Made by a program: the position numbers and the translations under genes. This document shows positions 1-64,000 of a stretch of DNA of 64,000 nucleotides, piece by piece. The notes under the pieces are model-generated. The model made no database searches. It was not told where the DNA came from and was given only the letters and a program-made list of their open reading frames with translations. Each line of letters begins with the position of its first letter. Position 1 is the first letter of the stretch. The DNA is taken from the IMG/VR virus record IMGVR_UViG_3300017963_000188, positions 186,001-250,000 of that record; one strand, written 5' to 3'.

Positions 1-73
1 TATGAATACGTACCCTGTGATGTCACAGTCTCAAAATGAAATTTTTGAGTTTGTAGTCGTTCACTGACACTCA

Positions 74-676
74 TTAATTGGCCTCTGCCGACATGAGGAC
101 ATATCCCTTATTATGATTCCATTGAGGTAATATGACCTCTTTCAAAATGTTAAAATTTTTACTTATCTCATCGAATATATAGAAGTAAGGATCTTTATGG
201 CTTGGTTTTTTCTTGAGCAAATTGAGATTCTTAAAAAATCTATGACGAACTAATCCTTGAGAGAGCCCTAATTGCTCAGCAACCCATGATTGACATGTTG
301 TTTGGTACATACCCACCAATATGTCTACATCTAAGTCACTCATAATCTTACTTAGATCTTGTTGCATTTGTTTTTCTGATATAGCTGGGAGGGAAAGGAG
401 GAATTGAATTCTCTTGACAGCTTTCTTCAATCGATAACTAACTGCTGCCTGGGTACACCCAAAGATTTCAGCAATGTCTGATTGCTTTTTATTCACGTCA
501 AAATATAGAAAAACAAAATCAGCCTCTAGATCAGGCAATTTATCCATCAGAGGTTTCACAGTATCCATAGATAAATTATGAAAAAAAGATGCAGTCCTGG
601 TCTGTAATGCATCCTCAGTAGAAAAGCGGCTTTCTATTTCCGCTGGATCTAAAGATATTACCTGTGAAGATCTCAT
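74..676 (-). CDS. Double helix-turn-helix (sigma70 region-4-like) transcription regulator, paralogue 1
   Basis: Two HTH motifs: KKQSDIAEIFGCTQAAVSYRLKK and TCQSWVAEQLGLSQGLVRHRFFK. GGAGG SD upstream. Closely similar to 758..1513. Confidence 0.65.
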   Translation of the reverse strand: MRSSQVISLDPAEIESRFSTEDALQTRTASFFHNLSMDTVKPLMDKLPDLEADFVFLYFDVNKKQSDIAEIFGCTQAAVSYRLKKAVKRIQFLLSLPAISEKQMQQDLSKIMSDLDVDILVGMYQTTCQSWVAEQLGLSQGLVRHRFFKNLNLLKKKPSHKDPYFYIFDEISKNFNILKEVILPQWNHNKGYVLMSAEAN

Positions 677-757
677 CCTCTGCCTCCTCGTATAGCTCTT
701 TCAAAAAAAGTTCTATACTTATATAAGTAGAAAACAAATAAAAAATCAAGCTATATT

Positions 758-1513
758 TCAGGAGACGTGGAAACTTGAGAAAGACATATAGAATAATATA
801 GATATTGATCGAAGTTTCATCATGAGAGATACTGAATCATGCTCTTCTACCGACAAAATACTGACCGGCAAGCCAACATAACTAGCATCGTTCCCATCCT
901 CCAATATCACCATCTGGTCTTCCACCTCCTTGATATTAAATATTTTACCAGAAGGTACGTTTACCAGCAAGTGGTTCTTACGAGTCCATTGAGGTAGGGA
1001 AACTTCTTTCAATATATTGAAGTTTTTACTTAGAGAATTGAAGATGTAAAGATATGGGTCCCTCAGATTCTTTTCAGTATCCAAGGTACGAAGACCTTTA
1101 AAGAACCTATGCCGTACCAAACCTTGGGATATATATAGACTATCAGCTACAGAGGTCTGGCATGTGGTTTGGTAAAGCCGTACAAATATCTCTACATCCA
1201 AAGGGTCCAAAACAGAAGCTAGGACCTCTCTCATTTGTGGCTCTGGTACATCAGGTATACTCAAAAGAAACTCAATACGTTTCAAAGACTTTTTGATGCG
1301 GTAACTAATCGCTGCTTGAGTACATCCAAATATATGTGCTATGTCTTTTTGTTTTTTGTTTTTAACGAAGTACAAATAAAGAATATCAGCTTCAAAATCT
1401 GGTAATCTAGTAAGACATTTATTTAGGAAATCATCTGACAATTTATCACAATCCAAATTCAATTGGCTTATTATTATGTTCTGTAGATCTGATTCATCTA
1501 TCATCACATTCAC
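758..1513 (-). CDS. Double helix-turn-helix (sigma70 region-4-like) transcription regulator, paralogue 2
   Basis: KKQKDIAHIFGCTQAAISYRIKK and TCQTSVADSLYISQGLVRHRFFK. Tandem duplicate of 74..676 with a C-terminal extension. Confidence 0.65.
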   Translation of the reverse strand: MNVMIDESDLQNIIISQLNLDCDKLSDDFLNKCLTRLPDFEADILYLYFVKNKKQKDIAHIFGCTQAAISYRIKKSLKRIEFLLSIPDVPEPQMREVLASVLDPLDVEIFVRLYQTTCQTSVADSLYISQGLVRHRFFKGLRTLDTEKNLRDPYLYIFNSLSKNFNILKEVSLPQWTRKNHLLVNVPSGKIFNIKEVEDQMVILEDGNDASYVGLPVSILSVEEHDSVSLMMKLRSISILFYMSFSSFHVS

Positions 1514-2010
1514 CTTTTTGATAAATTAAAGGTCGGGATGTCAATCAGTATCTTCAGAGACTTCAATTCAATTAACACTGAAGCTATAGATTTATCTATG
1601 TCAATAATAGTCCCAGGAAGGTCTTTATACAAACCACTTCGTATTGTCACCCTATCCTTTTTCTTGAAATTTGAAGTTAAAACAGACCTAAATTGTGTCT
1701 TCAGATCCTTCACGTAAGAGTCGTCCACTGGAGACACTCTTCTTTGGGTATTACCCTTTATCTGCTGGTCTTCAGTCAGCAACCGCTTGATGTACTTTGT
1801 GCCTTCTAATTGAAACAACTTATGAGGTGGGGTGTTGCTAATATCTATAAATATGTAGCCCTTAACTAATGATAAGTCTAGACCTTTTTCATTTTTTAGA
1901 AATGGAATGAAGATATCTACTTCACCAAGGGAAGATTGGATTTCTTTTTTCAGGCGGTCTGTATCCTCCTTTTCACCCCAACTTGTTAATTCAAATACAG
2001 CCCATGCCAT
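1510..2010 (-). CDS. nusG: NusG/RfaH-family transcription elongation or antitermination factor
   Basis: NGN-like N-terminus (MAWAVF...IFIP...KGYIFID) and KOW motif (FKKKDRVTIRSGLYKDLPGTIIDID). Start moved to ATG 2010, just after the dnaX stop. Confidence 0.8.
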   Translation of the reverse strand: MAWAVFELTSWGEKEDTDRLKKEIQSSLGEVDIFIPFLKNEKGLDLSLVKGYIFIDISNTPPHKLFQLEGTKYIKRLLTEDQQIKGNTQRRVSPVDDSYVKDLKTQFRSVLTSNFKKKDRVTIRSGLYKDLPGTIIDIDKSIASVLIELKSLKILIDIPTFNLSKR

Positions 2011-2014
2011 GTTT

Positions 2015-3328
2015 TTATCTTCCCCATGTACTAGCAAATCTCTTCTTGAAGGCTGAAGCACTCATATTTACGGCTGTAGTGCTAACTTCAATCTTCTTTG
2101 GAGTGTTCTTACGTGTCGGTTTATAACCATCGTTTCGTTTTTCAGGATTTATCCCAGCATGATCCACAGGGGTAAGATATTCAGGGTCATTATCCCCCAC
2201 GTCTTTTGGTAGAGGTTTGGATTTGGCTGTTGATGTAGCTTTAGAGGCTGGACGTATGTCAGTAGACATACTCTGAGCTTCTGTAGTGTAACCACGATGT
2301 AGCTTCTCTATAGTCAACAGAACCTCACATATTAACATGGAACGATCTAGAAACCTTAAAGATCTATTAAATGAAACCATGAATCTCTGAACCAATTCTA
2401 TATCAAACTGTCCCAAGATTGCAACTCCTTGGTTTAGATCAAAATAGTTGGGTACGATCAATCTTTGATGGAGATATTGTAGATGAACAAGATTCTCAAG
2501 GATGTTAGAGTATATGTCTTGAGGAGATAATTTGAACAACATCTCCTGGATCAAGGTGAGTGTTTTAGCCTTATCATCAGACAGTATAGATTCAATGAGA
2601 CCCAATATCTCAGTGGACCACCCAATACCTAGATAGTCCTTTACGTTCTGAGTCGAAATACCACCTATCTTACTCACTTGCTCCAAAGAACTGATAGCGT
2701 CCCTAACATGACCTTTACTATGGCTCACAATCCATTCTAAGGCTTCATGCTCGTACTCAAATTCTTCCTGCTTACAAATCAACTCCAATCGATCCGTAAT
2801 GACCTGTGAAGGTATCCTCTCTAACTGTAACAGCTCACATCTGGACCTTATAGCAGGACGCATTTTTCTGAGTTCTGTAGTACAGAAGATACCAATTAGT
2901 TTCCTATCCTCAAGAGGCTTTAGTAGAACATCTTGACTATCTTTACTCATACGGTGAGATTCATCAAACAGAATGATTTTCTTCCCACCAAAAAGATTGT
3001 AGGATAGATTATCGACCGTAGCACGAACCCAATCAATGGTACCATGACCAGCAGCATCTCTTTCTTCGAAATTGAGGTGGTCTTCATTCATGAAGTTTTT
3101 ACATGAATCACAGGTATTGCAAGGTTCATTTCCCTGACGGTTCTGACAAAGCATAGCTCTAGCAAAGATTCGAGCTAATGTTGTCTTACCACTCCCATGT
3201 GGTCCAGAAAAGACATATGATGTTTCCTGGTCTGTACCACCTTCCAACCTGGACTGTAGCACATTACGGATCTTTTCCTGGCCCAGCACATCACTGAACT
3301 GCAACGGACGATATTTTAGGTCAAGCAT
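2015..3328 (-). CDS. dnaX: DNA polymerase III gamma/tau clamp-loader ATPase
   Basis: KYRP..FSDVLGQ, Walker A GPHGSGKTT, Zn cluster C..PCNTCDSC, Walker B DESHRM, SRC motif, sensor-2 GHVRDA. Confidence 0.92.
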   Translation of the reverse strand: MLDLKYRPLQFSDVLGQEKIRNVLQSRLEGGTDQETSYVFSGPHGSGKTTLARIFARAMLCQNRQGNEPCNTCDSCKNFMNEDHLNFEERDAAGHGTIDWVRATVDNLSYNLFGGKKIILFDESHRMSKDSQDVLLKPLEDRKLIGIFCTTELRKMRPAIRSRCELLQLERIPSQVITDRLELICKQEEFEYEHEALEWIVSHSKGHVRDAISSLEQVSKIGGISTQNVKDYLGIGWSTEILGLIESILSDDKAKTLTLIQEMLFKLSPQDIYSNILENLVHLQYLHQRLIVPNYFDLNQGVAILGQFDIELVQRFMVSFNRSLRFLDRSMLICEVLLTIEKLHRGYTTEAQSMSTDIRPASKATSTAKSKPLPKDVGDNDPEYLTPVDHAGINPEKRNDGYKPTRKNTPKKIEVSTTAVNMSASAFKKRFASTWGR

Positions 3329-3846
3329 TATGCACTAGCCTCTACTAACTGAGGGGATGTGTTATTCCCTTTCTCTTTCTTGATATCAACACTTTGGTCT
3401 CCATCAACCTCATCAAGATCAAGAACTTTGACATTACGACCAAACTTCTTCAAGTCTTCATGCCAGAATCCATAGGTGCTGATCACCTCTGAGAATTCTT
3501 GGATGTCAGGATCTCTCATTTTGTAGATATACTCATTGGTTTCTTCATCAACATCTACAAAACAATAGCAAAGATAGTGATACAATGCTGCTTCTCTTTG
3601 ACGTGGATTCAGCTCTTGCCAACCATCAGCACCTAACTCAATGATGTAATGACAACCATCCAAAAAGAAATTCTGCATAGGAGAAGCTTTCTTTGTCTTA
3701 CCAAGAACCAACTTCCCTGCCTTCTTAGAGCATTTCTCTTTCATGACGTAGACAATCTTGGCATCAACTAACTCAGGGGCTCTCTTGGCAATGATCCCCT
3801 CTGCCATTTCCTTCACTTCCTCTGAGTACCAATACTCTGTAGCCAT
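3328..3846 (-). CDS. Phage putative metallopeptidase-like protein with degenerate active site
   Basis: Family-like layout (LGKTKK...YIIEL..D.WQEL...QREAALYH...DIQEF.EVI..YG), but the HExxH position reads HYLCY. Confidence 0.6.
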   Translation of the reverse strand: MATEYWYSEEVKEMAEGIIAKRAPELVDAKIVYVMKEKCSKKAGKLVLGKTKKASPMQNFFLDGCHYIIELGADGWQELNPRQREAALYHYLCYCFVDVDEETNEYIYKMRDPDIQEFSEVISTYGFWHEDLKKFGRNVKVLDLDEVDGDQSVDIKKEKGNNTSPQLVEASA

Positions 3847-3885
3847 AACTTATCTCCTTTGGTAAAAGGGTTTCCAGTCCCTCCA

Positions 3886-4572
3886 TTAAATATCATGGTA
3901 TGCTACCTGGTCAAGGATATAATTCTTCAGTTTTGTATCACCCCACTCATACCATGCCTCACCAATATCCTTGAACTTCGAGCTTAAAACTATACATTTG
4001 AAAGGTGATGACTTTGTACTAAAGTAGTTCCATGCTTTTTTCCTTATACTATCTGAAGATTTTTGTCCAGTTTTATCAGAATCAAAATATAGAAATACTT
4101 TATCAACAAACCTCTCTAAAAATCTATATTGTTGTGATGATAGATTTGCTGTGCTGACACACAAAGTATTAGCATAAATCCTTTGAAGAGGGAAAAAGTC
4201 AAAAGCTCCTTCAACTAAGAAGACACTTTTGGTTCTCCAAATCTCCTCAAGGCATCCTCTGGTTGTCCCAAAAAACCAAGGTCCTGGTGACTTAGCAACC
4301 CATTTGTAGTATTCTTTCTCTGCTACAGCTCTGGTGATAAATCCTGTTGGTGATTGGTCGAGACGTGTTAAAGGAAATAGCACATATCCAGTATTGACTC
4401 GTGGACCATCATAAAACACATTCCCATCTTTGGATATCTTCACAACCCTGGAACTCCAACCGACACGGAACTGTCTTATCTGCTCTTCAGACACTCCACG
4501 AGAAAGTAGAAAATCCACAGCCTCTGGATGCCTTTGCAGATTGGCTTGCCATATCTTTATAAATTTCTCCAT
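3886..4572 (-). CDS. DnaG-type primase catalytic/TOPRIM core without zinc-binding domain
   Basis: AVDFLLSRG...QFRVGW, FPL...GFITR, VEGAFD, YFDSDKTG, KDIGE motifs. Confidence 0.8.
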   Translation of the reverse strand: MEKFIKIWQANLQRHPEAVDFLLSRGVSEEQIRQFRVGWSSRVVKISKDGNVFYDGPRVNTGYVLFPLTRLDQSPTGFITRAVAEKEYYKWVAKSPGPWFFGTTRGCLEEIWRTKSVFLVEGAFDFFPLQRIYANTLCVSTANLSSQQYRFLERFVDKVFLYFDSDKTGQKSSDSIRKKAWNYFSTKSSPFKCIVLSSKFKDIGEAWYEWGDTKLKNYILDQVAYHDI

Positions 4573-5090
4573 TTCACAAGCCTTATCTGTTCCAATGGGT
4601 TTCGAAGCATATATGTAGCATATGCTTTATCCAGGTCCTTTCGAGAAATAATAGTGAAAAAACCTAACTCTACCGTTCCAGGCACGATCATTATACAATC
4701 ATTCAATTTATAATTGATTATCCCCACTCCTTCTAGAGCTAATTCTTCAAAGATTTGGTTTTTTCTGCTAAAGAACTGACCTATTATCCATCGAGGTTGT
4801 ATACCTATTTCAACATAATATTCCAATACATCTTCTAGATCATTATGGATTTCTAGAGTATCTATAAGGGAATCACTCACACGACTGAAAATATCTTCAT
4901 TAGGTTCTACTGGAAAAATACCGGTACGAAACTTATAAGGAGGTTCATTTGAAATTTTAGGTACACCAGTGCTTTTTGAGACAGCTATTGAAGATAAATC
5001 GAACCCTTCCCATTCCATCATTAATGGGACATGATCAGCAGCTCCCAATTCATAGTAGCTATCAACAAGGATTTTACTTAGAATTTTCAT
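4557..5090 (-). CDS. Hypothetical protein
   Basis: ORF in the operon. Probable start at MKILSKIL (5090), overlapping the upstream gene. Confidence 0.5.
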   Translation of the reverse strand: MKILSKILVDSYYELGAADHVPLMMEWEGFDLSSIAVSKSTGVPKISNEPPYKFRTGIFPVEPNEDIFSRVSDSLIDTLEIHNDLEDVLEYYVEIGIQPRWIIGQFFSRKNQIFEELALEGVGIINYKLNDCIMIVPGTVELGFFTIISRKDLDKAYATYMLRNPLEQIRLVKWRNL

Positions 5091-5703
5091 TCTTAGATCT
5101 CTTCTTAAACGAGAAAAATGCCTTGACTCGACCCCAAAACGGCAGTTTTCCTTTTTCATTAAGAATAGACCTTAAAAGAGATAGGTCATGATGATGTTTT
5201 TCAACATGTTTCCAAAACTGGTCTTCTATCTCTCCTTTAGAATACTTATTGAGAAAGGCAGGGCAATGGTCAGCATCACTGCTAATATCACAGATAGTGA
5301 TTTCATTCTTCTCAAATGATAACTTACAAAGCCCTGTGTATTTGATGAACCCATGTAAATCATACTTCTCTGCATGAGACAGGACTAGGTAAAATATATT
5401 GGAATCACTTTCTTCAAAATCAATGAGATGCTTTTTCCGTATCCAAATCCTACTATCATTGATCAGGAATTGAACCCTATCTTTATCTTCGTCTACCACA
5501 CATTGGTATTCAATTCTGACTCGATTGATTCTATTGTAGTTTGGATTAGGCTCACCATCAATGATGGGTTCAATATCAAGTGGATGCTGTAGATTGAACC
5601 TACAATTCCAAGGTTCTTGAGTAGATTTCTCCTTGATATAAGCATAGAAGTACCTTTTTAAAAGATTCTGATACATCTCATATATTTCTTCTTTTGTTTT
5701 CAC
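5074..5703 (-). CDS. Hypothetical protein, possibly Cys/His metal-binding
   Basis: 209-aa ORF tightly packed in the operon, with CRFNLQH and C...C...HCP motifs. Confidence 0.55.
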   Translation of the reverse strand: MKTKEEIYEMYQNLLKRYFYAYIKEKSTQEPWNCRFNLQHPLDIEPIIDGEPNPNYNRINRVRIEYQCVVDEDKDRVQFLINDSRIWIRKKHLIDFEESDSNIFYLVLSHAEKYDLHGFIKYTGLCKLSFEKNEITICDISSDADHCPAFLNKYSKGEIEDQFWKHVEKHHHDLSLLRSILNEKGKLPFWGRVKAFFSFKKRSKNENSK

Positions 5704-5704
5704 A

Positions 5705-6325
5705 TCATGGTCCTTTTATCTCTTTCAAAACTAGTTTTGAGCCATCCAAATCTCCAGCATAAGCTGTGTCTGCAAAGCTCAGGAACTTTGGTTGATGAGT
5801 TACAAGCAATACATCAAATTGAGTCTTTTTACATAATGACTTCAGGAAAGATCCTGCATTATCAATGTATTCTTCCGAAACATTCCCTAAAGATTCATCG
5901 AGAGCTAGGAAGGGATATAGCTTCAGCTTCATTGAAGCTATGAACCGGAAAAGAAGAGACACTATATTGGCTACACCACCCCCAAAAGAATCAAGGACAT
6001 CTCCTTCGATCCCCTTCATCCCATCAGTAAGTAAAAAATCGATGTTGACCTTCCCACGTTTGATGCTTGAATCAATTTTTAAGGAAAGGTCTTGGTCCTC
6101 GAAAATGGCCTGTAAGCCCTCTGTGATGATAGCCCTGATACTTTCCTTGTCTTCGTGGATTAAAGCTTGCAGAATGGTTTTTATGGCCTCTGAAGCCTGT
6201 TCTAGGACAGACATCTGGTGCTCTATCTTCTTAATCTCATCTTCCAATGAAGATTCGTCTCGAAGATACTTGGATCGCACCCCTTCTAGTCGGGATATTT
6301 TGTCTCCAAGATCACCTAACATCAT
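5705..6325 (-). CDS. SbcC/Rad50-like ABC ATPase, C-terminal half
   Basis: Short coiled coil, then signature SFGGG, Walker B/D-loop LALDESLGNV and H-switch LLVTH. No Walker A. Confidence 0.85.
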   Translation of the reverse strand: MMLGDLGDKISRLEGVRSKYLRDESSLEDEIKKIEHQMSVLEQASEAIKTILQALIHEDKESIRAIITEGLQAIFEDQDLSLKIDSSIKRGKVNIDFLLTDGMKGIEGDVLDSFGGGVANIVSLLFRFIASMKLKLYPFLALDESLGNVSEEYIDNAGSFLKSLCKKTQFDVLLVTHQPKFLSFADTAYAGDLDGSKLVLKEIKGP

Positions 6326-7485
6326 TCATTCCAATAGGACAGTATATTCATGACTCGACAGGAAACCTTTTCCTCTTCTTCTCCCTCTTCTGGTTCCCCA
6401 AGGGAGATGTCCAAAGATCCAATGATCTTAAACTTCTTATCCTCAGGGTTGATGCCCATTAGGATTGTATCTTTAGGGAAAGCTCTCAACACACTGATGA
6501 GGTTTGAAAACTGAACCTTGACTGTCAATGCTTCTTCAGGCATGTCTTGGGGAGAAACAGACAAACGAGACTGGAAATTTGGAGGTCGAACCATCTCCAA
6601 AAATCCTTCAGGATGGATGGTGATATCCATCTCGTCAAACAGTTGTGAACCTTTTGTCTTCAGTAGCTGTAGGATATTTGAAAACTTCTTGTTCTCGATG
6701 TTGAATGTGATGGGAGGTTCATCTTCAAGTGAAAGCTCTTCTTCCAATTCCTTTTGAGCCTTCACATTGAAAGCATAGACAAGCACAGATCCGTTTTCAC
6801 TCTCCAGGGCATAACCATTGCCAAATTGAAGAGCCTTGATCTTCTGACCCTTGTATTGGGTCAGGAAAGAAAGGATAGGAGCCATATCATCCATACCAAA
6901 ACTAAGAGCTGGAAATCCCTGAGATGATTCAAAGACCCCAATCTTGATCTCATCCATATAAATGAGCTTATCTCCTGAAACAAGAACTCTAGGAGAGAAA
7001 ATTTCCTTGTTAGAAAAACTCTTGATGTACTTAACCCCTTCAACAAGGACATCAGCATGAATCTCTCCGAGGTCTTGAGTGTCCTTCAAGAGTTTTTCAA
7101 TTGCTGGGACTTTGACTGTCAAGAATGGGTATTTCTGGTCTGTGAAATTCTCTTTCCCAGAATCAAGCCACATACCTCTGATTCGAAGGTTCTTTTCAAG
7201 GTACTGAATCTTGAGTTCCTCAGAAGGAAGAGTGCTGACAAAGTTCTCAACACCTGTCCCAAGTATAATGACAGCATTCTCTTCTGGTATTTCACCATCT
7301 GTGGATTTTATGCTGAAATATGCTCTGGTAGCAAAACGTCCTGAACAAGAGTACAGAACACCTTTAGTAGGGTTGAGCACTTCTAACCTAATAGACTGTG
7401 ATGCTGTATTGTAGCTGGAAAATTCCAGTGTCGAAAGAGCACGTAGAAATTCTTGCCTGTCTACTGTAAGTTCCATTGAAGCCAT
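6322..7485 (-). CDS. dnaN: Divergent DNA polymerase III beta sliding clamp-like protein
   Basis: 387 aa, N-terminus MELTVDRQEFLRAL, clamp-like three-domain spacing, context of dnaX/holA/holB. Confidence 0.6.
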   Translation of the reverse strand: MASMELTVDRQEFLRALSTLEFSSYNTASQSIRLEVLNPTKGVLYSCSGRFATRAYFSIKSTDGEIPEENAVIILGTGVENFVSTLPSEELKIQYLEKNLRIRGMWLDSGKENFTDQKYPFLTVKVPAIEKLLKDTQDLGEIHADVLVEGVKYIKSFSNKEIFSPRVLVSGDKLIYMDEIKIGVFESSQGFPALSFGMDDMAPILSFLTQYKGQKIKALQFGNGYALESENGSVLVYAFNVKAQKELEEELSLEDEPPITFNIENKKFSNILQLLKTKGSQLFDEMDITIHPEGFLEMVRPPNFQSRLSVSPQDMPEEALTVKVQFSNLISVLRAFPKDTILMGINPEDKKFKIIGSLDISLGEPEEGEEEEKVSCRVMNILSYWNE

Positions 7486-7497
7486 TTGTATCTCCTT

Positions 7498-7791
7498 TTA
7501 TAGACCTAGATCATCAAACTGATCATCGAATTGAGATAAGCTCTCTTCAAGAGCTTTCATTTTCTCTTCAAAAGCATTGACCTGATCTTCTAGCTCTTGT
7601 TTCTTTTCATCCAGAGTAGAGCTTAGCTTTTTAGGGTCAAGACCTTTAGCTTTTATCTCTTCAACAATTTCTTTTAACTGTTGTTTCTCTGCATCTAAAC
7701 GACCCTTAATCTTGTCCCGTTTTGAGACAAGTTCGGCTCGTTTCTCTTTCAATTTTGACCATCTTCGGGCCAACGCTTCTACATCGGACAT
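7498..7791 (-). CDS. Small coiled-coil protein
   Basis: 97 aa, heptad-rich and K/E-rich, with GGAGG SD. Lies between the two Rad50 halves. Confidence 0.75.
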   Translation of the reverse strand: MSDVEALARRWSKLKEKRAELVSKRDKIKGRLDAEKQQLKEIVEEIKAKGLDPKKLSSTLDEKKQELEDQVNAFEEKMKALEESLSQFDDQFDDLGL

Positions 7792-7826
7792 GATTTCCTC
7801 CAGGTCATATTACCAAGAGTGTATTT

Positions 7827-8666
7827 TTATTCGTCATCATCAAGACCTAACTCCACAAATCCTGAAGTACCTTCTGGAAGGATAGATTTGTTCTTGTTGG
7901 TCTTATCTGCTTTAAATTTGCATTCCCCAACATAAGGGCAAAACTTACAAGCCTTACTACTTGGGGTTGCCTTGAATTGACGCTTCTTTATCTTCTGCAT
8001 TACATCGATAATTTCTGCTTTCAATTCCTTCAGAGTATCGATAGTGAATTCTACTTCCAATAGAGGATCTTCTGGAAATCTATAGAACCAATACCATAAA
8101 GAGTTTGGCATTTTTCTATGCAAGAGGTAATAAGACAAAGCATACCAAAAGAGCTGTCTATGATCTAGATACCTGTCTTTATACTTGCTCCCTTTACCAT
8201 CAAATATCCTGATCTCACCATCACCTTTAAACACGAAATCAATTCGACCACCAATTTGATCAGCTTTGGTAATGTATGCATAGGTATTGACTTCAGATTT
8301 TGCATATGGAGCTAACAGTTTATAGTCTCTTACCGTATCGATACCATGATCTACAGCTACAATACATTCATCTATAATTAGCTGTTTCCCACCCTCATGT
8401 TCACCCCAAAAGATGTTCTTTTTAGCTACGATTTCGGCAAATACTTTGGGGACTTTATCTTTCAGGATAGTTCTGGCTTCTTTCCCTTTCCTCCAAATCT
8501 GGTCATTGTAAAACATTTCAAACATCTTCTGAACTACTGTACCATAAACAGTATTATACTCATCTTGCATGGTAATAGGTTTGTCCCTATTTATATTCTG
8601 TCTCAGATGCTTCAAAGGGCATTCAACATAATTTTTGAATGCATAAAATGTAAGGGCTCTAGGCAT
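7827..8666 (-). CDS. PD-(D/E)XK nuclease, AddB/RecB/Cas4-like with probable Fe-S staple
   Basis: ECP near the N-terminus, GGRIDF...IFDGKG, QLFWYA, C-terminal CKFCPY..EC. Confidence 0.85.
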   Translation of the reverse strand: MPRALTFYAFKNYVECPLKHLRQNINRDKPITMQDEYNTVYGTVVQKMFEMFYNDQIWRKGKEARTILKDKVPKVFAEIVAKKNIFWGEHEGGKQLIIDECIVAVDHGIDTVRDYKLLAPYAKSEVNTYAYITKADQIGGRIDFVFKGDGEIRIFDGKGSKYKDRYLDHRQLFWYALSYYLLHRKMPNSLWYWFYRFPEDPLLEVEFTIDTLKELKAEIIDVMQKIKKRQFKATPSSKACKFCPYVGECKFKADKTNKNKSILPEGTSGFVELGLDDDE

Positions 8667-9612
8667 TTTCAGCAGCCTCCAAGTAATGGTATATAGTGTC
8701 TTTCACCTCTTGAGCCAGCCCTAAAGATGAAATACTCTGTGTCAGTTTATCTTTTGGGTCCTCTGTAGATACTTTGATGAGATTCTCAATGAAATCTTCA
8801 ATCTTACGAGTCTCTTGTTGGACCTTTTCTTTACGTTCAAAATCAAAAATTTCTTTTGCTTCTCTCACCAATAAATCAATAGGAGTAACTTGGACATTCA
8901 CATCACCATCATCCACAGTGATCTCTATGAAACCTACACGAGGGGTGCGAGTAATGTCATCATATGTCAAAGCCCCCCTAGAGATAGCCCCAAGATTTAT
9001 GAAATGCTTACCTTCAACTTCTTGGATACCCTGGTCTTTATGTATATGACCGAGAACCCAAATGTCAGGGTCTAGTTCAGCAAGTTTCTTATAACTATAG
9101 AACTTCTCTCCTGGATATAATGGGAGATCCGCAACTGAACCATGGAACACTGCGATGAGTATCTTCTCATCACCTTTCTTGCATCTACTGAGCAATTCTT
9201 CATCCACATCTACACGATAATCAATACCAATTATACGAACATCACCAATTGTGATATCTTGCAGCCTATTGAATGTCTTGGTCTTGAACAAAACCCCTAG
9301 TGGTTGCTTATCAATAGTATCAACATTGCTATACATCACATCATGATTGCCAATAATAGCATACACTGGAACCTTGTACTGATTATGTAAAAGAGCCACA
9401 TCACCAGTCAGTTCATGACTGTTCTTTGTAGGTGCTTTCACATGATAGAAATCACCAGCATCAAGAATAGCATCACATTCATGGTCTACTGCTAATTTGT
9501 AAATCTGATCTAACTTATTAAGTATTGCTTCTTTGTAGTCATCGATCCTAGAGACAGGAGGTCTGTCAGAAAGATGGCAATCAGATCTAGTGATGAACCG
9601 ATATTTCTTCAT
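8659..9612 (-). CDS. sbcD: SbcD/Mre11-like metallophosphoesterase nuclease
   Basis: SDCH, AGDFYH, GNHD, HG and LGHIH calcineurin-like motifs. Adjacent to the Rad50 N-half. Confidence 0.88.
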   Translation of the reverse strand: MKKYRFITRSDCHLSDRPPVSRIDDYKEAILNKLDQIYKLAVDHECDAILDAGDFYHVKAPTKNSHELTGDVALLHNQYKVPVYAIIGNHDVMYSNVDTIDKQPLGVLFKTKTFNRLQDITIGDVRIIGIDYRVDVDEELLSRCKKGDEKILIAVFHGSVADLPLYPGEKFYSYKKLAELDPDIWVLGHIHKDQGIQEVEGKHFINLGAISRGALTYDDITRTPRVGFIEITVDDGDVNVQVTPIDLLVREAKEIFDFERKEKVQQETRKIEDFIENLIKVSTEDPKDKLTQSISSLGLAQEVKDTIYHYLEAAENA

Positions 9613-10775
9613 GCTAACGAAGTCTCACACAAGGGGCAGACCTTAAGCTGAGCTTTCACGTCTGCTATTTCATTATCTAACTCTCTCAATTCAGATTCTA
9701 TCTCTGAAGACTCCTTCTCCAAAGCCACAAATTGACGTTTGATAGTCTTTAAAGACTCAATCTTGCCCTGCATCCAAACCACAGAGTCAAAATCTAGTTC
9801 TAAGACTTTGGGTATTTGGATAGACTCTACTCCTTCAAGTCTCGACACTGAATCCAAAGCTGGAATTAGTTGTCGAGACAGGCTTTCAAGTTCACGAGCT
9901 TCTTCCAAATCAGCATCTAAGTTTTCAGTTGGTATCTCGATTTGTGCTAAGTCACTCTCCATCATTGATCTGATTTCAGGTTGAAATTTCTTACACCTAT
10001 CATGAAAATCCTGTATTTCATAGATTTCCACAATGAGTGAATTCAAATCTTCTTCTGGGACAACTATGGTATCAATTTTGGTCAGAGACTTCACCCTAAT
10101 ACCACATCTTTTTAGCTTACTTTCGAGTCCCAAAATCCTTGTCAGTTCTACCTTCAATTCCTCTAGATCAGCTCCCTCAGATCTCAACACATCATATCGA
10201 GCCCTTATGTCAGGGACTTCTTTGAGAGTCTCAATACCTTCTTGGACCCTTTGGAGGTCAGCTTTCCGAGTCTTAAGGGTACTCTTCAGATTACGTTGAT
10301 CTTTTTCGATCAATCTTTGAGCACCATTCAAAATATTAATCCGAGAGATATCAAATAGGATATCAGCACAGGCTCCACCCGTTTCATTCACCAGAAACAA
10401 TGGGTTGAATTGATCAGCTATTTGTGGGGAGAGATCTTTGTTACCTGTAGTGATGACTCGGAATCCAGCATCTGCCAATTCAGATGGCACTTCAAATCCA
10501 ACATTATTGTAGGATTCATTACCTATGGTATATTGGTTCCCTTTCCCTTTTTCCCAGGAAAGAAAGAAACCATTGGGATCTTGAAGAGTGACAGTACAAG
10601 TTTTTTCACCCTCTCGAATATAGTAGCTTCCCTTTGAGTTCCTCAACGCACCTTTGATAGCACGTATTATAGCACTCTTACCAATATTTGTTTTCCCAAC
10701 AATTACTGTGAATCCTTTAATCCTAAAGGATACATCTTTAATTGATTGGAAATTCTTGATCCCAATATCTATCAT
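9609..10775 (-). CDS. SbcC/Rad50-like ABC ATPase, N-terminal half ending in a CxxC hook
   Basis: IKNFQSI, Walker A GKTNIGKS, Q-loop ADQF, long helical arm, terminal CPLC. No signature or Walker B. Confidence 0.85.
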   Translation of the reverse strand: MIDIGIKNFQSIKDVSFRIKGFTVIVGKTNIGKSAIIRAIKGALRNSKGSYYIREGEKTCTVTLQDPNGFFLSWEKGKGNQYTIGNESYNNVGFEVPSELADAGFRVITTGNKDLSPQIADQFNPLFLVNETGGACADILFDISRINILNGAQRLIEKDQRNLKSTLKTRKADLQRVQEGIETLKEVPDIRARYDVLRSEGADLEELKVELTRILGLESKLKRCGIRVKSLTKIDTIVVPEEDLNSLIVEIYEIQDFHDRCKKFQPEIRSMMESDLAQIEIPTENLDADLEEARELESLSRQLIPALDSVSRLEGVESIQIPKVLELDFDSVVWMQGKIESLKTIKRQFVALEKESSEIESELRELDNEIADVKAQLKVCPLCETSLA

Positions 10776-12013
10776 AGAGTCTCTTCTTTCACCTCACCAT
10801 CTTCATCAACAACAATTTCTTCAGTATCAACATTTTCCACTTGCTCTTCTTCTTCAAGAATTATATCCCCTTCGTCACTCTCTACGGCACCCTCAGTTTC
10901 AACATTACTCTCAAAGGATATTTTTTCAAGCACATCACTCTTAATAGCTTCATACACCACAGGATTTTCTCTGAACAGAGTTTGTACCTTCTCTTTTCCC
11001 TGTACCTTGAACCCAACCTTTTTATCATCTTCTTTATATGACAACCAGGAACTATTTTTTGTGATGACTTTACGGAAAATGGCAATATCCAAAATAGTCC
11101 TGATATTGTCAATACCCTTGCCAAACCTGATGAAGATTTCACCAGTATCCCCTTGTTTACTATCCAATTTATTTTTGACACAGGTAACTTTGGTATATGT
11201 ACCAATAGGTTTTTTCTTTTTCTGGCCTGTCAATGAATCTTTGATTTCCAAAACTTCCTGTGCCCGTTTCTGTAGTTTTAACCTGATAGTAGAATAGAAC
11301 TTCAAAGCATTTCCACCACTGGTTGTTTCATCAGGTCTAGTATCATATTTGGAGGTTTTGATCACAGATCGTATCTGATTCACAAAGATCACAGATGTAT
11401 CTTTCCCTCGTAACCAATTAACCAGTTTACCAAGGAACTGAGACATCTTTATGGCACGAAGACCAATTTGCTCATCCTTGCTAGCCTCTCCCTCCAGCAC
11501 CTTTCTAGGCACCATAGCAGAAACAGAGTCTATGATTATGGCATCAAGATTATGCTCTACCCATGTATTGATAATTTCAAAACCCTCTTCCATACAGAAT
11601 GGTACCCAGATATCAATCAGATCATTATCATAATCAACACCAAGGGCTTGAGCATAACCATCATGTAAAGCATTCTCAAAATCAAGGAACCCTACTACAC
11701 CACCAGCCTGTTGTGCTTGTGCTGCAACAGCTAATGCCAATGTTGTCTTACCACTTGATTCAGGACCGTATACCTCAATGATACGACCACGAGGAACACC
11801 AGGGCATATGGATAGTCCAGATGAAGGAATGATCGTACCTCCAATCAGATGGTTGACTATGATGGACCCTGTTGATACATGGGGGAATTGTTCAGTTGGA
11901 TTAGGGTCTTTTCTATTCTTGAAATCCACCTCTTTATGTTTTCTCAATGCTTTTCTAGCTTCTATCAGAGCATTAGTTTTTTCACTTTTTGTTTTTGCTT
12001 TTGCTTTTGGCAT
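10772..12013 (-). CDS. recA: Recombinase RecA
   Basis: STGS, PRGRIIEVYGPESSGKTT, DFENALH, IIIDSVSAM, FVNQIR, SGGNALKFY. Confidence 0.95.
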   Translation of the reverse strand: MPKAKAKTKSEKTNALIEARKALRKHKEVDFKNRKDPNPTEQFPHVSTGSIIVNHLIGGTIIPSSGLSICPGVPRGRIIEVYGPESSGKTTLALAVAAQAQQAGGVVGFLDFENALHDGYAQALGVDYDNDLIDIWVPFCMEEGFEIINTWVEHNLDAIIIDSVSAMVPRKVLEGEASKDEQIGLRAIKMSQFLGKLVNWLRGKDTSVIFVNQIRSVIKTSKYDTRPDETTSGGNALKFYSTIRLKLQKRAQEVLEIKDSLTGQKKKKPIGTYTKVTCVKNKLDSKQGDTGEIFIRFGKGIDNIRTILDIAIFRKVITKNSSWLSYKEDDKKVGFKVQGKEKVQTLFRENPVVYEAIKSDVLEKISFESNVETEGAVESDEGDIILEEEEQVENVDTEEIVVDEDGEVKEETL

Positions 12014-12634
12014 TCAATTTTCTCCAAACAGAAAAAATCTGTCATTCTCACGGTAAGCCATCCCACGTTTTTTCAACTTCCCTTTTACCTTCTTCACACC
12101 AAGAAATATCCACTTTTCCTTTGGGGTAAGTTCTTCCTCAGGGGTGGTCCCATTAAAATAAAGAATGAATCTATAGGTAAGATAGGCTACATTAAAAGCA
12201 TCAGCAGTGTCAGAGTTCCAACCCCCTTTTACATCAGAAGCTTTTTTTGCAGCATCTATCATATCTACTTTGAACATCTTGCCCTTCTCTCTACCCAATA
12301 TTTCTTTGGCTCTACTTTTCACTGTCAACGGGTCCCAAAAGTATACGTTCTTTTTTGCTTTGTGAAGGGCTTCCATAGCAAATAAAAACAATCCATATAG
12401 ACCTTCTGACCAAAGCTCTCCAAATGGAGGACTTTCAATACCTACTGCGGTTAGATCTTCAGTATTGATGCAGAGATCATAGATTGACTCACGAAGATAG
12501 ACGTAGCGATCTATGAACAACATCTTCGAGTCGGTCTGGAATTTTCCTCGATTCACAACTATAGGTGATGCCTGGTCATCTATCAAACACCACCCATAGT
12601 TGGTCATCGAGGGGTCAAGACCAAGGACCCTCAT
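12014..12634 (-). CDS. ruvC: RuvC-like Holliday junction resolvase
   Basis: MRVLGLDPSMTNYGW, IESP, PLTVK and DTADA RNase H-fold motifs. Confidence 0.8.
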   Translation of the reverse strand: MRVLGLDPSMTNYGWCLIDDQASPIVVNRGKFQTDSKMLFIDRYVYLRESIYDLCINTEDLTAVGIESPPFGELWSEGLYGLFLFAMEALHKAKKNVYFWDPLTVKSRAKEILGREKGKMFKVDMIDAAKKASDVKGGWNSDTADAFNVAYLTYRFILYFNGTTPEEELTPKEKWIFLGVKKVKGKLKKRGMAYRENDRFFLFGEN

Positions 12635-12638
12635 GTCA

Positions 12639-13319
12639 TTAAAGGTCCGCTAGAAGATCAGAATAGTCCGAAGAATCGGCACCACCTTCTTCAACCCCAT
12701 CAACGTCGTCACCCAAAGCCTCTTTGAGTTCTTCTGTGGTCATCTTCCGACCCAAAAGATTTGGCAGGGACTCTTCCAGCTTCTTAACCTTAGCAAGTAT
12801 GTCATCTCTGATCTCATCCTTCTTCATCCACAGAGCTTCACCTGCTGGTACAATATCCAACTTCTGATACTGTGTGTCCTTACAAGTCACTTCCAGATCC
12901 GTTTGATGGAGAGGGTTGGACTTATTACGACGCTTCAGGTCGTTATACTTGTCCCCATTGATGACCCAGGGCCATACCTGATACTTACGGAAATTGGTCT
13001 TGTCGATATTACCATCTCGATCAGTAATATACTGAACAATGATAGTAGCAATTCGACTTTTTGGTGCTCCCATACGTTCGCAGCAGAACCCATTAGTACA
13101 GATCACGTAGCCTACCGAGGGATGGTAGTGAGCATTCACGACAAGAAAGGAAATCTTGTCCATCAAATACTTCCCTTCCTCGTCTTTTCTACGCAGAGCA
13201 ATTGCAATGCGATCTGTAGCATTTTTGATCGTACCTTTATAGGTATCGATACGACTGGTCTTGACAACATCATCACCGTCATCAAAACTAACTTCATTGA
13301 TCCAACTTGGCTGTGACAT
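12639..13319 (-). CDS. Single-stranded DNA-binding protein, T4 gp32-like
   Basis: HYH...CTNGFCC metal motif, DLEVT...QYQKLDI strand, acidic C-terminal tail. Next to recA/ruvC. Confidence 0.65.
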   Translation of the reverse strand: MSQPSWINEVSFDDGDDVVKTSRIDTYKGTIKNATDRIAIALRRKDEEGKYLMDKISFLVVNAHYHPSVGYVICTNGFCCERMGAPKSRIATIIVQYITDRDGNIDKTNFRKYQVWPWVINGDKYNDLKRRNKSNPLHQTDLEVTCKDTQYQKLDIVPAGEALWMKKDEIRDDILAKVKKLEESLPNLLGRKMTTEELKEALGDDVDGVEEGGADSSDYSDLLADL

Positions 13320-13331
13320 GGCTTACCTCCA

Positions 13332-14129
13332 TTATAGGTCTTTTAAAATGTCCATCAAATCTTGGTCTTCACCTTTGACTTCTGGCTCTTTTGTTTCTGG
13401 TTCTTCTACTTCAATGGTCTTCAAGTCATTTTCTTTCTTCCCTTCTTCCTCAGAGTTTTCTCCCGTGTCAGGAGAAGAGTTATCAGACTCTGCATCAAAG
13501 TCATCTAAAAAACTGATGTCCTCAGATGCTGACTTTTCCTCATCGTCATCGGTCTCTATAGAAGGTGGATCGTCAGGTATACCATCTAATAAAATTGAAG
13601 GGTCTTTGTTGACATCTTCTTTTTCTTTTTTTTCTTTCCCACCTTCTGAACCAAGATACCCTTCCAAAGAAATCTCTGTAGTCATTAACTGCTTAGCAGT
13701 GCGGATATCGGCATTGGCATCTTTCAGATCCCGAATCTTGACCTTTACAACTTCTTCCAAGGCTTTAAGGTCTCTTTCTTGTTCTTCAAGGTCTGCAATT
13801 TCTTTGAGATTGTCTATTAACTGTTGGTTAGCTGAAGCTACTCTATCTTTGTACGAAGTACCTCTACGTACAACTTCATCAGTAGCTATGAGCTGATCAA
13901 GATCAATTTTATATTCAGCACGAGAGGCTTCTAATTTCCTGGTCACTTCCCAAAGTGACCGCTTTATAGACTGAAGATAACCACTGACTTCATTCAAGTA
14001 GGTACGACACTCGACAAGCTTCTCACGAAGATAAACAGGACCAAGAACAGTGATATCACCATCCTCTAAAGTAATGACCATCTTAGGTATACGGTCAAAT
14101 ACTTGTTTTATCCAAGCCTCATTTATCAT
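13332..14129 (-). CDS. Coiled-coil protein with acidic tail, possible UvsY-like recombination mediator
   Basis: Helical heptads then a D/E-rich tail, adjacent to SSB. Probable start MINEAW (14129). Function inferred from context only. Confidence 0.4.
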   Translation of the reverse strand: MINEAWIKQVFDRIPKMVITLEDGDITVLGPVYLREKLVECRTYLNEVSGYLQSIKRSLWEVTRKLEASRAEYKIDLDQLIATDEVVRRGTSYKDRVASANQQLIDNLKEIADLEEQERDLKALEEVVKVKIRDLKDANADIRTAKQLMTTEISLEGYLGSEGGKEKKEKEDVNKDPSILLDGIPDDPPSIETDDDEEKSASEDISFLDDFDAESDNSSPDTGENSEEEGKKENDLKTIEVEEPETKEPEVKGEDQDLMDILKDL

Positions 14130-14442
14130 CTTCCCTCTTGTCCTCCTCTTCAAGTTTCTTACTCAACTGTTCAATCAACATGTCGAACACACCTGAAGTA
14201 CGATCTTTCTTGAGAGTGTAAGAATCACTTGTGATCATGTTACGGGAAAGTAAGGTAGCAAAGCTCATAACAGAGAGCCTCTTGCACAACTTCATGTACT
14301 CAACTTCAGCTTCTTCAAGCGACCAGTCTTGACCTTCAGGCACAGCGGTAAAAGATAAAAAGATATCTTTACCCCAGGATCTTTTCTCTTGGTCCCCAAA
14401 TGAGGTCATAGCTGCTGTTATTGACTTTATCTTCATTTTCAC
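14119..14442 (-). CDS. Hypothetical protein
   Basis: 107-aa ORF in the operon. Confidence 0.55.
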   Translation of the reverse strand: MKMKIKSITAAMTSFGDQEKRSWGKDIFLSFTAVPEGQDWSLEEAEVEYMKLCKRLSVMSFATLLSRNMITSDSYTLKKDRTSGVFDMLIEQLSKKLEEEDKREDDK

Positions 14443-14467
14443 CTCTCAACAAAACCACTATACGAAC

Positions 14468-16408
14468 TCAATTATTTTTTTGTATCTCACCATTTTGGTA
14501 TAGAATTTCTATAATTCTCTTACCTAATAATGAATTTCTTTGAATAGGTTTATTGTTCTGAATGGCTTTCCCGATAGCTTTTTTCTCCCCTAACAGAATA
14601 AGTTTTTTCCTAGCTCTCGTGATCCCTGTATATAGAAGATTTCGTTGTAACAATGGGAAGAAACTCATCACCAATGGAAGGATGATATAGTCAAATTCAA
14701 GACCTTGTATTTTGTGTACCGTAATAGCATAGGCCAGTTTCATACCCATTGTGTGGAGAGCATCGTCATTTGTTTTCAAATGAAGATATCTGAATGGCTT
14801 GAAAATCTTGATTACAATTTCTTTTGTCTTGAAATCTATAGACCTTATCTTACCAATATCTCCATTGTAGACCTGTAACTTATACATATTTTTAGTGATA
14901 ATTATACGATCCCCCACTCGAAATCGAATACCACCAATAGTCATTTCCTTTTTGTCTTTTGAAGCTGGATTTAGAGAATCTCTCAGATGTTCATTTAGAG
15001 AGTCTACACCAACATCACCACGATACATTGGAGCTATGACTTGAAAATCTTTTTCATCTTTAAATAGCTTTTGAGAAGCTTTTATGATGAAATCTCTAAG
15101 CTCAACCTGATCTGATCCACTGATATACATGAAATCAGCAGGCTTCTTATCTGTGATAGTGATGCTCTGACCTTTATTGATTCTATGAGCATTCAAAACA
15201 ATATCAGAAGCCTCTTCTTGACGGAAAATCTCAGTTAAAGATACTGTGGGGATTTGTTTGGACCCTATTAATTCTCTCAACACGTTTCCTGGGCCAACAC
15301 TAGGTAGCTGAGCTGTATCCCCAATCAATATAAGACGGGTGTTGGTATCAATAGCTGCTAATAAGTGGTAGAACACAACTTGATCTACCATTGACACCTC
15401 GTCAACAATGACAACTTTTGTACTATACTTTCGGTGCTCATTATACTCCCAATGACCACCTCGGTATTCCAAAGCTCTATGTATAGTGAACGCATCTAAT
15501 TGAGTCATTTCCTGGAGATTTTTTGCAGCCACTCCAGTAGGAGTAAGTAGTAAAGGGTCCTCACCAAGAATATTTTTGAACATGCTACACAAGCATTTAG
15601 TGAGGGTTGTCTTTCCAGTACCAGGTAGTCCAGTAAGAATAAATGAATTGTTTTCTAAAGCCATATGCACAGCTTGATTTTGATTCTCAGAAAATTGAAT
15701 ACCCTCTCTTTTTTGGAAATTATCTATAAATTGTGTGATGTCTAGATCTTCAGTTCTTTTATAGATCAAATCACACATCATCTCTGAGGATCGCTTTTCA
15801 ACATTGTAAGCCCATCCGCTGTAAACCATATTATGGTCTAGCACCACAGTTTCTAGAGAATCATTTTTGATCATCTTCATTAGGTCATCTAGAGAGAATT
15901 TGAGATTCAAATTATCACAGACTTTTGACAACACACTTTCTTGAGATAAATATAGATGCCCTGATGATGAGGCTTGAGACAAGATATGTTTGACATATCC
16001 AAGAATACGAACCGGAGAATCTTCTTTCAGACCAATTTCATTTAAAGCAATATGGTCAATCTTTTTGAATTGCACCCTACCAAACCCAATCAAAATATAT
16101 GGGTTCTCGAACAGGTTATTGAGAGAGGGAAGTTTCTGATGCTTGTCATGAAAAGCATAGAGAGCATTCTTAGCTACTTTGTAGGAGAACCCCCATCCCA
16201 TGATAAGGAAAATCTCAGGACTAAATGATTCAATGTAACTCCAATATTGGAGTACACTTCTTGGTCCTCTAAGAGTTTTATGGTTCTGAGTGATAAGTTC
16301 GTAAGGACCTCGATACTTACCAAAATTGATTTGATTGAAAGATGATGGAGGTATCTTTACGATCTCCTCCATCCAGGTCTTCAGACCATTTGCTATCTCA
16401 AGTTCCAT
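14468..16408 (-). CDS. recD2: RecD2-like SF1 DNA helicase
   Basis: ENPY..I...FKKIDHIA N-domain, GLPGTGKTT, TPTGVAAK, VDEVSMV, GDTAQLPSVGPG, IFRQ, AYAITVHKIQG, LYTGITRA. Start at ATG 16408 coupled to the nrdJ stop. Confidence 0.92.
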   Translation of the reverse strand: MELEIANGLKTWMEEIVKIPPSSFNQINFGKYRGPYELITQNHKTLRGPRSVLQYWSYIESFSPEIFLIMGWGFSYKVAKNALYAFHDKHQKLPSLNNLFENPYILIGFGRVQFKKIDHIALNEIGLKEDSPVRILGYVKHILSQASSSGHLYLSQESVLSKVCDNLNLKFSLDDLMKMIKNDSLETVVLDHNMVYSGWAYNVEKRSSEMMCDLIYKRTEDLDITQFIDNFQKREGIQFSENQNQAVHMALENNSFILTGLPGTGKTTLTKCLCSMFKNILGEDPLLLTPTGVAAKNLQEMTQLDAFTIHRALEYRGGHWEYNEHRKYSTKVVIVDEVSMVDQVVFYHLLAAIDTNTRLILIGDTAQLPSVGPGNVLRELIGSKQIPTVSLTEIFRQEEASDIVLNAHRINKGQSITITDKKPADFMYISGSDQVELRDFIIKASQKLFKDEKDFQVIAPMYRGDVGVDSLNEHLRDSLNPASKDKKEMTIGGIRFRVGDRIIITKNMYKLQVYNGDIGKIRSIDFKTKEIVIKIFKPFRYLHLKTNDDALHTMGMKLAYAITVHKIQGLEFDYIILPLVMSFFPLLQRNLLYTGITRARKKLILLGEKKAIGKAIQNNKPIQRNSLLGKRIIEILYQNGEIQKNN

Positions 16409-19038
16409 TATGAACATCCTAATGAGTTACCACAATTTGGACACCGATAACAAGTTCCGTTTGGAGTAGTGAGGAACCCACAATTAGGACAAGGAGGCCC
16501 ATCAGAAATGGTACTTGTCTGCAAGGCTGGTAATTCCTCTACTGGCTCATCCTTCAGTTCTGCTTCAACATGAGTATGGTCATCAGAATAGAAGTATGAC
16601 TTCAACCATCTGAAAATGTAATCAAGAATGGATTTTGCAAACTGTATATCTGAGTTTTTGGTCCAACCTTGAGGCTCAAATCTGGTGTTCTCAAACTTGG
16701 TTATAAATGCATCTAAGGGGACTCCATACTGAAGACCAAGACTCACGGCAATCCCAAAATTGTCCATGAGACCATTTATAGTAGACCCTGCCTTTGCCAT
16801 ACGGATAAATAACTCCCCTGGTGATCCATCTTCAAAAAGACCTACGTGAATATACCCTTTGTGTCCGATTATATCGAATTTGTGTCGAATAGTTTTGATC
16901 TCATCTGGCAAGTTTCGTCTAAGGGGCTTCAAGGCAGCTCTTTTCTTACCTTTTGTCTTGGACATCAAGGGCTGGAAAATTTTGGAACCTTGTCTATAAA
17001 CAGCTATAGATTTCAGACCCATTTTCCAAGCGTCTAGATATATATCCTTGATCTCTTCTATTGTGACGTTTTCAGGCAAGTTGACAGTCTTGCTGATAGC
17101 ACCACTAAGGAATGGTTGGACGGCTGCCATCATCCTGATATGACCCATAGGCTCTATGCATCTATTATTGAGAGGGATAGCACAATCAAATATTGGCAGG
17201 TGTTTCTCAAGAAGCCCAGGTGCTCCTTCTATGTATCCATTCTCAAGAACGTAGTCTTGGATTTTCTTGATCTCATCATTTTTATAATGGAGAGTCTTCA
17301 GAGCTAATGGAATAACAGGATTCACTAATTGCATAGCCCCACCACCAACAAGAACCTTACTTTTCACCAAAGCAATGTCAGGTTCTACTCCTGTGGTTGC
17401 CACATCCATCATGAATCCAATAGTTCCTGTAGGAGCAAGCAGAGTGACTTGACTGTTACGAATCCCATGCTTGTTACACTTTGACACTACCGAATTCCAA
17501 GTATCAAGACTGATCTCTAACAAGTCTTCAATAGGATCTTCTCCTATGATTTTCTTATGGGCTCTTATGTGCTTGTTCATCACTTTGATGAAAGGTTGTT
17601 TGTTGAGTTCCCATTCCTGAAATGGTTCTTTTAGAACGGCAATATCAGCACTGAAATCATATGCCGTTGAAGTCATGAGACTAGTAATTGCAGCAGCAAT
17701 GCTTCGAGAAAAATCTGAGTCATAAGGATGACCCAAAGCCATAAGAGCACCACCAAGATTGGCATACCCCAAACCCAATTGACGATATTTCCTGGCTCCC
17801 TCAGTTATTTTTGGTGTGGGATAAGAAGCCCGGTCAATTAAAATCTCTTGAGCTAGAATAGTCACCTGTACTGCATGTCGGAAAGCTTCAATGTCAAAAA
17901 ATTTCTCTTTATCCAAAGAGACAAACTTCATAAGATTCAATGAAGCAAGATTACAAGCACTATCATTAAGAGACATAAATTCACTACAAGGATTGGAAGC
18001 TACAATCTCACCAGAATTGGCTAGTGTATTCCAATCATTGATAGTGGTATGGTACTGAACACCAGGGTCACCACAAATATGTGCTGCTTTCGCTATGTCC
18101 CCTAGAATCTCAGAAGCTTTGTACTTAGGACCTTTCTTCCCACTGACTACCTCTTTTGTATACCAATTACCATCATTCTTGACAGCTCGGAAAAACTCAT
18201 TTGGGATACGTACTGAGTTGTTACCATTCTGGAAGTAAGTATGATTATAGACGTGTTCAAAATTGGCTTCACCATCTCGGATCAATTCTTGGAGACGTTT
18301 TTCTTCAAGAGCTTTGCACCAAATGAATTCCTCAACATCTGGATGCCCTACATCCAAAATGATCATCTTGGCAGCACGACGTAATCTCCCACCACTTTTG
18401 ATGACACCAGCAAAAGCATCAAAACCTTTCATGAAAGATACAGGACCAGAAGCTATACCTCCTTTTGATAGAGGCTCCGTTGAAGACCTGAGGACAGAAA
18501 AATTGGTCCCTGTCCCACCCCCGTTTTGAAAGATACGAGCCTCGTTGGAGACAAGTTCCATAATAGAACCCATTGAATCTTCCAAACCTTGAATGAAGCA
18601 AGCAGAGATCATAGGCTCTTCATCTAGCCCTATGTTGAAGAACACTGGGCTATTAAAAGCCATGACTTGATTGTAGATCATATACATAAGTTCATTACAA
18701 AATACATCTGCCTCATCTTCATCTAGATATTCACCTTCAATAGCCCATTTACGAATCGTACCACAAACTCGTTCAGCTAGTTCTTTTAGGCTTTTCTCTT
18801 CATTTTTAGCTCTGCTTGTTTTTGCAAAGTATTTCTCAGAAACTATGTTGATAGCTTGCTGACTCCAAAACTGAGGATAGGAAACCCCTTTCTGTTGGAA
18901 TATTGCATTGCCATCTTTGTCTTTTACTTCTGCATTTTTCTTTTCCCATTTTATGCCTGCATCTGGTTTCCCACCTTTACAGAAAAAAGACTCCACTTTC
19001 ATTTTCGTAGTATCACCAGATACCTCTAAACTTATCAT
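16408..19038 (-). CDS. nrdJ: Class II (adenosylcobalamin-dependent) ribonucleotide reductase with TSCPD and C-terminal Zn ribbon
   Basis: FNSPVFFN, SACFI, GGRLRRAAKM, SNPCSE, ACNLAS, LAPTGTI, SGAISKTVN, FEPQG..S ILDYIFR, CPNCG..CYRCPNCG. SD GGAGG supports start 19038. Confidence 0.95.
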   Translation of the reverse strand: MISLEVSGDTTKMKVESFFCKGGKPDAGIKWEKKNAEVKDKDGNAIFQQKGVSYPQFWSQQAINIVSEKYFAKTSRAKNEEKSLKELAERVCGTIRKWAIEGEYLDEDEADVFCNELMYMIYNQVMAFNSPVFFNIGLDEEPMISACFIQGLEDSMGSIMELVSNEARIFQNGGGTGTNFSVLRSSTEPLSKGGIASGPVSFMKGFDAFAGVIKSGGRLRRAAKMIILDVGHPDVEEFIWCKALEEKRLQELIRDGEANFEHVYNHTYFQNGNNSVRIPNEFFRAVKNDGNWYTKEVVSGKKGPKYKASEILGDIAKAAHICGDPGVQYHTTINDWNTLANSGEIVASNPCSEFMSLNDSACNLASLNLMKFVSLDKEKFFDIEAFRHAVQVTILAQEILIDRASYPTPKITEGARKYRQLGLGYANLGGALMALGHPYDSDFSRSIAAAITSLMTSTAYDFSADIAVLKEPFQEWELNKQPFIKVMNKHIRAHKKIIGEDPIEDLLEISLDTWNSVVSKCNKHGIRNSQVTLLAPTGTIGFMMDVATTGVEPDIALVKSKVLVGGGAMQLVNPVIPLALKTLHYKNDEIKKIQDYVLENGYIEGAPGLLEKHLPIFDCAIPLNNRCIEPMGHIRMMAAVQPFLSGAISKTVNLPENVTIEEIKDIYLDAWKMGLKSIAVYRQGSKIFQPLMSKTKGKKRAALKPLRRNLPDEIKTIRHKFDIIGHKGYIHVGLFEDGSPGELFIRMAKAGSTINGLMDNFGIAVSLGLQYGVPLDAFITKFENTRFEPQGWTKNSDIQFAKSILDYIFRWLKSYFYSDDHTHVEAELKDEPVEELPALQTSTISDGPPCPNCGFLTTPNGTCYRCPNCGNSLGCS

Positions 19039-19916
19039 GCTAGTTCCTCCAATAAAAACGACCGTAATAATATATAGCCATCTAATCCTGTATATTTCAT
19101 ACCTATATCTAATTGGCACAACCTTTTATGCCAACTCAGTAACTTAGGCAAGGTTATTTTTGAAGATAGCTCTTGTAGTTTTGTTAGGAAATACGGATGG
19201 GCATTTAACTGACCTGCAAGTTCTTTGATTTCCCCTCCACGAGCCATGAATGATTTTATATATATAACTTTCTCAACAGCTTCCAAAAAGAAAGCCAAGA
19301 TTTGCAATGGAGGTATTTCTTGATGTTCTAGATTAAGAAAAGTCTTGAGTGTGGTTTCTCTTTTTCTGAGGAAATCATTAAATAAATCTAGAGTTGTCTT
19401 TTTCTTTGGGTTGCCAATCCACTTGAGATCCTTTTGTAGAATCTTACCAGCAGTTTTGAAATGATTCCCCAACTTGACTAATTCAGAGTGTGTTTGATAG
19501 AGATCTCCCCTATCCAGACGTTCTGCTAAATACATATATTCATCTTCAGATAACGAGATACCAAATTCCTTCAAGACACCTCTAATGAATACTACAAATC
19601 TTTCTTCATTGAGGTCATTGCATTTGAATGTATTTTCTTGAGGTACTTTTTCTGGTATGTGTTCGAGATACCCCCTGTTAGTCACAGCCCAAACAATGTG
19701 ATGATTTTCCAACTTTATTTTCTTGAGCACGTCGTAACTTATCTTACGGACATCACAAAAAATTATGATCTTCTTGAGAGGACTGCTTTTGATTAGGAAA
19801 TAGATCTCATTAGGGTCCTCTTTTTGGATAACTGTGTCAATACCGGTACGATCTTGGATCATCTCCAAGATTTTCATTCTCAAGAATTCGTTTGTACCTA
19901 TCAGACACCAATGCAT
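19035..19916 (-). CDS. holA: DNA polymerase III delta subunit-like
   Basis: GDLYQTHSELVKL, HPYFLTKL and LCQLDIGMKYTG are typical of delta. Start 19916 coupled to the holB stop. Confidence 0.7.
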   Translation of the reverse strand: MHWCLIGTNEFLRMKILEMIQDRTGIDTVIQKEDPNEIYFLIKSSPLKKIIIFCDVRKISYDVLKKIKLENHHIVWAVTNRGYLEHIPEKVPQENTFKCNDLNEERFVVFIRGVLKEFGISLSEDEYMYLAERLDRGDLYQTHSELVKLGNHFKTAGKILQKDLKWIGNPKKKTTLDLFNDFLRKRETTLKTFLNLEHQEIPPLQILAFFLEAVEKVIYIKSFMARGGEIKELAGQLNAHPYFLTKLQELSSKITLPKLLSWHKRLCQLDIGMKYTGLDGYILLRSFLLEELA

Positions 19917-20770
19917 TATTTTCTCAGCTCTATCTTTGCATCTACCACAGCTTGAAAGAAATGATGCCAAGCTCTAACACTAGGGTATCTCTTCATAGTC
20001 TGGTAGAATTGATTTAAATGGTTATAGATAACGAGTAGGTCTTGACTACCTCTTTTCTCTTCTATCAATGAAAGTCTTTCTTGGACATATGGAGAGGATT
20101 CTGTGAAATGAAGATGCAGTACAAACAACACCCAATGGATTAAATCTCCAAGATCTGTCTCTCGTACTTTAAGAAGATTCAGTAACGTCTCTTTTTCAAA
20201 AAAACTCTCTATGAACAATATAGCTCTTTCCTGTTCCACACGACTTTTGTTAAGTTGGAACAGTGGTATTCCACCATACTCTGCTTCTGATGTTGGTGGT
20301 ATATAAATTTCCCAGCATCGAGATCGAAGAGTGGGGATAACTTCTGTGTGGTAAGGAGTGAGGAAAAGAAACAGATTGTAAGGCTTTACATCCTCTACTA
20401 TTTTCAAAAAAACATCGCTTCCCTCAGGGGTGATTTTATCAGCTTGGTCTATGACAATAGCTCTGACTTTAGAGGCTAGTGGTGGCTTACTGACAGCAGC
20501 AGAAATCTCTCGAATATCATTTACACCCCAAGACTTCTTTTCTAATTCATAGAGAATGTAATCTTCTCTAGGTATTGATATGCAAGAAGCACATTCACAT
20601 TTTGAACTTTGATTACCTTCACAATTGGCATATTTGAATATGAGCCTGGAGAAAAGTTGCTTCCCCATGCCTTCTTCACCAGTGAGAATAAGAGGATGAA
20701 AGGTGCCTTCTCTGACATAACTTGTCAGAAATGCTCGGACACCATCTCTTTCCCAAATCTCACCAAACAT
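19916..20770 (-). CDS. holB: DNA polymerase III delta-prime subunit
   Basis: LILTGEEGMGK, C..C.CASC, IDQADKIT, FLKIVED, IPTLRSRC. Confidence 0.85.
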   Translation of the reverse strand: MFGEIWERDGVRAFLTSYVREGTFHPLILTGEEGMGKQLFSRLIFKYANCEGNQSSKCECASCISIPREDYILYELEKKSWGVNDIREISAAVSKPPLASKVRAIVIDQADKITPEGSDVFLKIVEDVKPYNLFLFLTPYHTEVIPTLRSRCWEIYIPPTSEAEYGGIPLFQLNKSRVEQERAILFIESFFEKETLLNLLKVRETDLGDLIHWVLFVLHLHFTESSPYVQERLSLIEEKRGSQDLLVIYNHLNQFYQTMKRYPSVRAWHHFFQAVVDAKIELRK

Positions 20771-20813
20771 ATATACCTCCTCTTCACTGTATGAAGAGAC
20801 TCTACCAATGAGC

Positions 20814-21410
20814 TTAAATTATTTCTAAACGCTCAGCTAAATTCTTTGTCTTTGGAGCAAAATAGTTGAAGAATCGTTTCTTTTCGGCAGGATTCCTCAA
20901 GACATAGGAAGGATGATACATAATGAAGACATGAAATCTCCCAGCTCTATAAATTTTGCCAGCTATATGTGTAATTTTTTGTTTCTCTTTAAATTGCATC
21001 AAAGTCTGGACTACATCTGATCCCATAAGGATCAGAATCTTTGCCTTGTCAAAAAATTCCAGTTCTTTTCGGAGATGTACTTTACAGGACTCAATCTCTG
21101 TCTGAGTAGGAGGTCGATTTCCAGGAGTGAAACATTTTACCATATTCACTATCCCAACTTGGTTTCTTTTGTAACCAACCTTCCCCATCCACTCATTCAG
21201 AAGCTGCCCAGAACGTCCCACAAAGGGCCTGGTGAAACGATCTTCATCGTTACCAGGGTTACGACCCACAAAAATGATTTTGGCATCCTGAGGGCCTTCT
21301 CCTCGAACAGGACTAACCACGTCTTGATAAAGTGGACAGAGCTGACAAGAAGCTATCTCTGTGGCAATAGAACTATCTTGGATCAGAGGTGTGTCCATGC
21401 ACACTCCCAT
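20814..21410 (-). CDS. Uracil-DNA glycosylase, family 4-like (Fe-S)
   Basis: CQLCPL, GEGP, VGRNPG..ED...PFVGRSG, NMVKC..P.NRPP, YHPSYVLR. Confidence 0.88.
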   Translation of the reverse strand: MGVCMDTPLIQDSSIATEIASCQLCPLYQDVVSPVRGEGPQDAKIIFVGRNPGNDEDRFTRPFVGRSGQLLNEWMGKVGYKRNQVGIVNMVKCFTPGNRPPTQTEIESCKVHLRKELEFFDKAKILILMGSDVVQTLMQFKEKQKITHIAGKIYRAGRFHVFIMYHPSYVLRNPAEKKRFFNYFAPKTKNLAERLEII

Positions 21411-21655
21411 CCTTTAGGTTTCAGAGTAGCTCTCTGCACGAATCCTTTTTGACTGATTTCATTTGAAATCTTCTCAACATAGAATGGACCTTTAACTTCT
21501 GCTATTCGATGTCTAGGTGGGGAACCATCATCTGGCTGATATTGTGATTTGAAAGAAAACCCATCTTCAAAATGAATCAACCATTTGGGTCTAAGAGAAT
21601 CTGTCTTTGTTTCTACTTCTAAATTCAGGTCAGGTATCACATAAATTGTCTTCAA
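21383..21655 (-). CDS. Hypothetical protein, first clear gene of the leftward operon
   Basis: TTG start with AGGGAG SD. Overlaps the UDG start. Confidence 0.5.
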   Translation of the reverse strand: MKTIYVIPDLNLEVETKTDSLRPKWLIHFEDGFSFKSQYQPDDGSPPRHRIAEVKGPFYVEKISNEISQKGFVQRATLKPKGWECAWTHL

Positions 21656-21669
21656 GATACATCTCTCCC

Positions 21670-22190
21670 TTTAGGAACGGGAGGAATTCTTGAAGAATTT
21701 GAGAGATCTCGTTCCCCTCAACCCCTTCCTAAATGTCATGCTAGCTGAAGTTATCCAGCTAGACGAACACTCATAAGTGTTCGGGTTTCATATTGTTTTT
21801 TATACCATCGTCGTTATATATGCTCTCTTTTCTGTTCCTTCCAGTGGTGTTTTTGTTTTCAAGGCTTCTGTTGTTGTTGGCTGCCCAAATTTCTGCTCGG
21901 ATGTGCCTCTCATGAACTTATAAGAGGGAAGAGACATACTTGGCCCGACTCCAACCAGCGAAATGCTGGGGCTAGTAAGGGCTGAGAGCCCACCGGTAGG
22001 CCGGTGGCAGCAAACAGCAGGGCATCTCCCAGACCATCGGGACGTAAATCTAACCTTCCCTGGTACTAGTAGGCCAGTAGTCAGGGCATTTTTACGTTGA
22101 TGGCAGATAAACTGGAAGTTTGGACATGAAACTCTTGACTTGCTAGAAGACTGTTTACCCTCAGCGGTAAGATTCAAACGACCTTTTTTC
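21670..22190. ncRNA. Highly structured intergenic region, candidate ncRNA or cis-acting RNA/ssDNA element
   Basis: Dense inverted repeats: TTTAGGAA/TTCCTAAA, CTAGCTG/CAGCTAG, CGAACACT/AGTGTTCG, CCAGC/GCTGG, GGGCT/AGCCC, CCACCGG/CCGGTGG, CCATC..ACGTAAA/TTTACGTTGATGG. Family not recognised. Confidence 0.45.
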
Positions 22191-22228
22191 ACTTTTTGAA
22201 TCCCCTCCTAATCAAGCCAATTAAGGGC

Positions 22229-22256
22229 ATTATACGGATTCAAACTCCTTTGTCTA
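22229..22256 (-). promoter_or_regulatory. Sigma70-type promoter driving leftward transcription
   Basis: Minus strand TAGACA-N16-TATAAT, upstream of the whole replication cluster. Confidence 0.6.
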
Positions 22257-22439
22257 CAAAAAAGATCTCATACAATTCCAGTAACTTACAACACTGGGTC
22301 TCATAACTCCCTGAACATACAACTAAAAAATTTCCCGCTTCCTACCCATTTTTTTTCATTTCTTCTCCTCACCATATGTTGCCATACAGATCTTTTCGTG
22401 TACTCCCCCTTCTTCATTTATATATACTCTCTTTTCTTT

Positions 22440-22645
22440 TCCTCTTGTAGGTAGAAGTTAAGATCAGATCTATTTATATATATTATTATGGAGATCCAAA
22501 AATTGGAGGTAAGGAAAGTTACCTGTGTTGCAGGTAGGGAGATTTTGGGATCTGAAAAGTTACCATACATGTATTGTAAGTGTAGAGATGAGATCCAAAA
22601 AATTGAGACCTGGATTTGTGGGTGGGGGGATGTTGATTGATCTGT
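22440..22645. other. Candidate replication origin (AT-rich core, GATC cluster, direct repeat)
   Basis: At the coding-strand switch. AGATCAGATCTATTTATATATATTATTAT core and near-repeat GAGATCC(A5/A6)TTG at 22491 and 22590. Confidence 0.35.
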
Positions 22646-22664
22646 TTGTATTGTTAGTGTATAT

Positions 22665-23039
22665 ATGAGTGAAGAGGAGGATGATATGTCGCTTAGTGGT
22701 AATTTCCCGGAAAATGGTACCAGTGTCTCAACTGAAGAGGTGGAGATTTGGAGGGAGGATATCCCTGAAGGCAATTATTGGATTCAGGAGGGGAGGAATT
22801 ATCTGAGGACTCTGACCAAGGATGATGTTATATGGATGTTGCAGAGGATTCCAAAAGCTAGGAAAGATTATTTGGAAGCTGTGAATCCAGAAAGGGAGGA
22901 TTATGTACGTCTTGCTAATGTGCCTCTGGTCAACCACTATGATCCTGACAAAATGAATAAGGGTCTTAACAGGACTCCACAGTCTATTGAATTCCTCTGG
23001 AAGGAGTGCAAAGGTGTATGGCCCAGACACAGACATTGA
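22665..23039 (+). CDS. Hypothetical protein
   Basis: First rightward ORF. GGAGG precedes its second Met. Confidence 0.55.
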   Translation: MSEEEDDMSLSGNFPENGTSVSTEEVEIWREDIPEGNYWIQEGRNYLRTLTKDDVIWMLQRIPKARKDYLEAVNPEREDYVRLANVPLVNHYDPDKMNKGLNRTPQSIEFLWKECKGVWPRHRH

Positions 23040-23404
23040 TTCTTATATGTGTGGGTGGGATTTTGTTTTTTTGTCTTGCCTGTATAGTTGTATTCGTATA
23101 TGGGTTTAAGAGAGGATTTCGATATTTTTATCGGTGTGTGAATGAAGAGAAGGACATAAAGATATATCTCTCGTTGTCAGAGATACTTGGAGATGTTATG
23201 AGGATAAAAAACCGTAAAGAGCCAGATAAGGTGAAGCAACAAAGGTTTTGGAAGGATTTGTGGGGGAAAGCATGTGACCGTGCTAGAACAGTAGAAGATT
23301 CAAGATTAGCTGTGTTGGAACGTTATAGTAAGGAGCCAGAGAAAATCCTACGGAAATTTAATATCATCTCTCAGGCCGATATAGATAGGGAATTTGGTCA
23401 ATGA
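23006..23404 (+). CDS. Hypothetical membrane-anchored protein
   Basis: N-terminal hydrophobic helix LILICVGGILFFCLACIVVFVY. Confidence 0.55.
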   Translation: MQRCMAQTQTLILICVGGILFFCLACIVVFVYGFKRGFRYFYRCVNEEKDIKIYLSLSEILGDVMRIKNRKEPDKVKQQRFWKDLWGKACDRARTVEDSRLAVLERYSKEPEKILRKFNIISQADIDREFGQ

Positions 23405-23880
23405 AAATTGTACGTTATTACCAGCGTCGAATGTCTTTTGATGTCTCTCCCATTGAAGTTGAAGACCCTCTCCAGGTCACTTGGCTCACAGCTCCAGGCA
23501 TTCTCGATTCTGAAATTAAAAATCTTGTAGAGGCAATTGATTTGGAAGGAAAGGTATGGGCTCATACCAGTGACATCGATTTTGTGGCTATGGAGAATGG
23601 TGATTTGTTCTATATGGTGCAGGTCCCAGGTCTTTATGGGTCTGTGAATGTAGAGTCTCTGAAAATACCTTTTTTCCTTTTCCCAATACGATCTCAAGAG
23701 AGTTCTTTTTTCATTCATGTTTACACTGAACAAGACATGGCTTCATTGGAGCCATTTTTTAACGATGGGTTCTTTATCACTTCCAGAAAAGGTCTTCAGG
23801 TCTGTTATCTAGAACCAGTCCCTGAATCGTTGAAGGAATTGACTTTGAAACATTATTGTGGCCCATCACAGGAGGAGTAA
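23401..23880 (+). CDS. Hypothetical protein
   Basis: ATGA-coupled ORF, 159 aa. Confidence 0.6.
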   Translation: MKIVRYYQRRMSFDVSPIEVEDPLQVTWLTAPGILDSEIKNLVEAIDLEGKVWAHTSDIDFVAMENGDLFYMVQVPGLYGSVNVESLKIPFFLFPIRSQESSFFIHVYTEQDMASLEPFFNDGFFITSRKGLQVCYLEPVPESLKELTLKHYCGPSQEE

Positions 23881-24173
23881 TGCGTCCAGCACCTACTAAT
23901 CTAAGGCTATACCCTAAAGTGAAGGATGTGAACATAGCTCTACATGCTTATTGTACCGGATGTGAAGTGGGTGTGGCATATCAGGATAGAGAAAATCAAT
24001 TAAAGGACATGAAGCACCCAACAGGTGCAGTTCTTCTTGGTGAAGATGGAGACAATATCTTAAATGATCCTACCTTGAACGAATTGAAAATGGTTTGCGA
24101 CCGTTGTCTTAAATCACATTACCCTGAATTGCTGATTGCTATCCAAAACCAAATCAGTCCTTGGGAACGATGA
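23880..24173 (+). CDS. Hypothetical Zn-binding protein
   Basis: CTGC...CDRC pairs. GGAGGAG SD before ATG 23880. Confidence 0.55.
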   Translation: MRPAPTNLRLYPKVKDVNIALHAYCTGCEVGVAYQDRENQLKDMKHPTGAVLLGEDGDNILNDPTLNELKMVCDRCLKSHYPELLIAIQNQISPWER

Positions 24174-24349
24174 AGATCTTTGAAGTCAAAATTAATGAAG
24201 ATTCCTTCCAGGTCAAGGCTAAGGAAATTTTCACAGCCACCAAAAGAGCTGTTGATCTCTATCATGACCAAAGGAAGAAGTTGGGTCGTAGGAAAAGAAT
24301 ACCCAAACATATAGAACTATTCATTTCAGTCAGACATACTATCTCATAG
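24170..24349 (+). CDS. Small basic hypothetical protein
   Basis: ATGA-coupled short ORF (MKIFEV...). Confidence 0.45.
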   Translation: MKIFEVKINEDSFQVKAKEIFTATKRAVDLYHDQRKKLGRRKRIPKHIELFISVRHTIS

Positions 24350-24411
24350 TCTCACTAAACTATTTATTAAAATCTAAAAGTGGATATTGTTGTTTGTTCA
24401 CGGAGACACTT

Positions 24412-24903
24412 ATGCCTAGAACTAAGGATAGATACAAATCTGAAGAGAAAGAGACAGAGAGGTTGGTACGGAAGGCTCCTAAGAAGCGTCCTCCTCGTAA
24501 AGATCGTAGACGAGAGCGTGTGAATGAGTCAGATCCCGATTTGAGTAGTTCTGATCCTGACATGTCAATGAATTACAAGCAAATTGGTGGTTCTCTTCAC
24601 AAGCTATCAGAAGATATGAGTCATTTATCTAGAAAAATCTCCAGCCTTTTCCCAGAATTTTCAGATGATTTGTCTGAGATTACTTACCGTATCGAGAGAC
24701 TAGCAAAAGAAGATTGTTCTCTGGTGCAGGCTGGGATGTTTAGAGGACTTCCCAAACAAGAGGCTCGTAAAGTTGCAAGCAACATGTTGGGTAGGCTGAG
24801 TGCTATCTCACATTATGCTGAAGTGAAAAGAGAAGCTATTGATTTGAAAAAAACTATAGAGAGGGACCTTGAGTTTGCTTCTCCCTCAACCAGAGAACTT
24901 TAA
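24412..24903 (+). CDS. Hypothetical head-region protein
   Basis: GGAG SD before MPRTKD, basic N-terminus, preceded by the T-rich motif. Confidence 0.6.
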   Translation: MPRTKDRYKSEEKETERLVRKAPKKRPPRKDRRRERVNESDPDLSSSDPDMSMNYKQIGGSLHKLSEDMSHLSRKISSLFPEFSDDLSEITYRIERLAKEDCSLVQAGMFRGLPKQEARKVASNMLGRLSAISHYAEVKREAIDLKKTIERDLEFASPSTREL

Positions 24904-25493
24904 TGACTTCTATCTCGACAATAGTCTATACCTGCTTGTGTGAAGGTTGTGGTGTGGATGACATCCAGGGAGAACTGTATGATAAGATAGGTCATCTCTA
25001 TCATAGAGATGATGTGATCAAGATTTCGAAACGAATTCTTGGCTTAGATAATGAATCTAGACTTATAGAGTTCAGAGATGAGCTTATTTCTGAGGGTGTT
25101 ACATTTTTTGATGTTGTGTTTTCTGGTCTTGCTCGTATCGAGAACATAAAGAAATTTGATCCTGAAGTGACACCTGATGCAACAGGTTTTGTAGACCGTT
25201 TAATTCAAGGCCCAAGACTAGATGCTTTACACCATATCTTAGATGTTCTGAAACGCTATAAGTATGACCTATACTTGAAATACACCAAAGATTCAGTCAA
25301 TGCTATGGTGTCCATTGTGGAGTCATATATATCTTGGCTTACAGACATTCATGTACTGATACAGCATCTCTTCATCCAGTATTTGGATGAGGAAATTGAT
25401 CTAGATAACCTTGAGGAAGATTTGAATGGCTTTTTCAAAACATTAGAGGAAAAGTGGTTCGATAGTCTCGGTTCAAGTTTTAACCTCATATAG
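24903..25493 (+). CDS. Hypothetical protein
   Basis: TAATG-coupled ORF, 196 aa. Confidence 0.6.
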   Translation: MTSISTIVYTCLCEGCGVDDIQGELYDKIGHLYHRDDVIKISKRILGLDNESRLIEFRDELISEGVTFFDVVFSGLARIENIKKFDPEVTPDATGFVDRLIQGPRLDALHHILDVLKRYKYDLYLKYTKDSVNAMVSIVESYISWLTDIHVLIQHLFIQYLDEEIDLDNLEEDLNGFFKTLEEKWFDSLGSSFNLI

Positions 25494-25502
25494 GATAGGA
25501 AG

Positions 25503-27008
25503 ATGGGTTTTTTAAAATATGCTGATGCTACAGTTTTAGTCCCTTCCATTGATATCGAGGACTGGTTTAGGGCAAAGAATCCTAAGTTCTCAGCTCGTAC
25601 AGCTAATAAAGCAGAGAGTATCCTGGAAGAGTTTGATCCCAAAGAATACTTATTGTCTCATTGCACAATTATTGCTTCTGTAGATACTGAGGCACCTGCC
25701 AATAGCAAGCTAGGTAAAATCAAGGTTGATGGTTTTGTTGTGGATCGTCAATATCCAGATTTCTATGTCACTGCTGATACATCAGTCTATATAAATGGTA
25801 ATGCCGATTGTTGGGAACGTAATCTGCTTGTAGCTTCTTACCCTACTTTTGTTGGTGGTGAGAATTATGTAGAACATGTTCAGATCCCAAGTTTGAGCAA
25901 AGGGAAGGTTATTGATGCTGTAGCTCGTGACCTTGGTGATACCATATATATAGACATCTTGGTTGCTACTCATAAGAAACATAAAGACTTGATCCAGGAT
26001 ATTCTCCGTAAAAAGATTACAACATTATCTATGGGCTGTGAGGTAGTCTTTACTATATGTACCAAATGTGGGAATGTGGCATTTGATGAAACGCAGCTTT
26101 GCCCTCATATTAAATACGAGAAGGGTTCTACATTTATAGATCCTGATGGAAGAGAGCGTATCGTAGCAGAACTGTGTGGGCATAAAGATGTGCCTGATTC
26201 AGTTATATTTATAGAAGCTAGTTGGGTGAAAGATCCTGCATTTACGGGAGCAGTGCTTCATTCTATATTGAACCCTAATATCATAGATCTAGAGAAAATC
26301 TCAGGTCTACTCAAGAATGCTTATGAGTCAAGACGTGAATCTGTTGAAAATGATAATCTTCGACGGGTAGCTTCTAGGATTGTTTTAGCCCAACCCCCAG
26401 AAGATGAAGAACCTGCTGAAGATGAAGCTGAGGATGCTCCTGAGGAGGGTGGAGAAGAAGGAGGAGAGGGAGACTGGCCAGATGATAGTGAGGGTTGGGA
26501 TGTTGAGATGGACCCTGTTGATGAAGGTCTGGAAATCCCTGGTGAGGGTGAATTAACAAGTTATACTGACCTCATGGAAGAGGTCAGGTTGAAGCTACTT
26601 CAAGATGTTTGGGATACTGTTCTTGAAGAAGCTCTAGAAGAGCCAGAACCCGAGATCACTCAATTTACAGAATTTGAAGATGATACTCTTCTAGAATCAA
26701 GAAAAAAGAGACTCTCTAAGAATGTCAACTCAGGTCTAGAAAACTATAGAAAATTTGGATGGCAATCTTTGAAAGATAAATTTTCTAGACTAGAACTTCT
26801 TTTGGTGGCTAAGAAGGCTGGAATTGATTTCTCATTTGATGAAGTAAAAACCTTGTTAAAAGTGGGTTCTATATCATCATATGGTGACGATCCTAAAGTT
26901 TTCCTGAAAAAATGCCAATATATTTTTAATAAATCTATCTCTAATAGAGAGATCAAGAGATTTATCCTTGGTGGATATATTTTGAGTCTGGCAAAATCTC
27001 GTAGTTAA
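25503..27008 (+). CDS. Putative prohead (capsid maturation) protease with Zn-finger insert
   Basis: N.NAD.W, NYVEH..., KGKVIDA, LSMGC, CTKCGN..LCPH, FIEASWV.DPAF..A. Lies upstream of the scaffold and capsid genes. Confidence 0.65.
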   Translation: MGFLKYADATVLVPSIDIEDWFRAKNPKFSARTANKAESILEEFDPKEYLLSHCTIIASVDTEAPANSKLGKIKVDGFVVDRQYPDFYVTADTSVYINGNADCWERNLLVASYPTFVGGENYVEHVQIPSLSKGKVIDAVARDLGDTIYIDILVATHKKHKDLIQDILRKKITTLSMGCEVVFTICTKCGNVAFDETQLCPHIKYEKGSTFIDPDGRERIVAELCGHKDVPDSVIFIEASWVKDPAFTGAVLHSILNPNIIDLEKISGLLKNAYESRRESVENDNLRRVASRIVLAQPPEDEEPAEDEAEDAPEEGGEEGGEGDWPDDSEGWDVEMDPVDEGLEIPGEGELTSYTDLMEEVRLKLLQDVWDTVLEEALEEPEPEITQFTEFEDDTLLESRKKRLSKNVNSGLENYRKFGWQSLKDKFSRLELLLVAKKAGIDFSFDEVKTLLKVGSISSYGDDPKVFLKKCQYIFNKSISNREIKRFILGGYILSLAKSRS

Positions 27009-27018
27009 GGAGGCTATT

Positions 27019-28116
27019 ATGGCTAGAAGAAACAATATGAATCGTAGACCTACGTCACGTCGTCGTCGTAGGGCGGATGCGTATGAGATGAATTCGGATC
27101 ATAGGCAGCCTCCCTATGATGCATACGCTAAGGGTGACCCTGAAGCTTGGGCAGAGGGAAAACACCCTTCAGACCTTTGGTTAGGTGAAGAGCCCAGAGA
27201 TGAAATCGGTATGGGTCAACCCAAGCCTGATTGGGGACATCATTCTGACGAGAGATGGAATGAGGGTACCTATGACAATCAGAAAAGTGAGCCTGCTATG
27301 GAACCCATGATGATGGCAAGAAGGAATAGGAAGTCAAAGGCTGATATCCGAAAGAAGGCTTTCCGTTGTGTGAAGATTGCTAAGCATATGCTTGCTGGTG
27401 CTTCTGAGGAAGCAATTGAGGATCAGGCTGTTGAGCTGATGACTCTAAGCAGCAAGGCTATCCTTGCTACTCTTTCCAGGATTCGTAAGAGTTCTGTAGA
27501 TACTAAGGTTGAGGATACCAAAGAAGCCAAGACCGAGGAATCTAAGGAAAAGAAGGTCAAAGCTGCTCTGACTCCTGATGAAGTCACTACTCTGAAAAGT
27601 CTTATGGCTAAGTTAGAGGCATGTGACACCGTGAAGGGTGAGGAAGGTTTGGAGAAAGAAGGTCAGGAAGAGGAAGATGAAGAAGAGGAAGGTGGGGAAG
27701 AAATGGAGATGGGGGAAGTGGGAGAAGAGGGAGAAGAGCTTCTAGATGAAGGTGAAGCTGCTCCAGCTCCTATGCCTGAAGGTGAAGCTGCTCCAGCTCC
27801 TATGCCTGAAGGTGAAGCTGCTCCAGCTCTTGAAGATGAAATGCTAGAGGACCTCATGGGTGAGCCTGGTCTTGACGTAGAAATGATGGCTCCTCCAATG
27901 ATGGAAGAAGAAGTCCTCCCAGAAAAACAGTATGACCAAGTGTTGCAAGGACTCTTTGATGAAGAGACCGGTGAAGTCAAAGCCAAAAAGTCTTCTCGTA
28001 AACCAGTCAAGAAGTTGGGTGGTTCTGTGAAGGTGGCTTCTAAGGATAAAGGTGGATCTGATCTATCGACTCTTTGGCACTCTGATCCTGATGTATCAGA
28101 TGTTTTCAAAGATTAA
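27019..28116 (+). CDS. Putative capsid scaffolding protein
   Basis: Acidic low-complexity protein between the protease and capsid genes. AGGAGG SD. Confidence 0.55.
   Translation: MARRNNMNRRPTSRRRRRADAYEMNSDHRQPPYDAYAKGDPEAWAEGKHPSDLWLGEEPRDEIGMGQPKPDWGHHSDERWNEGTYDNQKSEPAMEPMMMARRNRKSKADIRKKAFRCVKIAKHMLAGASEEAIEDQAVELMTLSSKAILATLSRIRKSSVDTKVEDTKEAKTEESKEKKVKAALTPDEVTTLKSLMAKLEACDTVKGEEGLEKEGQEEEDEEEEGGEEMEMGEVGEEGEELLDEGEAAPAPMPEGEAAPAPMPEGEAAPALEDEMLEDLMGEPGLDVEMMAPPMMEEEVLPEKQYDQVLQGLFDEETGEVKAKKSSRKPVKKLGGSVKVASKDKGGSDLSTLWHSDPDVSDVFKD
27748..27829 (+). repeat. 30-bp tandem repeat, about 2.7 copies (EGEAAPAPMP)
   Basis: GAAGGTGAAGCTGCTCCAGCTCCTATGCCT repeated exactly. Confidence 0.95.
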
Positions 28117-28166
28117 TGTGATGTAATTGACGAAGAAGATGAAGAAACGTCAACCCTAAAGGAGGT

Positions 28167-28787
28167 ATGAACATGCCAGCAGGATTGCAGGGACAAAGCT
28201 CCCAGGATTTCGTGGCAGGCCCCTCAGCTCTGAGGATCTTGCATCTCGGAATCCGAAACAATGTTGGTGAGCTATGTGCAGATGCCTTCACTCAAAACAA
28301 CCCGTCTGTGGAAACCGGAGATCCGTCAACGACTCTGACCGGTAACACTAAACGGGGTGTCCTGGGTGGGAGTGTGTGTGTAGCTCGTGGTGATGCCGGT
28401 AATGGCCAAGTTGGTGGACCCCCGGCTGTCCCAGATGCTGATAACAAGCCACTGGGTATTTTCATTAACGATGCAGAAGGCAATGCTTTCGAGAATGCCC
28501 CTGCACCGGCTAGTGGAAAGGGTCCATATGTAAGTGGCCAGGGTAGTTATGGGGTTCGTATTTACGAAACTTCCCAGCAAACTACTACTGGTGGCGGGGC
28601 CGTTGGTGATGCATTGACAGCCTACAAGACAGGTCAATCCCTGTATTGTGGTATCAATGGATTGCTGACCAACCGTGCTAACGACTCGATTGAAGTTGCA
28701 GCTTCTGGAACGGCTAAGGAAGTGGGTACTGTTATTGTAGCACCCGATTCCTCCTTCCCGGAACTCGTCTTCAATCTGTTACTGTGA
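28167..28787 (+). CDS. Capsid decoration or stabilising protein
   Basis: Gly-rich 206-aa protein (PLGIFIND, SGKGPYV, Y..GQSLYC..NGLLT) directly before the major capsid gene. Confidence 0.55.
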   Translation: MNMPAGLQGQSSQDFVAGPSALRILHLGIRNNVGELCADAFTQNNPSVETGDPSTTLTGNTKRGVLGGSVCVARGDAGNGQVGGPPAVPDADNKPLGIFINDAEGNAFENAPAPASGKGPYVSGQGSYGVRIYETSQQTTTGGGAVGDALTAYKTGQSLYCGINGLLTNRANDSIEVAASGTAKEVGTVIVAPDSSFPELVFNLLL

Positions 28788-28800
28788 TGGAGGTGCTGAG

Positions 28801-29676
28801 ATGGCTCAAGTATCAAATGCTATGAAGCAAAAAATCATCTCTGAGTTCATCCGCACCGCTGCTGGTAGGCAAAAGCTGGCTGCTTCCATGATTCAGCCAC
28901 TGCGTACACGCAGAGATTACAGTGCGGTAGGACGTAAGACTTTCCTCGTTGAATATTTGCCGGATGGAGCTTTGGCTGTATATGATAAAGACCCAGACGT
29001 ACCGGCTTATGTCGTTGGTGAGGAAGGTGAGAACATTTTGGCTATTGTCAAGACCAGAAGGGTACAGTTCCCTCTGTTTGAAGTAGCCAGTAACCCCGAA
29101 ATTCCGTTGACCCAGGTCAAGGAGAGACGTTTCGATCTGATCGAACGTGCTCAGGATCTTGCCAAGGCTCAGATTCAGGCTGCTGAAGATGAGCGTGTCT
29201 TTGCCATTCTTGATAGCATTGCTGTCAATGGCTATGACAACATTCCTGGTCAGACCAATCCTGATCTGTTGGTGATCGCTCCCATCAACCCAGGCATTCT
29301 TGCCGATGCTTTTGGACAGGTTGAAGAGCATGATCTCCGTGTTGCTCGTATCTATATGAACGCTCGTGACTATGCGGATATCCGTAAGTTCGGTCGTGAC
29401 ATCTTGGATATCGAGTCTCAGGGAACTCTGCTCAAAACCGGTATGATGGCTACGTTGTGGGGAGCCAAGATCATCGTCTCCAGGCTTGTTCCTCGTGGTT
29501 TCGTGTATATCTGTTGTGAACCCGAACAATTTGGACGTATCCCTGTCCGTACAGAACTGACTGTTCTGTCTGCTGATGATCCAAAGGCTAGGACCATTGG
29601 ATTCTCAGTATTCGAGAATCTCGGTATCGGTGCGTACAATCCTTGGGGTCTCCAGAGGCTCGTGGTCCAGCGGTAA
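28801..29676 (+). CDS. Major capsid protein (HK97-like fold)
   Basis: GRQKLAASMIQPLR..RDY..VGRK, PLFEVASNP, IQAAED, LWGAKIIVSR. Position after protease and scaffold, higher GC than its neighbours, downstream hairpin. Confidence 0.8.
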   Translation: MAQVSNAMKQKIISEFIRTAAGRQKLAASMIQPLRTRRDYSAVGRKTFLVEYLPDGALAVYDKDPDVPAYVVGEEGENILAIVKTRRVQFPLFEVASNPEIPLTQVKERRFDLIERAQDLAKAQIQAAEDERVFAILDSIAVNGYDNIPGQTNPDLLVIAPINPGILADAFGQVEEHDLRVARIYMNARDYADIRKFGRDILDIESQGTLLKTGMMATLWGAKIIVSRLVPRGFVYICCEPEQFGRIPVRTELTVLSADDPKARTIGFSVFENLGIGAYNPWGLQRLVVQR

Positions 29677-29720
29677 CGGTTTACCCCTAAGAATCCCTTC
29701 CTAATTCTTGGGTGAAGAGA

Positions 29721-29750
29721 TGGGTGGGGGGTCGAAAGATCCCCCACCCA
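29721..29750 (+). terminator. Strong hairpin after the capsid gene (terminator or mRNA stabiliser)
   Basis: TGGGTGGGGGGTC-GAAA-GATCCCCCACCCA. The nearest U-tract is about 25 nt downstream. Confidence 0.55.
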
Positions 29751-29850
29751 GATCTGCTACTCTATATCTATATATTTTTTTCTTGATCTAATACAAATTT
29801 TCTGTAATATTGTCTGAGAGTGCTTAATACTTCCATGGAGGATCTAGAAA

Positions 29851-30822
29851 ATGTCAAGAGAAGCGAAATGTTATGTAGCTAAGGTGGGTTTCACTATTGG
29901 TGATACTGAACAGAAAATTGAAGCTGGGACTCGAATTGTTTTTGATGGTTATAGAGCTGAGATTGAAGGGGAACCTGCTGTAGTTCTTCCTAGACTCAAG
30001 ACTGTCATTAAAGCAGGATGGTTAGCTCCAGAAGGTGGTTCAGAACCTAGTTATCATCCACAGTCTGCTGATATGCAAGTTTCAGCAGCCACCCCTAATA
30101 AAAAAGATTCTAAGTTTCAAACTGTAGTTTCTGCGGTTGATGAACAAATTGTTGGTTCATTTAGAAACCGACAAGCATTACATGACAGAGCTAAAGAGCA
30201 AGCTACTGGTAGAGATCCTGTTGGTATAGAAGTTGATGAAGAAATGGGTGAGATTGCTCAGGTACGTACTATTGGCAAGAGAAATGTGGGTCGTGAAGGA
30301 GAGGTAACAGGTCGTACCTTGGTAGCTAAAGAGACTTTATCTGCTGTCAATAGAGAGATCAAGGACATTGAAGATGTTCAAGGTGAAGCCAAGACAACTT
30401 CAGTGATGCAGGAAGGGATCGTTTTTAAGCAAGAAAACATATCACCAAAAGCTGCTGGGGCACGAGAGACTGATGGTAAACAGAGTCAAATGATTGCCAC
30501 TTCTGAAGATGCTATTGAGGTAGGTAGTGTTCATGACCGTAACCGTGAAGTCAATGTTGAAGTAGAAGTTGATTCAGATGATTCTGATGATACCCCTCGT
30601 CGAGGGAGAAAGCCCAAGATAGATGATATGCTTGTGGCCACAGTCAAAAAGATGTGTCCTGAATTCCCAGAATCTTGGGATTTTTATGCATCTACAAAAG
30701 ATAAGACCGAAAGTATCAAAGAATTCTCAGAGAAACCTGATATCATCAGGGCTATCTTTTTGGCTGAGACTGATACTTTCAAGCGTGTAATTCGACAGTC
30801 TTATCCAGAAGCACTCAGTTGA
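29851..30822 (+). CDS. Hypothetical protein
   Basis: GGAGG SD, 323 aa, contains a PRRGRKPK basic patch. Confidence 0.7.
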   Translation: MSREAKCYVAKVGFTIGDTEQKIEAGTRIVFDGYRAEIEGEPAVVLPRLKTVIKAGWLAPEGGSEPSYHPQSADMQVSAATPNKKDSKFQTVVSAVDEQIVGSFRNRQALHDRAKEQATGRDPVGIEVDEEMGEIAQVRTIGKRNVGREGEVTGRTLVAKETLSAVNREIKDIEDVQGEAKTTSVMQEGIVFKQENISPKAAGARETDGKQSQMIATSEDAIEVGSVHDRNREVNVEVEVDSDDSDDTPRRGRKPKIDDMLVATVKKMCPEFPESWDFYASTKDKTESIKEFSEKPDIIRAIFLAETDTFKRVIRQSYPEALS

Positions 30823-30878
30823 TCCTCTCCTTGTTTTCCTTTTATTTTATTCTATAACAGAACTGTGATGAGGTTTCC

Positions 30879-31610
30879 ATGTGGGAATATGATTACGAGT
30901 ATCCTTCTGGTTATAGAACATTAGTAGCCCCTCCTGATTCTGACAGATCTAATGGGGGTGAAGGTGATATACTAGACATAGAGGATATGTATCGTAAACC
31001 AAAGCATTTTGATACTGTTGTGGAAAAAGATATGAGAGGTGAATTAAGTTTTTACCCAGGGCAAGGAGCGTATGAAGACCCTGTTATTATAGAACTTGAT
31101 TCAGAGGAATATCGTGATCATCTCATAGCAAATGCTGTAGTATCTAGATTTTTGTGTGAGACCTCTCCTTTAATATTGAGTCCTAAATATCATTCAAGTA
31201 GAATTGCTGTGACCATGAAAGATATTGAGGGGCGGTTGTCTAGGGATGTGAAAAACAAGGCTAGGAGTTGTCGTACCAGATTACGCAGATCTATGCCTAA
31301 AAACAATAGATATACTTTTGAGGTACAATCAAGAGGTGGTCAGGGTACTCATGTAGTGACTGTGAAGGCTGAAGCAAAAGATAGAAGGATCAAAAATCTA
31401 GATAAAGCTGACCTTAAATTGTCTTGTTCTTGTCCATTTTGGATCTATTATGGGCCAGAGTACCATGCTCGAAGAGGTGGTTATTTAGATGGCAATTCAA
31501 AAGGAACTGCAACACCTCCTCGTATCAGAGATCCAAAGGGTAACAATTTGGTGTGTAAGCATGTTTATGCTGTGTTTGACTTAGTGAAAAATTATTCATA
31601 TAGGTGGTGA
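30879..31610 (+). CDS. SWIM-type zinc-finger protein
   Basis: LSCSCPFW...VCKHVYAV (CxC...CxH). Confidence 0.7.
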   Translation: MWEYDYEYPSGYRTLVAPPDSDRSNGGEGDILDIEDMYRKPKHFDTVVEKDMRGELSFYPGQGAYEDPVIIELDSEEYRDHLIANAVVSRFLCETSPLILSPKYHSSRIAVTMKDIEGRLSRDVKNKARSCRTRLRRSMPKNNRYTFEVQSRGGQGTHVVTVKAEAKDRRIKNLDKADLKLSCSCPFWIYYGPEYHARRGGYLDGNSKGTATPPRIRDPKGNNLVCKHVYAVFDLVKNYSYRW

Positions 31611-31613
31611 CCT

Positions 31614-32042
31614 ATGATCTATACTTTTGAATGTGAATGTGGGGAAATGACAAAGAAGAATCTTTCCGTTGAAGAAAGAGATTCTGAAATATTATGTAGC
31701 TGTGGGAATCAGATGGATCGAGTCTTTAACCCTGGCTCAGTGAATTTTTCGTTGAAAGGTTGGGGTTGGACCGGCAGGGATTGGAAAGAGAAAAGGGCAC
31801 GGGAGCAACGATCTGTGGATATGGCTCTCAAACAAAATGAGAGGTATGGAGAAGGGGCAAAGTTGGTTCCTAATTATAAAGGGCAAAAGGCTGATTCTTG
31901 GGAACAGGTGAGAGATCAAGCAGTCATGGAGAAGGGTTCTCAGGTTGCAGCTCAGTATCAACCTTTGATTGAAAAAGAACGGTCTGGTCCAAGATCAAAA
32001 AATGAGGTTATTGACAAGACCGTTAAAGACATGAGGAGTTAG
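31614..32042 (+). CDS. FmdB-family zinc-ribbon protein
   Basis: IYTFECECG...CSCG.QMDRV...FSLKG.GW. Confidence 0.75.
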   Translation: MIYTFECECGEMTKKNLSVEERDSEILCSCGNQMDRVFNPGSVNFSLKGWGWTGRDWKEKRAREQRSVDMALKQNERYGEGAKLVPNYKGQKADSWEQVRDQAVMEKGSQVAAQYQPLIEKERSGPRSKNEVIDKTVKDMRS

Positions 32043-32044
32043 AA

Positions 32045-32683
32045 ATGCCATTCCGACATATGATTAGCATAAGGAAAAGAGCGAAAGACCTTGTTGATAT
32101 ATTGATTGATAATCAAGAAGGGAATCCTTCTTTTACTTTAGAATTTTGTCAAGAGCTTCAAGGATCGTATGGGGATACTATCCAAATACCACAGTTTACT
32201 GGTGGAAAGTCAGATTCAATTACTCATGCAGTGGCTTATACTGGTCATGGTCTTCCAAAAAATGTAACACGTTTTATTTTCAATCCTGCTGATGTTTCAA
32301 TGGATGATGAATCAGTATTTTGGATTGAGTTGACTGTAGATGGTGGTCCTGCCGCTGGTACTCAGCTTCCATTTCCAATCATTTCCCCTATTTATAGAGA
32401 TCGGTCAAATTTCATTGTGGAAGGTACCGCTCCTACTGGTGGTATAGAAGTTTTATTGCCATGTGTTTCTGATGAGATCTTCATCCAAAACACAGGTCTC
32501 ACACCACAAATGTTTGTGAAATATGAAGAAAATGGTGGTGAATTTGTTGTTCCAGCTCTAGGTGCAAATGAGCCCCCAGCTTATCCTGAGAAAAATATTT
32601 CTAGAGTTTTCATGCGTGGTGATGGTGCTACAGCTAGTTTTACATTAAAAGCTAATCTGAATCACGCTCCTTCATATTGGTAA
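32045..32683 (+). CDS. Putative virion structural protein
   Basis: Beta-rich 212-aa protein in the structural cluster. Confidence 0.5.
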   Translation: MPFRHMISIRKRAKDLVDILIDNQEGNPSFTLEFCQELQGSYGDTIQIPQFTGGKSDSITHAVAYTGHGLPKNVTRFIFNPADVSMDDESVFWIELTVDGGPAAGTQLPFPIISPIYRDRSNFIVEGTAPTGGIEVLLPCVSDEIFIQNTGLTPQMFVKYEENGGEFVVPALGANEPPAYPEKNISRVFMRGDGATASFTLKANLNHAPSYW

Positions 32684-32762
32684 TCTACTTTTTCCATTAT
32701 GCTTTTATAACATCCCTATTTAGAGTGGATTTGTGTGTCCACTCTAGGAGGAAAGAAATGTT

Positions 32763-33050
32763 ATGCCTCTTTGTCGAGTCGGATCTGCCCTTAATACGGA
32801 TAGGTTCAAATATGGCATTCCATTAATTGGTGATGTGAATGGAGTTAATGTGATGTATCTAACACCAGATGTATTTGAGCCAACTTCATTAAGGGTACAC
32901 TATAATGGTCAAAAACTTCATGAAGGAGCTGTTGAAGATTACACTATCTCTGAAAGTGGTGGGGTAGGTACAGGTTATGATACTGTGACTTTGAACTTTG
33001 CTCCTTTTGGAGATGACAGAGTAACTGCAAATTATATAACTGCTATTTAG
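32763..33050 (+). CDS. Small beta-rich virion protein
   Basis: GDVNGVN...SLRVHYNGQKL...DYTI...APFGDDRVTANY, a domain type common in virion proteins. Confidence 0.55.
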   Translation: MPLCRVGSALNTDRFKYGIPLIGDVNGVNVMYLTPDVFEPTSLRVHYNGQKLHEGAVEDYTISESGGVGTGYDTVTLNFAPFGDDRVTANYITAI

Positions 33051-33084
33051 CGTTGGTTAAAAAACTTTTTTTGGAGGTTTAGAA

Positions 33085-35022
33085 ATGGGTAGAACATATA
33101 TCAGGCAAGTCACTCAGATCAATCCATCTGATACCTATGATGATACTATTGCTCCAGGATCAACTTTGGAGACAAACCCAAGTAACATTGAGGATGATCT
33201 GAATGGTCTTCGTTCTATGCTCAAGAGAGTCTTGTATTACACAGAGAGTGGTAATTGGTATGATGAAGTGCCAACAATAAATACCAAGACCAGAGGTATA
33301 TACCAAATTGCCACACATCTTGATGCTTTAGAGGAACACAAGTTCCTCTTTAGAGCACAGGTGCTTACTGACATTACTGTCCCTGCAAGTGTTGTTCCTA
33401 CAGGTTCTATTACTACAGTAGCAAAAGCTAATCTTTCTGATGGTGAAACTTTTGTTATTAGTGATGGTACTAATCCTGCTGTGACATTCTACTTTGATGT
33501 TACTGGCACATACACTCCAGGAAGTGGTTATGATGCAACTAACATTCGAGTAAATGTAAGTGGTGACACTACAGCAGATGATGTTCGAGATACTTGCATT
33601 GCAGCTATTGATGGTGTTGGTGCTGGACTCTTGGTAGATGCTTCAAATGGTGGTGCTGCTACTGTAACCCTTACACATGATCAGGGTGGTAGTGCTGGTA
33701 ACCAGACAGTTACTGAAACAGTTTCAGATGCTGGTTTTGCAGTTTCAGGGCTTACTGGTGGTGCTGGTGATCATGTTACTTTGAGCCAGGCTAGTAGTGA
33801 AACACCTACTGAGACAGCGGCTGTCAATGCAGGAACTGCAAATGGTTGTGTTGTTGCTACATTATCTGGTGATGTTGGAAGCCATGACCTTGCTGAAGTC
33901 TCTGGTGTTAATACTATCAACCCCAAAAACTTAGTAGTTATCAGGGACGCTACTACTGGAGACCCAATTCTTTCTAATCAAAAAGAAATTCTTGGGTTGT
34001 TGCAAACTGAAACTGGGGTTACAGATGGTACTGCCTTTAATGACAGTACAGCACAGGTACAGATTTCATTTGTAGTTGAGAATGGTACTGCTGATGATCT
34101 TATCCCTTGTGATGCTGCTGATATTGGTGGTAAATCTGTTAATTACAGTTATGTACGTCGATTGAATCTTGATTCTTTGCCAGAACAAGCATTCTTAACA
34201 GGTGTGTTTACAGATGTAAGTGCCTCTGTTGATGTTACTCTTGATAATGCTATTGACAATCAAGCTGGACCAGCAACACAGATTCAGAATATTGATTGGC
34301 GTATCTCTGATACTTATACTCTTGATTTCCAAACCAGTGACGGTGGTGTAGACCTTTTGAGTATTAAGCCTAATGCTGCTGGTGATGAAATTGAGTTAAA
34401 TGTAGATGACCTTGATATAAACAATGTCAACACAGCCGACTTTGCACAAGGAGCTGCATTTGACACTGGTGGCACCACTATCAATGTAGGTGATACCGCT
34501 GGTCAGATTGATTCTGCTGCTGGTCTGACTCTGGCTTCAGGTGGTGCTGGAGATGTCAAACTTGATTCTGTGAATGAGATCCTTTTTGATGATGGGTATC
34601 GTTCAGGATCTACATTCAGTGTGGATCTTAAATTGGCTGCAAATTCTACTGAATGGGATAATTACGAAACAGCTTTTGGTGAAGTGTCATTGCTGAATGC
34701 TATTGTTCAAGCTTCTACAGCAGCAGATACTGAGAAGACTGTTGCAGTAGTTACAGCAGCTACGATTGCTGCTAATACAAATGTGACAGGAGCTGGTGGA
34801 TCACCAAATATTGATGCTCAACTTTCTGATTATTCAACCTATACATTTGTAACCGATGTTGATATATATTTGAATGGTGTGCTGATGCGTAATGGTGCTG
34901 ATGCAGCAGCAAATCATGATGTATACCCAGGTGATGCACCAGCTAATGGGGATCTGAAATTTGAGTTTGCATTGACAGGTTCTCCTGGTAATCCTGATGT
35001 TATCACAATGATTATCAGGTAG
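33085..35022 (+). CDS. Large virion accessory or fibre-like protein
   Basis: 645 aa, rich in T/G/A/D, with C-terminal IYLNGVLM..G..HDVY. GGAGG SD. Confidence 0.6.
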   Translation: MGRTYIRQVTQINPSDTYDDTIAPGSTLETNPSNIEDDLNGLRSMLKRVLYYTESGNWYDEVPTINTKTRGIYQIATHLDALEEHKFLFRAQVLTDITVPASVVPTGSITTVAKANLSDGETFVISDGTNPAVTFYFDVTGTYTPGSGYDATNIRVNVSGDTTADDVRDTCIAAIDGVGAGLLVDASNGGAATVTLTHDQGGSAGNQTVTETVSDAGFAVSGLTGGAGDHVTLSQASSETPTETAAVNAGTANGCVVATLSGDVGSHDLAEVSGVNTINPKNLVVIRDATTGDPILSNQKEILGLLQTETGVTDGTAFNDSTAQVQISFVVENGTADDLIPCDAADIGGKSVNYSYVRRLNLDSLPEQAFLTGVFTDVSASVDVTLDNAIDNQAGPATQIQNIDWRISDTYTLDFQTSDGGVDLLSIKPNAAGDEIELNVDDLDINNVNTADFAQGAAFDTGGTTINVGDTAGQIDSAAGLTLASGGAGDVKLDSVNEILFDDGYRSGSTFSVDLKLAANSTEWDNYETAFGEVSLLNAIVQASTAADTEKTVAVVTAATIAANTNVTGAGGSPNIDAQLSDYSTYTFVTDVDIYLNGVLMRNGADAAANHDVYPGDAPANGDLKFEFALTGSPGNPDVITMIIR

Positions 35023-35068
35023 TATCAACTAATATATATGTAGCTAAAAACAACTAGAGGAGATGTAG

Positions 35069-35671
35069 ATGAATGTAGAAAAGTCAGAACTGAAGATGTT
35101 GATTACCAAAGAGGTTGGTAAGAGACTAAGTGCTCAGGAGGAAGCTGCAAAACAAGAGCTGTATCGTAATGACGGTGCTATTGGTGCTTTGAAGCAAGGT
35201 ATAGAAAAGTTAGAAAATCATAAGGGATACTATAAGAAGAAGTTAATGGGTGAAGAAATGTCACCTGAAGAGCATACTATGGTGGTGACAGCTATAGATC
35301 AGTGTAAAGGTATCCTTACCAATTTGTCAGATGCAGCTTTTATCAATAAACAGATTAAACAGGGAGAAGTGTTAGCCTTTGGTAAAAGTGAGAATATTCT
35401 TTCTTCAATGCATGAAGAAGAACGGGCAAAATTAGAAACTCTCTATAAAGCCATCGAAGATGGTACTATAACTCCAGATAGTGATGGTTCTGTGCGTCCT
35501 TCTTTACAAGCTGCACGAGGGAAATCAGTGGTGGCTGACCTCAATGAGCGTAGAGCCAAAGCAGCAAAAGAAAAAGCTGAAAAGAAAGAAGGTGCTGCCA
35601 AGAAAGCAACTAAAGCAGCTACTAAGAAAACCGAGGCTTCAAAGAAGCGAGGGAGACCTAAAAAGTCTTAG
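35069..35671 (+). CDS. Coiled-coil protein with K/A-rich tail and AT-hook-like end
   Basis: Helical core followed by KKATKAATKK...KKRGRPKK. Confidence 0.65.
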   Translation: MNVEKSELKMLITKEVGKRLSAQEEAAKQELYRNDGAIGALKQGIEKLENHKGYYKKKLMGEEMSPEEHTMVVTAIDQCKGILTNLSDAAFINKQIKQGEVLAFGKSENILSSMHEEERAKLETLYKAIEDGTITPDSDGSVRPSLQAARGKSVVADLNERRAKAAKEKAEKKEGAAKKATKAATKKTEASKKRGRPKKS

Positions 35672-35691
35672 ATAGAATAGGATGAAGGGAT

Positions 35692-36180
35692 ATGCCTCGA
35701 ACTCCAGATAGAGTGTACGGACCTTCACTGGAGGAAGAGACTCGATACGATGAGCAAACTGAAGATCCTACAGAAGAAGGTGCTGTACGATATGTAAGTG
35801 GAGCCTTTAAGCTCAAAGACAGCCTGGGTATATACAATCCTCGTACTGGTGGGAGTGGTATAACTGAGGCAGAACATAAAGTTCTAAGGCAGTTAATCCA
35901 CTTTATAGACAATGGTCCTGCTGAGGGTTTTGTGTCAGGGGCATATAGAGAAATCCTTCCCTCTGCCGATCCTTTTCCCACCTCAGAGATATGGTGGGAA
36001 TCCTCCTCAAAAACTAAGAAGATAGTTGAACTTACCATTACTCGAAATGCTAATAAAATACCAACTGCTGAGGAGTGGAAAGTATATGATACTGATGGTT
36101 CTACAGTATTGGCTACTGTAACAGATACTATATCGTATACTGGTATTTTTGAGACTTCCAGAACGAGGGCAATAACATGA
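35692..36180 (+). CDS. Putative virion structural protein
   Basis: 162 aa in the accessory structural block. Confidence 0.55.
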   Translation: MPRTPDRVYGPSLEEETRYDEQTEDPTEEGAVRYVSGAFKLKDSLGIYNPRTGGSGITEAEHKVLRQLIHFIDNGPAEGFVSGAYREILPSADPFPTSEIWWESSSKTKKIVELTITRNANKIPTAEEWKVYDTDGSTVLATVTDTISYTGIFETSRTRAIT

Positions 36181-37166
36181 GTCGTAGCCCTGCTGTGATA
36201 TTATATGATAGTGCTGCTCATCCAGTAGGGGTTGAGTTGGATGGTTCAATTTATCGCCTTCAGACCCAAACCAAATTAGCTACAGGTCATGGTTTAGCGA
36301 CAGAAGCTAAACAAGATGTTTTGGAAGCCTCTCTCACGTCAATTGAAGGGGATACCGATAATCTTGACGTAGCTCTTTCATCTCGTGCCTCAGAATCAAC
36401 TGCTGACCTGATTCGAGCAAAGACAGATAATCTTGATGTAGCATTATCTACACGTACAAAGCCGAGTGACCTCCAAAAAACAGTGTTGCATGATGGGTCC
36501 GGTAATCCTGTCGGTATCATTCTTGATGGTGCTGTATATCGTTTGCAATCAGAATCAAAAATAGCAAAAGGATCTTCTGATTTAGTGTCTCTAGATGCCA
36601 TTGACACAATCAGTGGGCAGGGTAGGCTGAAAGCAACATTGTATTCACTCGGAGGTGAGCCCATAGCGTTCACTTCTGCACCACCAGACCCATCCTCAAT
36701 CAGAAATTCATATGTGCTTAACGGAAGCAATGATTCGTTGCTAGTGGATGGGAGTGTTACACCTGTTGAATTTACATATGAAGCAGATTCAACATATGAT
36801 ATTTCTCTGCAAGAGATGAAACTCACCATAGCATCAAATTCTATTACCTTCGGCAATGGTTACTTTGGTGCTGTATCAGGACCATTGACCAATGGTGTAT
36901 TGGTTCAAATAACAGCAGGTGGTAATACTGGGACAGTGATCAATATACAGCAGAATGAGGGTTTTGTGAATTTTGCATCCCCCGGTGGTTTTCAATGGGT
37001 CGTGAGCAGTAAAGATTTGCTGTCTACAACCTGGTTAATTGGTGGGGGGTTGAGGTTATATGCAGGAACATCGGATAGAGTTTCTGTTACGGTAAGAGAT
37101 GATATTGATTCTGCTGGGGTGTATTTTAGATGTTTTGTTAAGGGTAATTTACTTCCATCAGTGTGA
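36177..37166 (+). CDS. Putative virion protein with internal repeats
   Basis: Duplicated PVG..LDG..YRLQ and TDNLDVALS.R motifs, then a beta-rich C-terminal domain. Confidence 0.6.
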   Translation: MSRSPAVILYDSAAHPVGVELDGSIYRLQTQTKLATGHGLATEAKQDVLEASLTSIEGDTDNLDVALSSRASESTADLIRAKTDNLDVALSTRTKPSDLQKTVLHDGSGNPVGIILDGAVYRLQSESKIAKGSSDLVSLDAIDTISGQGRLKATLYSLGGEPIAFTSAPPDPSSIRNSYVLNGSNDSLLVDGSVTPVEFTYEADSTYDISLQEMKLTIASNSITFGNGYFGAVSGPLTNGVLVQITAGGNTGTVINIQQNEGFVNFASPGGFQWVVSSKDLLSTTWLIGGGLRLYAGTSDRVSVTVRDDIDSAGVYFRCFVKGNLLPSV

Positions 37167-37173
37167 GATAGTA

Positions 37174-38160
37174 ATGCCGATTAATACTGTTGTGATTAAC
37201 AATTTGAATCTTGAGCGTTCTAAGTTCAAACGTCTCGATAATGGCTCCGAAGAGATGGCTATTAATGGTGCTGCTCAAGGTACACCTACAGTAATTTGGA
37301 ATGGAACTGGTGCTGGAGATACTGGTGGTGATTGGGATCACGAGGCACAAGGAACAGAAACAGCAGAGTCAAAATATTCTGGGACAAATGGTCTTGATAG
37401 TGGTGAAAGGTCAGCCGGACAAGAGACAAGATTTGATTATGGGGAGAATCAAGACATAGCTGGGACATATGATACCTTGACTTTCTGGATGCAGCCCAAA
37501 GCCTATCCTGTAGGTTCAAATTTCAAGATTCTATTTAGAACCAGTGGGGGTTCTAATCCTGGTAATGTCCTTTATGTTGCTGATTATATTGATAACTTTG
37601 ATCTGGATATTTGGCAGCAAGTTAATATTCCAATAGCAGATTTTGATCTCGTAAATGATGTTGCTAAGTTAGTTTTCATTTATGCCTCTCAAGGTGGTCA
37701 GCATTTCTGGTTTGATGATATTGAGCTGAATAGTAGTGGTGGGGGAGGTCCTTATACGTTCAGAATCTCAGCACCTAGCACAGAAATATATCATGTAGAT
37801 TCAATGAAACTTATCGTGGTTTCTGGTACTTCTGGCTGGAATTCAAATTCTTTTGCAGATATTACAAGTGGTTTAGCAAATGGTGTTTTGATTCGACATC
37901 TAGATACTGAACCAGAAGAAGACCAAACTTTGTGGTCTTTCACTATGAAGACGAATGTAGACCTTTTTGGGTATCTACGTCCAGTAGATGATATGGTATT
38001 TTCGGATAATACTCAGATGTTTGTTTTTCTGCTAAAACCCGAGATAGCTACAGTGCATATAACTGATAAAAAAGTTCTTGATATTGTGATTCGAGACAAT
38101 CTTTCAAGTTTAACTAAGATGAGAGCTTTTCTTCATTATGGTGTGGAGGTGATTGAATGA
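37174..38160 (+). CDS. Virion protein with carbohydrate-binding (galactose-binding-like) domain
   Basis: YDTLTFWM...WQQVNIPIADF...FWFDDIEL CBM-like signature. Start moved to MPINT (37174). Confidence 0.55.
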   Translation: MPINTVVINNLNLERSKFKRLDNGSEEMAINGAAQGTPTVIWNGTGAGDTGGDWDHEAQGTETAESKYSGTNGLDSGERSAGQETRFDYGENQDIAGTYDTLTFWMQPKAYPVGSNFKILFRTSGGSNPGNVLYVADYIDNFDLDIWQQVNIPIADFDLVNDVAKLVFIYASQGGQHFWFDDIELNSSGGGGPYTFRISAPSTEIYHVDSMKLIVVSGTSGWNSNSFADITSGLANGVLIRHLDTEPEEDQTLWSFTMKTNVDLFGYLRPVDDMVFSDNTQMFVFLLKPEIATVHITDKKVLDIVIRDNLSSLTKMRAFLHYGVEVIE

Positions 38161-38888
38161 TAGATCTCAGAAATCCTCCACGGTTTTCAGATGGGAAACC
38201 ACATTACGTCCCAGATATCTTTCCGTCTGGGATGGTAAGTAATTATACTGGTGTAAGTGATGATGTGTCTAATGGAGTGAAATTTGCTGGTACTGAATTC
38301 TCAAAAGCATATGTTATGGGTGGTAGTGACAGCATTGAGTTTCAATTCATTGAATGGTCTTACCTAGCTGGTGGTATGGTTTTCTATGATGGTGGTAAGC
38401 CAGGTGATAAGGTCTCATTTAGTATTTATGCTCCAGCTACTGTAGGGACTTCTAATCCAGGAGCCGGTAATTATTTGAAATATGAGATAGCTCCAAATAC
38501 ACATGTTTATATACCATATCCCAATGGTGGTTGGGATTTGGATCTGTCTGAAAAATTAAATGGTAATGTAACTTTTACTAAAGTGGTTCCAGTACCAGCT
38601 CCTGGTAATAATACAGGATGGTTTGATTGGGACCCAGATACAGAAACAGTATCAATTAATGTAACTGGAAAAGGAGGGTATAATCTGATTGATCAGCCTA
38701 TATCATTAGCTACTTTTGTATCAAAAATACCTTTAATTGGAAATGGTGAAGTGCCTCTTGTTATTCCGGCTGTTAAGCCTATGCGGGTACTTGCTCATTG
38801 GATACATAAAGTTGTGATAGTCAATAATTCAGATAAGGCTCTTGATGTAGGTTGGATTTTGTATCTGGGTAAGAAAAATGCCGTATAG
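38157..38888 (+). CDS. Putative virion structural protein
   Basis: ATGA-coupled, Gly/aromatic beta-rich, 243 aa. Confidence 0.55.
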   Translation: MIDLRNPPRFSDGKPHYVPDIFPSGMVSNYTGVSDDVSNGVKFAGTEFSKAYVMGGSDSIEFQFIEWSYLAGGMVFYDGGKPGDKVSFSIYAPATVGTSNPGAGNYLKYEIAPNTHVYIPYPNGGWDLDLSEKLNGNVTFTKVVPVPAPGNNTGWFDWDPDTETVSINVTGKGGYNLIDQPISLATFVSKIPLIGNGEVPLVIPAVKPMRVLAHWIHKVVIVNNSDKALDVGWILYLGKKNAV

Positions 38889-38897
38889 GAGTTTGGT

Positions 38898-39425
38898 ATG
38901 GAACAACATGTTGATATCTTTTTTACGTGTAGTAGTGCCTGGTATAGTCGTCTTTTAAGATGGGCTGAAAAGAGTAAGGTAAGTCACACCGGGTTGGAGT
39001 ATAACAATCTTTCATTTGAAGGTGATAGCTGGACCTTAGAGTCAAGTGCTGGTGGTGTTGAGACGTTTCCTACAAAGAAAAGACCCCAAAATGTAACTCA
39101 CCGTTTTCGATGTCAATCATCTAACATTTCATCAGCTTTGAAGGAGATTTCTGAACTTGTTACATCTCCTTATGATTGGAAAAGTGCCTTTTTCATTGGG
39201 CTGGTGTTCATTGTTTGGAAGTTGTTAAAAGTGAAAATCAAACGACCTTTCAATAATTCTAGAGGTCAGGTTTGTTCAGAAATGGTCTCTAGATTTCTGA
39301 AAGTTTTGGGAAGTCCTGGTATTGATAATTTCGATTTTGAATCTGTGACACCTCAAATGCTTCTTAGTTATTGTCGAAATCGACCAGAGCTTTTTGTTGA
39401 AGTCGATATAGGAGGTGCATTATGA
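38898..39425 (+). CDS. Permuted papain-like NlpC/P60 enzyme (YiiX/YaeF-like)
   Basis: SHTG near the N-terminus, PYDW, VCSEMV near the C-terminus, VTPQ. His precedes Cys, the permuted order. Confidence 0.75.
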   Translation: MEQHVDIFFTCSSAWYSRLLRWAEKSKVSHTGLEYNNLSFEGDSWTLESSAGGVETFPTKKRPQNVTHRFRCQSSNISSALKEISELVTSPYDWKSAFFIGLVFIVWKLLKVKIKRPFNNSRGQVCSEMVSRFLKVLGSPGIDNFDFESVTPQMLLSYCRNRPELFVEVDIGGAL

Positions 39426-39802
39426 GTATAATACAATGGTGGGTGTCTAGATTTAAGTGGGAGCCAGATAATTGGTGGTGGGAACAGATCAATATGAAAG
39501 AGGCTTGGGGTTGGGTAGGTCTTGAAGATAAGTTACCAGCTTGGACTTTTGTTATACCTGACAAATTGTCCCATTTTTTAACATGTTTTCTATTGACATG
39601 GCTATTTTTTAGGTTAGGATTAAATAGACATTGGGCAGCCTTTTTGGGTTGGTTCATAATGATGGGACCATGGGAAATTCTTCTTGATGGTTGTTTTAGG
39701 CATGGTGCTTCTTGGAAAGATATGATAGCTAATACGTTAGGTACAATTTTGTGCTGGTGGTGGTTAGCTAGTTATGGTAATGTAGGTCAGTCCCAGTTGT
39801 GA
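39422..39802 (+). CDS. VanZ-like membrane protein
   Basis: DKLSHF, hydrophobic helices, WEI, ASWKDMIANTLG. Confidence 0.65.
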   Translation: MSIIQWWVSRFKWEPDNWWWEQINMKEAWGWVGLEDKLPAWTFVIPDKLSHFLTCFLLTWLFFRLGLNRHWAAFLGWFIMMGPWEILLDGCFRHGASWKDMIANTLGTILCWWWLASYGNVGQSQL

Positions 39803-39828
39803 TTTTATGTAACTAATAGGAGGAAGAT

Positions 39829-40341
39829 ATGAAAGTTGAGATGACAAGAAAGGAGTTGATTTCTTTCAATGATACTCTGAAGGCTTTAGCTAGGATCAGA
39901 GAAACTAGATTTGCTTATGTCATTGCAAAGAATAAACGTACCATCAAGGATGAACTTGACGCTCTAGAAGAAGCAAGACAAGCTCCAGATGGCTATGAAG
40001 AATACGAAAAGCAACGAGTTAGATTGGTCACAAAACATGCAGTGAAAGATCCAGATGGTAATCCAATCTTCCTTCCTAATGGTGCTACTAGAATCAGAAA
40101 TGAAATTGAGTTCGAAGCTGAATTCAATAAGCTCCGAGAAGAACATCGTGAGGCAGTTGAGTTAGGTGAAGCTAAAGAAAAGGAACTTCAAGAATTTCTG
40201 AAAGAGAAGATTTCATTCGATTTACATGCTGTTGATGTTAAGTATCTTCCAAAAGATCTAAGTTCTGATGAGATGGAAACATTGATGCCCATCATTGATG
40301 GGAATCTAGATGATTTGTTTTTAGACCCTGACCCATCTTAA
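39829..40341 (+). CDS. Conserved phage hypothetical protein (helical)
   Basis: AGGAGG SD, FAYVIAKN...L..EL motif. Confidence 0.65.
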   Translation: MKVEMTRKELISFNDTLKALARIRETRFAYVIAKNKRTIKDELDALEEARQAPDGYEEYEKQRVRLVTKHAVKDPDGNPIFLPNGATRIRNEIEFEAEFNKLREEHREAVELGEAKEKELQEFLKEKISFDLHAVDVKYLPKDLSSDEMETLMPIIDGNLDDLFLDPDPS

Positions 40342-40444
40342 ACATAGATATCTCTATAAATAAATCTTCAAATTATATATTTATTTTTCCTGTCTATTGA
40401 TGGTCATGTTGCGCTATAATTGACAGAGGAGGGTTGTATAGTCT

Positions 40445-40828
40445 ATGCCCGTTGAAACAATTAAACAATTTGCTCAATACGGTGGTTATATTGGTTTATT
40501 GACTGCTGTGATGGTCGTAGGTCTTGGTTTTGCTGTGATGTATCTTTGGAGGTATATACAAAAATTGATGGTTCAGATCAATACTACCCAAGAAGAACAT
40601 CAAAAGACATTAACATCTCTTCAAGAGGAGTATCAGAAAACCATCACATCTATACAAGAGAAATACCAGGTAACATTGACTGATCTACAAGATAAGCGTG
40701 TAGAAGAATCCAAAGAAGTGAGAGAACTTTTGATGGATTTCTCTAATGAGAATAACACTGTCATCAGGGGTCTCACTGAAGCTATGAATGCTTGGAAAGA
40801 GGCTATGGTAGCCAGGAGAAACACTTGA
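40445..40828 (+). CDS. Single-TM coiled-coil membrane protein, holin-like
   Basis: QYGGYIGLLTAVMVVGLGFAVMYLW TM segment followed by a coiled coil. Confidence 0.45.
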   Translation: MPVETIKQFAQYGGYIGLLTAVMVVGLGFAVMYLWRYIQKLMVQINTTQEEHQKTLTSLQEEYQKTITSIQEKYQVTLTDLQDKRVEESKEVRELLMDFSNENNTVIRGLTEAMNAWKEAMVARRNT

Positions 40829-41076
40829 TGTGGCCATTCAAGCCAAAAGAGATTGAAGATGATACCAAAGATGGGGAAGTCTCTGTTGAATTTGAATTTG
40901 ATCTAGAAGAACTTTTTAAAGTTCCAGAAAGCGATGGAGAATCTCATAAGACTGTGACTACATTGATAAAATCACAGAGAGACCGATATCAAGACTTGAA
41001 ATCTCAACTTCAAGATTTTAAAACTCAGGCCATTAACTTAATGGATGTTCCTGTGAAAGGTGGTAGCAATGAGTGA
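40828..41076 (+). CDS. Hypothetical protein
   Basis: TGATG-coupled start MWPFK, AGGAG SD. Confidence 0.55.
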   Translation: MWPFKPKEIEDDTKDGEVSVEFEFDLEELFKVPESDGESHKTVTTLIKSQRDRYQDLKSQLQDFKTQAINLMDVPVKGGSNE

Positions 41077-41593
41077 ACCCACAATAAAGGATGTAGCAGA
41101 CAAATTAGATAGAATCCTTGAATTGATTACTAAGTTAATTGACCCAATGACTAAAACTTTGGATGAAGCTGAGAAAAGTACCAGAGAAATCAATAGATCT
41201 ACTTTAAGTCGTTACATAGTTCTTGGTGGTATGGCTTTGACAGTCATCGTGATGTGTGGGGCTATGGGCTATGTCTTATGGGAAATGCGGGATGTAGTCA
41301 AAAAGCTAGAAGAGCAGCATCTGAAAGTGGGAGTCACTGAAGTACAGGTAGATACTCTTGTGGATCTTGCAAAGAAAAATGCTTCTACACCTGAAATCAG
41401 GAAGAAATTAGAGAAAATAACTAGAATTAAAGATGATCCTAGTCCTGAGCAGGTGAAGATGGTGATTAAAGCGGCATCTAGGAAGCCATCTTCTTCTATA
41501 CAAATAAAAGTGGATAAAGATAAGAATCTTAGTAAGAAACCGTTGGAAAAAGCAGCCTCATCAGAAAAAGAAGATGAGGATGACACGGATTGA
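41069..41593 (+). CDS. Single-TM coiled-coil protein
   Basis: YIVLGGMALTVIVMCGAMGYVLW TM segment flanked by heptads. Confidence 0.55.
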   Translation: MSEPTIKDVADKLDRILELITKLIDPMTKTLDEAEKSTREINRSTLSRYIVLGGMALTVIVMCGAMGYVLWEMRDVVKKLEEQHLKVGVTEVQVDTLVDLAKKNASTPEIRKKLEKITRIKDDPSPEQVKMVIKAASRKPSSSIQIKVDKDKNLSKKPLEKAASSEKEDEDDTD

Positions 41594-41663
41594 TTTTATA
41601 GAGGATACAGAATAACGATTATCTTTTTATGATTACCTAGAATAGGTCATGATTTAAGAGGAG

Positions 41664-42239
41664 ATGACAATGCTAAGAGTTATTCATAGCCAATCTGAAG
41701 AAGGAACCATTATTCTCAGTGATATCGAGGATGGAGTTAGGTTCAATTCTAGACATATCCTTGATGCTTCAAAGAGGGCTTTATTGAAGCAACAGGTTCT
41801 GGTTCCATACGAGAATCCAGACGATGCAGCTCAACCTGGATTTGTTGACCTTCAAGAGACTGATAATGTGCTCTTGTCGGCTGACCATGGTTGCATCAAG
41901 GGTCTCCAGGACAATGGTTTAGCTACGGTGCAGATTTTCTCAGCCGCTGATCTGACTGCTCCTGCTATTACCACAGCCGATTTGGACAACCCTGGGGCTG
42001 GAGACCTTACTGTAACAGGTACTGATTTTCTGAGTATCCCACCAGATGTTTCCAAACTGGTTTTAACTGGCACTGGAGCCGTAGAATTGACTCAGGCTCA
42101 AGTAACTGGTGGTGGTGGTACTTGGTCAGATACTTCTATCGTTGTCCCAGCAGCATTGGTTCCAGGCGTTGCTACGGGCACTACTTCAGCTACTGTAAGA
42201 GCTGATGGTCAGGATTCGAACACGGTGGCTTTATCATAA
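41664..42239 (+). CDS. Virion protein with C-terminal IPT/TIG-like domain
   Basis: APAIT...LTVTGTDF...WSDTSIVV..P..V..G...VRADGQDSN. Confidence 0.6.
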   Translation: MTMLRVIHSQSEEGTIILSDIEDGVRFNSRHILDASKRALLKQQVLVPYENPDDAAQPGFVDLQETDNVLLSADHGCIKGLQDNGLATVQIFSAADLTAPAITTADLDNPGAGDLTVTGTDFLSIPPDVSKLVLTGTGAVELTQAQVTGGGGTWSDTSIVVPAALVPGVATGTTSATVRADGQDSNTVALS

Positions 42240-42250
42240 GATGATTTGGT

Positions 42251-42592
42251 ATGGACAAAGAATCAATAGGAGAATTTCTAGACCAACATCTGGTGAACTT
42301 TCGTGGCAACCAGTGGAGGCCACATTTTATTTTCCCTCAGAATTACTTGAAGTTTCTTCTGAAGGAAATGGAAGCTCATTTCAAGACTATAGATGGACTT
42401 GATATTGAGGGCATCACTTGGCAAGCTAAGTTTAGGAAGAAGAAACACGAGATGAAGGTATATTTAGATAAGGCAAAGAGGGCAAGATACTTTGACCATA
42501 TCGATTTTATGGAAAATATGGACATGTTTTACAGGGAAGCAAGATCATTCATCGAAGCTCTCTGGAAACTTCGTTTGAAAAAGGAGATATAA
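42251..42592 (+). CDS. Hypothetical protein
   Basis: 113-aa ORF in the operon. Confidence 0.55.
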   Translation: MDKESIGEFLDQHLVNFRGNQWRPHFIFPQNYLKFLLKEMEAHFKTIDGLDIEGITWQAKFRKKKHEMKVYLDKAKRARYFDHIDFMENMDMFYREARSFIEALWKLRLKKEI

Positions 42593-42594
42593 AG

Positions 42595-43125
42595 ATGGCA
42601 CGTATTGGAGTTATCAGAACAGATGTGGCACAAGTTCACGTTAGCGATCTTGAGCCAGTTTCCCAGTGGGCTCCCTCAGTAGAACCTTTGGGTCAGGAAA
42701 GAGCCATTGCCAGGCCAGTTCCAGGTACTGCTAGCAATTCTCATCAGAGTGTTGAAGAGATCCTAGCCGCAGATTCCAATGGGTTGACTGCTGCTGAAAT
42801 CACTGCTACAGCTCCCCTTATCATTGCTAGGGGTCTTCCCAGTGGTGGCCCTATCAATGTCAGCAAAACCAATCTTGACTTTGACTATTCAGGCATTGAC
42901 GCTGCTGCATTCGATTTTGCAGGTGCTAATATGGATGCTGACACAGCAACAGCTTTGGCTGAAGAGCTTGCTCCATCTTTTGTTGAAACCGGTGTGTTCC
43001 TTCTTTCTTTTGACCATGGTGTGATTCATGGTTATAGGGACAGTGGTTTCGAGTATGGTGGTACTGCTGGTGCAGCCGTTGGTGTCGTTGATGACGATGG
43101 ATCTACTGCATTTTCATTACCATAA
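42595..43125 (+). CDS. Putative virion protein
   Basis: AAGGAG SD. N-terminus weakly resembles 41664..42239. Confidence 0.55.
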   Translation: MARIGVIRTDVAQVHVSDLEPVSQWAPSVEPLGQERAIARPVPGTASNSHQSVEEILAADSNGLTAAEITATAPLIIARGLPSGGPINVSKTNLDFDYSGIDAAAFDFAGANMDADTATALAEELAPSFVETGVFLLSFDHGVIHGYRDSGFEYGGTAGAAVGVVDDDGSTAFSLP

Positions 43126-43197
43126 TAGGTAATTTGTAGTTTGGTGTTGTTTACAGCACCAATGTAATGTAACGATCTGTTAGCTTATGGTAATGTG

Positions 43198-43449
43198 ATG
43201 AATCATGACAAATCCTCAAATACCCGTGCGGTAAGTGATATATATTTTGCTGCTTTTCTTAGGACATGTGGGTGTATGTTGGAACGTCATGAGAGAAGGG
43301 GTAATAGAACCTTGTTTATTTTTGAGGAATCACCTCGATTAGAGGAACTCAAATTGGCTTACTACAATAAGTCAGACGGAACAAAGGTCATTCCATTAGA
43401 TTTTGCTAACAGCGTAAAGGACCTTAAATCCCTATGTTATATGAGTTGA
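43198..43449 (+). CDS. DUF5659-like small protein
   Basis: SDIYFAAFL...G..L...R...RTLFIF...YYN...V.P..F...KDLK pattern. Confidence 0.6.
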   Translation: MNHDKSSNTRAVSDIYFAAFLRTCGCMLERHERRGNRTLFIFEESPRLEELKLAYYNKSDGTKVIPLDFANSVKDLKSLCYMS

Positions 43450-43452
43450 TGA

Positions 43453-43845
43453 ATGTCATATGCTGTGAGGGGAAAGCGTCGTACCTTCTATGTCCTGTTT
43501 CTTAGAGAGGAAACAGGAGATCCTTTTGATCCCACCAATCCAGTTATAGAAATATTCCATTACGATGACCTAGATGGAGCTACTGGAACCAATAAGATAG
43601 TAGATGTGCCAGCAACTGCTTTGATTTCAGATCCTGAAGTTGGTCATTTTCATTTTGTATGGGCTGTCCCCTATACCAAACCTTTAAGGCAAGTACATTA
43701 TGCCCTATCAACAGGGGATGATCCTATTACGGGACGTACCGGACATTGCGAGGAAATTTTCTCTATAATTGATGATACAGACCCCTCTTCTACACCATCT
43801 CCTTGTGGGGGTGGAGGGATGACTTGTTCTTTCGTCAAAAATTGA
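43453..43845 (+). CDS. Putative virion protein (Ig-like)
   Basis: G.PFDPTNP..EIF...VGHFHFVW..P. Resembles the N-terminal domain of the next gene. Confidence 0.5.
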   Translation: MSYAVRGKRRTFYVLFLREETGDPFDPTNPVIEIFHYDDLDGATGTNKIVDVPATALISDPEVGHFHFVWAVPYTKPLRQVHYALSTGDDPITGRTGHCEEIFSIIDDTDPSSTPSPCGGGGMTCSFVKN

Positions 43846-43900
43846 TTCCCACTTGTCTTTTTATTTCTATAAGTAGTAGAATAGTTTTGCGAGGTTCACT

Positions 43901-44791
43901 ATGAGTGTAGCTTTTGTAAGAGGTCAAACTCTTGGTAGAGATGACCTAAATATCTATCTTCGTAATTCAGCCGGATTACCAGCTAATGCGGCTGTGATTA
44001 CGTATGCTATCTATGATTATACGACAGGGGTTGAAGTTCTTATTGGTGATGCCGATAGAGTACCTGTTAATCCTGCTGTTGGGGAATACTACGCAGCATT
44101 TCAAATACCATTTGATGCTAATATTGGTGATTTCCGTATCAGATGGACTTTCAAAGAAACTTTCTCATCAGCTCCTGTTCAGTGTGTTCAAGAGTTCAAT
44201 GTTGTAGAAGGGGGCCTAGCAGCACAGACATTAAGCTATGGTGCAGTTATGGATGATCTGATAGATCGTCTTAGAATCTATTTGAGAGATAATAATCCTG
44301 ATCGTAACTATCATTTCCGACCTCCTACAGGTGAAGGTATCATCAATAGTTACAACAGAGTTTTTGGGTATATTTGGGAAAATCTAGAGTTAAATGAGTA
44401 TATTGAAGGTAGTGCAAACCTTATTATGATGTATCCTCCCAGGACTGTATATAATAATGTTTCTGGCATGCTGCAAAGTCGTCCTGAATGGAGAACTTTG
44501 ACTTTGACTGGGGCTATGATTCTTGCCCTTCAAGCATTGATGATCAACTGGATAGAGGAAGAATTCGACTACTCGATTGGTGGTATTTCTCTTAGCATTG
44601 AGAAATCCAGCAAATATGAAGCTGCTAAGCGAAATGCTGAAGAGCAATTTGATAAATATGTTGAGGCTGCAAAACGTGGTGTGAAAATTACAAAGGGACT
44701 ACAACAGCCTAAATATGGTGTTGGTATTCGTAGTTCTTTTGGGCCTCATGTTGGTAGAGGGGTTCTGACCCCTAGAAAATTTATAGGATGA
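43901..44791 (+). CDS. Putative neck / head-tail adaptor protein
   Basis: LIDRLR..LRD.NP, EEFDYSIGGISLSIEKS..Y. Position between head and tail genes. Confidence 0.55.
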   Translation: MSVAFVRGQTLGRDDLNIYLRNSAGLPANAAVITYAIYDYTTGVEVLIGDADRVPVNPAVGEYYAAFQIPFDANIGDFRIRWTFKETFSSAPVQCVQEFNVVEGGLAAQTLSYGAVMDDLIDRLRIYLRDNNPDRNYHFRPPTGEGIINSYNRVFGYIWENLELNEYIEGSANLIMMYPPRTVYNNVSGMLQSRPEWRTLTLTGAMILALQALMINWIEEEFDYSIGGISLSIEKSSKYEAAKRNAEEQFDKYVEAAKRGVKITKGLQQPKYGVGIRSSFGPHVGRGVLTPRKFIG

Positions 44792-44794
44792 TAC

Positions 44795-46072
44795 ATGGCA
44801 TTTCCAGAAGCCCCACATAATTTGAATGTGGTATCACCATATATCCCAAATGCATTGGATCTTAGATGGGATAATCCTGGTATTCTACCAGGGAATTCTC
44901 AGTTCAAGGTGCTTGGAGTCAATATTTATCGAGCCTTTGACAGTGAATTTGGTCCATTTCGTAAACTCAATGAAATACCTATTGGAGCTACGTTTTATCG
45001 TGATCAGGTACAGTTGAAAGTTGAGATTGATGAAGATGTATCAGATAATTACATCTCTAAAGGTACTCGTGAAGATGATAAATGGATATTCAGGGTGAAA
45101 CGATACCCTATCATGAAACCAGCTACTGATACTAATTTGAAAATAGCTGATCATGCCAAAGATGTTACAGTAAAGATTGATGGTGTAGAAGTAGTACCAT
45201 TTAAAGTGAAGGGGGATCTTGGTATTGTAGAGTTGGTGAATGGGCCTATTTTCAATCCGACTACTCAACGATTAGAACCACCAGTGCTCCCAACAGACAG
45301 TTCAGTAACGACTTGTACGTATAGATATCTATCCAATTCTTTATCTACAGCTATGAGTCAGAGGATTTTTTATCGTATCACAACGGTAGTAGAGGGCACA
45401 GGTTCAGGTGATGATGGGTACATTGAAACTCCAATGGAGAATACGTATCCTGTTTCAGCTCATGAAATTGAGAAGTTGGATTATATTTGGACAGAAGCTA
45501 TTAGACGTAATCGATGGATACTAGAGCAGGGTGGGGAAAGAGTTAAAGTGTTCTTAAAACGTCACATAGGAATTCAATGTCCTTGCTGGAGATCGCATAA
45601 GAACCAGCCCAAGAGTGATTGTAAGAGATGTTTTGGATCTGGTGTTTTGGGTGGGTATGACGGTCCTTATGATATGATTATAGCTCCAGATGAATCTTCA
45701 AAGAAAAAAGCTCAATCAGATATGGGTCGAAAGTTAGAGCATAGTTGGGAGGCATGGACAGGTCCTAGCCCTCTCCTTTCTCATCGTGATTTTATTGTAC
45801 GTCAGAATGGTGACCGATATACTATTGGAGCACCTTCAATCCCTTCAGCAAGAGGTTCTATACTACAACAACATTTTACAATGAACTACATTGATTCAGG
45901 AGATATTAGGTATTATGTCCCAGTCACTGGTACAGCATCTCTTGTATTCCCAGAGACTCGACTTCAAAGTGATGGGTCTAATGTGTATCCTCAGATTACT
46001 GAGAAATCCACTATTCCAGATGAAAGGGAACAACGAGGTCGTACCGTAGTTTGGGAAAATATTACCTACTAG
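44795..46072 (+). CDS. Putative neck / head-closure protein with FN3-like and Zn-finger segments
   Basis: PEAPHNL...LRWD...GVNIYRA, CPCW...CKRCFGSG..GGY, WTGPSPLL..RDFIV. Confidence 0.55.
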   Translation: MAFPEAPHNLNVVSPYIPNALDLRWDNPGILPGNSQFKVLGVNIYRAFDSEFGPFRKLNEIPIGATFYRDQVQLKVEIDEDVSDNYISKGTREDDKWIFRVKRYPIMKPATDTNLKIADHAKDVTVKIDGVEVVPFKVKGDLGIVELVNGPIFNPTTQRLEPPVLPTDSSVTTCTYRYLSNSLSTAMSQRIFYRITTVVEGTGSGDDGYIETPMENTYPVSAHEIEKLDYIWTEAIRRNRWILEQGGERVKVFLKRHIGIQCPCWRSHKNQPKSDCKRCFGSGVLGGYDGPYDMIIAPDESSKKKAQSDMGRKLEHSWEAWTGPSPLLSHRDFIVRQNGDRYTIGAPSIPSARGSILQQHFTMNYIDSGDIRYYVPVTGTASLVFPETRLQSDGSNVYPQITEKSTIPDEREQRGRTVVWENITY

Positions 46073-46079
46073 AATGTAA

Positions 46080-46589
46080 ATGAAATTTAGAATTCAACCA
46101 AATATTTTCACACCTGATCCGAAAGAACCAAAATTAAACCGTTTCTTTTTGGACCGTTTAGCACGAGATATGGTGAGGATTCTGAAGACAGAAATCAAAA
46201 AAGAATCCTTCAAAGCTCCAGCAACGGATTTAATTCGTTCTTGGAAATACTCTGTTAAGGGGCAAGACATAGTAATATGGTCTGACCATCCAGCTTTGAC
46301 AGGGGAGAAAGTTGAAGAAGAGGTAGAAGAAGAAAAGTTGGATCTTGATAATATTGACCTGCCTGATGATCCAAGAGAGGCTATGAAAGTATTACGTGCA
46401 ATACCAAATGTAGCTGTGATACAAGATGATGGTAAGATTGAAGTGAGGAAAGTGACAGCAAAAAAGATGGGGGATGAATGGGTATTCCCACCTCATAAAA
46501 GAACTGCATTTTTGGAACGAGCTAAAAGGTCAATTATGAAAATGATACGTAACAGGATTCAATCTAAGATACGAGAAGCAATAGGGTGA
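46080..46589 (+). CDS. Putative neck or tail-component protein
   Basis: LIRSWKY and W.FP....FLERAK resemble HK97 gp10-like morphogenesis proteins. Confidence 0.4.
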   Translation: MKFRIQPNIFTPDPKEPKLNRFFLDRLARDMVRILKTEIKKESFKAPATDLIRSWKYSVKGQDIVIWSDHPALTGEKVEEEVEEEKLDLDNIDLPDDPREAMKVLRAIPNVAVIQDDGKIEVRKVTAKKMGDEWVFPPHKRTAFLERAKRSIMKMIRNRIQSKIREAIG

Positions 46590-46593
46590 TGTT

Positions 46594-47244
46594 ATGGCAA
46601 AGATAGACTTAGACCGTGACCTTGTAGTCATAGGGAACATTGTGGGAGACCATAGAATAGATGATTTGGGAGTGACTGTGGGATATGATGAAGCGGTGCG
46701 TCTCACAGCAAAACAAGTATCAAAATCAAAAGATTTGTTCAGAGACATTAAAGATAAGAAACTTAGAGTAGATCGTAGGTTGTATGCTTCTTCAACAAAA
46801 GTTCCTGAGAAACCTGTGAAACCAAAAGAAGAATCATTACCATCTTTGCCTAAGCCTGTAGCTAAGAGAGTAACTCAAAACACAAGCTCTCCAGATCTTG
46901 AAGCTGTGAAATTTTTGGCTGCTGGGAATGCTAGGACTTTGGAGAATCTTACCCAGCTCTTAGGTGAGGTTGTATCAGAACTGAAAGATATGAAGAGTTC
47001 AGTAGGGAATGGTGTTGATAAAGATACTCTTCGTGAATTGTTACGAAGCATACAGATCCAATCAGGATCTGGGCAGGATATAATAGATACAGAAGCACCT
47101 CGATATATACCTTCAGACCTTTTAGGTGCTGAAAATGTAGTTTCTACAAAGGTCGATGTCAAATCAGAGAAGAAGAAGACTGGTAAGCTAGATAGCAATT
47201 TGAAGGCTTTGAAGGAACTAAGGGCTAAAAAAGAGAATGGTTAA
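46594..47244 (+). CDS. Hypothetical protein, candidate actin partner
   Basis: Globular N-terminus, Pro/Lys linker, helical middle, basic C-terminal helix LKALKELRAKK. Directly upstream of the actin gene. Confidence 0.6.
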   Translation: MAKIDLDRDLVVIGNIVGDHRIDDLGVTVGYDEAVRLTAKQVSKSKDLFRDIKDKKLRVDRRLYASSTKVPEKPVKPKEESLPSLPKPVAKRVTQNTSSPDLEAVKFLAAGNARTLENLTQLLGEVVSELKDMKSSVGNGVDKDTLRELLRSIQIQSGSGQDIIDTEAPRYIPSDLLGAENVVSTKVDVKSEKKKTGKLDSNLKALKELRAKKENG

Positions 47245-47434
47245 TCTTTTTATATATATCTGAATGTGATGGGCTTTCAGGGATGATGTTGCTCAAACTC
47301 TAGAATCTATAAGATTCTATGTTTATTATGTGGCAAATATTTACTAGACGGAGCCGATCATAAGATGTTATATATAGACCTTGGGAGAAGGTCGCAATTT
47401 ATGTTATGTAGCTAACGTCAAAGGAGAACACGAG

Positions 47435-48427
47435 ATGAGTAACTCAGGAGTTGGTCTAGATATAGGGACCATGAACATCATTTCTGCTCGTAAGAATGAC
47501 GAGGATGAACTAGTAGTCAAGAGGCTTAGAGATGCTTTTTTGGATCTTGAGCCTGATGCTAAGAAGATGCTCAAGCTTTCTGGAGTGAGTTATATAGAAT
47601 ACAAGGATAAGATTGTTATTGTTGGGGATACAGCTTTACATACTGCAAATATCTTCAAAAGAGATGCTCGTAGACCTCTATCAAAGGGTATCATTTCACC
47701 AGAAGAGGTTGATGCTGTTGAAATTTTGTCCATCATCATTAAGCAGGTGCTTGGTAAACCATCTGTTAAGAATGAGATTTGTTACTTCTCTGTGCCAGCC
47801 GAACCAATTGATGATGTTTCAAAAGATGTAATCTACCATACCGATGTATTCAAGAGAATTCTTAAAGAACTAGGGTATGAGCCTCAAGAATCAAATGAAG
47901 CCCTTTCAGTGATTTTGTCTGAATGTGCTCAGGAGAATTTTTCGGGTATTGCCTTGAGTTTTGGTAGTGGTATGGTCAATGTTGCTATGGCCTATCATAG
48001 CATGCTTTCGTTGGCATTTTCTATGTCTCGTGCTGGAGATTGGATTGATACTCAGGCAGGGAAAGCTCTAGGTCAAACTTCTTCTAGGATGTGTACCATC
48101 AAGGAAAAAGGTATTGATCTGAAAAACCCTAAAGATCGTAATGAAGAGGCAATAACCATTTATTATAAATCCTTGATTGAGGATGCTGTTAAGTATCTGG
48201 TGAAGAAGGTTGGTGAAATGGGAGAGTTGGATTTCCCAGAACCAATCCCTATTGTGTTGGCAGGTGGTACCTCGAAGATAGGCGGTTTTTTGGACGTGTT
48301 CAAAGAGATATTTGAACCCTATAAGGTCAAAATGAAAGTGGAAATCAGTGAAGTCCGAATGGCTGTGAATGTATTAACAAGTGTTTCAGAAGGGCTTCTA
48401 TTACAAGCTCTTCAAGAATATGAATAA
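47435..48427 (+). CDS. Actin-like ATPase (volactin/MreB/FtsA superfamily)
   Basis: Phosphate-1 GLDIGTMN, connect-1 NEAL, phosphate-2 LSFGSGMVN, AGDWID, adenosine VLAGGTSKIGG, connect-2 SVSEGL. AAGGAG SD supports start 47435. Confidence 0.9.
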   Translation: MSNSGVGLDIGTMNIISARKNDEDELVVKRLRDAFLDLEPDAKKMLKLSGVSYIEYKDKIVIVGDTALHTANIFKRDARRPLSKGIISPEEVDAVEILSIIIKQVLGKPSVKNEICYFSVPAEPIDDVSKDVIYHTDVFKRILKELGYEPQESNEALSVILSECAQENFSGIALSFGSGMVNVAMAYHSMLSLAFSMSRAGDWIDTQAGKALGQTSSRMCTIKEKGIDLKNPKDRNEEAITIYYKSLIEDAVKYLVKKVGEMGELDFPEPIPIVLAGGTSKIGGFLDVFKEIFEPYKVKMKVEISEVRMAVNVLTSVSEGLLLQALQEYE

Positions 48428-48438
48428 GGAGGATAGAT

Positions 48439-48702
48439 ATGGCACGTCGTTACAAAGGTATACTGTTTCCTGACACTTCTTTTGAGACTCCAGAGCATGG
48501 TATCCCAGGACAAGAAGGTAAGGCAAAGAAGAAGGCAAAGAAGCCTGCGGCAAAGCCTATTGAAGAAACCGAAACTCTCAGCTCTTCTGATTTGAGCAAG
48601 ATGAAGAAAGCTCAGGTAGAAGAAGAAGCAGAGAAGTTAGGGATTGACATAACTGATAAGACCAAAAAAGAATTGGTTGAAGAAATCTTGAATACCCAAT
48701 AA
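48439..48702 (+). CDS. Small protein with HeH/SAP/Rho-N-like helical motif
   Basis: LSKMKKAQVEEEAEKLGIDITDKTKKELVEEI. AGGAGG SD. Confidence 0.6.
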   Translation: MARRYKGILFPDTSFETPEHGIPGQEGKAKKKAKKPAAKPIEETETLSSSDLSKMKKAQVEEEAEKLGIDITDKTKKELVEEILNTQ

Positions 48703-49823
48703 TGTACTATTGGCTCACAAATGCAACCAAAAAGTTCCTAATTAGTGAACTTAGAGAGTCGTTCGCTGATCATCCGTATTTCTCTAAGATTCAGGTCCAA
48801 GATCGGTTTTCTTTCAAAGAACGTCCTCAATTTGCTTTGATTATAAAGGGATCTAGTGGTGATAGGATAGTGTTATCACCACAGAATTTTGTAGGTATGG
48901 TGCATAGTTATTGTATGCTTGCATCTATTGATGGACATAAAGGACAGTTCTTAGAATGGATACGAGAAGATACTCAGGCTCTATATGATAATGATAATGT
49001 GTTCCCTACCGAGCCTGGGATATATGTTCTTGAACTTCTTGATGTTGATGATGAGAAAGAAGGTGGTACTGTAATTGTGGATGTTTTCCGGTCTATATTT
49101 GATGAGAATCTCATAACATTTGAGACTGGGTTAGAAACTGAAGCCTATCTTGATAATGAACCTATCACAAAAAGTCTTCGTCTTCGAGTAGATAATAATG
49201 ATTATGTCTATATTTTAGAGGAAGGTGTTGATTATGACCAGGATGGTAATAAAATCACTTTTCTCAGTCCTTTTGTGGAGAAAACTACTATCCTAGCAGA
49301 TTACAAAGTTTTGACTGGGAGTAATGGTCCACATACTTTCAATTCTTTTGGTTCGAATAATTCTATACTTCCAGGAGTAGTTCTAGCTTTCGGACATAAA
49401 TTGCTAAAAGGTGACAAGTGTGCTGTAGTTATAACGGATCGTAGAGGGCCAGCATTCAATGAATATGGTGGTCATTATACAATGAGCTTTGACATAGATG
49501 CCATTGCAGTAAAGGATTCTGAACAAGCAGAGCAAGTAGCTGACGATGCTGTGATGACTTTTCTGAAGAAAAAATCTCAATTTGAGGATGTTGGCCTGAC
49601 AATGGTAGATGGTCCTTCTTTGGGTGGTGAGTCTGAAGAAGTCTATGATGAAGAAGGGGATGAATATTATTTCTCAAATAGTTTTTCTATATCTTTCCAA
49701 ACAGATTGGTCTTATTATGAGCCTCTGCCACTGCAAGTCTCTCAAGTAGTGGTTTCTACGGTCTATGAACAGATCGTCACGAGATCTGAAAGACGTGAGT
49801 TAGATATAGAAAAGTTTTTTTAA
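48702..49823 (+). CDS. Putative tail terminator/completion protein
   Basis: ERPQFALII...G, SFDIDAIA..DSEQAEQVAD, SISFQTDW. Upstream of the sheath gene. Confidence 0.45.
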   Translation: MYYWLTNATKKFLISELRESFADHPYFSKIQVQDRFSFKERPQFALIIKGSSGDRIVLSPQNFVGMVHSYCMLASIDGHKGQFLEWIREDTQALYDNDNVFPTEPGIYVLELLDVDDEKEGGTVIVDVFRSIFDENLITFETGLETEAYLDNEPITKSLRLRVDNNDYVYILEEGVDYDQDGNKITFLSPFVEKTTILADYKVLTGSNGPHTFNSFGSNNSILPGVVLAFGHKLLKGDKCAVVITDRRGPAFNEYGGHYTMSFDIDAIAVKDSEQAEQVADDAVMTFLKKKSQFEDVGLTMVDGPSLGGESEEVYDEEGDEYYFSNSFSISFQTDWSYYEPLPLQVSQVVVSTVYEQIVTRSERRELDIEKFF

Positions 49824-49878
49824 CCTTTTTATGTCATCTCTATTTGTAGATGATGGATTCGTAGCAGCGAGGGAAACC

Positions 49879-50295
49879 ATGCCAGTATATAAATATGAAT
49901 GTAGCGGATGTGGTCTAGAATTTGACCGGCTTGTGTCTAGTTCCGAGGGGAGTGAGAAGACTTCCTGTGTGAATTGTGAAGAAGAAGCCACTAAAATTGT
50001 GGCTAAGGCTAGTTTTAATTTTTCATCTTCTCGTGCCCAAGGTGAAACTGGGGTGCATGATATTGACTATCCTGTTGTGGATAAGGCAGTGGGTCGTTCT
50101 GCTGAGAAGAGATGGATCAAGTTTGAAGAGCGTCGTAAAGCTGAAGACCATGCTAGGAGCGATTATGATAGTCCCTATCTAGGCAAAGTGCCTATTGGGG
50201 ATCATACTGACGGATATTATCGAGTACCTCAAGAAAGACTTGAGGTACGTCGTGAAGCAGCCAAAGAATTACATGAGGCTTTGGTTGGAAATTAA
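49879..50295 (+). CDS. FmdB-family zinc-ribbon protein
   Basis: MPVYKYECSGCG..F..L.....CVNC...A.K. Start moved to 49879. Confidence 0.8.
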   Translation: MPVYKYECSGCGLEFDRLVSSSEGSEKTSCVNCEEEATKIVAKASFNFSSSRAQGETGVHDIDYPVVDKAVGRSAEKRWIKFEERRKAEDHARSDYDSPYLGKVPIGDHTDGYYRVPQERLEVRREAAKELHEALVGN

Positions 50296-50342
50296 TTATC
50301 TTTTATTAGAAAAGTTAGTTAGGCTTTTTTTAGGAGGATAAA

Positions 50343-53300
50343 ATGACACCATTAGGTATGGGACCTTTCGAGTCACACGTTTTCCCTGGGGTCTATACTA
50401 GAACTGTCCGTGAACGAGGTGGTGGACCTCCTGCGGGCATCAGACCCTTAGTAATCATAGGTGTAGGACAGGAATACCTTGAAGTAACCGATTTGGAACT
50501 GGTTCGAGGTTCGTCTGCTACTGTAGATCAGCGTATCGTCAATGAGGATGTGAGTGAAAGATTTGTTTTGGATGAAACAAATCCTGATAATCCTGTCCTT
50601 GGTGCTGCTGATGGGGTGCATTCTAAGTTCAAGGTACGTAACCTTCCTATCGTGACTGGAGAAGGTAGAGGTGAAACCTCTACTAGTCCTACCCATGTGG
50701 AGGTTACTGTAGACGGTACTCTAGTAGCAGTAGCTCAAGTGAATGGTACTAAGGGTGAGGTTACTCTTCAGTCCATTCCAGCAGAAGGATCTACAGTTCT
50801 TTGTACCTACTACTATAATCGCACCGATACTCAGGTCACTGAAGATGTGTCTGATCAGGTTAGTGAAGAATATGCCCTGTTGTATTCTAGCCCAGAGACA
50901 TTTGAAGTTACTGAAGGTATCAATGACACCTTCAAGTTGTCTGTGAATGGTGGTTCAGAGAAGACTGTCACTTTAACGGCAGGGGCTGGTAGAACAGCTC
51001 TTCAGATCATTGCTGATATCAATGCAGCTCAAGTAACAGGTCTGACAGTTTCAGTGGATCTTGATGAACAAGGTCAAAACAGAATCGAACTGAAAGCTGC
51101 TAGTGAGATTGAGATTGGAAATGGTAATGCTAATGCTCTCTTGGGATTTGCAGCAGGTCAGACTTCTGGGAGGAATAAATCTTTCAGAACATTCCAGAGA
51201 CCAATCGTAGATGGATCTAATGGTGGTATCACATCAACAGATCCTACCGATGTGACAGTGGCAGTTAATGGTACAGACCAAACTCCAGTGTCAATTGATG
51301 GTACGAATGGTTGGGTGACGTTATCAGTACCACCTCCAGTAGGAGCTACTGTTGCAGTCACATACTATTTCAATACATATCAAGATACTTTCGATTATCT
51401 ACCAAATGATGACATTACTGAAGTGGGTAATTGTGGGTATGCTCCAGGACGTAGGGATTACTTAAATCTTTCTGATTTTGTGGTCAGTGATGGGAAGATT
51501 TATTGGGGTACTTCTGTATCTGTTACAGGTGGTGACCGTTCTGCTGGAGCAGAGCCATTTGATGATACTCAGATTTCAACTCTGTTGATTGATAATCGTA
51601 TCTACATGGCTGAATGTGAACGATATGTTGATACATCAGTCACTCCTTCAGTGGTTTCTGATAATGAGTTTGTTCTTCCAATGCCTCCAACAACGGGCAA
51701 TGGTAGGAATTCTCCATTAGGTTCAAGTCTATATGAGACTGTTTCAGAAGGTCGTATTGATCTCCCTACAAATCGTCCCGATCTTGTCATTGCATATCGT
51801 GGACGTGATGTTGTAGATGCTCTCAATAATGGTCCTATAGATGTTCTAGAAGTTGACTCTTCTACTCGTAGAGTCAAGTTAGGTGGAACGGTACCTCCTG
51901 GGGACTTGGTATTCTGTACGTTCTGGTACAATCGTATCACAGATGACACTTTCACTCTTGAATGTCTGAATGAAGGTGTTTCAGGTACTGGTAAGTATAG
52001 TGTCTTGTCATCTTTGACAGGTACTAATCAGTATGCTGTTCTCTTTGCTGGGAAGAGTGGTGGGTTGGCTGAGACAGTTCAATGGCCTTCAGGTGTTGAG
52101 ACTGTACCAGATGCAATTCATGTTGGTGGTGACCCTGTTTTAGAGATTGTTACAGTTACGTTCCATGATTCTACTGGAACCCCTGCAATTTTCACAAACA
52201 CTGAACCTGGACCATATTCTTGCTACGATGGTGCTTCCGACTTGTTCTATTATAATGTAGACAATATTGGGATGACCAATGTAGACCTAAGCAATAGTGG
52301 TGCAGCTTCAATAGTAAGTGGTGCTTGTGGGACTACTATTGATTGTAGTGGTGGGAATAATCTCGTTGAATTTACAGTTGATGGTGTGTCGGTACCAGTT
52401 ACTCTCGGAACATCAGCTACTGAAGCAATTGCTGATATCGTGACAGCTATTAACTTAGCTTCAAATGGTACAGCTCTTAGTGCAGATATTGCTGAGACCA
52501 TTGGTACGGGGGCTCTTACCAGACTTCGGATCTTCTCCCCCACTGCTCCTACTGGTCCAGATGATGTTTCTACTGTAGTTGTAGAATCTGGCACCGCAAA
52601 CACACCTCTTCTTCTCACAGAAGGTGACGAGAGCACTGGTATTGAAGGTGCTGTGGCATTGCCAGCTACTTTACTCAGCTCTAATGCTGAAAGTTATGCT
52701 ATCACTGCTGGTGTGAACGATATTTTCCGTCTCACCATTGATGGTGTTCCTTATGAGGTCAGCCTCACAGCCGGTACTCGTACTGCTGCCCAGATTGCTA
52801 CAGACATCAATACGGAAACAGGTGCTTCCAATGCTGGATCTGTGACCGTAGGTGCTAGCAATTATCTCAGGCTTTATTCCAATATCTCTAGTCCAGATAG
52901 TAAGATCATCATTGGTGATGGTACTGCAAATACTACTCTTGGGTTCACTAGTAATCAGACTGGGGATCAAAGACTGCCTGGAGCTGAAGAAATTTCAGTG
53001 GTCTTGAATGATGATACTACATTTAAGACTCGGGCTAGAGCAAGCACCGTAACTCAAGCTGGTGTTGGAGTGTTCTTGAGGATTGAGTCTCTGACCATTG
53101 GTACTACATCATCTATCGCTTTTGGTACAGGTACTGACAGTGCCTTCAATGATACTGGACTTGGGATTGTACCAGGGACATCTGGAGATGTTGGTGAAGG
53201 TGCTGGATCTTACTTTGATGTGACTTCTTCACATTCAGAAGGTTCTGGTACTGGTACAAGCAACATTGGTTATCCGGGACAAACCTATACAGATGAGGTC

Positions 53301-54566
53301 ACGGGTCTTAGATTTACAGTTCTAGAATCTACAACAGGATCATATACTGATGGGGAATCTTTCGGGATGTCTGTAGTTGATGAGATCCCAACTAATGCAA
53401 ATACTCCTGTCAGGACTATCCCTGGTGTTGAAATGACAGTAGCAAATACTGTAAATGTCAGTGTTGGTGATACTTCTATTGTCCGTACTTTCGATAAGTC
53501 CGGTAATGAACCATCTATCGGTGACTTCTATTACATCAGTTATAGTTATACCAAAGATAGTTGGGACACAGAACTGTTCACTTCTGATGAGATGCCTGTC
53601 ATTAAGTCCCTATATGGTGAAGTCTCAGTCGAAAACAGATTGTCTCTGGCTGCCGACATTGCCTTCAAGAATGGTATCCCATATCTTGGCTTGAAGCAGG
53701 TTCCAAAGGTTGAAGATTCAAGTCAGGCTTCTGTATCTAGTTTCATTGAAGCTATCAAAGAACTTGAGCAGCCTCTCCCAGGGGATGTGAAGCCTTACGT
53801 TATCGTTCCATTGACGACAGAAGCTGAAGTTATTAGCTATCTTGAGCAGCATTGTGCTATCCAGTCCAGTCCACGATATGGTAACAGAAGGATTGGTTTC
53901 TTCGGCTTTGCAAGTGGTACTAAGCCTACAGATGCTCAGGCTACAGCTAAGGCTATTGGTTCTCATCGTATGAGGACAGTATATCCTGATTCAGCTATCG
54001 TTGGAATCGAGAACGAGATTGGGGAAGAGACTGAACAGATTGTTGATGGTACTTACTTGGCAGTAGCTCTGGCAGCTTCTTGTCTCAATCCTATCAATGA
54101 CTTTGCTCAGCCTTATACCAATAGGACTCTGCAAGGATTTAAACGTCTTGGTCGTCAGATCAATACTGTTGAACAGAGTCAGACAGCTATTTCAGGTATC
54201 AATGTTCTCCAGGATACTGCTACTGCAATTGAAGTTATGCAGGGCTTCACTACTGATATGTCTGATCTGCTCACTCAGATTCCGACCATTACTCAGATTG
54301 ATGACCAGATGCATGTCAACATGACTAAGCGTCTGAAGAAGTTTACTGGTGTGAAGTTCTTACCTTCACTTCCTGCTGAGGTTCAGTCTGAGGCCAATGG
54401 TGTGTTGAGAGCAATGAAGGAAGCTAATCTAATAGCAGATTATGAGCCTGCGGTTGCTACGGCACATCCTGATGATCCAACATTGATCTTGGTTGAAGCA
54501 TATTATGCTCCAATCTTCCCGAACCTCTACATTCTTGTGACACAGCATGTAAGGATTCGCATCTAA
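50343..54566 (+). CDS. Contractile tail sheath protein, unusually large (1407 aa)
   Basis: N-terminal FPGVYTRT, sheath C-domain (H...S......RIGF, VYPD, Y.AVALA, GINVL, TTD, VEAYYAPIFP), with many inserted beta domains. Confidence 0.88.
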   Translation: MTPLGMGPFESHVFPGVYTRTVRERGGGPPAGIRPLVIIGVGQEYLEVTDLELVRGSSATVDQRIVNEDVSERFVLDETNPDNPVLGAADGVHSKFKVRNLPIVTGEGRGETSTSPTHVEVTVDGTLVAVAQVNGTKGEVTLQSIPAEGSTVLCTYYYNRTDTQVTEDVSDQVSEEYALLYSSPETFEVTEGINDTFKLSVNGGSEKTVTLTAGAGRTALQIIADINAAQVTGLTVSVDLDEQGQNRIELKAASEIEIGNGNANALLGFAAGQTSGRNKSFRTFQRPIVDGSNGGITSTDPTDVTVAVNGTDQTPVSIDGTNGWVTLSVPPPVGATVAVTYYFNTYQDTFDYLPNDDITEVGNCGYAPGRRDYLNLSDFVVSDGKIYWGTSVSVTGGDRSAGAEPFDDTQISTLLIDNRIYMAECERYVDTSVTPSVVSDNEFVLPMPPTTGNGRNSPLGSSLYETVSEGRIDLPTNRPDLVIAYRGRDVVDALNNGPIDVLEVDSSTRRVKLGGTVPPGDLVFCTFWYNRITDDTFTLECLNEGVSGTGKYSVLSSLTGTNQYAVLFAGKSGGLAETVQWPSGVETVPDAIHVGGDPVLEIVTVTFHDSTGTPAIFTNTEPGPYSCYDGASDLFYYNVDNIGMTNVDLSNSGAASIVSGACGTTIDCSGGNNLVEFTVDGVSVPVTLGTSATEAIADIVTAINLASNGTALSADIAETIGTGALTRLRIFSPTAPTGPDDVSTVVVESGTANTPLLLTEGDESTGIEGAVALPATLLSSNAESYAITAGVNDIFRLTIDGVPYEVSLTAGTRTAAQIATDINTETGASNAGSVTVGASNYLRLYSNISSPDSKIIIGDGTANTTLGFTSNQTGDQRLPGAEEISVVLNDDTTFKTRARASTVTQAGVGVFLRIESLTIGTTSSIAFGTGTDSAFNDTGLGIVPGTSGDVGEGAGSYFDVTSSHSEGSGTGTSNIGYPGQTYTDEVTGLRFTVLESTTGSYTDGESFGMSVVDEIPTNANTPVRTIPGVEMTVANTVNVSVGDTSIVRTFDKSGNEPSIGDFYYISYSYTKDSWDTELFTSDEMPVIKSLYGEVSVENRLSLAADIAFKNGIPYLGLKQVPKVEDSSQASVSSFIEAIKELEQPLPGDVKPYVIVPLTTEAEVISYLEQHCAIQSSPRYGNRRIGFFGFASGTKPTDAQATAKAIGSHRMRTVYPDSAIVGIENEIGEETEQIVDGTYLAVALAASCLNPINDFAQPYTNRTLQGFKRLGRQINTVEQSQTAISGINVLQDTATAIEVMQGFTTDMSDLLTQIPTITQIDDQMHVNMTKRLKKFTGVKFLPSLPAEVQSEANGVLRAMKEANLIADYEPAVATAHPDDPTLILVEAYYAPIFPNLYILVTQHVRIRI

Positions 54567-54748
54567 TTTAGTCGATATTTATCCTTCATACGCTTTGTTC
54601 TGAAATCTTCAAAAATCTTCACTGTGCTCTGAGTCTTTTTAGACTCAGGCATTTGATCTAGAAGATAATTGATGTTTTTGATGGCTTTCTCTACATTCCC
54701 TCTTTTTAGGTAAGCCAATACTTCAATTAGGACTCTTGCTTCATCCAT
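54563..54748 (-). CDS. Small hypothetical protein
   Basis: AGGAGG SD on the minus strand. Convergent with the sheath gene. Confidence 0.5.
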   Translation of the reverse strand: MDEARVLIEVLAYLKRGNVEKAIKNINYLLDQMPESKKTQSTVKIFEDFRTKRMKDKYRLN

Positions 54749-54842
54749 GACAACACCTCCTAACCTTATATACTGGTTAATTTTCTATTTTTAAAGTAGG
54801 ATTATGAGATTAGCTATATCTCAATGATAAGGAGAGAAAATC

Positions 54843-55196
54843 ATGTCTGATGCAACTATTCAGAGTACCTTACAATATCCTCCAGAAAGTGGTGTAAGCC
54901 CAGTTCAAATACCCAAGTCTGTCACAATAAGTAGTTTCACTGAGAAAGTAGACTCTACCTATCTGTTGGATACTGGTGTTGGGCAAGACCTTGATTTGGG
55001 GTCTGTAGCTTCTGCAAAAGCTCTTTATATGAGTTCAGATCAGGATATTGTGGTTTATATCAATGGAGCAGTTACTGGATTCAACATTGTAGCAAATGGT
55101 TACTTCATTTTGGCTGGTGGGGCTTCTGATATCACTTCGATTTCTGTTGATGTTTCTGTGGACAATACTTCGATTCGACTTTGGGCCGTTGAATGA
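54843..55196 (+). CDS. Putative small virion protein
   Basis: AAGGAG SD, beta-rich, 117 aa. Confidence 0.55.
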   Translation: MSDATIQSTLQYPPESGVSPVQIPKSVTISSFTEKVDSTYLLDTGVGQDLDLGSVASAKALYMSSDQDIVVYINGAVTGFNIVANGYFILAGGASDITSISVDVSVDNTSIRLWAVE

Positions 55197-55468
55197 GATA
55201 TTCGATCCAAAAAGGTCAGATTCGAAACCAGGTTTTGAAGCAAATCAGTGTGTTGAAGGAATCTGTGTCTGTTTTAGAGGAAGCATCTGGTTTGAAATCA
55301 GATGAAATTAAAGAATATGAAGAGAATGATCCTGGGAAAGCTTCAAAGTTGAAGCGTCAAGTGAGGATTATCCAGGAAGCTATCAGTTCTATAAGAAAGT
55401 CTGTAAAAGTTCTAGAAAAGTATAGAAATACCAAAGTGACTTATCAATATCCTAACCCAAAGGAATGA
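55193..55468 (+). CDS. Hypothetical protein
   Basis: ATGA-coupled helical ORF. Confidence 0.5.
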   Translation: MRYSIQKGQIRNQVLKQISVLKESVSVLEEASGLKSDEIKEYEENDPGKASKLKRQVRIIQEAISSIRKSVKVLEKYRNTKVTYQYPNPKE

Positions 55469-55703
55469 TTTTCGAGGGAAGAATCACTTTACCTTCCGTG
55501 ACCCCATATCTTTGACGTAATGATTTCTTACGATCTCTTTGAGCTGCCCACCGATCCAGTTCTGATTTTGAGAACATATAAGGTTTTTCTGAGGGGTTGA
55601 CAGGGGAAATCTCTCTACGGCTTAGGCAGTTATAGAATGACTTTTTCTTCAATCCAAGATACTGACAAGCATCATCGGTGCAAAAATACTTTTCTTCCAT
55701 CAC
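55452..55703 (-). CDS. Excisionase/MerR-like HTH DNA-binding protein
   Basis: FCTDDACQYLGLKKKSFYN...I.P......YMFSKSELDRW. Confidence 0.75.
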   Translation of the reverse strand: MMEEKYFCTDDACQYLGLKKKSFYNCLSRREISPVNPSEKPYMFSKSELDRWAAQRDRKKSLRQRYGVTEGKVILPSKIIPLG

Positions 55704-56500
55704 ATAACCAGATTTTCTACGATTTCTTTGACAACCTTAACCTTTTGGTATCCGCTAAGGAATCTAATGAAATCTTTTGATAGCCCTACGAGTTGGAATT
55801 TTATTGAAGCTGGCTCTACAGGGCTTCCTAATTGTTCTCCAACTTCTTCAGCCAGTTCAGTTAGACTATACTGTTCAAGATAATATTTTCTGAACATATC
55901 GGCAAGAGGAAACTTTGAACGCTGAGTTTTGGAATCATCTTCAAGGAATTTCACGAAATCTTTGAAGATGATCTGCCACTCAAGGTCATTCATTTCTTGT
56001 TCAAATAATCGCATTGTAGATTCAGGTGACCCTTGAAGACGTTCTTCCAAAGTGTCTATAACATCAGTTCCTGCTGGGCCATAGTATTCTTGGCCTTTAT
56101 CTCTGATCCACTTCTTTTTCTTTAGAACAGATAATTCTTGAACCGTCTTATTTACTAGCAGTTTTGTGATATCTGTGACCGTCTTATCTTCATCTAGTTT
56201 TTCGAACCAGTTATTTCGAATCAAAAACTCAATCACATCTTCCATAGCATCATTTGCATCGGCAGGGTTTGGGAAGAAGCTTTTTACCTTGTTGAACATA
56301 TAGTTCTTGATCTTCAAGGCTTCAGCCTTGTCAATTGGTTTACCTATTTTCTCAAACATTTGCATGAGATATAGAACCCATGTCTCAGAGTAACTTGCGA
56401 TAACTCTTCGTAATACAACAATAAATTGTTCTGGGAAGCTGAGAGCAGAAAATACCTTTTTACGTAATGCTCTAAGCTGTCGGGTCGCTATGCGTGTCAT
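55700..56500 (-). CDS. Divergent sigma-factor-like protein
   Basis: Region-2-like DANDAMEDVIEFL and region-4-like MFRKYYLEQYSLTELAEEVG. AGGAG SD. Confidence 0.45.
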   Translation of the reverse strand: MTRIATRQLRALRKKVFSALSFPEQFIVVLRRVIASYSETWVLYLMQMFEKIGKPIDKAEALKIKNYMFNKVKSFFPNPADANDAMEDVIEFLIRNNWFEKLDEDKTVTDITKLLVNKTVQELSVLKKKKWIRDKGQEYYGPAGTDVIDTLEERLQGSPESTMRLFEQEMNDLEWQIIFKDFVKFLEDDSKTQRSKFPLADMFRKYYLEQYSLTELAEEVGEQLGSPVEPASIKFQLVGLSKDFIRFLSGYQKVKVVKEIVENLVM

Positions 56501-56644
56501 TTAGTTCTCCTGTCTCTATCAGTAGATAACTCTCACTAAGAAGATAAATAAAAAAATTATAGAAATTTTCACTATAAAAATTTAGAGAATTGTAGTATAG
56601 AACTATAGGGCATGGATAATCTATGCTCGTAACAGGAGGTGGCT

Positions 56645-58201
56645 ATGAACTTTAAATTCAATATTCCAGAGCTTGATGGCATTATAGAGGCTGTATATGA
56701 GTCTCTAGAAATGAATCGTCAAATCCTGGAGAATCAAAGGGTTGGTCTAGAGAATCAGAAGATTCTCCAGGAAAATCTGAAATCTGTGGCTAATGCTTTG
56801 GGTGGTTCTGGTGTTCGACCTGAACTTAAAGAGTTGCAGAGTGTCGAAACACCGGAGAGAAAACCAAAACCTAAGTCCAAACCAAAAGCCCTAAAGCCAA
56901 AGTCAGCATCTGCTGAGGTTTCATGTTCAGAACCTCAACATGACCATGACCATGACCATGACCATGATGAGGAACAATGTATTGTGCCAGACTGTTCAGA
57001 GCCTTTCTATTCAAAAGGTTTATGTATAAGGCACTACCAATCACATCGATTAGCCCAGAAAAAGAGCCCTGAGTCTGAGCAAAGGTGGCTCAAGAAGTAT
57101 AAGGTCACTTCTGAGGATATTGAGAAGGGTAAAGCTCGAAGGAAAAGGGGGTCACGTAAGTCTGCTGTGAAAACCCCAGCAAAGAATGAAGCTAAGAGTG
57201 CTGACACAGGAGGTCAAGAAAAAGGGGAGGGAAACTACCCAAAAGCACGTAGGGAGACATCTGAGGCAGCGGTGTCTCCCAGTGCAGATATCTGCCTCAT
57301 AAATGATTGTGGTAGGAAAGCTCATTCAAGAGGGCTTTGTTCAGCTCATTATCAGCAGTATCGAGAAGCTACAAAGAAAGGTGGGGAGTCAGAGTTCTTT
57401 GATGAGCATGACATTGAAGTTCTCCCAAGAGGGAAGAAAGGGAGGCGTACAAAAGAAGATGTAGATCCAACTCCCAATGTCGATATGAGTAGGGTTCTTG
57501 AAGATAAGAAATCTTACAAGGAGGTGAAAGAGCTGAAATTGACCTCTGTGTCCATTTCAGAGATCACTAAAGAGCTTGACTCAAGTTTGGATAGGAAGTT
57601 CCCTGAGCTTGAATACTGGGTCTGGAGGGACAGTTTAAATGGTGTTCGTAGTGATGGACGTGTTCTTCTAGATCTAGAAAAGAATAGCCTTCTCTTCTTT
57701 TCCAAAAAGGATATGGCTTGGGAAGGTCAAGTGTGGGAACGAGAACTCATCGTGAGTTTGGCTGATAAATTCCAGGTCAGGTATATCAGGATAGATGATG
57801 ATTTGAAGGTTCTGACCTCGAATTTCAGGAATTATTATGCTCTGCCAGAAGAATCTGATGGGAGGTTTTTACTGAGGGCAAAGCTTCGTATGGATCGTCC
57901 AGATGTGTTCTGGGAGGTAGGTGACTTGTTTTATATCCACAGCTTCAGGATCGATGGTTCCGTGATTGATGCTGTGTATGCATGGCTAGTGAAGCCTCCA
58001 TGCTTTGATGCCCCATCAGAGGATGATCCTTTGTGGGAAGAATGGAACAATGCTACTAAGAACATCTGTGCCTTTGCAGGAGCTGATAAGATTGAGAAGT
58101 GGTTCGAGCTTCTTTTCAACGGGGTAATTCCTGTTGGAGCACATGATAAGTTGCGGGAAATTAGTTCTTCCCAGATTGAATCGGCTCTAGAGAAAGATTG
58201 A
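56645..58201 (+). CDS. Protein with two CxxxxC...GLCxxHY zinc-finger modules and an HD repeat
   Basis: CIVPDCSEPFYSKGLCIRHY and CLINDCGRKAHSRGLCSAHY. AGGAGG SD before ATG 56645. Confidence 0.7.
   Translation: MNFKFNIPELDGIIEAVYESLEMNRQILENQRVGLENQKILQENLKSVANALGGSGVRPELKELQSVETPERKPKPKSKPKALKPKSASAEVSCSEPQHDHDHDHDHDEEQCIVPDCSEPFYSKGLCIRHYQSHRLAQKKSPESEQRWLKKYKVTSEDIEKGKARRKRGSRKSAVKTPAKNEAKSADTGGQEKGEGNYPKARRETSEAAVSPSADICLINDCGRKAHSRGLCSAHYQQYREATKKGGESEFFDEHDIEVLPRGKKGRRTKEDVDPTPNVDMSRVLEDKKSYKEVKELKLTSVSISEITKELDSSLDRKFPELEYWVWRDSLNGVRSDGRVLLDLEKNSLLFFSKKDMAWEGQVWERELIVSLADKFQVRYIRIDDDLKVLTSNFRNYYALPEESDGRFLLRAKLRMDRPDVFWEVGDLFYIHSFRIDGSVIDAVYAWLVKPPCFDAPSEDDPLWEEWNNATKNICAFAGADKIEKWFELLFNGVIPVGAHDKLREISSSQIESALEKD
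56939..56968 (+). repeat. CATGAC hexamer repeat, 5 copies (HDHDHDHDHD)
   Basis: CATGAC x4 followed by CATGAT. Confidence 0.95.
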
Positions 58202-58235
58202 TCTTCATCAATATCTTCGATATACTCTAGAAGTT

Positions 58236-59039
58236 ATGAAGAAGATATTGATTCAAAAAACTTGTGCTGGTGTTTCTCCTGAAGTAGTGACCTTTGAAAC
58301 GGGGGCTTCCCCAGATCAAGTCTCTACTTTAGAATGTAACACATTTAATCATCATGGTGATGGTTATTCTCCGTTTTTCCCATCATCTTTGCATTTATTC
58401 TATGAGAGTCTATTGCTTGGTCGATCATTGCCTAATACAATGGTTATGAATCATATTCGTCATTATTCAAATGCTTTGGCTCCATGCTTTTTTCTATATG
58501 ATCTTGATATTTATTCAGAGAGAGCACCTGAATTGGTATCAGTTGTGGATCGTATTGAGCGTTGGGGAAGCGTTGGTTTTATCAATATACCACCTAGAAT
58601 AGATGCTCTACTATACAGTATATTTTCATTACTGCCTGATAAGGAACATGAAGAGAATCTTTCAGAAGATAGTTTGGGTGAAATACTACGTGTAGCTATC
58701 GATACTTTCCATTGGTATCTCTCAAATAACATCGTACCTAACACACATAGATCTCAATTGTCAGAACCTAATATTCTAGAACAGAGAGGGTCTTATGTGA
58801 TAGCTGAAATTGAAGACCTAAAAGACATTGACTCTCTATATCGTAAGGGTATAGAGTATGGTTTATGCTTTATGGGTGATGAGGCAGTGTTGTTCAAAAA
58901 GTCTATATTTATAGAAGTTCCTATGGAGAAGATCGCATCCAAGATGGGTGACTACAGAAAATTGGATAATTTTTTAATAATCTCTATTAAGAGAGAAAGA
59001 AGTTTTGTAATTTCTTTATGCCGTAGGTTTTTTGGTTAG
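58236..59039 (+). CDS. Hypothetical protein, weak DHH-like motif
   Basis: 267-aa ORF with FNHHG. Function not supported further. Confidence 0.55.
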   Translation: MKKILIQKTCAGVSPEVVTFETGASPDQVSTLECNTFNHHGDGYSPFFPSSLHLFYESLLLGRSLPNTMVMNHIRHYSNALAPCFFLYDLDIYSERAPELVSVVDRIERWGSVGFINIPPRIDALLYSIFSLLPDKEHEENLSEDSLGEILRVAIDTFHWYLSNNIVPNTHRSQLSEPNILEQRGSYVIAEIEDLKDIDSLYRKGIEYGLCFMGDEAVLFKKSIFIEVPMEKIASKMGDYRKLDNFLIISIKRERSFVISLCRRFFG

Positions 59040-59069
59040 TTATAGTGTAAACCACTAGGAGGTAATCGA

Positions 59070-59453
59070 ATGAGACGCCAAAATGCAGAATCAGCAATTA
59101 GCAGACTAGAGAGAAGGGTTCGTCGGAGAAAGTCCGCTTCGAGAGCTACCAATGTCGAACGTCCTAGTCGTAGAAGTGCAAGGTCTAAAAGACCCCGTAT
59201 GACCAGAGAGGCAGCATCTAGAACTGCTCGTATCAGATTAGCAAATATCTTGAATACCGCAGCAGATTGTTTGGATTGCTTGGAAGCTGCTGAGCAGGAA
59301 AGAGTGACTCGTGATACAAGGGCTGCTCGTAAGGATCTTGCTGGTATCATCACCAGGCTTGCTGACCTCACTGAAAATAAGGCTCCTTTTGATCCAGTAG
59401 CGATCCGTGAGCTAAAAGCAATTGAAAGGGATCTGGAACTGTTCCCTCGGTAA
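59070..59453 (+). CDS. Arg-rich basic protein
   Basis: AGGAGG SD. N-terminal half is highly R/S-rich. Confidence 0.65.
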   Translation: MRRQNAESAISRLERRVRRRKSASRATNVERPSRRSARSKRPRMTREAASRTARIRLANILNTAADCLDCLEAAEQERVTRDTRAARKDLAGIITRLADLTENKAPFDPVAIRELKAIERDLELFPR

Positions 59454-59517
59454 TTGCTGTTTGAGCATACAATATCTATGGGACTTGACCTGTAGATGTC
59501 ATAGATTGAGGTAGGCA

Positions 59518-60171
59518 ATGTCAAACGACAATTATATTTACCGTAAGGGAGCCACCCCTAATACTCGGACTGCTATCAGTCAGAAGAATAGGATCTTTGC
59601 TTTTGCAACAGGTGGAGATAGCAATCTGACTCAGATCGGAAATGTTGCTTCATTTGATCTTTCAGAGAGCAGAACCATTGATCCGGTTCGGGGTATTGGG
59701 TATGGTGATCAAGTAGCAGAACTCGTTCCTTCAGTCACTGACCCTATGAGCATCAGTGCTTCTAGGGCTATGTTGTATCTCCAGAACTTCTATCAGGCCC
59801 TGGGATACTATGGTGGTGCAGAAGGTCTTGTACGCTCCCTTAAACATCATAGATGGCCTTTTGATATAAAGCAGGAACTTGTCTTGTCACATCTTGTGAA
59901 TCAAGAGTTGAAATGGACTAGGGTTACACCTGCTGTTGAAGACAGTTCACGGGCCATTGTCACATATTTCGAGGCATGTTGGATCAATAGCTATTCAGCT
60001 TCTTACCCAGCAGATTCAGCTATTGTGAATGAAGACCTCGATATTACTGTCTCAGATGTTCTAGATAATGTGACTCCAAATCAAAGCCAGTATGCTAGGT
60101 TGACTTTGGATAATACATATTCTAGCTTGGATTCAGGTGGAGATATCAAACGCTCTGTAAGATTTGCGTAA
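59518..60171 (+). CDS. Tail tube protein
   Basis: IGNVASF..SESRTI..VRGIGYGD...ELVPS, PFDI, YFEACWINSYS..Y..D...V.E...ITV.DV, typical of myovirus tubes. Confidence 0.8.
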   Translation: MSNDNYIYRKGATPNTRTAISQKNRIFAFATGGDSNLTQIGNVASFDLSESRTIDPVRGIGYGDQVAELVPSVTDPMSISASRAMLYLQNFYQALGYYGGAEGLVRSLKHHRWPFDIKQELVLSHLVNQELKWTRVTPAVEDSSRAIVTYFEACWINSYSASYPADSAIVNEDLDITVSDVLDNVTPNQSQYARLTLDNTYSSLDSGGDIKRSVRFA

Positions 60172-60211
60172 TCCATCTTATCCCTTTATGTTATGTTATG
60201 TGGAGTAAATC

Positions 60212-60859
60212 ATGCCTTCAGCATTCCTACTTGATGGACTAGAGCAACTAAAAGATGTTGGTCTTCTAGAAATATCTTTTGAGGTTTCTGGTCTCAAAAT
60301 TGTACTTCGTTCCCTTAAAGCAGAAGATGATATCTTAATAGCCCGTAAGATGGCAGAACTCGATTCTGAGGGGCTAGAGTATGTCCAGACCTATAAGATG
60401 TGGATGGTAGCTTATTCTATTGCACAGCTCAATGACATGGACTTGAGAGGTATCAAAGCTATACCCCTAAAACCAGAAAAAGAAGGTGATAAACCAAAGA
60501 CGAAGACTAAGGAAGAGTATTTGTTCGAGTTGCTTTCTACATGGTCACGATCAGTGGTTTCTGTATGCTTTAAGAAGTATGGTGAACTTCTGGTTAAGAC
60601 TGAGAATAGTGCTGAAGAAGGGGTTGAATACGAAGTCTTTGATGTTGATGCTGAGATTAAGAGGTTGCAGGACAAAATAGAATCTTTGAAATCTCAGAAA
60701 GAGACTCCTTCTAGTGAAGCTTCTGATATAGAGAGTAATTTGTTTGAGAATGAAAAGTTGGAGGCTGAAGCAAAATTGTCTAAGGAGGAACCTTCTACAG
60801 ATACATCACCTCCTGAAGTAGATAACGATTCAAATGCTGAATCTCCATCTAATCCATAA
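60212..60859 (+). CDS. Tail assembly chaperone
   Basis: Follows the tube gene. KIVLRSL..ED, VAYSI.QLN, LLSTW...VV...F.KY..L. Confidence 0.6.
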   Translation: MPSAFLLDGLEQLKDVGLLEISFEVSGLKIVLRSLKAEDDILIARKMAELDSEGLEYVQTYKMWMVAYSIAQLNDMDLRGIKAIPLKPEKEGDKPKTKTKEEYLFELLSTWSRSVVSVCFKKYGELLVKTENSAEEGVEYEVFDVDAEIKRLQDKIESLKSQKETPSSEASDIESNLFENEKLEAEAKLSKEEPSTDTSPPEVDNDSNAESPSNP

Positions 60860-60870
60860 GGTGCTTTGAT

Positions 60871-62055
60871 GTGGTCTCAGATACTCGTACAGCCCTATTG
60901 GATAGGGATCAACATAATCCTGATCTAAGTGTAGAACGCTACAGGTCTCAAAGAGAAAAGGAAAAACAACGAGAAGAAAAGTGGCTGCTTCGATATAAGA
61001 ATCTGGAACAACTTATCTTCCAGGGTTTTTTGACTCTTCCTGTTTGCATCCAAGATACACGATTTGTTTTAAAGACAATCAATACTGTAGAGTTTGAAAA
61101 AGCACGTTTGTATCTAGGTCTTCGTCAATCAGATCATATTATACACCAATTGTATTTTATAGCTCATTCCATACTTATGGTAAATGATGTGAATGTTCTT
61201 CAGAGCAGATCTGAGTCATTACCATATATCATAAAATCTTTGCAAACCTTGCCTGTATCATACTTAACACGTATGGTTACATTGTTGACTGATCTTAATA
61301 ATTTATCTGTGAAAAGTGGGCCTCTTATTGAAGCCTATTGTTATGAGGATGTATCACGGCAGAATTGGATGTCTTTGAAAGGCTACAAATTGAATGATCC
61401 TATGGTTTCAGGTGTCGAAGGTACTCAGTATATTGGGTTGAATACCTACCAGAAATTATGGGTTTCTTTGAATAATTTGGAAGACATCAAGATAGCTCGT
61501 GAAGTTGATTGGGATTATGCTAAGTTTGTAGGATCTTGTTTTAATCCCAAAGGAGTTAGAAACATAGAGGCTCATGATAAAGGTCGTCGAGCTAGAGAAC
61601 GTGAAGAAAGAGAAATGATCCGTAAAGGTGTTGTTGAAGATGACACTATTAAAATACAAGCCAATACTGTTGAAGAATTGATGGATGAGTTGGAACGTAG
61701 TCTGAAGGGTGAGAAAGATTGGCATGACAAAGTTATAGAAGAATACGAAAGGAAAACAACAGAAGATTATAGAAAACAAAAAGAAAGTTATCTTGAAATA
61801 ATGGAAGAATCCCCTCTATCTCTAGAAGAATTGCAAAATCTTCAAGATGAGAATCCTGGTAAAAGAGTGTTTTCTCTAGATCAAGCTAAGGAATCTCTTG
61901 AGAAGAGGCGTCAAGGGGTTATCAATTCTCCTGCTATGCAACGGATGTATGAAATGTCGAGATCTTCCAAATACATCAACCGTCTTAATCCTTCTATAAA
62001 TTCAGATATTGTAGAGGGTTTTGAGGTAGAGACCCCGAACATAGGGAGAAAATAA
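60871..62055 (+). CDS. Second tail assembly chaperone-like protein
   Basis: Shares FVLKTI...E and IAHSI..VND with the previous gene. Precedes the tape measure. Confidence 0.5.
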   Translation: MVSDTRTALLDRDQHNPDLSVERYRSQREKEKQREEKWLLRYKNLEQLIFQGFLTLPVCIQDTRFVLKTINTVEFEKARLYLGLRQSDHIIHQLYFIAHSILMVNDVNVLQSRSESLPYIIKSLQTLPVSYLTRMVTLLTDLNNLSVKSGPLIEAYCYEDVSRQNWMSLKGYKLNDPMVSGVEGTQYIGLNTYQKLWVSLNNLEDIKIAREVDWDYAKFVGSCFNPKGVRNIEAHDKGRRAREREEREMIRKGVVEDDTIKIQANTVEELMDELERSLKGEKDWHDKVIEEYERKTTEDYRKQKESYLEIMEESPLSLEELQNLQDENPGKRVFSLDQAKESLEKRRQGVINSPAMQRMYEMSRSSKYINRLNPSINSDIVEGFEVETPNIGRK

Positions 62056-64000
62056 TGCCTGCGGTTGAAAAAGAGATTTATGAACAGATATATAAGCTGT
62101 CTACTGAAGGTCATGATAAGGTTCTCAATAATCTTGGTGATATTCATAAGGCAGTTTTGGGTATTGCTGAAGATGTAGCTTTTAAACCATTAGGTTTCAA
62201 AACTCTCATATCAGAAGCAAAGAAAGCTAAAGCTAGTGTTGATGGCATTTCCAAGTCATTGCAACAGATTCCGAAAAATATTGCAGGTACTATCAAGAAA
62301 GATTTCGCTGAAGGTTTTCGTGGGTTACGTAAGGATATAGCAAAAGAAGCTAAAGCAGCAAGTTCGTTTTGGGGTGAAGCTTTTTCAGGAAAATCAGTGG
62401 GGAAAATAAGCCCTGCTGTTCAAGCTGCTATTCAAGATGCTACAGAAAAAGGTTTAAAAGAAGGTGTTGATGATAGTGCTGCTTCTATAAGTAAGGCTCT
62501 TGAGACTCTCTTAAAACATGCTCCTACTATAAAGCCTGAGTTTGACCCTAAAGCTATGGGTCTTCCTTCTATTGAAGTGCAACCAGATATAGAGACTGCT
62601 ACGATGATTGAGCAGTTTGAAGTTTTTAAGGATATGGCAGCTACTGGAGGAAAGGAATTCCAAGAAAATTTAGAGGATGCTTTTCAAAGAGGTGAAGACC
62701 TTATCGAAGATATGAAGAATGCAACTGTTAATGATAAGAACCTAGTTGGCTTACAGAGATCTTTTAGGGATACTGTAAAAGGCATTCAAAAATCATTCGA
62801 AAAGGGTTCTGAAGGAACCACTAAGGATTTGAAAGATGAAGTGCCTAAGATTATGAAGGGTGGTTCTGATTTCATATATGATGCCTTCCATGCCTTAGAA
62901 AGTCCAGAAGCTTTTTTCCAAGGTATTGGTAAAGCTGGTGAATTTTTACAGAAGAAAGTTCCTGCTGGACTTGAAAAATGGTCTCGTTCTCTTGACAAGA
63001 AAGGTGGTTTGTTAGGTAAAGGAGCAAAAAAAGCTGCTGGTAAGGGTGCAGGAGCCGCAGCAGGTGGTGGTGGTGCTGGAGGTGCAGCTTTATCTGGTCT
63101 TGGTAAAGTAGCCATGGTTGCAGGTGCTGCATTAGCAGCAGTGGCAGCTATTGGAGCCCTAGTGAAGCTCTTGTTAGAAGCTGATTCTGCTATCAAAGAT
63201 TTTAACAAGTCTATGTTAAGTAATGTTGGTGCTGGTAATTTGATGGCAGCTACATTTTTGGAGGGTAAAGATGCAGCCAGTGCTTTTCACGATGGGTTAG
63301 ATACTCTTTATAAAGCAGGTAACGATTTTGGTTTCTTTTTAAGAACTGGGATTAAGCATGAAGAATTTGCAGCAGCTTTAGGTGCTATGTCAAAAGCTGG
63401 TTGGACATTTGCAGATGTTACAGGCCAGGCTGGAGATGATGCTAAAAACTTACAAGATGCTGTGAATTTAGCTAATGTGGCAAGTAAGAATTTTGGTATT
63501 GGTCTTACTGAAGGAGCTGAGACAATCGGTGATTGGAGAAAAAATCTTGGGATGTCTACTGAAGCAATTGCTATGACATTTGCTCAGATACAACAGGATG
63601 CTCTTGAAGCTAATATGGATGTTGGTAAATTTTTCAATACCGTGAAAAATGTGTCTTCTGATTTTGTTTTGTTTGGTGTTCGAGCCCATGAAGTTTCTGG
63701 TATGCTGGAACTTCTCGGTAAATCTGTTGGCCCAAAAAAAGCTGCTGAGATGATAGGTGGGCTCGTTGGTCAGATGAAAAATATGGGTGAGCAAGACCGT
63801 ATCCGTATTGTTGCTCTAGCTGGTCATAAGAAAACGTTAGATGCTTTACGTGGATCTCAAATGAGAGGTTTGAAGTCATTAAAGGATCAAAATGGTGCTT
63901 TCTTTGCCAGTGCTGGTAACCAAGACTTATATAATAAGGCTTTGCAAGGGAATGTTGGTGCTATAGAAGAACTTCAAAAGAAAGCTGCTGGCACAAAAGG
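62055..64000 (+). CDS. Tape measure protein, 5' part (runs off the window, absent from the ORF track)
   Basis: ATG 62055 overlaps the upstream TAA. Open frame MPAVEKEIYEQ... continues to the window end and is Ala/Gly-rich and helical (AAAGGGGAGGAALSGLGKVAMVAGAALAAVAAIG). Canonical position. Confidence 0.85.
   Translation, partial: MPAVEKEIYEQIYKLSTEGHDKVLNNLGDIHKAVLGIAEDVAFKPLGFKTLISEAKKAKASVDGISKSLQQIPKNIAGTIKKDFAEGFRGLRKDIAKEAKAASSFWGEAFSGKSVGKISPAVQAAIQDATEKGLKEGVDDSAASISKALETLLKHAPTIKPEFDPKAMGLPSIEVQPDIETATMIEQFEVFKDMAATGGKEFQENLEDAFQRGEDLIEDMKNATVNDKNLVGLQRSFRDTVKGIQKSFEKGSEGTTKDLKDEVPKIMKGGSDFIYDAFHALESPEAFFQGIGKAGEFLQKKVPAGLEKWSRSLDKKGGLLGKGAKKAAGKGAGAAAGGGGAGGAALSGLGKVAMVAGAALAAVAAIGALVKLLLEADSAIKDFNKSMLSNVGAGNLMAATFLEGKDAASAFHDGLDTLYKAGNDFGFFLRTGIKHEEFAAALGAMSKAGWTFADVTGQAGDDAKNLQDAVNLANVASKNFGIGLTEGAETIGDWRKNLGMSTEAIAMTFAQIQQDALEANMDVGKFFNTVKNVSSDFVLFGVRAHEVSGMLELLGKSVGPKKAAEMIGGLVGQMKNMGEQDRIRIVALAGHKKTLDALRGSQMRGLKSLKDQNGAFFASAGNQDLYNKALQGNVGAIEELQKKAAGTK

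Follow-up and report, generated by a model that had tools for sequence, protein, structure and literature searches.

The 64,000-nt stretch analysed here (the window) is part of a 358-kb uncultured huge phage from IMG/VR, and it contains an actin-like gene flanked by an upstream 216-aa gene and a downstream 87-aa gene, within a block of conserved genes (Table 1). We refer to the other genes of this block as p425, p169, p373, p154 and p1407, and to the 216-aa protein as the partner, in the sense of a conserved neighbour whose contact with the actin is inferred. The preliminary description of this locus had reported these three ORFs, the complete set of actin-fold ATPase motifs, the neck and tail gene context and a T-rich motif ahead of the actin gene, and we found that this observation holds, apart from the details given below.

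Table 1. Features of the actin locus (positions are those of the window)
Feature	Position	Strand	Length	Description
Head maturation protease	25503			Virion-arm context
p425	44795-46072	+		Conserved virion-arm gene bounding the block on the left
p169	46080-46589	+		Conserved small gene just upstream of the partner; possibly a neck or connector protein
Partner	46594-47244	+	216 aa	Conserved actin partner and candidate adaptor
Intergenic gap	47245-47434	+	190 bp	Gap between the partner and actin genes
T-rich sequence	47245			Lies in the intergenic gap
Imperfect inverted repeat	47251-47275 and 47352-47376		25 nt	Lies in the intergenic gap
Actin	47435-48427	+	330 aa	Volactin-family actin-like ATPase
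HeH-like protein	48439-48702	+	87 aa	Lysine-rich, C-terminal HeH/Rho_N-like motif; lineage-specific slot
p373	48702-49823	+		Conserved gene bounding the block on the right; tail-terminator-like (lead only)
p154	49831-50295	+		Conserved zinc-ribbon protein
p1407	50343-54566	+		Giant conserved virion protein; tail-sheath-like (lead only)

A volactin-family actin in huge phages

The actin ORF starts at an ATG preceded by an AAGGAG Shine-Dalgarno site 8 nt upstream, and its translation contains the motifs that had been listed as volactin-like, namely GLDIGTMNIISAR, ALHTANIFKRDARRP, FSVPAEPID, FSGIALSFGSGMVNV, RAGDWID and IYYKSL. The resemblance to volactins proposed in the preliminary description was confirmed by a Pfam search, in which the protein matched PF25216 (Volactin) with an E-value of 9e-70 and 236.1 bits against a cutoff of 35, covering profile positions 3-321 of 321. 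In contrast, the MreB/Mbl family (PF06723) scored 15.5 bits, below its cutoff of 27, no ParM or ALP family hit was obtained at E <= 0.1, and there was no FtsA hit. All of the top 120 database relatives carry PF25216, and the chromosomal volactins retrieved in a genome scan with 10 sequences are 37-45% identical to the phage protein, with values of 37-42% for archaeal members from Halobacteria, Archaeoglobaceae and Thermoplasmatota (37-40% for Halobacteria). PHROGs has no family for the actin, and a direct sequence search of the PDB gave nothing at E<1; no volactin structure has been solved. The AF2 model is confident (pLDDT 96.1, pTM 0.93), and the best Foldseek matches of this predicted fold are MamK, MreB, BeeR, crenactin and actin, with TM-scores of 0.66-0.74 at 14-18% identity (14-18% also to MreB structures). 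The closest of these folds, BeeR (0.74), MamK (0.71) and MreB (0.68), are all filament formers, although in them phosphate 2 starts with Asp instead of Ser. The phosphate 1, connect 1, phosphate 2 and adenosine motifs are present, with the family-specific S-x-G-x-G-M-x-N version of phosphate 2, and residues D9, G11, T12, E155, S175, G177, G179, D202, D205, G277 and G278 are invariant in 75 phage and 68 cellular homologs. N182 is also identical in phage, archaeal and bacterial members, whereas MreB has D at position 175. Furthermore, some homologs carry inteins next to the phosphate-2 motif, as happens at conserved and functionally important sites.

A recent capture of a host gene and a lack of co-occurring neighbors had been named beforehand as outcomes that would contradict the phage actin, and we examined both. 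In 75 distinct syntenic phage relatives the actin forms one clade, with an SH-aLRT of 89 in a tree of 146 rows and UFBoot 94/SH-aLRT 88 in a tree of 51 rows, and it was monophyletic in 94% of bootstrap trees. This clade is nearest to a few bacterial copies, and the family is separated from E. coli MreB and FtsA, which sit on very long branches outside it, by a 99* branch. The only GenBank phage hits were two huge uncultured phages. The gene keeps one slot in the virion arm, in the order p425, p169, partner, actin, p373, p154 and p1407, and across 57 phages it is the best conserved gene of this block, with a median identity of 52% compared to 44, 37, 32, 26 and 24% for the others. Its GC content is the same as in the flanks. 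Because the 75 distinct phage sequences form one deep clade with conserved synteny, the actin is not a recent host acquisition.

The neck, tail-completion and sheath context, however, rests on leads only. p425 (77 loci; 303 relatives in IMG/VR) matches phrog_1004, annotated as 'virion structural protein', at 3.8e-7. p373 (76 loci) resembles SP10_terminator, Gp37, Phage_tail_terminator_9 and T4-gp15, its nearest named clusters in the ESM Atlas (scores 0.76-0.86, TM up to 0.54-0.66 by target). In the case of p1407, the ESM Atlas feature neighbors include Phage_sheath_1, DUF2586 and DUF3383 clusters (score 0.88-0.91), with weak DUF2460 and Flagellin_IN matches and 38-65% identity among relatives. 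p154 (72 loci) contains a Zn_ribbon_8 domain (7e-11), and p169 (81 loci) has no Pfam or PDB relative. Profile searches of the PDB with p373, p425, p169 and p1407 gave nothing below E 0.07, so that the terminator and sheath labels depend on sub-threshold look-alike searches.

The upstream partner and other neighbors of the actin gene

According to its AF2 model, the partner has an N-terminal beta-rich domain (residues 10-60), a disordered linker, a long helix (102-136), a Y-I-P-S motif (172-175) and a C-terminal basic helix (199-215, LDSNLKALKELRAKK), the latter in agreement with the preliminary description; this helix is amphipathic and ends in a Lys/Arg run. A single-sequence database search with the partner found only one weak relative, but an HMM applied to the fetched loci found one such ORF on the same strand upstream of the actin in 90 phage loci and in none of 73 chromosomal loci. 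Among the phages it was missing only at truncated contig ends and in one non-syntenic phage. In a reciprocal scan started from p425, 75 of 75 actin-bearing loci also carried the partner, 73 of them colinear, and one related phage had lost both genes together. An HMM of the C-terminal 34 aa, built from phages only, picked out as best-scoring ORF the gene adjacent to volactin in 45 of 73 archaeal and bacterial loci, belonging to several phyla, against a chance rate of 0.07, although a binomial P for this test overstates the significance because many of the cellular loci are related to each other. This pattern points to an actin-plus-partner cassette that is family-wide. The protein is built modularly, as the same tail is attached to a Cys-rich N-terminus in the bacterial sister clade and to the beta-rich domain in phages. 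No Pfam, PHROG or PDB relative of the partner was found. A Foldseek search with the partner model gave no significant match in the PDB (best E 0.43; lambda gpFI C-domain at probability 0.33), and the best matches in BFVD, a DUF2635 protein (E 2e-3) and phage G gp158 (E 6e-3), are leads and not identifications. A search among the other window proteins for the tail motif or the partner's N-terminal domain, aimed at finding a cargo, found none.

The 87-aa protein had been proposed as a second partner, but this is not supported. Its HeH/SAP-like assignment has only weak support (Rho_N E 0.005, below threshold; phrog_3281 1.4e-6, matching the same tail), and an HMM detected it only in four loci of the same phage. 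Its C-terminal 39 aa are 46% identical to the 98-aa ORF of the nearest relative, while in other phages this slot is empty or holds unrelated ORFs. The T-rich motif as a recurring, promoter-like element is not supported either, as it gave two matches at up to three mismatches against 0.71 expected, 15 of 100 shuffles did as well, and sigma-70-like sites are not enriched. The intergenic inverted repeat gave a non-significant RNA fold (z = -1.9) and no Rfam match, and in many relatives the partner and actin genes abut or overlap, so this gap is not a conserved feature. Only short two-copy chance repeats were found in positions 45900-49000, with no centromere-like array.

A possible phage actin cytoskeleton

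The interpretation given in the preliminary description, a late-expressed volactin-type filament system with its neighbors acting as adaptors that positions capsids or replicating DNA or remodels host shape, is therefore only partly supported: the phage origin, the volactin type and the upstream neighbor, which behaves as a dedicated partner or adaptor, are supported. Our analysis establishes that the protein is a volactin-family actin-fold ATPase by sequence and predicted structure, with an intact nucleotide site, vertically inherited at one position of the virion-morphogenesis arm, where it is the most conserved gene and is paired with the upstream protein at the loci described above. ATPase activity, polymerization, expression timing, the contact between actin and partner and the role of the filament are inferences. 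In this view, which we consider somewhat more likely than not, both genes would form a two-gene cytoskeleton module of a clade of huge, probably bacterial, phages. The actin would polymerize with ATP into dynamic filaments in the infected cell, as does Haloferax volactin, whose filaments touch the membrane by their tips and whose binding factors are unknown (PMC10869688). The C-terminal helix of the partner, together with the preceding F/Y-I-P-S motif, would dock on the actin, most plausibly in the hydrophobic cleft at the filament end in the way ParR docks on ParM, and its phage-specific N-terminal domain and coiled coil would bind a cargo. Because the genes sit between neck-like and tail-terminator/sheath-like genes, the most likely job is the spatial organization of assembly or maturation of very large virions, such as moving or anchoring capsids, tails or the assembly site. 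However, the phage that lacks the cassette shows that it is not strictly required for virion assembly. The 87-aa protein would be a lineage-specific accessory at most.

Other explanations appear less likely. A ParMRC/AlpAC-type DNA-positioning system, in which the partner would be a DNA-binding adaptor coupling the huge replicating phage genome or a pseudolysogenic episome to a pushing actin filament, is suggested by the similarity of the gene pair to type II partition systems and to AlpC/AlpA of prophage CGP3 (PMC4446434), by the fusion of some bacterial volactins to an HU DNA-binding domain and by the HeH/Rho_N-like protein. We consider it unlikely because there is no iterated repeat and in many relatives no intergenic space, the cassette lies about 25 kb inside the virion arm and not in the replication arm at 1-21 kb, the partner's N-terminal domain shows no RHH or HTH match by Pfam, PDB profile or Foldseek, and the HeH protein is not conserved. 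Equally doubtful is that the filaments change host shape or size, or hijack the envelope or division machinery, to make room for very large virions, with the partner anchoring them to the membrane. Haloferax volactin acts in cell-shape transitions, the amphipathic basic helix resembles membrane-targeting helices, and halobacterial partners end in a helix resembling such a sequence, for example LLDRVRSWLKRN. Nevertheless, this would leave the element contacting the actin unidentified, conservation of the helix motif across hosts with very different envelopes fits better with a protein-protein contact with the conserved actin, and the location among neck and tail genes is not explained.

A non-polymerizing ASKHA-fold ATPase, Hsp70- or EutJ-like, chaperoning neck or tail assembly with the partner as co-chaperone or substrate, seems very unlikely. 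The Hsp70 nucleotide-binding domain and EutJ appear among the Foldseek hits at E-values similar to the actins and the gene sits between structural genes, but the TM-scores for BiP and EutJ are only 0.54-0.58, the protein has no substrate-binding domain, and the one characterized member of the volactin family polymerizes in vivo (PMC10869688). Finally, a recently captured MreB, FtsA or ParM without a phage-specific role has nothing in its favor beyond the shared actin fold and is refuted by the Pfam results and the trees.

Compared to volactin of Haloferax volcanii (VolA, HVO_2015), the phage protein belongs to the same family, has identical nucleotide-site residues including the Ser in phosphate 2, and shares the short helix motif in an adjacent gene, but it is encoded within the virion arm of a huge phage with a probably bacterial host, in a separate clade and with a phage-specific N-terminal domain in its partner, and a role in the disk/rod transition is unlikely to apply. 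The ParM/ParR/parC and AlpC/AlpA systems are functional analogies, with an actin-fold ATPase encoded next to a small modular adaptor whose C-terminal helix is expected to dock on the filament, and AlpC is the precedent for a phage-borne actin. The phage protein is not a member of those families by its Pfam matches, its candidate adaptor gene lies upstream instead of downstream and lacks a recognizable DNA-binding fold at the N-terminus of its product, there is no centromere array, and the genes are located among virion and not replication or partition genes. PhuZ and TubZ of jumbo phages are likewise comparable only in function, as phage-encoded cytomotive filaments that organize the infected cell (nucleus centring, capsid trafficking), but they have a tubulin fold and belong to a different phage lineage and genomic context; PhuZ phages are cultured, whereas this clade is known only from metagenomes. 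Our literature searches for a phage volactin or a huge-phage actin, including the founding huge-phage paper and a 2026 jumbo-phage review, gave no description of this system.

The only well-studied cytoskeleton of very large phages is the tubulin PhuZ, and the known phage actins (AlpC and ParM-like proteins of phage-plasmids) belong to small temperate elements and serve DNA replication or partition. Here, an actin of a different family, first characterized in 2024, is a near-universal and strongly conserved gene of an environmentally widespread clade of huge phages (222-303 contigs in IMG/VR alone, with genomes up to about 0.6 Mb), located among virion genes together with a putative dedicated partner. 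As a more tentative possibility, volactins in haloarchaea, other archaea, several bacterial phyla and these phages could all work as a two-component machine, in which a short helix motif (D/E-D/E-x-x-x-A-L-K/R-x-L-K/R) of the adjacent gene's product docks on the actin and exchangeable N-terminal domains select the cargo. The huge phages would have taken over this machine once, attached a virion-linked domain to it and used actin filaments to organize the assembly of giant virions, which would be the first actin-based counterpart of the PhuZ spindle. The pair is a concrete and easily cloned two-protein system for asking how giant virions are organized in a bacterial cell, and, as the putative docking motif recurs next to cellular volactins, it also nominates the so far unknown volactin-binding factors in the genetically tractable Haloferax volcanii.

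A volactin-family actin in a conserved block of virion genes

The observation made in the preliminary description, that three co-oriented ORFs lie here with an actin-like protein in the middle, held (see the table of features), and all the motifs that it had named for the middle protein are present in the translation. The resemblance of this protein to volactin, noted there, has now been tested and is correct. The Pfam Volactin model (PF25216) matches the 330-aa protein at E 9e-70, with 236 bits against a cutoff of 35 and over profile positions 3-321 of 321, while MreB_Mbl reaches only 15.5 bits, below its cutoff of 27, and no ParM or FtsA model matches. A sequence search of the PDB found no related chain. 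The gene starts at an ATG that is preceded by AAGGAG, and its GC content matches that of its flanks.

Coordinates of the features described in the text (positions refer to the window unless another sequence is named)
Feature	Sequence	Position	Strand	Remark
Replication and repair arm	window	1-21000	-	
Partner gene	window	46594-47244	+	216 aa
Partner residues 1-65	window	46594-46790	+	
TCTTTTTATATATAT	window	47245		
Imperfect inverted repeat	window	47251-47275 and 47352-47376		25 nt, 72% complementary, in the 190-bp gap before the actin gene
Volactin-family actin gene	window	47435-48427	+	330 aa
Small downstream ORF	window	48439-48702	+	87 aa
Zn_ribbon_8 (FmdB-like) protein gene	window	49831-50295		conserved in 72 phage loci
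HNH endonuclease gene	window	56639-58201		520 aa, inside the virion arm
Divergent volactin gene	L002 (LR756511.1)	7998-9017		595-kb phage
Site without the partner-actin pair	L222 (IMGVR_UViG_3300025150_000003)	8172-9543		two unrelated small ORFs
ORF with a Cys-rich, transposase-like C-terminus	L036 (Halobellus rufus)	between ~4291 and 5992		416 aa, between the partner gene and volactin

AlphaFold2, run with a 50-sequence alignment, gave a very confident model of the actin (pLDDT 96.1, pTM 0.93), and its nearest solved structures are all actin-like filament formers, namely BeeR (TM 0.74), MamK (0.71) and MreB (0.68), followed by crenactin and actin, at 14-18% identity, whereas Hsp70 domains and EutJ score lower. 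In an alignment of 75 phage, 46 archaeal and 22 bacterial homologues, the residues of phosphate 1 (D9, G11, T12), connect 1 (E155), phosphate 2 (S175, G177, G179, N182), the G-D-x-x-D pair (D202, D205) and the adenosine motif (G277, G278) are essentially invariant, their assignment to the classical actin/Hsp70 motifs resting on established knowledge of the superfamily. The Ser at position 175, where MreB has Asp, is a hallmark of the whole family.

The exact protein lies on IMG/VR contigs of up to 358 kb, and among 50,697 GenBank phage records only two uncultured huge phages of 485 and 595 kb have a relative. The window has two arms. The replication and repair arm carries three clamp-loader genes of bacterial type (DNA pol III gamma/tau, delta and delta' types), RecA, a RecD2-like helicase, a class II (B12) ribonucleotide reductase with a TSCPD domain, a PD-(D/E)XK nuclease and an SbcCD-like pair, while the plus-strand virion arm begins with a head maturation protease and contains the actin gene about 25 kb inside it. 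The HNH endonuclease gene within this second arm may be a mobile element. The bacterial-type replication genes and the Shine-Dalgarno site suggest a bacterial host, although this is an inference.

The family is widespread. It has 1,018 clusters at 50% identity with E <= 1e-3 in a 1.8-billion-protein library and more than 2,000 clusters at 90% identity, many of them on contigs of 100-400 kb, and IMG/VR holds 222 relatives on contigs of up to 618 kb. Some homologues (the database proteins P0124, P0125, P0126 and P0128) are interrupted by inteins with LAGLIDADG, HNH or Hint domains at query residues about 175-207, next to phosphate 2, and inteins typically sit at conserved, functionally important sites. 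Domain fusions also occur, as seen in ESM Atlas clusters and in proteins P0166, P0121, P0134 and P0139: HU (Bac_DNA_binding)-volactin in Acidobacteriota, volactin fused to Wzz/GNVR and a ParA-like tyrosine-kinase module (P0166), and long N-terminal extensions with no Pfam match.

In the related phage loci the actin lies in the same colinear block, formed by p425 (which matches a PHROG 'virion structural protein'), p169 (a small conserved gene), the partner, the actin, a variable small ORF, p373, p154 (the Zn_ribbon_8 protein) and p1407. The ESM Atlas places p373 nearest to tail-terminator families and p1407 nearest to tail-sheath families, but at scores that count as leads only, and apart from the Zn_ribbon_8 assignment none of the flanking genes has a PDB or Pfam relative, so their identities remain uncertain. 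Seven contigs binned into MAGs named Thermoplasmata, uncultured bacterium, Actinomycetota, Methylobacter, Legionellales, KSB1 and Betaproteobacteria (loci L010-L015 and L061) group in the phage clade. Of these, L011-L014 carry the full block, L015 and L061 part of it, and L010 the end of the partner gene abutting the actin, and they are likely binning contaminants from huge phages, though some could hint at hosts. When we started instead from p425, which has 303 relatives in IMG/VR, 75 of the 80 best loci contained both the actin and the partner and 73 were strictly colinear. Four of the other five are cut by contig ends, while the fifth, the related phage L222, has p425, p169 and p373 but two unrelated small ORFs where the partner and actin should be, a natural joint deletion or replacement in which the pair was lost together. 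Furthermore, across the 57 phages that have all six genes, the actin is the best conserved, with a median identity to the window of 52%, compared to 44% for p425, 37% for p373, 32% for p154, 26% for p169 and 24% for the partner.

Phylogeny of phage and cellular volactins

A scan of one genome per prokaryotic species found 356 relatives. Chromosomal copies are 37-45% identical to the window protein and occur in Halobacteria (including complete genomes), Archaeoglobaceae, Thermoplasmatota, Planctomycetota, Omnitrophota, Acidobacteriota, Chloroflexota and Desulfosarcina variabilis, and none of these loci has the phage neighbours. In a 146-row tree the 75 distinct syntenic phage sequences form one clade (SH-aLRT 89), and in a more careful 51-row tree the clade has UFBoot 94 / SH-aLRT 88 and is recovered in 94% of bootstrap trees. 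Its sister, with 100/97 support, is a small group from Desulfosarcina, where the gene sits among ordinary metabolic genes, a 264-kb 'Clostridium' MAG contig and Fidelibacterota, and the archaeal members lie further away. Because the MreB root sits on a very long branch, these trees do not resolve the direction of transfer between phage and bacteria. However, a recent capture of a host MreB or FtsA gene, which had been set beforehand as a result that would speak against the phage system, is excluded. The second huge phage with a volactin, L002 (LR756511.1), has a 30%-identical protein outside this clade with no shared synteny, suggesting an independent acquisition, so that phages would have acquired the gene at least twice.

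The neighbouring proteins and a shared helix motif

An HMM seeded with nine upstream proteins finds exactly one ORF in each of 90 phage loci, always on the same strand upstream of the actin. In many loci the two genes abut, and in the rest the partner lies 0.4-2.5 kb upstream. None was found in the 73 chromosomal loci (L016-L089 except L061), the five syntenic phage loci without a hit are truncated at the contig edge, and the non-syntenic L002 also lacks it. The 75 distinct partner sequences are only about 15-27% identical overall but share one architecture, for which AF2 predicts a small beta-rich N-terminal domain (residues 10-60, modelled with confidence at pLDDT about 96), a disordered linker, a long helix (102-136), an F/Y-I/L-P-S/T/D motif, an acidic spacer of about 30 residues and a C-terminal helix (199-215) ending in Lys/Arg, with the consensus D-D-A-A-x-A-L-R/K-A-L/M-R/K-K-K. 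No relatives of this family were found in Pfam, PHROGs or the PDB. The best structural look-alikes of the partner, all sub-significant, are small phage proteins: a DUF2635 protein of a myovirus (E 2e-3), phage G gp158 and the lambda gpFI C-domain. These alignments span 68-96 columns, their position in the partner not being listed, and if they cover the N-terminal domain (residues 1-65) it is possible that this domain derives from a virion-module protein.

We then built an HMM from the last 34 residues of phage partners only and searched all 3,980 six-frame ORFs of at least 60 aa in the 73 cellular loci. In 45 loci the best-scoring ORF is the same-strand gene directly adjacent to the volactin gene, against a chance rate of about 7% per locus, which gives a binomial P of about 3e-33, although this figure overstates the significance because many of the loci are related. 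The signal nevertheless recurs in independent lineages: in Halobacteria (loci L036-L087) as 'VDDQTAKLKELREQ', in versions of ~300 aa that usually have a second, tandem copy 'VDDAVxGLRGLQGG' and a terminal amphipathic helix; in Planctomycetota (L016-L027) as 'NALDRLKAMR' or 'DKLAKLREAR'; in Chloroflexota (L033) as 'AEAVAALRKLK'; and in one Thermoplasmatota clade (L048, L068 and L082), where the gene lies downstream, as 'DDSTNALRALRNKQ'. In Halobellus rufus (L036) the additional ORF listed in the table splits an otherwise adjacent pair. The bacterial sister clade shares the 'FIPS/N' motif and a C-terminal helix at the same spacing, though the helix scores below the motif HMM, but it has a Cys-rich N-terminus in place of the phage domain. 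All these data indicate that the pair of an actin and a partner with a putative docking helix is an old unit, and that the partner is modular. No other protein in the window carries the helix motif or the partner's N-terminal domain.

By contrast, the downstream 87-aa protein, also proposed as a partner, is not a core one. Its C-terminal 37 residues give a sub-threshold Rho_N/SAP-like match (E 0.005) and also match the tails of several PHROG families, but an HMM finds it only in copies of the same phage. The nearest relative, whose actin is 67% identical, has a 98-aa ORF sharing only the C-terminal 39 residues at 46% identity, and other phages have unrelated ORFs or nothing in that slot. The T-rich sequence TCTTTTTATATATAT, which had been taken as a copy of a motif preceding the actin, is not repeated above chance, and sigma-70-like sites are not enriched. 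The predicted RNA fold of the inverted repeat upstream of the actin gene is only marginally better than shuffles and not significant (z = -1.9), it has no Rfam match, and in many relatives the gap that contains it does not exist. A search for a centromere-like repeat array found none.

Proposed function

The interpretation in the preliminary description, a phage actin filament system with both neighbours acting as adaptors, was therefore supported in part. We consider as demonstrated the family membership, the intact nucleotide site, the strong purifying selection, the vertical inheritance at a fixed position in the virion arm, the obligate pairing with a modular partner and the partner motif shared across domains. 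ATP-dependent polymerisation, in turn, is inferred by homology to Haloferax volactin, docking of the partner's C-terminal helix on the actin is inferred by analogy with ParR and ParM and from the co-conservation of the motif with the actin, and a cargo bound by the phage-specific N-terminal domain is likewise an inference. The genomic position argues for a role in organising virion assembly, but DNA positioning and host reshaping remain possible, and a non-polymerising chaperone role is less likely. On balance we regard the filament-plus-adaptor mechanism as a whole as more probable than not, and we are less confident about any specific cargo.

Phage-borne cytoskeletal proteins are known (the tubulins PhuZ and TubZ, and the actin-like AlpC), volactin is known from haloarchaea, and database-derived cluster labels already tag some viral proteins as 'Volactin domain-containing'. 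However, to the best of our knowledge, this system has not been described previously: we found no mention of it among the papers on volactin, of which only the founding one was read and contains neither the word phage nor virus (PMC10869688), in the founding huge-phage paper, in a comparative jumbo-phage review, in a June 2026 jumbo-phage review, or by full-text searches of the literature. What differs here is that a volactin-family actin, with a dedicated candidate adaptor, is fixed in the virion module of a clade of huge phages. Moreover, the volactin paper states that volactin-binding factors are unknown and does not mention the neighbouring gene, so that the proteins encoded next to cellular volactin genes are candidates for these factors in Haloferax, and a by-product of this work is a candidate binding partner for cellular volactins.
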